The translations under genes were made by a program, and so were the position numbers. A stretch of DNA of 64,000 nucleotides from Hormiphora californensis (Eukaryota; Animalia; Ctenophora). Below the pieces are notes generated by a model. That model did no database searches. It was not told where the DNA came from and was given only the letters and a program-made list of their open reading frames with translations. Shown here in pieces: positions 1 through 64,000 of this stretch. The DNA lies in the NCBI GenBank assembly GCA_020137815.1, contig CM035354.1, forward strand, positions 4,464,001 to 4,528,000, written 5' to 3'. Each line of letters opens with the position of its first letter. Positions within the stretch are counted from its first letter, which is position 1.

Positions 1-243
1 ATCCAGTCTAATAAATCATAACAGTGGCCGATTCCCACTCAATGTATTAAGTTGGATTGTCGAATGCCACACCATGGATTGACTTGTTACCTTGGCAACC
101 AGAGAATTGGTTGTAAAATGCGCCTTTTTTTTCTATTTTTGGTCTATTTACTCAGTTTTAGCCATCTATATTGATTGAATAGGATAATTATGAAAGCAGG
201 TTGTCTATGGTTACCATAGAAACGAGTATAATGGCGCCATGAG

Positions 244-655
244 GCCAATTTGTATTAACCAATTTGCCCCATGGGGCAATTTGGTCTAGTCCAAATTGCC
301 CCATGGGGTAATCTGGATTATGACCGAATTGCCCCCGATTTTTTCGTCCGAATTGCCCCAAATTGTCCGAATTGCCCCGCTTCATTAAAATGCCAATTAG
401 CTAATTAAATCGAAAGCTAATGTCATTTTGATGATGAAACTGGATAGAAAAATATCATATTGTGAAATTCTGACCCTTAATTTAAATAATTATCATAATT
501 AAGTTTACCGAAATAAAGTTTAACTTTAAAGTCGTCATTTTTCGTTATTTCACACTAAACACCACAATTTAAAAGTCCCATATAAATCACTAGTCCACAT
601 TGCCCCGTCCTGTGACCACATTGCCCCACCGTCCAAATTACCCCGGTCTACCCTA
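244..655. mobile_element. Right end of a putative non-autonomous DNA transposon (Tc1/mariner-pogo-like MITE) with subterminal repeats
   Basis: About 8 dispersed copies of a G(T/A)CC(G/A)(A/C)ATT(G/A)CCCC-like motif lie between 260 and 646. They end in CCAAATTACCCCGGTCTACCC followed by TA (654-655). The matching left terminus is not in the window. The superfamily is inferred only from the TA flank and terminus style. Confidence 0.4.
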
Positions 656-3215
656 CAGCTGATAAATCTGTAAGCAAGGTTCAACAAACCACGGTGCAGC
701 AAGGAGATAAAACAAGCAGACATTAGGTAATGATAAACAGAGAGGGGGAAACTTGATTTGTTCAGACTGAGAAGAGAGAAACGTTATCGCATTCAGACTA
801 CTACTGCAGTATACAGGCCAACGGGCCTTCTAGAAGAAAACCCGCGGAGCTACCTGTCTCTCTCTCTCTCTTCCCCTAACAGAGCATGTCTCACCAATTT
901 GCTCTCTCTCCCACTCTTTCTCTCTCTCTGACCATACATAATTTATTTCGGGCAGTCTTAATATCTTCTAGAACATTTAACTACCACCGCTATGATTTTA
1001 GCACATGTGTATGTATAATACAACTTTTACACGGGAACTATAACTATTGATCTTTCTAACTTTCTTTTTATTTTGTAAAAAACAAAAGCACACGTTTGTT
1101 CGTCAGTATGATGACATGTAAAGTTCACTGTAAGTGGTTATAGTGGTTGGTAACCTAGCCTGGATTGCGGTCAAGAGGAAGAATCAAGCAGCGATCTGAG
1201 TACGGCATATATCAAAGACAACAGAGAGAACTAAGTTAGCTTGAATATGTTATATTTATATCTAGCCTCGTCATGTTATCAAAACAAAACACCGGTCTGT
1301 CACTAACAAGAGAAGTAAGTTGTTAGAGAGAGAGAGAAGCACGTACGTCACTACAAGGAAATGGGGGACACAATGAGAGTGAACACAGTTACTGGCATTA
1401 TAGATTCTACCTGGAAGTGTGCCAGAATTAATGGTAAACAGTAACTAGGTGGAAACAATGAAAGGTGTGTGAACAATGCTGAATAGTGGTTAGAAACAAA
1501 CAGAACAATAGAGTTTAGAAGCAAATAGAAGAAATAGAAGCAATAGAAGCAATAGAAGCAGTTCCGCAGATTGAAAAAGTAGAGTACGACGGGGAAGAAC
1601 TGCGGCGAAGATCCCTCGTCATATGTCGCTCTGCTGTTACTCAACAATCTCTCTGTTATAGGTGGCGTACAGCAGCACAATGATCTCATCACAACACACA
1701 CAGGATCAAATAGCGCTGCATAAACTCGATACCATCAAATAGAAACGAATAAAAGAGAGATCAGTACTAGAGAATGGGAAAGCGAGAGAGAAAGAGAGTG
1801 AGCGAGGGAGAGAGAACAAGAAAATATATGTATGTTGTGTGTAACATGTACACTATAGTGTACACGGATTCACAAATCTGAGTTTCGTATCTACCGATCG
1901 TACGAGTATCTGACGAGAGGAAGAGAGAGAAAGAGAAAGAGAGTTACATAGAAAAACGAAACGACACGATTAATTGGAGTGATCGTGAGATATTTTAAAT
2001 AGTCCAGGCCATGGGAGGAGAATCGCCTCATTAGCACAGCTGCAGTATCTGCAGAGTCTACATAACAAACAACAGACATTTTATGCAGCCAGTAGGGTGT
2101 GCCTCACGAGATAGTTCTCTTTTTGAAGAGGAGCTTAGCCGCACCTTGCCTTGTTCGACCCCCTCTCCCCCTGTGTCCCGCGATGGCGAGAAAATTAAAC
2201 GGGTTTCGAACAAAACAAGCCGCACCCTCGCAACCAATTTGTTATGTTCCGTGGAGAGAGAGAGAGGGTCGAACAAGGCAACTACCAATAAGGGACCAGT
2301 TTGTACCAATAAGGGGCGAGTATGACTATGATGTCCGTGACAATGAACGTCACAACAAAGACCCCCTACAAGCTATATAGTCCAATGAGTATGAGGGACA
2401 AGGCATTATAATATAATTATGTATGCAATATAACACCCAAATAATAATATTTACTGTGCTGAATATAGAATCACGATTTAGGTCACGGAGTAGGTGATGG
2501 AATTAAAGATAGTGCCCTACTTGCAAAAACATTCGTGAGAATTATACTCCCCCTCCTTTAGAACTGGCAGTGAGAATTGAATATGTCATGAGAACTTCTC
2601 AAAAAATCTAAAAGTGAGCTAGTATGAGGTGACATGTGGCCAGTAAATCATGCCATGTGTTGTACACAGACAAGTCAACTCATTACAATATCAGACCACG
2701 ATAATAATCAAACCATAGCAGTGACAAACCATCAGACGAAATACACACTCTGAGAGAGGCAGAGAATAAATTATGTGCATAATAAATATTCTCACGCGTA
2801 TTTACCTTCCTTATATTCTCGATCATTCTCTTTCTTCCATCTTTCTCAATCTTTCTATCTTTCTATCATTTCAAATGATTTATCTCTTTCCTGATCACGA
2901 TTCTTTCTATTCTTTACTTCTGGCTTCTGGATAGAGAATCGGAAAGGGATAATTACACCAGATAACAACCAGATTCTGTACCACCAGCCCATGTCCATAT
3001 ACGTGTTGTTAATTTAACCTTCTCGAATAAGACGAGGAGGGGGAAGAAAGGCCACGTTTTTAATTTCTCATATCCAAACCCTTTTCATGTGCCATAACCC
3101 CGAGCAGTCTTGTTTATTTAGGGTCCCATTATTTCCGGGAACTCCCGGAACTTTCTAGGAAACATGTTTTAACACTCAAGGCTCCCAGTCCAACTGACAG
3201 ACTTCCGCATGAAAC

Positions 3216-3864
3216 ATAATAATAATAATAATAATATTCCGCGCTTATATACCGCCCATACCCGACAGAGACATGTCAAAATATTGACGATGTTCCGCCG
3301 AATCATCAGAGCGGTATATCCTCGACTACTTATATGACACACTCGAACAGCTCTGGTTGAAAAACAATATATAGACGACTAAATAAACTTGACTTATAAA
3401 ACTGAGGGAATAACTGGTCCCATAATCCTGTAGATATAAACTAAAACACACTATACTCACACCTGCTCGAAAAAAGGATACTAGGTAATGAATTAATAAC
3501 ATGGCTAGAGAGAGGATGACACTGATTGCCCGCAGGCCCCACAACTACAACAAACATTACAACTCAGCCATGGGTTCCCCATCACCCACTCCAAATGCAC
3601 CAACGAAGAGATGTGTTTTCAGCCGGGTTTTGAAAGTATCCACATTAGGGATTGACCTGAGCTCAAGAGGAAGCTCATTCCAGACAGAGGGCAGGAATAC
3701 TGATAACCTCCTACGTCTCAACTTAGAGTTGGCATTGATACTGGTCATCTTTGGATGTTTTAACCTATAGGGATCCGGAACATTAGTCATCCTCGTTGTC
3801 CTAGAGGTTCCCCAAGTCTCATCACGTGGCACCAAATCCTGGAGATAACACGGGGCTGTTCCAT
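3216..3864 (-). mobile_element. 5'-truncated copy of the L2/CR1-group LINE (ORF2 C-terminus, 3' UTR and (TAT)n tail)
   Basis: This is the reverse complement of 9011-9660. ORF 3557..3907 encodes GTAPCYLQDLVPRDETW...GEPMAEL, nearly identical to the ORF2 C-terminus. The (ATA)n tail is at about 3216-3236 and homology stops abruptly at 3864. Confidence 0.95.
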
Positions 3865-4067
3865 CAACGAAATGAAAATAAAGCCCGAGCTCGGTCGAGA
3901 TAAACATAAAGATTTATAGAACCTTCAATCTGGTCCAACAACCAAAGTAAAAAAGTAAAGAGCTTACTGCTTTTGTTACCAGCTATTATGTGCTGCTGAG
4001 AACAAACAGATGAATATTATATATCCCATGTGGCATAATGCTTTATCATTATCCTTTGTTATTTCAG

Positions 4068-7000
4068 CAGGGAGGTGCTGCTACTGGTTGACATCTTGAA
4101 CCCTCTCTTTGGAGAGACTGTCCATAATATGACATGGGGATTTAGTACCCATCATATATTATTCTAGAAAGGTCCCTAAGTGCACACCTGCTTTGGGAGA
4201 GAGTACTATAAGTTTGGAGAGAACTATAGGTCTGCAATAAATTTAATGGAGTCAAATAGCCGGTAAGTGATTACTTGACCCCCTCCCTCTCAAACCTCAC
4301 ACCTGCCCGAGAAAAAGTCGTAACATTAACAATGAGACTTGAGAGGGGAAGATCTAGAGAGAAAGATAGAGAGATAGAGAGAGAGGGGTGATAGAGATTT
4401 TTAGAGGGAGAGGGAGCGAGAGAGCGTGTGTGAGAGAGAAAGAGAGAGTTAGGCCAGTGGTTGAGTGGACGAACATCTGCCATCAGATCGTTGTGTCGAG
4501 TATTGATGTTTTTGCTGCTTTCATTTTCTTTGGGGTACGTGACAATGATTTGATAGTCATATCGATCAATTTCATATAATCAACCAATGCAATGTTGCTT
4601 ACATATTTGTCATTCAATTATAGAATCCTGTTTCTCAGGTTGATACGGTTTGCAGTGTGTAACAAGAACAGTGAGATCGGGTATGCCCTCATGAGAGACT
4701 ACCTTTGTCAGGGAGATATCTCCTGGAGCGATCGCATAGAGGACACCGGAGTACGGTCTTTTGTTAAACTAGGTACAACTCGTAGCTAATCGTATACTGT
4801 CTTAGCTCCCCACAATGGGAGACTCTTTCTCTGGTTGTAATGCTGCCTCGGCTCTAATTCCATAACCCTTGAATCCTGTCACGTATTTTGTTTTTCAATC
4901 CCACAATAACCTAACTACAAAGCCTCCCTGGGCTGCAAGTCACGCACAAAATATTTCATTATGTTATTATATTTCAAACTTTTCAACACTACTTTAAACA
5001 AATTAATTTGAGTTTGCCGTCAATCGTTCCGATAACTGTGTTAGCATCTATTCTCTAATCTTATAGATCTCTGTTAGGCCTACTTTAACTTAACTTACGA
5101 GTGATATCAGTGAAGAGTTTGCTGTTGGCCGGCGTGCAACGGGTGTTTTAGGATGACCGTTACGAGTAATTATGACATATGTATCACTAAGAGTGATTTT
5201 GAAGACGTGTTATCAGGAGAAGTATTTAGTAATGATTATAAGGGTAGTGATTTGTTAGTGTGCCTTGAGAGGGGTGACACTGTTTGTCCGTCGTCTGTCC
5301 ATAAACCTCAGTTGTGGCATCTCCTCAAAGCCTGTTACAACATGCTTCCGGCGTCGGCACCGTTTTCTGTTCCTGGAGACCAGACTGATCTGAAAGAGTC
5401 GTTTGCAAAGCTGCACAAGGATCTGGTTTCCACTATCTCTGCTTTGGTCAAACCTATGGAGAATAGTAGAAGTGATATTGGTGGTGGTGATCCAGAGGAA
5501 CCGGTTACACCTACGATGAAACACTACGTGAATATTAAAACTGGTATCAATGAGGAAGGAGGGCCAGGATTCTGTGCGAAGAAGTGGACTGATGAGGTCA
5601 AACCCAAAGTGGAAACTGCGTTGAAGACGATACCGGTGGTGAGATCCAGAGTGAACAGTGACCATACCCGGCTGTATTTCCCTAATGAAGACCAGATGAA
5701 GGAAGCAGAGAAAGTTTTGACTCCTCTTGCACAGGACTGTTCTATGTCATTCTTCTCAGAGGAAGCCAAGAAGCTTGAACCAAAGGTTACCATTAATGAT
5801 TTGAACCCTGAACTACTGGAAAAGGAGACTATCCTGGCAGCGATTTTGGACAAAAATGAGGATATCAGAAAGCTTTATCATGAGGATAAGAAGTTGAAAG
5901 TGGTGTTTGTGAGCGAAAGAGATAGGTATGCAGTGATCCAGATGGCTCCAGAGATCCGGAGGCTTTTGTCTAACAACGGTGATAAACTCAACTTAGGTCT
6001 TCGACAACATTTTGTCAAGAACAGGTATCATGTGATTCAATGCTATCACTGTCAAGGATATGGACATATAGCAGGCTCAATCTACTGTCCTCAGAAGGAA
6101 AATCCTGTGTGCTGTTTTTGTGCTGGAACACACCAGACAAAGGACTGTAGAGCAAAGAAGAACAACGAGACTGGTAAGATGAAGTGTGTGAACTGTGCGG
6201 TGGGAGGATCAAGAGAGGACAAGAAGTATGCGAGGACCCATACAGCTTCTAGTATGTGGTGTCCCTCGTACATCAATGAACGAGCACGGCTTATGGAGAG
6301 GACTTCAGGTGTCAGCAAAGAGGAAAAAAACCTGTACTGGACGAGGACAAAGGAGGAACTACACAGGAAAAGACTTGGAAGATTGGGACATTAAATGTCC
6401 GCTCTCTTGTCAATAAAACTGGAGGTGTTATTTCACATCTGGAAGACGCTGATTGTGATATCTGTCTCATACAGGAAACATTTTTAAAGTCCACAGACAC
6501 GGGAAAACTCCAAGAAATCAGAGATAATGGATGGGATATATTCTCATGCCCCAGAGGAGATCGAGGAGGTGGGGGGATTGGAATTCTCTTTCGAGATGGC
6601 TTGGTTCTTCGACAGTGTCCGGTGAAGACTAAGTATAAATCATTTCAAGTTCAAGAGGTTCTCATCAGTGACAGGGACCAACCGAAGAGACTCTGTAATA
6701 TTTACCGCCCTCCATACACACCGAAGTCAAGACTTACGGAGGCAACTTTCCTGTCGGAGTTTGGTGACTACCTCTCTGAGCTTGTTATGAAACAAGGTAC
6801 CCCGATTATCGCTGGAGACCTAAATTTCCAGGTGCAAGATGCTAACAACTTCTATTCGAGGAAACTGTTGGAGCTCCTGGATTCGTTTGACCTTCGACAA
6901 AGGGTACCACTGTTGCCTACTCATAGGCATGGAGGCACCTTGGATCTGGTGATAACTACGAGAGAAACTGCTCTGGATGACATATCCATCTTTCCAAATG

Positions 7001-10000
7001 GTACTACTTCAGATCACTTCCTGGTGCGGTTTGGGATTCAAGTGAGACCTGACCTGTCTAACTCCCGTCTGAAGAAATCAGTGTTTCGAGAATATGTGGA
7101 CTACAAGTCAATGGATTTGGAGGGATTTAAAGAGGACTTGAAGAAAGCAGATTTTGAGGAAGGGAGGGATCCAGAGGAGGGTGTTGTGAACTTCTATCGT
7201 TGGCTGGAAGGGATAGTGGAAAAGCGAGTACCGAGGAAGCGGGTGAGGACGGGGAAAAAGTTTAAGCCGTGGAGGGATGAGGAACTTAGGGGATTACTTC
7301 GTAAGAGGAGGAGTGCGGAACGGTATTGGCGGAAACATGGAACTGAGGATGCGAAGCGGAGATTTAATGATCTGAAGAAACTGTATGGAAATATGGATAA
7401 GGACAAGAGGTCACTTTTCATCAAAGAGGATTTGGATGCAGTCAAAGGGGATCCGAAGAAACTACAAAATAAACTCCAAAAACTCCTGGGAAAGGCTGAA
7501 ACTATTCTCCCTGAAACTACTAGCTCTAAGAGCTTGGCTGATGATTTCTCACAGTTTTTTAGTTCCAAAGTGACCAAAATTCGGAACCAAGTTAACGAAG
7601 AACAGCAACAAGCTGGTGAATTTGAGGAACCTGGAAGAACTTGTCATACAACGTGGAAGGAATTCAGAGAGGTATCTGAGGAGGAACTTGTTTCAATTGT
7701 GAAATCTATGTCAAGTAAACACTGCGACCTTGACCCATTACCCACTTGGGTAGTTAAGGAGTGTATACGGGAACTTGCTCCTGTATTAACATCAATGGTG
7801 AACCACTCTCTCCATCATTCAACAGTAGCAGAAACTCTCCAGAAGGCGATCGTGTTCCCTACTATTAAGAATATGTATGGGGATCGGGAAGCTCTCAGTA
7901 ACTACCGTCCTGTTTCGAATATTCCATTCCTTTCGAAGCTCCTGGAGAAGGTAGTTCTCACGCAGCTAAATGATTACCTTGAACGGAATTCTCTTTTGGG
8001 CAAGCACCAGTCTGGTTATCGTGTTGGGCACAGCTGTGAAACTCTGTTAGCCAGCATGTTTGATGATGTATTAGGCGAGATGGATAAAGGAAATGTAGTG
8101 GCTCTCATTTGTTTGGACATGAGTGCTGCATTTGATACAGTGGATCATCGAAAGTTGTTGGAGGTGTTGCAGAATCGGTTTGGAGTTGATGGCGATCCTC
8201 TTCAATGGTTTAAGAGCTACCTGAGTTCCAGATCTTTCAGAGTCTCTGTGGGTGATTGTCTTTCGGAAACCCTGGCCTTACTATGTGGAGTACCCCAGGG
8301 GTCCCTTCTTGGTCCAATTTTGTTTCTACTATACATTGAAGCTGTGCAAGACATTGTGGAGCCTTATGGTCTTCGGATAAAACTATACGCGGATGACTCC
8401 CAGCTCTATGTGAGTCTGGTTCCTACGGATTCTACTGGCTGGTCGGAGGCAAAGGTGGATATTGAGGAATGTCTGGCAAAGGTGAAGAGGTGGATGGTAG
8501 GACAGTGGTTGAAGTGCAACGAGGCTAAGACAGAATTCATCCTCCTTGGAAAACGCAGTTCGTTAAGTAAAGTCACTTTCGATCCAGTAATCAACTTCGG
8601 TGGAACAGAAATCTTCCCTAGTGAATGTAGTGGAACAGATGGTAAGACACTAGGAATTCTCTTGGATCACAATCTAAATCTTGAACGACAGGTTAATAAT
8701 GTGAGGAAACAGTGTGGACTGATATTACGGAATCTCTGGCAATTACACAAGTGTTTTGATGTTACAACAAAGATCATGTTGGTGAAACAGTTGATCATTT
8801 CCAGAATTGATTACAGCAATATTTTGTATTGTGGACTTCCTGGCCGAGTTCTGAGCGGGCTCCAGAAACTTCTCAATGCCTGTGTTCGATTTGTATTTAA
8901 CCTCCATGGACACCAGGACAACTATATGGAGTATTTCAGGCAGTGTCATATTTTACCGATCTCCTACAGGCTGGACTTCAAAGCCTGTTTGATTGCCTAT
9001 AAAATAGTCAATGGAACAGCCCCGTGTTATCTCCAGGATTTGGTGCCACGTGATGAGACTTGGGGAACCTCTAGGACTACGAGGATGACTAATGTTCCGG
9101 ATCCCTATAGGTTAAAACATCCAAAGATGACCAGTATTAATGCCAACTCTAAGTTGAGACGTAGGAGGTTATCAGTATTCCTGCCTTCTGTCTGGAATGA
9201 GCTTCCCCTTGAGCTCAGGTCAATCCCCAACGTGGAAACCTTCAAAACCCGGCTGAAAACACATCTCTTCGTTGGTGCATTTGGAGTGGGTGATGGGGAA
9301 CCCATGGCTGAGTTGTAATGTTTGTTGTAGTTGTGGGGCCTGCGGGCAATCAGTGTCATCCTCTCTCTAGCCATGTTATTATTTCACTACCTAGTATCCT
9401 TTTTCCTAGCAGGTGTAAGTAAAGTGTTTTGAATTTATATCCACAGGTTTATGGGACCAGTTATTCCTTCAGTTTTATAAGTCCAGTTAATTTAGTCTTA
9501 CAATATACTGTTCTTTTTTCAACCAGAGTGTTCGTGTGTGTCATATATTTAATCGAGGATATACCGCTCTGATGACTCGTCGGAGCATTGCCAATATTTT
9601 GACATGTTTCCGTCGGGTATGGGCGGTATATAAGCGCGGAATATTATTATTATTATTATTATCAACCTAACTCACTTTGTACCCCCTCCCTCCTCCGAGC
9701 ACTATCTCCACATCCTGCATTCTCTCACATTCGTCTGATGGATATCAAATAACAGGCCCTTGTCTCTTGCACAAAGCACGTCCCTCTAGATAAAGACTAA
9801 GACGATAAAACTGTGTACGGCAGAATGAAAAGAATTTAAGAAGCCTGAAGGCTGAAGCCTGAAGCACTGTACTGTAAAAACTAAAAAGTGAACAATGAGA
9901 TTATTATAAAAACAATCTTAGATGATGCAAAACTTGCTTTTATTACTCTGCTGTTATGAACTGCCCCCAAAAACGAAGAACAACAATAACACAGAAGCAC

Positions 10001-11060
10001 GTGTACTGTGTTGTTATATAGTACGTGTGGGAATGTCTGACGTCATCATAACACTGCTGACGTCACGTTTTCTCCCACACAACAACATTGTCCCTTCCTT
10101 CTATCTTGTAATATGTTTTATCCAAATCTAGTTTAAATTCCTACGCACTCATTTATCCCTCACTCGAACGAACTCCATATTTTTTCACATACCGTACCCC
10201 AATAAACAGAGGAATTCTTTTCCAGTTTTTTTTCTCCGGAATAACTTCCTAGAAATATATTTCCAGGTCAGGACTGTCTATGTCACACTGAGGAGGAACA
10301 CTGGCCAGGATTATCTGATAACGATCATTCAATCAGTAGATAGATTCGTACACGACTTTCCATCCGACTAAGATTGAAGCCTTCAAACCATGTTTCTTTG
10401 GTGCTCTCAGAAAACGTACTCATGGTTGCATTTTGTGATGAGCGGAGGGACCAACTGCTTGAGTCACTGAAGCGACTGGCAAAGAAATTACTTAGGTTGT
10501 GATGTTGATGATGAGAAGAAAATGCGAACTGCAAGTGCTAGGTGTCAACTGATTGATGTGATATTAAAGATGTTTGCTAAATGGGTGGACTATGTCGTTT
10601 CAAATGATTGCCCTAAAAAACGGGTGAAGAGGCCTGAGAGTGAGAGTGAGATTGTGTATTTGGAACACTTCTCGGAACTTTCTGATTCCTTGGGAAGTTT
10701 GGTAGATTTGAGCAAAAGGCAGTATGACCTCAAAACTATTTTCATAGTGATAAAACAGATGGTCTGCCAAACAAACGTATTCCATGGTGCAGCAGCTTCA
10801 GTTTTTAACTTTCGAGAACTTGAAATACTCACAGAAAAAGATAAGTTCCTCTTCCAGATTAAATGTCGAGATTGCCAGTGATTTGGGATGCTGTCTTGTT
10901 AAACAGATTATCCACTGAAAGAATAATGTGTTTGTTGCGCTGAATAATATGATGTAGAAGCGGGCGATCCTAAAGTTTTTCAAGATTATAGAAAGATTTT
11001 CGTGAGAAGTCAGAGGTGTTGATTTAGATATGTCTTGAAAAACTTTGTATTTTAGCAACA
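4068..11060 (+). CDS. Unidentified multi-exon protein-coding gene (fragmented by apparent indel errors) hosting the full-length LINE in an intron
   Basis: Exon-like segments have canonical splice sites: about 4068-4262 (tttcag/...ccg|gtaagt), about 4453-4534 (|gtacgt), 4639-4772 (ttctcag|...ctag|gtac; LIRFAVCNKNSEIGYALMRDY...) and 10267 onward (tttccag|GT CAG GAC, phase-compatible with 4772). The last continues into ORF 10522..10881. No recognisable domain, and several frameshifts are needed. Confidence 0.4.
4972..5012 (+). other. Spliced-leader (SL) exon sequence, retro-copied (not an SL RNA gene)
   Basis: TTTCAAACTTTTCAACACTACTTTAAACAAATTAATTTGAG matches, from memory, the trans-spliced leader reported for Pleurobrachia/Hormiphora ctenophore mRNAs. 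It is followed by the LINE 5' UTR (TTTGCCG...), not by a GT donor and Sm-site intron. Confidence 0.85.
5153..6394 (+). CDS. LINE ORF1p, gag-like nucleic-acid chaperone with CCHC zinc knuckles
   Basis: 413-aa ORF directly upstream of ORF2. C-terminal knuckles: CYHCQGYGH...C, CCFCAGTHQTKDC and CVNC...H.....C. Confidence 0.9.
   Translation: MTVTSNYDICITKSDFEDVLSGEVFSNDYKGSDLLVCLERGDTVCPSSVHKPQLWHLLKACYNMLPASAPFSVPGDQTDLKESFAKLHKDLVSTISALVKPMENSRSDIGGGDPEEPVTPTMKHYVNIKTGINEEGGPGFCAKKWTDEVKPKVETALKTIPVVRSRVNSDHTRLYFPNEDQMKEAEKVLTPLAQDCSMSFFSEEAKKLEPKVTINDLNPELLEKETILAAILDKNEDIRKLYHEDKKLKVVFVSERDRYAVIQMAPEIRRLLSNNGDKLNLGLRQHFVKNRYHVIQCYHCQGYGHIAGSIYCPQKENPVCCFCAGTHQTKDCRAKKNNETGKMKCVNCAVGGSREDKKYARTHTASSMWCPSYINERARLMERTSGVSKEEKNLYWTRTKEELHRKRLGRLGH
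6280..9318 (+). CDS. LINE ORF2p: apurinic-like endonuclease plus reverse transcriptase
   Basis: The frame is open from 6280 (after TGA 6277-6279). APE motifs: KIGTLNVRSL (about 6379), CLIQET, IYRPP, AGDLN, TLDLVI, SDHFLV. RT motifs: NYRPVSNIPFLSKLLEK, QSGYR, LDMSAAFDTVDH, GVPQGSLLGP, YADDSQL, plus SRIDYSN typical of L2/CR1-group elements. The ORF track start (6601) is a TTG inside the APE domain. Confidence 0.95.
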   Translation, partial: TSTAYGEDFRCQQRGKKPVLDEDKGGTTQEKTWKIGTLNVRSLVNKTGGVISHLEDADCDICLIQETFLKSTDTGKLQEIRDNGWDIFSCPRGDRGGGGIGILFRDGLVLRQCPVKTKYKSFQVQEVLISDRDQPKRLCNIYRPPYTPKSRLTEATFLSEFGDYLSELVMKQGTPIIAGDLNFQVQDANNFYSRKLLELLDSFDLRQRVPLLPTHRHGGTLDLVITTRETALDDISIFPNGTTSDHFLVRFGIQVRPDLSNSRLKKSVFREYVDYKSMDLEGFKEDLKKADFEEGRDPEEGVVNFYRWLEGIVEKRVPRKRVRTGKKFKPWRDEELRGLLRKRRSAERYWRKHGTEDAKRRFNDLKKLYGNMDKDKRSLFIKEDLDAVKGDPKKLQNKLQKLLGKAETILPETTSSKSLADDFSQFFSSKVTKIRNQVNEEQQQAGEFEEPGRTCHTTWKEFREVSEEELVSIVKSMSSKHCDLDPLPTWVVKECIRELAPVLTSMVNHSLHHSTVAETLQKAIVFPTIKNMYGDREALSNYRPVSNIPFLSKLLEKVVLTQLNDYLERNSLLGKHQSGYRVGHSCETLLASMFDDVLGEMDKGNVVALICLDMSAAFDTVDHRKLLEVLQNRFGVDGDPLQWFKSYLSSRSFRVSVGDCLSETLALLCGVPQGSLLGPILFLLYIEAVQDIVEPYGLRIKLYADDSQLYVSLVPTDSTGWSEAKVDIEECLAKVKRWMVGQWLKCNEAKTEFILLGKRSSLSKVTFDPVINFGGTEIFPSECSGTDGKTLGILLDHNLNLERQVNNVRKQCGLILRNLWQLHKCFDVTTKIMLVKQLIISRIDYSNILYCGLPGRVLSGLQKLLNACVRFVFNLHGHQDNYMEYFRQCHILPISYRLDFKACLIAYKIVNGTAPCYLQDLVPRDETWGTSRTTRMTNVPDPYRLKHPKMTSINANSKLRRRRLSVFLPSVWNELPLELRSIPNVETFKTRLKTHLFVGAFGVGDGEPMAEL

Positions 11061-11238
11061 CTCGCTGTTTTTGAACGAAGGGCTTAAAAAATCAAATTGA
11101 AACTTTACATCATTTCATCAACAAGAATAAACAATAAATTAACACAGACAATCACCAACTACAAACACATACAGTTTCAGTGTTCAATAATCTCACTCTC
11201 TGATCTCCGACACTATCTATTGTTCTCTAATTTATTCT

Positions 11239-13099
11239 CTAGCTATGAATAGTAAAAACACCGGTAATATTGAGGACTGCTACCACTAGGAACATAAGGT
11301 AGAGTCCGAACAGGTAAAACCCGTACCATCGCCTAACATTGAACCTCATCAGCGGTATCGCCACCAAGTGGGAGCATATCGTGAACATGAGGAACCCAGA
11401 GGAAATAATGAGACTGTCTCCCAGTTTCAACTCCAAATTCTTGCCGTTTTTTATGATGGAGAGAGTGGACGCTAGACCTATACCCAGTAACATGTTGAGA
11501 CAAGGTCCACCGATGCACGCTGATACCGCCATTTGTGGGTAACCCTGTTTTGCCATGGCCACATCTGATACAAGATCCCCGACACTGTTAGCCCAGGAGA
11601 GCACTGTGAGACCGAGGATTGCACTGCTGATTGCAAATATATGCCCGAATGTAGAGAGAAGAGCTACAATCTCACTGGCGACAGTGTAAATCCACATGAT
11701 GCTCATAAAGAAGCCCAGTAGAGTGAACACTGGCTTGTAGTAGCAGGGGTTCTCTCCCTGTGATGACGTCAGCAGAATGATGGCCGTAATGAGGATTCCC
11801 TATGACTGCCACAACCAGGGGAACTGGGACGGAGAGGACGGTCTTGTTAGTGAACCCCAGGAGGAAGACTGCTGCAAGGGGACATATGGTGAAGTGGAGG
11901 GCATTCAGGAGCTTGTTCCAGCCGTATAAAGGTAGGGTGAGATCAACTACTGGGATGGTTAGGGTGAAGACAAGGTTTGCTGGGACTGAAACTATGTCAA
12001 ATATTTTATCCTTCAGGGAGAATTCTTCATCCCAATCCTTGAGATGTAGGGGATTTATTCCTGCTATAAAGTTTAGTATGACCTGTTGTGCTGCTCCTCG
12101 GCTGTAGGACGGGTACTCGTACGAGGAGTTAGTCCGTTGAATCCCTCCAAGGCTAACATCCGGTCTCAGCAGGGGTGTCTCAGCGGTGCTAATCCTGGAC
12201 CCTGTCCTCTCTCTTGTTCCGTCTGCGAGGTATGGGAAACTTTGTGCTACAGCAAGAGCCCGGGCAATTGCATGTGATTTGATCCCCGGGACCTCTGTCC
12301 AACTATCCTCATTTTCATAAAGGTCATCATCCTGGATGTTGTCATCGACATCATTATCAATAATGGGAATACTCTCCCGATCATCGGCCACACCCAGATC
12401 CCGATATGCCACATCTTCTGCGTAGTCAGTATCCACGGTAACGGGATTCACCAGAATACTCCCTCCTCGTGTCTTGATGAACCGCTGGAAGACAAACCTG
12501 CCAACTATTACTAGACCAACATAGACTCCATACAGGACGATGTATCCAATGGCTGTAGCTAGGTTTAGTTGTTTGTGGTAGCAGTTGTACCAGGTCCAGT
12601 AGATGGCTCCCAGGTAGAAGATACAATCCCTGAAGAAGGGTCTCCTGGCGATATTGAAACCATCTTGGGATATGGTGACAGCTCCAATCACCATGGTGTT
12701 CACAAACAAACCAGCACCAAACATGGCACCCAGCGCAAGGAAGTTTGTACTGAGTTGCCCCGCCCCGAGAGCCACAATGCTACTAAAAATGTCGGGTGCT
12801 CCGTTACCCAGCGCTAGGAATGTCACCCCCGCTACGTTCTGGGAGAGCCGGAGCATTTTTGAGATGACCGTGAGGGCTGGACAGAAGAATTCCTCCGCTG
12901 TGATGGCGAGGCATATAAACAGGTAGGCGGTCCATAGGAAGAGAACTATATCAGCTAGAGGTATTACTGCGGGTAATGTACAAAACGGGAACTGGAGGTA
13001 GTGGATAAGAGCATCGTTATCCGAACAAGAGTCTGTTGTCTGGATGAACTCGCATTTGTTGGCGGCGGGGAGGTCACGGAAATGCCCACAGTTAACCAT
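11239..13099 (-). CDS. SLC8B1: Cation/Ca2+ exchanger of the NCLX/CCX family (SLC8B1-like), with one apparent +1 indel
   Basis: Alpha-1 repeat AGVTFLALGNGAPDIFSS (ORF 11672..13315) and alpha-2 repeat LGLTVLSWANSVGDLVSD (ORF 11239..11730). Removing one base from ATA GGG A ATC (about 11798) joins the two ORFs (VIGILITAIILLTSS...KPVFTLLGF). The likely start is the ATG at 13099, just after a ttttag acceptor. Confidence 0.9.
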
Positions 13100-13680
13100 G
13101 GAGCCTAAAACATAGAATTTGGTTATCTCGTGAGTTATTAGAAGAACTTGAGTAATAAATTGTAAGTGAGTAAAAGTGTTCAGCAAGCAGACTGCAGAGT
13201 TCCAACTTCCGTGCACATCCATTATGAAAATAACAAGCAGAGAGAAGCTCTGAGATATCATTGACGTTGTCAACACTACGATAATCTCAAAATAAACAAT
13301 GTACTGTAGTGCCATTAAGTCACCAAAATGCTAAACAAATAAATAGTGAGAGAAACTCAATTCAAAGCGGCTTTTCGGTGTGAAGAACTTGTTGCCGAAT
13401 TTGTTTGGGCAATGGTTACGTAAATGGCCAAGACTCATGACATAGATATAATAGAATTGTCATTTGTCAAGATCTGTTAGAACACTGAATAGCAATCAGA
13501 TGAACGGTACACCCGCCGCACGGTGCAGACGTGACTGCGGCGTTCATTTCTCAGACTTTTATGGAGTATGCTAGATCCAGTAACCATCATCATCATAATC
13601 TTCAAATTGCTTAAATTTTAAACACATTGGGTTTAAAGGAGGGGCACACCGCCCACGAATCTTACTTTTTTACGGATTCA

Positions 13681-14365
13681 ATGAGGCCCCTCGGAAATGT
13701 TCAAGTCTTAATGAACTTAATGAAACACTTTATTACACAATCATAAAAGGTGTCAGTCTCTCCGACCTCCCCCCTTCGCCCGAACCGCTAGTACCCAATC
13801 CAAGATTGAATTCCCATTCTGAGTCACATAACCCCTCACGGGTGGATTGTCCGGGTACTGATCGAGCCACCGTCCCAGCACGACCTTAAACGTGTCCAAA
13901 GTCTCTGCCGTGTTGACATTTTTCGGTAATGCATTCCATAACCGAGCAGACCTTACACCGAAGGAGTTGAAGTATTTTGTTGATATTGACTTCTGTGCTC
14001 CGCTGTACAGGTTTGGAACTTCGGCTTTTATTCCAAGCCGTTCGTGATGATAAAACCGGGTTCCGGTGCTATTTGGGGCGACACCATTGTTGATTTTCCA
14101 TAGCTGAATAATAGTGTATCGTTCTCTTCGTCTTTGTAACGACATGAGGTGGAGTTTTTTCATTCGCTCCCAGTAGTCGAGGTTTTCCATTCCCTCAATC
14201 CTTCTTGTAAAGAACCGTTGGATGTTCTCAAGGGCCTGTCATGCACAATCAAGTCACGCCCACCAATCACAGCTCAGAACGCGCGGAGTGCTTCGCGCGT
14301 TCTGTGCTGTGATTGGTGGGCGTGACTTGATTGTGCATGACTTGAACATTTCCGAGGGGCCTCAT
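13681..14365. mobile_element. About 152-bp palindromic MITE interrupted by a LINE fragment
   Basis: The left arm ATGAGGCCCCTCGGAAATGTTCAAGTC (13681-13707) is the reverse complement of 14339-14365. Region 14241-14338 is a near-perfect hairpin centred near 14290. The element is flanked by the 3-bp direct repeat TCA (13678-13680 and 14366-14368). Confidence 0.8.
13708..14237 (-). mobile_element. 5'-truncated CR1-like LINE fragment (RT C-terminus, 3' UTR and short tandem tail)
   Basis: ORF 13753..14190 and its upstream frame read ALENIQRFFTRRIEGMENLDYWERMKKLHLMSLQRRRERY...ARLWNALP...FK, a typical CR1-group ORF2 C-terminus. The minus-strand tail is TTCATTAAG-TTCATTAA, and GTC is repeated at both junctions. 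Confidence 0.85.
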
Positions 14366-15346
14366 TCAGGCAAATTTTGAAAAGTCTGAAAATTTTTAGA
14401 TTTTGAGATCTGCAAAAACTTTGCATTTTAAAATTTTATTTTATTTCTGAAACGGGCGCGCGCGCATCAAAAACGCGCAAATAAATAACGCGCGTTAAGT
14501 TGATCCAAAATGACGTGGATCGCCACTGTTGGGTACTGAAAACATTCAGTGAATCTGATCATTAAAAGACCTTCAGCTAAACAAATTAAAACTCAGTTAT
14601 TTTACTTTCAGGGATAAGAAACTCGGCTTATAAATAATTTATTATTCAACATTTAAAAACATAATTTTACAGAGAAGCCAATTTTTACGTCACACCAGAT
14701 TTAAAATATGACGTTTTAAATGGAATATCACGAAAAGTTTAATATTTTTGGTTGTTTTCACACTTTCTTACGCCAGTTTTATCGAGCCGTAAAATAGCTA
14801 AATGTATCCCTGTCAATTTACGGGTTTATAAGCCGCTAAACACCACACTCACACACAAACAAATCACGCTGTTACAAACAGAAAACAGTCACACTAAGAA
14901 AATTACACACTTAGCGACCGGCGATTTTTATCTAACTCTCATTTTCCATAAACTCCAGGTTTTTAACAAATAGAAAATATAGCCCTCAAGGCGGGGGATT
15001 GTTCTAAAGCTACTCACACTCACACAAGCACTGCTCTTCTGAACAAACACAAACACAGTTCCTGTAACTCGGTCTGCCATTAACAAAAACGTAAAATTAA
15101 AAAAAGCATATTGTTTTCATTATTTGATCCTAATAATAAACCAGATTGTTCGTGCCGTAAACGAATTCAGTAATTCACCCTTGCACTCTCTCATTGAAAA
15201 AAAAGATAACCCGGGCTATTGGAAAAATATCACTCTCTTTGCAGTTTCAATGTTCATGTTTCAATAACCTGACCTCGATTAGTTCTTTACAAATATCAAA
15301 CAGTAAATATATAAACAAAAGTAAAAGGGGCTGTAATGTAGCTATA

Positions 15347-44387
<29,041 letters not shown>

Positions 44388-45455
44388 CGTGTGTGCATTA
44401 CAAAGCGGGATCTGATATATCTTTCTAGCTAAATTGGGAGAGGGAAGTTGGTTAGCGATATGTTAACACGTGTTTTTAGGGGTTGTTCAGTAACCAAAGA
44501 GAAGGTCCCACCCCAAACGGCTCTTTTTGGAAAAGAAAGGGGGGGGAAAAAAAAGGGGGGAAAAGGGAAAAAAGGGGAAGGAAAGGGAAAAAAGGGGGGG
44601 GGGTTGGGGAAGAAAAAAGGGAAAAAAATGGGTTTTTTTTTAAAAACCTTAAAAACCCAAAAGGGAAAATAAAAGGGGGCAAAATTTTTTTAAAATACCA
44701 AAACCCCCCCCTTTTTCCCCCCGGGGGATAGTACATTGAGTTATCATTAACGAAAACCGACAAGTCAATCTTAAAAATGGCGCCAAAAAGCCAATTCACG
44801 GAGATCCTAATTTGGTTAAGGCCCAAAAAAGGGCCGAGTTTGGGGCAAGAGAAACCAGAGAGGAAGAAGGGAGACGGGTGAGAGAGCCCCTTTTCCTAAA
44901 GCCGGAGAGGAGAGAGCGGAGAAGGAGGGAGAAAGAGAGGGGAGGGAAGGAGACGGAGAGAGAAGAGGAGAGAAGAGAGAAGAACTAGAGGAGAATCACA
45001 CATCCACATTCTAACCATTCTCCCATTTCCTCCATTTTCATATCCTAGTTGGAATTTAAGTAACACCATGACATGCAATACGTCATCTCAATCACAAATT
45101 ATCACGTGACCAGAAAGAAAGGGGAGTTGTTGGGTATTATATATGTTGCTAGTTAGAGAAATGTTGCCAGAGACCATGTGAAAACAAAGGGAGGTTGGAA
45201 AGTTTCCCTGGCTATAAGGTTACAAGAGGGCAACAACTGAAAAACAGTTGGTTGCAAAGAACTGTTGTGATGTTCTAGCCCGAAGCACGGAGATAGAGAG
45301 CTAGAGGGTCGAACATTGAACAAGGCAAAAGAACTGTGTGGCTGGCGGTGGCAAAGGTTCTTTGTGTCATTAAACGGTAACTGCAGTAGCAGCGTCATGA
45401 GACCCGGGGTAAATTACCCAACACAACCTGTGGTAGACACACCATTCTGTGGCCC

Positions 45456-45529
<74 letters not shown>

Positions 45530-45701
45530 CACTCTCACTCTCTCTATCTCTCTCTGCCCCCCTCAATCCTTCCCGGTCCGAGGGGGTCAGTTGATGCGTC
45601 TTTGCACTGAAAGTCACGATCTTGACATCATGAGGTGGGAAACAGGGATGGTCAGAGAGAAAGGGAGAGAGAGAGAAAAAGACAGAGGAAGAGAGAGTGA
45701 A

Positions 45702-45749
<48 letters not shown>

Positions 45750-46936
45750 AGAGTAAATAGGGATAGAGAGAGAGGTAGAGAAAGGCATAAAGCGATAGAG
45801 ATCGGGATTGAAGGGGCGAGACAATATCTTATCGACACTTCAATAAACCAGCAAGAAAAGGGAAGATATGATTGAATATTGCAAAAACATCACGTGGAAG
45901 TATCAATAGTGGACAGGTACTACAAAATTGGATAAGCTCTGATGACAACTCTGTGAAATATTTTGAAAATTAGGAGCAAACGAAAAGCTGAATATATTGA
46001 TTAAAGTGAAATTATATATTGTCTAGCTAGCATAATTATGACGTCACGAAGACACGACCACTCCTCGTCCTCACTCCTCTAACCGTTATATAACGGGACT
46101 ATAACACAGCTAAAAGTTCACTGCCTAGCTCTACATGTCTCCGTTTAGAACTACTACTGCTCTTCCTCGGTGATATCATCATCATATGAACTATCTCTCC
46201 CCTCAGCCAATGGAATTCGTGGAAGGCTCGCTCACGTGATCACGTGGAAGCTTTTGGTACCAGTGTTCGAATGTTACAGTGTTTTTAGTGTACTGCATAT
46301 GAGGAGAGGGGACAGTGGTCAGGTGACTGCTTGTCACACGTCACGTGGTATGAAATACTGCAACGTGATTGGTGGAGAGGCAGATCACAAGAAGAGAGTG
46401 TGAACTAGGAGAGGGGGGAATTTGTATCAAAGTTCACAGATCTCTCTAAATAGACACATCAGCAGATGGAGAGTCATGATCAGTTGTAACAATTCCCATT
46501 AGCTTTAAAAACAGCACGTGACTGGAAACTGGAAACATTTCTAATCAGAGCCGATCCGGTTCTAAACTAAACACAGACACCATAACACGCGTCATATAGC
46601 TCTCTGTAATGTCCCCCAAAATGTCTCTCCCGTTCTCTCTCGTTTGAGTGTGTGTGACCCTTTTGGGGCTTCCGGGGGGTACGAGCTAGAGAGACAATTT
46701 CCCCAGAGCACACTTGTGACAGAAGTAGGACAAACACACGAAGCAAGCGTGATGAAAGGAGAGAGAGAGGGAGGGCCAATTACCGGTAACTTATAGGCAG
46801 GCCATTGAGCAGTGGGGAAAAAGAGACGGCAGTAGTGTGACAATATCTATCTCTTAACAAAGAGAGTCTGAGAGGTAAGTGCAGTAGATAGTAGCATCGT
46901 GCAGTGCTGCTGTCTTTCCTGGTTTCTCTTGTATCA

Positions 46937-47016
46937 CATACCAGATAGAGGACTACAGAGAGAAGGAAAGATAGAGCTCTATCTTTCCTTCTCTCTGTAG
47001 TCCTCTATCTGGTATG
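46937..47016. repeat. 80-bp perfect palindrome (probable palindromic MITE)
   Basis: CATACCAGATAGAGGACTACAGAGAGAAGGAAAGATAGAG|CTCTATCTTTCCTTCTCTCTGTAGTCCTCTATCTGGTATG, with zero spacer and no mismatch. Confidence 0.9.
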
Positions 47017-49049
47017 GTCTTTATAAAGGGGGGGGGTTCTATAAAGTTCCCAGCAAACTCTGGTGTGTCTACAACACAGCACATTGTCTTGCAGCAGCTG
47101 CATGGGGGTGGAACGGAAGTGTACTAATAGAAATAACGTAAGAACTACCACGGCACACAGTGTGACGACACTACTACTACAAGGCTACAGACAGCAGCAG
47201 CGCAACGAGGAAGTGCTGTCTGCAGTGCATGGTATGACAGCCAATCATGCACGTACCATGGCTCACAATATTGGGCATTCAAACTACTTTAGAGACTCTT
47301 TAGACAAACACAATAGATACTGAGTATTCAACTAAAACTTTAGAGTTTATAGACTCATTGTAGACTATTTGCAGTGGGTAGACGGTTGCATGTGTACCTG
47401 TTAAATGTGAGACAGCACCCACACATGGTGTAAGGAGGATGTAGGTCACGTTATTGTATGTTTTGGGTAATGGCTCATCACATACACAAACAATGATGGA
47501 GAGAGAGAGAATGGTAGAGACTGGGTGAGAAAAAAGATAGAGAGAGAGGGGGAAGAAATACAGGTGAGTGCAGATAGGGTGAGAGATAGATAAAAATAGT
47601 GGTCAGAGATCGAAAGTGCAGACACGCACATGTTCTATTATAACAGTAGGCGCGACCTAAAACTATCAATATGTTGACAGAGAGAGAGGATGTCTCTCTC
47701 ACAGCTGCACTGAAAGATCTAGAGGGAGAAGAGAGAGAGGTAAAGATAGAGAATCCTCTCGGATATATATTTGTCACGTGAGAGAGCATGCACACTCACA
47801 CAACAACACGCCGCGGAGAAGCCCGGTAAAAGAGATCTTATCACTTGGGTGACACCAAGACGAAGCAGATTCGATGCTCACATAGCCGGCCCCAAACATC
47901 TCCCTCTCTCTCTCTCTTGTTTCTCTCTGTCTCCCTGTTTCTCCTACAATATCCCTCTCTTTATCACCGGTTTTACTAAAAAGGCGTGGACGGCAAACTC
48001 CGCACCTTCACACCTTATTAGAACATGGCAACCCCCTCCGGCAACCAGCCCTCATCACTGCAGCAGCAGTCACGGTTGGAAGCTTTCAGCAATATCATGG
48101 GGAAATAAAGCGGAAATGCTATCAAAGGATCAACTGTTAAACTGCACAAGAAAGCTGAAAGATACAGGAAAGGAAGATACCCAAAAAGATTACTGAGAAT
48201 TACTAGAAGTTTGTTTTGATAGCAAGTGCACTTTGCGGGCTGTAGTTTGTAATCCATCGGTCGATTTATGGTAAAAGAGTATTAAAGTGTGTGCAATGCT
48301 TTCCCCTACCTGGTACCGCTCATAACTGATAGACAGAGAGGAGGGAGAAAGAGATAGAGAGACACTCGAGGGAGAGAGAGAATTTAGAGAATTTAGAGAC
48401 AGAGAGAGAGAGAGAGAGAAAATCAGAACTTTAGGGGTTTCCCTCTCTTCCCCATGCATTATCACGTGTGCACAGATATGTTTCCCAAGTCCTTCAAATC
48501 ATTAACAAAAATTAACACCAAGCTGTCCTGGTGGGGCATTTTTCCTGTCAGACATAGCATGTCTCGCAGCGCTGGAATCAATTAGGAGCGGCTGATTAAT
48601 GTGGGATAGAATGTGTGTCACGGAAACAGAGAGAGAGAATCGTTACAGTAGCCCTTGTTGTAGCTTGTTCTAGAAGGAACTTTAAAAAAGGAGGAGGATA
48701 ACACTAAGCACCACAGTATATTGTATGCAACAAGGAAATGAGGGCTATGAGATTGTAGGGCTTGTCGGGGGAAAACAAAGAGAGAGACAATATATAATCC
48801 TTTTGGCGGTTATGATAATGTGTTTGCATAAAAATCTGTCACAAAGTTGCAAATGTCGTTTTTAGGGATAATAGAGCATCAAAATGAGGAGGGGGAAATC
48901 ATATTATAGATACGAGTTGTGGCAACATTGTATATCTCTTACACACACAGCTTACAATAAAGGACAAGTCGTGACCGAGAGATCCTTTCCTACTTACAGC
49001 AGCCAGCTTCTCTTACTGACAGGGAGAGAGAGATATAGTGTGAAAGAAT

Positions 49050-49089
<40 letters not shown>

Positions 49090-50474
49090 ATGTGAAATAA
49101 TGGGAGAGTGAGAGAGAGATAATGTGAAATAATGAAAGGGAGAGAGAGTGAGAAAGGGAGAACTAAAGAAACACAGCTCTGTCAGAAACGTGGAGACCGA
49201 GAGAAGAACGGAAGGGGACATGACAAATGCGTTGGAATGTACCAAGTAGAAAAGCGAGAGGGGGGATAAAGGGGCCTGGATATGCGGGGAGACCTGCGTT
49301 CTATCAGGAGCAGCAGCAATAGCATGGTACAGAGTGGTTCTTATATATATGCGGGAGGGAGGGAGGTGGCCCTGTCCACTTGTTATCAGGAGGTCCCACG
49401 GTGTCCCCTCTGTCCAAGGAAGGGAGGGGGTTCCCACCTTTGCTAAAACAATGCAGCTCCAGGAAGCACGTCAATACGTGTGTGTGCGGGTAAAGCTTGT
49501 GCCTCACTCGCCGCTCACAGAGTGTTACACACAACGCAACTATTTTGAATACATTATTCATTGGCGTGAGAAATGAGAACTGAATATATACGCCGCGAAT
49601 AAAAAGTTGGGAAAAGTTGTGCTGGCTGAATTTTGATATTTTATCATATTATTTCCCTGGGCCTGTCAACAGAGGAATTACCAGAGGGGCGCCTGGTCCT
49701 CTTGGCACGACAGCAATCAAGAGAAGTGTTTATCGGCCTGGTACGGCATTCCTCCTCAAATAAAAAGGACGCGTTCAGTGTCAAGTGTGGTGACAGGAAA
49801 CAGAAACACAAGTCATGAGGCAAAACTGTTCGTGTCACCACTTTTCAAAACACTTTGCAATGGGTTGAAGCTAGCAATCAAGAAACTTGGCAATCGTATC
49901 TGTATTCTGTAAGCAATAAGCCCCCTTTTCCCGATAATTTATGGTACCCGGGAAGGATCTTTGCCCCAAGGTCGGAGTTTTATGGAGAGCAGTTAATTTA
50001 GTTGCTTTTATGTTTTACGTTGATTTAGCATTAAGATATTAAAAGGAAGCCTCGGCAACGGCTGGTTATGAGTTAATTAACCAGTTAATCATTAATGGCC
50101 ACTTGTCTCGTATCGACCAAAGGGCAGAGACTGAAAATCAAAAACGAAAAACAGACAAACTTTGATCCGGTAAAACTTTTAAAATGGTGATTTTTTTACT
50201 CGGTATGGAGATGCTTATTGCGCGTATGAATGTAACGCGCAAAGAAATAATTGTTTACGCTGCATTATCACGCGCAGTTTGAAAAGTCTCAAATAAATTT
50301 CGTCTGTGAATTTCGTTTTCTTTCTTTTTTAGAGATTTTTCTCCTTTTTTTTTTCTTTGTTTCAGGAGGTAATCGATCTCCGTTCTGCTATTTAGACAGT
50401 TTAATACACACTCTAGACAGGACGTATCTCACACAAATCACTTCCAGATTGTAGGTAGCATCTGAGGATGTGTT

Positions 50475-52219
50475 ATGGCAAATTTGAGCTATGAAAGTCA
50501 TTCGCCTTTATCACTGAGCTTACAGAGAAGTCTTTTGGGTGGACGGTACACGGATTTGAAACGACTTGGTGGGACCAGTAGTGTAGTTTTCTCAGCTGTT
50601 GATGCTCTCTCGAAACATAGGTTGGTAGATCCATTCATACTTTTAATTCTCGCTCCATAACCAGTTGGATTAACACCCTTTTTCATTCCGCAGGGTTGTC
50701 ATTAAAAAGTTGACAACGCTTACAGAACAACAATGCCGCTCAGCCCTTCGTGAAATAAGGATAATTAGACATCTGCAACATGACAATATCGTTGATATGT
50801 ACGAGATATTGGGTCTGGTGGATCGGGATAATACAAGTGATCTCCTTGCTGTTTATCTGATACTCGAACACTGTGATACTGACCTGCATTTTGTGTTACG
50901 GAACCAAACCCTGGATACTGATCATGTGAAATTGTTCTCTTACCAGCTCCTCAAAGCATCAAAATATATACACTCATCTAACGTGGTGCATAGGGATTTG
51001 AAACCTAGTAATATTCTGATAAATCTGGATAAGGGGGAACTGAAGATATGTGATTTTGGGAGTGCAAGAATGTTGGATCCAAACTACGATCACTCAGGAT
51101 ATCTTACTGGAGGAAAGGGGTGAGTTTAAAGAGAAGTTTTTAATCAGTCAAACCTAACATCCGTTATTTCGATACCATCCACAGCAACTTTTAACACAGG
51201 ACGTCCATTTTCAGGACGTTATGGTACCGTGCTCCAGAGTGTATAATAACGCCACAACAATACAATAGACGGTGTGATATATGGTCGATAGGATGCGTTA
51301 TCGGTGAAATGATACTCGGTTAGTCATGATTTGTAGAAGTCAACAAAGTAAATAAATTGTACCCCCAAGAGTTTGTAATATTTGTGACAATTAGAGTTGC
51401 GTCTAAATCCACTGTTCTCCCCTACCAGGAAAGCCCCTATTCCCGGGTAAATTCCAACACGAGCAACTGTTATTAATAGCGGAGGGAGTGTGTACTAGCA
51501 ACAGTGTCTTCTCCCATGAGCGGGTCATGGTGGAGCTGACACGTGACCCCAGTTACACAGAGAAACCTGTCCACCCGCTGAGTGACCGGTTACCGGGGAA
51601 ACAATACCAGTCAGCCCTCAATCTCTTGGAGAAGATGATCAAATTCAACCCCCGGGAAAGGGTGACAAGTGAACAGGCTCTGGCTGATCCTTACTTTGAT
51701 GTGTACTCCTATCCAGAGGTGGGTGTTGTATGTTTTTAGCACATCACGTCATTCCGCCCCAGCCTCTATTATTATCAATCCACGCCACCATCCTGAGGTG
51801 GTTGTTGTATTGATACTTGATAGTATGTAGGATGAACTCAAGCTTGTTATTCATACGATTGGACGGGTGATCTAGGTTACCAACAATATATATCGCTAAT
51901 ATGATCGACATATTATATCGATATTGGATATATGTTATATGCAACAGGAGAGATAGATAGAGAGGGAAAGAGAGGGAGTGAGAGAGGGAGAAAGAAACCT
52001 GTCATGAGTCCTGTGATCCTCGTAACATATCATTATCCTATAACCCTGTCTCTAAACATATATAATGTGGTCATTCTCTTCAGGACGAGCCAATAGACAA
52101 GTACCCGTTCCAAATTGAAAGTTATGTGGACGACTTTATGAACGATATCAAGGTAACTCATTGATACATTATGTGACAGTGTACTATAATGTATTAGTTG
52201 GTTACGACAGATAAACTGA
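50475..52219 (+). CDS. Atypical MAP kinase, ERK3/ERK4 (MAPK6/MAPK4)-like
   Basis: Exons 50475-50620, 50694-51119, 51215-51318, 51429-51718, 52084-52152, and a tentative terminal exon 52211-52219. Motifs VVIKK, [60 protein letters not shown]. No TxY motif. Confidence 0.85.
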
Positions 52220-52860
52220 CAGTCTGACAGTGGTGAGTGGACAACAGACAGACAGAAAGTTTGGCTCCATGAACCACGTCACCAACAGTAAAAAGAGAGA
52301 GACACATAATAATGTGGTATCTGTATTTGTACGTACCGTGAGACAATACAGTAATAATTGAGTTTTAGGTATTGTACACACACACACAAACACACTATAC
52401 AAGGAAGGCGTGTCACACACACACGCACACACACAGACATTTAGTTCCTAAGTGTTATCCCCTTATAATACACAGTACAACTCCCACATTCTCAACACTA
52501 TTTATTATATGCTCTGTATAATACCAGTCTGTGCTAAAACAGTTGAGGGTACATACTACATGTAGTTACAACTACATTCTCAAGTTGTGTTAATACCATT
52601 CATGATCTACATTCTAACTGTATTCCCTAAACTTTTATCAACTCTCATCTATTACCATAATCTTTGTATGAGTTTCGTAATTCGTGTGCTGAATCTTTAG
52701 TTACTCATCAGTGTTCAGTAAGTATTAGTAGGGCCACCAGCGATGTGATTAGAGAAGGAACTGTAGTAATCGTTTTATCAAATCTAGAATATTATGTTAA
52801 ACTCCCAAGCTAATTCTTAGACTGATAAGAGTTACAAGCTGCTAGTTTCTCTCACGTTAA

Positions 52861-53532
52861 AGTAAGAGTGGTGCGCCGTGTTTTCACACAAAACTTAGTG
52901 GATGAACGGGGAGTACCACCAGGACCATTGGTACGGTATCGAAAATTTCCAATTCTGTCTCGTTCATTAGTTATGACGTAATATGTTCATTATTTCAACT
53001 TTCATAAAATTGCTCTACAGAAAAATCTGTGCATTGTGGATTGAAATGGATGCTCGCATCGTGTTCAGCGTCAAAAAATAGTCGGGGTACCAAATTTTGG
53101 TGTCTCTACCTTGTCTATGACGCGAGATATCGACAATTATCAAAAACGACCAAAATAGGTGAGAGAGAGAGATTGTTACTTTTGGGTGCTAGTTGTTTGT
53201 GCGCGCCACCCAAAAGTAACAAACTCTCTTTCTCTCACTTTGGTCGTTTTTTATATTTGTCAATATCTCGCGTCACAGACAAGGTAGAGACACCAAAATT
53301 TGGTACCCCGACTATTTTTTGACGCTGAACACGATGCGAGCATCCATTTCAATCCACAATGCACAGATTTTTCTGTAGAGCAATTTTATGAAAGTTGAAA
53401 TAATGAACATATTACGTCATAACTAATGAACGAGACAGAATTGGAAATTTTCGATACCATACCAATGGTCCTGGTGGTACTCCCCGTTCATCCACTAAGT
53501 TTTGTGAGAAAACACGGCGCGCCACTCTTACT
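52861..53532. mobile_element. 672-bp foldback (palindromic) non-autonomous DNA transposon, Kolobok-like
   Basis: Two near-perfect inverted arms of about 325 bp (AGTAAGAGTGG...CCACTCTTACT) surround a loop of about 20 nt near 53197. TTAA lies on both sides (52857-52860 and 53533-53536). Purine-purine termini with a TTAA TSD fit Kolobok rather than piggyBac. Confidence 0.85.
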
Positions 53533-53878
53533 TTAACTCTTTTATTTCCTTTCCTCGCGTCTAACTTTACTTGGTAATCTGTTTGTTTCCATTTAAAGTT
53601 CTGCTCCATCAGATTACTAAGCCTGATACGAATAGTTCCACCGCTACACATTTTAATTAGCAGATGCAGTAGCAGGGGCTGCAAATTGGCAATCTGCACT
53701 GATGCATTGAGAGCGATTTTAACTATCGAGGTGCTTTTAAATTACTCTGACCTTCTTTACCTGCATTTTGTTTCCCTCTCTCTTTCTTTCCTTCTCTTCC
53801 TCTCTCTCCCTCCCCCTCTCTTTCTCCTTCTCTTCTTCTCCCTCCCTCTCTCTCCTCCCATTCCCTACTATACTGATT

Positions 53879-53910
<32 letters not shown>

Positions 53911-53952
53911 CTTGCCAGGCATGCTCCTTAGAAGTACACACGCAGTGAGAGA

Positions 53953-54008
<56 letters not shown>

Positions 54009-54191
54009 GGATGTTCTAGAAGGAATACAATTAGGTATCCAAATTGTGTGTCATGCATTACATTACAGCGTAGTAGCTCATTCGCTTAGGACGTGCCGCG
54101 GAGGATGGTGAATTGTATTTTCTCTTCATCTCTTGTATTCCTCTCCCTGACTTTCCTCTGAGTTAGTATCCTTCTCTCTACCCCTCACATG

Positions 54192-54275
<84 letters not shown>

Positions 54276-54567
54276 TCTCATATACATTCTCTCTGCTGCT
54301 TCTTTAACTGCACTGACTGCTTTCATTATTCTAGAGAGACCTGTATATCCTTCCTTTCCTTCTCGCTCCTTCCATTGCCGGCTGTAACTGCCTCATTGCT
54401 TAGATATTAGTTCCTTTCATTTTGTGTAGCTTGCAGTAGCTGTTGTCCTTCCTCGTAGCCTTCTCCTTGCAATATTAAGCTATGCATTATATGTACTCAT
54501 ATAATAAATAATAATGTAGTAATGTAATTCAATATCCCCCGTTCTAATGCCCCACTTCCTCCCTAGC

Positions 54568-57086
54568 ATGGCTAGTTCGGGTGTAGCCATCCTGACCTCT
54601 GGTGGGGATGCCCCTGGAATGAATGCTGCAGTCCGGGCAGTTATCCGGTACCTGGCCCACGAGAGGGTCCCTGTGTTTGCTATCCAGGAGGGTTACTCAG
54701 GGTTATGCTCTGATAACATTGTTCCCATGGAGTGGTTTGATGTTATGGGCATCCTCAGTCGGGGTGGCACTAAGATCGGGACGGCCCGGTGTGCAGAGTT
54801 CAAGGAGAGAGCCGGGAGGAAGGATGCCGCGAGGAATCTTATCAGGAGAAGGATTAATAGTCTCATTGTGATTGGTGGGGATGGCAGCCTGACTGGAGCG
54901 AGTATTTTCCGGACAGAGTGGGCGGAGTTTGTGAAGGAGCTTCAGGAGGAGGGGAAGGTGGGTGATGAAGATGTCAAGTACTGCTCCCATTTGAATATTA
55001 TTGGAATGGTTGGGTCAATTGATAACGATCTGTGTGGTACTGACATGACTATTGGAACTGACTCCGCTCTGCATCGCATCGTTGATGCTATCGATTGTCT
55101 GGCCAGTACTGCAGCATCCCACATGAGGACCTTTATCATTGAGGTTATGGGTCGGCATTGTGGTTACCTGGCCCTCATCTCCGCCCTGGCTGCCCCCTGT
55201 GACTGGGTATTTGTACCGGAGTGTCCCCCAGTACCCGGCTGGGAGGGAGATCTGGTGAATCAGATGCAGGGAAGCAACACCAAGAGGTTCAAACTGGTCA
55301 TCATAGCAGAGGGGGCTGTGGATAGGGAGGGTAATGCCATTAAAGCTGATTACGTCAAGAAAGTGTTGAGTGATGCGGGTGAGGATGTTAGGGTGACGGT
55401 CCTGGGTCATGTCCAGAGAGGAGGTCAGCCCACCGCGTTCGATAGGATCCTGGGATCCAGACTGGGATGTGAGGCTGCAAAACACGCTGTAGAGGGTCTC
55501 ACTAAGAGATATCACCGTGTATTGTGAGTCTAAAGAATAATGAGATTATTAAGCTGCCCCTGATGGAGGCTATAGAGAAGACCCTTAGTGTGAAGGAGCT
55601 ATTCAGGTCCAAACAGTGGGACAAGGCTCAGGAGTTGAGAGGATCTAGGTTTAGTAAGAAGATAGCGATATGTAGGATGATGGCGGTGTCAGAGATTAAA
55701 CCTCACGAGACTCATAGAACGGTGGGTGTGTTGTGTATTGGGGCACCCGCTCCTGGAATGAATAGTGGAATCAGGGCACTGGTGAAGATAGCCGCCTTCC
55801 ATGGTGATACCGTTAAAGTGTTTTATGAAGGAGTACACGGCCTGATCTCTGGGAATTGTAAAGTCGTCACTCCAGCGGAGTGTGAGGTGTGGGGTATGAT
55901 CGGTGGCTGTGCTATTGGGGCATCAAGGAAAACTATCACGGATGAGAACATTGGATTTGTGATGGAACAGCTCAAAACCCTGGATGCCTTGGTAATTTTG
56001 GGTGGGTTTGAGGCCATCTTCTCCTCCCTTACCCTGGCTAAAGTTGCTCCTCTGCCCATCTACATTATCCCGGCTACCATTAGCAATAACGTCCCGGGTT
56101 CCGATTTCTCTCTTGGTTGTGATACCGGACTAAACTCGATTGTACGAGCTGTTGATAGCATCAAGCAGAGTGCCGCCTCCACTCGGAAACGGGTGTTTAT
56201 ATTGGAGCTGATGGGCGGGAATTGTGGGTATCTGACTGTCATGAGTGGAATAGCGTGTGGGGCTGATGCCGTGTACATTCCTGAGAACCAGGTGAAGATC
56301 GACGAGCTCCAGGCTGATGCTTCAAAGGTCATTGATAAAATGGAACGAGGTAAGAATGGGAGACAGAGGGAGAAAGAGAATGAAAGAGAGAGAGAGAAAG
56401 AGAAAGGGAGAGAGCGAGAGGGAGACAGAGAGAGAAATAAGAGAGAGAACTGAGAGAGAAAATACTTTTGATTTTGCTCTAATACACCAGGTGTTCACCA
56501 CCCCCCTAATCTTCCCTCCCAGGTGTTCACAGAGGTATTATAATGCGTAACGAGTACAGTTCCCCAAACTACAAGAACGACTTTGTGGCTGCCCTCTATG
56601 CCGAGGAAGGGGCTGGGAAGTATGTGGTCCGGGACAATATTCTGGGTCACATCCAGCAAGGCTACTCTCCATCTCCTTTTGATAGGTGTATGGCAGCACA
56701 GTTCGCTAGCAAGGTATAATTCCACATCGCTGTAATTACTGCAGTGTTCTGATTTGTGTCGATTGTGCCATGATTCACCACTGGCCCGGGAGTTGTTATA
56801 TGAGATCTAGACCCCTCTAACCCATCTCCCTCACTAGGTGTACCGGAATCTAGAGAAGAGACTAGTACAGGAGAGCTTCACGTCAGAGGACGTGGTAGTA
56901 GTTGGTGTAATCGGCTCTAACACCCTCTTTACCCCCGTTACCAAACTGGAAATGAACAAAGAACTGCGTGTCCCAACCAAGTCAAGTCTGAGATGGCTAG
57001 AGTTGAAACCTCTAATTCCCATATTGTCCCTACCACCCCCTATTGTTAAACCCATAGTGGGCCAGGGAGAGAAAATTGAAGATTAG
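54568..57086 (+). CDS. PFK: ATP-dependent 6-phosphofructokinase, eukaryotic two-domain type (one apparent -1 indel)
   Basis: N-half: LTSGGDAPGMNAAVRAV, IGGDGSLTGA, GSIDND, EVMGRHCG, LGHVQRGG. C-half: GAPAPGMN, PATISNNVPG, ELMGGNCG, LGHIQQG. Exons are 54568-56349, 56523-56713 and 56838-57086. Adding one A at ACT AA(A) GAG (about 55505) fuses ORFs 54547..55527 and 55524..56453. Confidence 0.95.
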
Positions 57087-58194
57087 GAAAATTAACATTT
57101 TATTTGCATGCTTAATTAGTTAATTACATAATTTAAAATGTTTTTAAAGTCAAAGATATGTTTGTGATGTCACTTTTTACACTTTCCCATTATAAATTAT
57201 TACAACTTTTGAAGAGAAAACTGTTTAATTTGTGTGTCACATATATTATGTCGTTACCAAGAGTTAGTTTGTCGATTCGTTTGTGTTTCCCCCTCAATAT
57301 ATTTCGCCCTCTTTTTATTTCGTTACTACACACACAAACACAGTTCCTCCTCACATGCATAACTAACTGTCAACACTTTATGACTGACAACATTACTGCT
57401 AAATATCCCAAAATTATCCCCCTCTCTCTCGATAACTCTTTTCCCTGCTAAATTATCCAACCCAATTCCACACTATTAAACTCATCCCTCCCTCAGGACG
57501 TCCTACTAAACTTGGTGACCCCAATATACTGCGGAGAGGCGGAGGGTGTGGGTGTAGAGGAGAAGGAAGAGGAGGAGGGGGACGAGGAGGAGGCTGAGTC
57601 GTGGCCGGGTACCAGCAAGGCTGAATTTCTACCATAGAGAGAAAGAGAGAGAGTTGTCAAGTTAGTGTGTGTGAGAAAGCCGGTGTTCAGAAATGTGATG
57701 AGAGAAGTGTGTGTGTGAAAGAGAAAGGAAGAGTGAGAAGGGAAGAATGTGAGAAAGGGACAGAAAGTACGTTGTATATATTATATTGAGAACGAATGTA
57801 GTATTCGCTCTTGGGTTAGTTAATAACTTATTTATTGAATTGTTTCACCAGTCTGTTGCATATAATTCTGGAGTTTTTCTTCCCCCATTCCCCCTCCCCT
57901 CTCTCCCTCGCGCTCGTTACCTTGTTCGGATTAGAACATAACAAGTCCCTCGCCTATGATACCATTCTAGAGTTATATCAATTCTCTTTCGTTTAAGAGA
58001 TTGTAGAAGCTGTTTGAGCTGCTGTATCTTGACATGCTCTGACTGATTCTCTCTTTCTCAAGAAACAAAGTACCACGAGCAGTTGAAGCAGTGTCACACT
58101 GCACATCTGTCCAGAACAGCCCCATTCTGCACAATAACTCTGTTGCGCGCGCAGCTCTCCGTAAAAAGAAAGCATTCAATGTCATCAGTGTAAT

Positions 58195-58232
58195 GGTCAC
58201 GTGGTGTGCGCCTCGTCCTCTGATTGGCCAAT
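58195..58232 (+). promoter_or_regulatory. Candidate proximal promoter elements (E-box and paired CCAAT boxes) upstream of DHX37
   Basis: GGTCACGTGG followed by GATTGGCCAATC, about 100-140 bp upstream of the ATG. Motif match only. Confidence 0.3.
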
Positions 58233-58333
58233 CCGCTAACTCTAAATCTTCCCATATATCTAGCTCTCTTCATGGTACACTGACACACAGAGAGAGGAAC
58301 AACAAAGTCTGAAGAACTCGACTTGCACAGACG

Positions 58334-61300
58334 ATGCTAGCTATACACAATCGAAAGAGGAAGCGTCTTCAGAACAAACAGAGTAAAGAAGATGCGGGGG
58401 AGGACACTAATTTCGATATCATTATCCCCAAACCCAAACAGCCTAAGGTGAAGAAAGTACCCGCTAGTGTCAAGAACGCTTCTAAAAAGGAGAGAAAACG
58501 GCAGGAGAAGTTAAAGGAGAAAAAGCAACAAAAGGAAGAAAGGGAGAAGATCTTGGCGTCTCTTGAGGCGCATGCAGTACCTTCAGACCAACTTGGCATG
58601 CTACACAGCACGTGCGGTAGGAAACCTACCATGTCCCTAGTCCAGGAACACGCCAAACACAAAGCTATCATTGTCAGTCACAAGAAGAAGCAGAAGAAGA
58701 ATACAAGGGTAGAGAAGATACTAAACCCTACTGTTTCGGAACCTGTCCAAGAGGAAGAAGAGGAGGGTAGCAGTAGTTCAGAGAGTAGTGGAGAAGAGGA
58801 ACAAGTAGAGGAAGAGATGGAGAAAGAAGAAGTTGCCCCTATTCCTACTGCAGCTGAGGTGACGGAGATTAAACAGGACAAGGTGAAGAGGTTGCGAAAG
58901 ACCTCATTTTCAGCAGCTGTTCCTAGAAAACCATCAGATTTTGTTAGTGTAGAGAGAGATCCAGAAATTCAGGCAACACGTCTACAGCTACCTATTCTGG
59001 GAGAAGAACAGGTTAGTTGTCCTGATAGTGGTAATACCTCTCCTACAATTTACTGTTTCATTTTGTCTTCCCTACATTGTAAAAGAAACAGCACGTTTCA
59101 TTCCCTTCTCCCCTTCTTTGTAGGTGATAGTGGAGAAGATCATAGAGAATGATGTGGTGGTGATAGTGGGTGCTACTGGGTCAGGGAAGACCACCCAGGT
59201 GCCCCAGTTTCTGTACGAGGCAGGGTATGGAACTGCAGCTGATAAACCCGGCATCATCGGTAGGTTTCAGAAAGTTTCACTTCACCCCGTTTAGTGGGGT
59301 AATGTGAGGCTGCCCGATCGGAGACCGTTATTTTGGTATGCTCTCATCTGCATCCTTCGTGAGATATGGGTATTGTCATGTCAGCAAAAAGAGAGATATT
59401 CTTGTTGTGAAACAGTTGCACACGTAACAGACAATAAACAATTAACACCAATTATTTTCCAGGGGTAACCGAACCAAGAAGAGTCGCTGCGGTAACGACT
59501 TGTGCACGGGTAAAACGAGAACTTAACATTGACAATGTGGACTACCAAATAAGGTAATAGATCATGATACCAAATTAGGTATTATACAGCATTAATCAGA
59601 TTTCAGTTAAACTAAAACAAAACTGTGTAGAGCTTTGAACTGTTAGGACTATCTTCGAGCTTCTCGCAAATGGGACGGATGGTTCAAATAGTAGAGCTAC
59701 ACCTAAAATGCTTTGGGCAATGCTTTCAACTACATTTTTAATCCGTTTTGGGTTTATAGAACCCTGACACAACTCTTATAATCTTCATCACGGCCACCTT
59801 CACACCAATGACAATGAGTATTATTGTTGCTATGGTTACCAGTACCACATCAATGTTATACATTTCGTTTACCCCCTGGTTTTGTATGACCTCATTTCTC
59901 AAATACCCCAACTCCCCATATTCTACCAGGTGGTCAAGCAGGAAAAGGAATTCACGTAATTCCACCAGTACCTCTCACAATCTCTAACTGCTCGCCTCTC
60001 ATTTGCAGAGAATTCATCTCTCCTAGCTAACATTTCCCTAATCACACCTCTCATCATTTCTCCATTTTCCATGTCTTCCTTTTTAGCGATTAGCCCAAAG
60101 CCTCGCATTTTCATCGTTGCCGCGTTGGTTAGCTGGTCCCACGCAATGGGAATACACAGTAGCGGGACACCTGCTCCTATGGACTCCAATTTACTGTTTT
60201 GTCCGCAATGGGAAATGAAAAATGCAATCCTCCCGCTTTCCAGTATTTGTGTCTGGGGTAGCCAGTGACTGAAGAGAATCTTCCCATCGCTAGATGTCCT
60301 TGTATCATTGAGAGGTGATTTAGCTATGATGCACATCCCCATAGCAACTAGCTCCCTTAGCAATGCTCCCTCCCCTGGTAGGGCTGGAAACACACTGCCT
60401 AGAGAGAACAGGACCGTCCGTTCACAGTTGTCTAGAAAGGCAGTAAACTGATTGTTCAGCGGGTTTGTTTGATCTTCATCATTCAGGAACGCATCCGCTA
60501 TATAGACAGTAGTTAGAGGAGTTAGATAGGGAAATGAGAATGCAGGGTGTCCCATGATTATGTTCAGAGATGCTTTCTTAGCAGGTGGGGCACTGTCTGG
60601 TAGTGTCGGTAGGTGAGGGCGTGAGAACAGGATTGATTTTCCGAACTGAACTAATTGGCACAGTGCCCAAACTCTGTCTAGGAAGGTGCTGGTTGGACCG
60701 TCCAGCATGGGATGGAAAATGGACGGTTCTGAGGATATGAGACTGGGATATACACCATTCAATCCCATAATCGATCTGAAAATAATTTAATGGTTAAACA
60801 TATTCGTTGCTATGGTAATTATACAGCTTTGTTACCATGTAGTTTGTAATAACGTACCCTGTAACTATTGGCAAATAATTCACCACCGGTTGCGACCAGT
60901 TAAACATCCTCGCTGCGTGAGTTACAGCCACTGCACTGGTTATCTCCATAACAACGACATCAAACTCTCCCTCCCTGACTATCTGATCCATTTGAGGGTC
61001 ACAGAACACCCCGGCCACTTTGCTACTCTTCACATTGTGGGACAGACGGGCCTCCTCAAACCCATAGAATGGAAAGGCTCCACTGTACTTGGTTGGTAGG
61101 TTAGCAATTATCCTGTTTGTGGGGTCAACTACAGCCTTGAATTCCTGCTCATTCTGGAACCCCAGTGGGGAGACAATGACCCTAACTAAGGGGTCATCAT
61201 CTTGTAACCGGGCGTCCCCTGCTGCAGTTACCATGGTAACGTTGTGCCCTCTGGATGCGAGGAGGGAGGCCAGATGGTAGGAGGAGAAGAGGTGGCTACC

Positions 61301-64000
61301 AGGAAGTCCGATAGTAAAGAGGATGTTGTGAGAGTACACCACTGATATTAGTCCAGATAAAACAAGTAGAAGGGGTCCCATAATCCTGGGGGTTGTGTGA
61401 CGTGGGGTCAGTAACTAAAATTAAACAGAGATTGCTACCGCGGAACAAACATTTTAATGCAGAAATGAAATAATAGCTACTGATGCTAAGCAGTGAGCTT
61501 ATAATAAACTGGGAAGCGAAGAATAATCTGTCTCGCGGCACCAGACAGAGAATGATAAATTAGTTGCAAGAAAATAAGCAAGAATATTCAAGCAATCACA
61601 ATCCCCTCTCTTAATCTCCCCTCATTTCTCTCCCCCCTTATTCGCTTTCCATCTCCCTCTCAATCTCACAATCCCCCTCCCTCTCTAAACGATTCTCAAC
61701 CACACTCTATAGGATCACTTTCCCAGTTAAATACATACTATACTCCCCATCATCCCTTGTAAAGTCTTGCTCCACCTGCACTACCTGCGTTATTACACTA
61801 TCAATATTTCAAGGGAGATTAGAAGGATAAACTGAAAGTAACACAATCAAGTTTCTGGTTTGTTAAACTGAGAGAATCGGGACGGGTAAAAATAGACAAA
61901 GATACATGATTGTCAAATGGTTGTGGGGGAGGTAGGGAGCTAAAGGAGAGAGCGAGAGGGAGAGAGGGAGAGAAAATGTTGATCTGATCTAATTTGATTT
62001 GATTTGAAATAAATAAATATATGTGGGACCGGTGGGACACAAATATGGATGTACATACAGCTATAGAAAACGCAGCATCGATATAAACGCCAACACAGGA
62101 TATTATTGAAATGTAGTGTAACGAGTGTGGAGAAAATAAGAAGAATCTCAAATGTGTGCTAAACAAGCAAGGGGGCAGGGGAGAGCACAGGAACATTCAA
62201 CCAGAGGACGAATAATGAATATAGGGGCCATAAAGGAAGTGGAAGTGAAAGAGAGAAAGAGAGAGAAAGACCCATTTCGTTTTTTCTACAGTTATCTGAG
62301 CTACCAAAGTACAGTGATTCAATTTGGATATGGGTCGTCCCTACACTTGATACCAAACCAAACCAAACCAAACCAAACCAAACCAAACCAAACCAAACCA
62401 AACCAAACCAAACCAAACCAAACCAAACCAAACACTTGATGAGGCCGGAGGGGTAACCTTAGAGAGTCAAAAGTGTTAGGCGAACATTGTCACCACGAGA
62501 GAAAAATAGATGATACCAAAAATTATCATTGATATTCTGATTTTGGCAAGTGGTAAATGGTCATGGTAATTTTTAGCGTTCTCTGCAGATACTAACCCTC
62601 CACTTCCTAGATACGAGGGGACGGTTACCCCTGATACACTAACCCTCCACTTCCTAGATACGAGGGGACGGTTACCCCGGATACGAGGATCAAGTTTATG
62701 ACAGACGGTGTTCTCCTCCGGGAACTACAGACAGATTTCCTACTGTCAAAGTACTGTGTGCTGATTATCGACGAGGCACACGAGAGAAGTGTCAATACTG
62801 ACATACTTATTGGTAGGTGACTGGACCATTGGACCCGTGAATTATGGGTGAAGTTCAATCAATAGTTAGCAGTAAATTTAATGACATTGTCTCCCCCTTA
62901 TTTCACCAGAAAATTACCCACCCCACCTCCCAGGTATGCTGTCCAGAGTGGTACCCCTGAGACGAACCCGGGGCACTCCTCTCAAACTTATCATCATGTC
63001 TGCAACCCTGCGAGTCAGTGATTTCACGGCCAATACCACCCTGTTCCCGGTACCACCACCTGTTGTGGACGTGGGTGCTAGGCAACACCCTGTCACAATA
63101 CACCACGCTAAAGCCACCAAGACGGATTATGTGCGAGAGGCTTATGCTAAGGTGTGTAAGTTACACCGGAGTCTGCCCCCTGGGGATGTCCTAGTGTTCC
63201 TAACGGGTGTCCAGGAGATCAATAGAATGATGCACCTCCTCCGCAAGACGTTCCCTGAAACGCTTGCGGAGGGAGGAGGGGAGAAGAAGAAGGCTAATGG
63301 TGAGAAGGAGGGAGAAGAAGAGGGGTTAGTGAAGGTCGATTTAAGTAGTTATGATCCATATGAAAATAAAGATGACACGGTTACTGAACCGATAACGTCT
63401 GTACCAACTATTACTCCTGCTGAAGTTGAGGAGTTAGAGGAAGATTCAGATGATGAAGAGATTCAACCGAGTGCCCATGACAAATCCCTCCCCCTTCTCG
63501 TCCTACCTCTCTACTCCGCCCTTCCACCTGACCAGCAGGAGCGGGTATTCAAATCCCATTCAGAGGACAGGAGATTGGTTGTCATAGCAACCAATGTCGC
63601 AGAGACCTCTCTCACAATCCCGGGTATTAGTTACGTGGTAGACAGTGGGAGAGTGAAAACTAAAGAGTATTGTTCGGTAACCGGCATGAGTAGGTTTACT
63701 GTCGTCTGGGTATCTCACGCCAGTGCAGCCCAGAGGGCAGGTCGAGCTGGTCGAACTGGACCGGGGCACTGCTACCGGCTGTATTCTTCTGCAGTTATGG
63801 GCAATGTGATGGAGGAGCATACGGAACCAGAGATTTGTAAGAAACCTATTGATGGGTTGGTGTTACAAATGAAGAATCTAAATATTCATCGGATATTAAA
63901 CTTCCCCTTCCCAACCCCTCCCTCCCTCCATCTGATCAAATCTGCAGAACGGGAGTTACTCTTCCTGAAACTTCTCGAGGCGGCCAAGACGATAACCGGA
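58334..64000 (+). CDS. DHX37: DEAH-box RNA helicase DHX37/Dhr1 (3' end beyond the window)
   Basis: Exons 58334-59011, 59124-59259, 59463-59553, 62658-62812 and 62934 to the end. [19 protein letters not shown] (DHX37-typical), [64 protein letters not shown]. Confidence 0.93.
59738..61381 (-). CDS. UDP-glucuronosyl/glycosyltransferase (UGT family), nested antisense in a DHX37 intron
   Basis: Signal peptide and GSH motif (60794..61381), intron 60857-60776, UGT signature [10 protein letters not shown]...[29 protein letters not shown], a C-terminal TM helix and KPKTD (KxKxx ER-retrieval signal). An indel near 59965-59990 splits the C-terminus. Confidence 0.92.
62352..62431 (+). repeat. (ACCAA)16 microsatellite flanked by 9-bp direct repeats
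   Basis: 16 perfect units, with ACACTTGAT at 62343-62351 and 62432-62440. Confidence 0.95.

Follow-up and report, generated by a model that had tools for sequence, protein, structure and literature searches.

The window, a 64,000-nucleotide stretch of the Hormiphora californensis genome, holds an intact LINE on its forward strand, and the element begins with a copy of the SL-A spliced-leader exon (Table 1). In a Pfam search of window positions 6280–9315, ORF2 carried an APE endonuclease at residues 37–246 (Exo_endo_phos, profile positions 2–225 of 225, E = 2e-12) followed by a reverse transcriptase at residues 539–755 (RVT_1, E = 1.4e-26); ORF1 gave no Pfam match. This domain order, together with ∼40 dispersed copies, 5′ truncation without LTRs, and the tail seen in the focal copy, is that of an APE-type LINE. 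ORF2 has ...FKTRLKTHLF... at its C terminus, and the element ends in a microsatellite; with this FK..LKT.LF motif and such a tail, it is a candidate member of the CR1/L2-like clade of LINEs. The flank upstream of the leader ends in TTATTATA and is similar to the tail of the element, in agreement with the original prediction, which had described an AT-rich TTATTAT flank resembling the (TAT)n tail. The candidate 7-bp target-site duplication, TTATTAT, merges with that tail.

Table 1. Features of the LINE locus and its putative host exons in the window
Feature	Position	Strand	Remarks
Putative upstream host exon, open frame	4650..4772	+	after TTTCTCAG; GT follows at 4773
Possible upstream copy of 7-bp target-site duplication TTATTAT	4964..4970	+	indistinguishable from (TAT)n tail
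SL-A leader exon copy, no donor after	4972..5012	+	5′ end of element; bases 4–44 of published 44-nt leader
5′UTR, 140 nt	5013..5152	+	joined to leader at one nucleotide in every 5′-complete copy
ORF1, 413 aa, ATG start	5153..6394	+	open reading frame
ORF2 frame, 1012 codons, no early ATG	6280..9318	+	−1 frame relative to ORF1, 115-nt overlap
3′UTR, GCGGTATATAAGCGCGG motif directly before tail	9319..9641	+	read from sequence
(TAT)7 microsatellite tail, 3′ end of element	9642..9662	+	read from sequence
Putative downstream host exon	10267..10343	+	preceded by TTTCCAG

With GT and AG in place and a frame open to position 4772, it is plausible that the element lies inside a host intron (4773–10266). 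A search of sequencing runs gave none recorded as RNA for this species; among the contigs of two runs, no reads or contigs mapped to the flanking putative host exons, and the LINE body was covered only by one 96%-identical piece over 5131–5627, from a seawater sample.

The 41-mer at 4972–5012 (+ strand) occurs once in the window, and none of 100 dinucleotide shuffles matched it. The H. californensis leader is 44 nt long, and at least 56% of Iso-Seq reads carry it (PMC8527503), as expected of a leader shared by the 5′ ends of many mRNAs; the 41-mer equals bases 4–44 of it, confirming that it is the leader of this species. Furthermore, in run X2, which is labeled as the same species and whose record is silent on RNA or DNA, 483 contigs covered only 4972–5012 and then diverged. 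Elsewhere in the genome, this exon is part of SL RNA genes in which a 5′ splice donor is accompanied by an Sm-type site and stem-loops. At the window copy, we observed neither a GT donor nor an SL-RNA intron, as had been predicted, nor the conserved region found upstream of SL genes: the bases after the 41-mer are TTTGCC and the rest of the LINE 5′UTR, and the flank on its 5′ side is unique. The element had also been described as starting 140 nt before the ORF1 ATG. This distance holds for the leader end; since 140 nt (5013–5152) separate the leader end from the ATG at 5153, the 41-mer itself starts 181 nt upstream of the ATG.

Next, we compared copies of the focal family across the genome. 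The SL-A leader was fused at the nucleotide matching window position 5013 in 38/38 5′-complete copies (30/30 in a first set and 8/8 older or divergent copies, a count that leaves out seven candidates that were not scored), and the upstream flanks were unrelated. The predicted fusion at a single nucleotide was therefore borne out; no shared non-SL 5′ extension was seen, and no scored copy lacked the leader. Old copies, only 78–89% identical, were also leader-headed, and two subfamilies retained a perfect leader despite 11–15% divergence in the adjacent 300 nt. Mean pairwise diversity rose from 0.4% across the leader to 1.2% across the 140-nt 5′UTR and to 4.7–16% in ORF1, so the 5′UTR was 4–13 times less diverse than ORF1. 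We used this profile and the subfamily comparison in place of a leader-versus-UTR comparison of informative sites in 30 copies, which was weak because too few such sites were available. Two family matches were leaderless, and both were plain 5′ truncations (C4 was read directly; C11 was judged from its alignment start). We found no alternative junction in the family, and the leader was never joined at the first downstream AG. One match, whose alignment began at query base 90 and thus directly behind an AG, was considered as an alternative junction and proved to be a plain truncation without a leader.

We then inspected the extreme 5′ ends of leader copies. Most genomic copies were without the first 1–3 leader bases. 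Among 70 distinct leader heads, G stood at position −1 in 44 (63%, against a background of 16%; P = 6e-19) and AG preceded the leader in 19 (P = 7e-11), while no copies shared any sequence beyond the complete start of the leader. The share of heads that reached the G and the AG was the same in the focal family as in other families, and complete heads were present in both young and old subfamilies (for example GAG plus the 41-mer at L094). Since copies extend to the first bases of the leader, the template was most probably a trans-spliced RNA in its mature form, and copying went on nearly to the 5′ end of that RNA. The excess of G and AG, as read from the genomic copies, fits reverse transcription running off the end of an intact leader and argues against progressive erosion via truncated parents. 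The fixed junction and the near-complete 5′ ends bear out the prediction that the LINE RNA was trans-spliced before reverse transcription and copied almost to the cap, and we hold it nearly certain that the focal family originates from SL-trans-spliced RNA.

A genome-wide search extended this pattern well beyond one LINE, as the original prediction had proposed should be checked. We counted ∼507 copies of SL-A and ∼139 of a second leader, SL-B, heading dozens of unrelated bodies. More than 30 unrelated bodies come after a leader, and in most of them an ORF starts within tens of nucleotides; some leader-headed ORFs had RT, PHD, or zinc-knuckle matches in Pfam, and most others had no Pfam match. 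Some bodies start with CUGAUGA...GAAAC after the leader and were considered as hammerheads, and no Rfam hammerhead match was found at E ≤ 0.01. The only Rfam matches were to microRNA hairpins; these were spurious and arose from inverted copies lying head to head. True SL-A genes, with a GTAAG donor, an Sm-like site, and a conserved upstream region, numbered ∼14 (13 (+1)). Their layout is the exon followed by GTAAGCTGAG, the Sm-like CCTTTTGG, and a terminal stem-loop, with ∼70 nt of conserved sequence upstream; in one example, the exon at L092:669–709 is followed by these two elements and the terminal hairpin. At least one SL-B gene was found, with the same kind of start context as SL-A genes (ATCAGCAG), a GTAAGCTGA donor, and an Sm-like site. 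The SL-B copies are dispersed on many bodies, several of which were also found with SL-A, and by these copies and its gene SL-B is a real leader. In several families, leader type and family membership went closely together, and two other SL-A-only families likewise had long 5′UTRs.

A neighboring (TAT)n-tailed family allowed us to follow leader exchange. This ORF1-only family starts with CAGGAAGATGAATCC, and a GCGG.ATATAA motif, like the GCGGTATATAAGCGCGG of the focal 3′UTR, precedes its tail. All 36–37 of its 5′-complete copies were leader-headed and none was leaderless: 23 had SL-A joined to CAG..., three had SL-A joined to GAAG..., and 11 had SL-B at the same junction (one with a 1-nt difference). 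SL-B heads occurred in both subfamilies and differed from SL-A-headed copies by 0–2 differences per 122–131 nt. The three CAG-shifted copies belonged to three different subfamilies, each 0.3–3.9% from a long-junction copy. The swap of SL-A and SL-B at one junction, the CAG shifts, and the lack of leaderless copies directly support re-trans-splicing of leader-bearing copies at the terminal AG of the old leader, on the pattern of genomic heads. In contrast to this exchange at an unchanged junction, all 38 focal copies carried SL-A. The chance of finding no SL-B among 38 copies is 1e-4, given that SL-B makes up 22% of the leader copies in the genome, and the SL-A/SL-B split differed between the two families (Fisher P = 1.7e-4). 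Reuse of the terminal AG as an acceptor, which had been predicted for the focal LINE, was thus supported in the neighboring family, while the focal copies showed no such swap.

We lean, by a modest degree, toward a model in which the leader of the focal family is also renewed in every or most cycles, judging from the genomic copies. The focal element is intact, was recently active, and belongs to an APE and RT LINE family whose inherited 5′ terminus is the SL-A exon. The mature trans-spliced RNA of the family was reverse-transcribed to within 0–3 nt of the 5′ end and inserted, presumably by target-primed reverse transcription, with the leader retained at one junction through all focal subfamilies and likewise in dozens of other retroelement families. 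On the pattern shown by the neighboring family, a leader-headed copy may then be transcribed from outside, for example by host-gene read-through; the 3′ end of the old leader (...TTGAG) may serve as the trans-splice acceptor, and a new capped leader would displace the old leader together with the upstream flank. The outcome would be a precise, capped 5′ end regenerated without an internal promoter. Several points count against renewal in the focal family. With no SL-B head and no alternative junction, renewal must be SL-A-specific and very precise, or else it does not occur; the conserved 140-nt 5′UTR could hold an internal promoter; long 5′UTRs are also found in two other SL-A-only families; and the G at −3 (GAG) makes a weak 3′ splice site acceptor. 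As a broader proposal, to which we give a little less than even weight, many ctenophore retroelements, the focal LINE included, may be effectively promoterless and dependent on SL trans-splicing, with the 3′ part of the leader acting as a portable acceptor in dozens of families and with two leader classes. If so, copies landing in transcribed regions would be freed of their flank, re-capped, and again translatable and retrotransposable, and which of the two leaders a copy receives would depend on context specific to its family.

A competing account, to which we give appreciable but smaller credence, is that an ancestor was trans-spliced and retrotransposed once, long ago, and that the leader has since been inherited as a selected part of the 5′UTR; an internal promoter, within either the leader or the 140-nt UTR, would start transcription at or near the first base of the leader. 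The single invariant junction, the uniform use of SL-A, and the strong tie of leader type to family in several families speak for it, and the low diversity of the focal 5′UTR is as expected of a functional promoter or UTR; given the SL-A-only heads and this conserved 5′UTR, ancient capture under an internal promoter is a live alternative. However, it requires transcription to start exactly where the leader RNA naturally begins, despite a random upstream flank. Ordinary parents, most of them without the first 1–3 bases, would erode the 5′ end, yet complete heads persist in young and old subfamilies, and the share of focal copies reaching the G and the AG equals that of demonstrably re-spliced families. 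Neighboring families of the same genome also renew their leader. A further possibility, that hidden leaderless masters with an outron and an acceptor upstream of the 5′UTR give rise to leader-headed copies as dead-end retrocopies, would account for both the fixed junction and the uniformity of the 5′ ends, with no need of a weak GAG acceptor; we consider it very improbable, as 0/38 5′-complete focal copies (seven candidates left unscored) and 0/36 copies of the neighboring family were leaderless. Insertion into an SL gene, a reverse-transcriptase template switch onto SL RNA (of the kind known from U6/L1 chimeras), or an SL gene derived from the element would each put leader sequence at a LINE 5′ end, but we give these almost no credence: each copy has its own upstream flank, none of which matches the conserved sequence that precedes SL genes, the donor and the SL intron are missing, the fusion lies exactly at the splice boundary with the exon alone, which differs from a switch onto whole SL RNA, dozens of bodies with no relation to one another begin with one or other of the two leaders, and real SL genes lie at separate loci. 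The 38/38 fixed junction, the exon-only fusion, and the unrelated flanks likewise exclude refutations that the original prediction had allowed for: insertion into an SL gene, a one-off template switch, and a shared non-SL 5′ extension.

Renewal by the host leader can be set beside known ways in which LINEs meet spliced leaders or restore their 5′ ends. NeSL-1, SLACS, CZAR, and CRE are site-specific LINEs whose fixed target lies within spliced-leader genes. There, as here, a LINE physically adjoins leader-exon sequence; however, those elements have SL-gene sequence on both sides, whereas the focal LINE has unrelated flanks, the exon only, and a join at the splice boundary, and SL-gene upstream or intron sequence was present in the flanks of 0/38 copies. 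The 5′ ends of R2 and L1Tc are processed by HDV-like ribozymes, and other LINEs use internal promoters. The problem is the same, since an element co-transcribed with its surroundings, or one that would otherwise lose its promoter, has to regain a defined 5′ end. R2 and L1Tc solve it by self-cleavage, whereas in Hormiphora the proposed agent is host SL trans-splicing, which would supply the cap too. In the literature we searched, there was no report of leader-headed retroelement families of this kind.

The closest precedents come from dinoflagellates and Hydra. In dinoflagellate DinoSL retrogenes, a DNA-encoded relict leader marks the reverse transcription of a trans-spliced RNA, and the copy can be spliced again (PMC5585692, PMC6050394, PMC12014239). 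Hormiphora likewise has intronless retrocopies that begin with a DNA-encoded leader, but the dinoflagellate carriers are retrocopies of host genes, whereas those in Hormiphora are autonomous and non-autonomous retrotransposon families, which inherit the leader as their 5′ terminus. In addition, re-splicing in dinoflagellates leaves tandem truncated relics, whereas in Hormiphora the new leader appears to replace the old one exactly at its terminal AG; we found no tandem leader-leader arrangement, the sole two matches carrying 3 mismatches. In Hydra, the host leader was found on ∼30% of TE-derived Iso-Seq reads (PMC12220107), so TE RNAs there also use host SL trans-splicing; that report concerns the RNA level only and describes no leader-first genomic copies, fixed junction, or leader exchange.

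The leader stands at the front of the focal LINE, all its relatives, and dozens of retroelement families, and the RNAs from which these elements were copied had therefore received their front end from the host trans-splicing machinery. Each LINE generation needs a defined, translatable 5′ end, for which internal promoters and self-cleaving ribozymes are the known solutions; the host SL machinery appears to be a third, giving a cap as well. The leader tag is also a built-in marker of full-length retrotransposition events, and the SL-A/SL-B exchange is a natural experiment that shows how acceptors are chosen in an animal of an early-branching lineage.

These results bear on the annotation of leader loci. 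The H. californensis genome paper reported "718 leader sequences", taken as spliced-leader loci, and shared first exons (PMC8527503). These are the same genomic objects as ours, but only ∼15 have a donor and an SL-RNA body, and ∼97% of the Hormiphora "leader loci" are heads of retrocopies rather than leader genes. The shared first exons are artifactual, because leader loci without a donor are retrocopy heads. The true SL genes form clusters and are few in number, and the second leader class is absent from the description in that paper. The same paper counted 491 leader copies in Mnemiopsis (PMC8527503), and the phenomenon may therefore be ctenophore-wide.

The leader copy that heads the focal LINE is identical to bases 4-44 of the published 44-nt spliced leader of H. 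californensis (SL-A), a 44-mer carried by at least 56% of Iso-Seq reads (PMC8527503). The original prediction had taken the 41-mer for the species leader and had seen no donor or SL-RNA intron behind it, and both points held: TTTGCC, which offers no splice donor, follows directly. In run X2, which is labelled as the same species and whose record is silent on RNA versus DNA, 483 contigs matched the 41-mer alone and then continued into differing sequences. A Pfam search of the LINE's ORF1 gave no match; ORF2 encodes a reverse transcriptase (RT) as well as an apurinic-type endonuclease domain, which is complete. Since 5'UTR, ORF1, endonuclease and RT-encoding ORF2, 3'UTR and tail are all present, the element is, on sequence grounds, an intact APE+RT LINE. 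Its upstream flank terminates in TTATTATA, and a 7-bp target duplication is possible, though it merges with the tail. The putative host exons on either side have plausible-looking splice sites and an open frame. A 511-nt contig from seawater (run X1; library labelled RNA-Seq, kind uncertain) is 96% identical to window 5131-5627 in the ORF1 region, and a related copy may be expressed in the wild. On the minus strand, window 13756-13998 holds a fragment coding for the C-terminus of a LINE ORF2 (...FKVVLGRWL...), beside a 552-aa ORF (11675-13330).

Locations of the leader-headed elements and leader RNA genes (plain numbers, window positions; L, genomic pieces examined; C, contigs of the window's own genome, G000)
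Feature	Location	Strand or orientation	Basis or remarks
41-mer leader copy	4972-5012	+	single occurrence in window; 0/100 shuffles matched
5'UTR of focal LINE	140 nt, right after 41-mer	+	sequence read
ORF1 of focal LINE	5153-6394	+	413 aa
ORF2 frame of focal LINE	open 6280-9318	+	-1 frame, 115-nt overlap with ORF1
3'UTR of focal LINE	323 nt, between ORF2 and tail	+	sequence read
(TAT)7 tail of focal LINE	9642-9662	+	sequence read
Neighbouring-family element	L010:1501-2715		family also in L001, L014, L020, L102-L132
SL-A gene pair	C5:6431355/6431966 (L088)	divergent head-to-head	gene-specific pattern
SL-A gene pair	C9:4528278/4528847 (L092)	divergent head-to-head	gene-specific pattern
SL-A gene pair	C11:221850/222496 (L093)	divergent head-to-head	gene-specific pattern
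SL-A single gene	C12:4023251		gene-specific pattern
SL-A cluster, seven genes	C13:3181645-3195351		gene-specific pattern
SL-B RNA gene	G000:C13:2741193-2741234 (L133:89-130)		own gene locus

A query with the 300 nt 3' of the leader returned 40 scored genome matches. The leader was joined at the equivalent of window 5013 in all 30 fetched loci, and their upstream flanks differed, save in one segmental duplicate pair; eight additional divergent matches (78-92% identity) carried the leader at the same junction. Only two matches were leaderless: one on C4, which on reading proved to be 5'-truncated, and one on C11, for which we infer a 5' truncation too from the start of its alignment. The predicted fusion at one nucleotide beneath unrelated flanks was thus found in 38/38 5'-complete copies (the duplicate pair excepted for flanks), which excludes both a one-off event and a shared non-leader 5' extension. 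The fixed junction and differing flanks also rule out insertion of the LINE into an SL gene. In old copies leader decay kept pace with the rest of the copy, and in two younger subfamilies, 11-15% from the window's subfamily in the adjacent 300 nt, the leader was perfect. The leader showed a mean pairwise diversity among copies of 0.4%, against 1.2% for the 5'UTR and 4.7-16% for ORF1. The family censuses are based on pattern searches and short genomic pieces. Upstream of one old copy, L101:1-~60 (G000:C3:4867646-4867705) is masked or withheld and reads N, and the leader is visible in its 3' two-thirds only.

We then considered where such heads end, using 70 distinct leader heads that start with TTTCAAAC. 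The preceding base was G in 44 of the 70, versus a background of 16% (P = 6e-19), and AG preceded 19/70 (P = 7e-11); bases further upstream were random. The focal copy lacks the AG start and has TA in front of its leader. The SL gene reads CAG immediately before TTTC, and the published leader opens with GAG. From this context we infer that the leader RNA starts at the A or G, so that the DNA heads would stop 0-3 nt short of the RNA 5' end. This spacing would be the expected outcome of run-off reverse transcription on a mature trans-spliced RNA template and, with the G and AG enrichment, bears out the earlier claim that RT copied almost to the RNA 5' end. A template switch onto SL RNA is argued against by heads that hold only the exon, joined exactly at the splice boundary.

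In real SL-A RNA genes this same exon lies behind ~70 nt of conserved sequence ending ATCAGCAG and ahead of GTAAGCTGAG, a stem, a Sm-like CCTTTTGG and a terminal hairpin (for example, exon L092:669-709). Over the genome, the gene-specific pattern found just 13 of these genes and a fourteenth that lacks 1 nt, arranged as divergent pairs on C5, C9 and C11, a single gene on C12 and seven clustered on C13. Paired genes lie ~530-610 bp apart, and the spacer is a long inverted repeat with abundant CACGTG motifs. The leader itself occurs 507 times at up to 3 mismatches. A sample of 60 loci contained more than 30 unrelated bodies after the leader, many of them recurring families; in most, a long ORF began no more than tens of nt past the junction, and a few matched RT, PHD, zinc-knuckle or esterase-type domains. 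The genome paper counts "718 leader sequences" (PMC8527503). Because true SL genes are few and leader-headed bodies many, most of these, ~97% by our estimate, are retrocopy heads, not leader genes. This likewise accounts for the shared first exons that the authors suspected to be mapping artefacts (PMC8527503). L073:1560-3005 and L085 hold a leader-headed ORF whose Pfam matches are to 2OG-Fe(II) oxygenase and GDSL-lipase; it may represent an atypical ORF1 or else a retrogene of the host.

A second, distinct leader of 42 nt, SL-B (for example, L116:37-78), has its first 11 nt and terminal TTGAG in common with SL-A. Its gene shows the start context ATCAGCAG of SL-A genes, donor GTAAGCTGA, a Sm-like CTTTTGG and a terminal hairpin. 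About 139-154 dispersed SL-B copies head many different bodies, several of which were also found with SL-A, sometimes with the junction shifted past TTTCAG. The genome paper lists only leaders >90% identical to SL-A, and the SL-B class is absent from its description (PMC8527503). Leader type was strongly family-bound, some families being seen with SL-A alone, including all three with long 5'UTRs, and others being mixed; this was noted in the families of L074/L075/L077 and others, of L065/L069/L076 and others, and in the list of SL-B copies. Bodies beginning GATGCTTATTG or CATTATTGATAATGG were seen under SL-B only.

The original prediction further proposed that the leader's terminal AG is reused as a trans-splice acceptor. 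Evidence on this came from a neighbouring leader-headed family of ~1.15 kb with one ORF, a body beginning CAGGAAGATGAATCC and a (TAT)8 tail after a GCGG.ATATAA motif resembling that of the focal LINE. The element in L010 has a single 333-aa ORF (ATG 8 nt past the junction; no Pfam match) and a short 3'UTR ending GCGGGATATAA...(TAT)8; it shares this tail and motif with the focal LINE and probably serves (TAT)n-tailed LINEs as a non-autonomous partner. A body-only search recovered 36 5'-complete copies, none of them leaderless; the 11 without SL-A bear SL-B at the same junction. SL-B heads occur in both subfamilies and differ from SL-A-headed copies by 0-2 nt per 122-131 nt, indicating that the leader was exchanged independently of the body, and because every candidate parent bears a leader, the new one was joined precisely at the AG that ends the old leader. 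Gene conversion is an unlikely source of the exchange because the upstream flanks lack homology. Among the SL-A junctions, 23 are long (leader followed by CAGGAAG) and 3 short (leader followed by GAAG); the short copies lie in three different subfamilies, each 0.3-3.9% from a long copy, so the shift past CAG occurred at least three times. At the level of sequence comparison, leader recycling via the old leader's terminal AG is demonstrated in this family.

That part of the proposal is less certain for the focal family, in which SL-A heads 38/38 copies at one junction. No fusion of SL-B with the focal UTR was found when a pattern for it was searched directly, nor was an alternative leader junction found in this family. 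SL-B constitutes 22% of the genome's leader copies, which puts the chance of 0/38 at 1e-4, and its use differs between the focal and neighbouring families (Fisher P = 1.7e-4). We lean slightly towards leader renewal here as well; if so, it would be SL-A-specific and very precise. The uniform SL-A and single junction also suit a leader captured long ago and now simply inherited, and transcribed from an internal promoter that would lie within the conserved 140-nt UTR. We regard this as possible but rather doubtful: the first 1-3 leader bases are missing in most copies, a loss that should grow as ordinary parents are copied, but complete heads are present in young and old subfamilies alike, and G and AG are reached by the same share of focal heads as in re-spliced families. 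Hidden leaderless masters behind the family seem very improbable.

Genome-encoded leaders are documented in dinoflagellates on retrogenes (PMC5585692, PMC6050394, PMC12014239), whereas in H. californensis they form the 5' ends of retrotransposon families; in Hydra, transposable-element transcripts bear leaders at the RNA level (PMC12220107), whereas here the leaders are in genomic DNA. Our search of the literature on spliced leaders with retrotransposons, LINEs, Penelope-like elements and ctenophores found neither a leader-terminated genomic retrotransposon family nor a report of leader exchange, an absence that is no proof.

Some leader-headed copies form head-to-head inverted pairs (L003, L009, L012, L021; G000:C2:8210001/8210056, C3:400014/400063 and C3:1526722/1526765). 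Their bodies open with CUGAUGA-stem-GAAAC, a hammerhead-like core that recalls Penelope-like elements; an Rfam search of these bodies gave spurious matches to hairpin microRNAs but none to a hammerhead. Finally, two leader copies on C8 (G000:C8:3264702-3264734 and 3267682-3267714) follow a 15-mer that resembles the leader 3' end with 3 mismatches and may be what is left of a tandem leader, or a chance resemblance.
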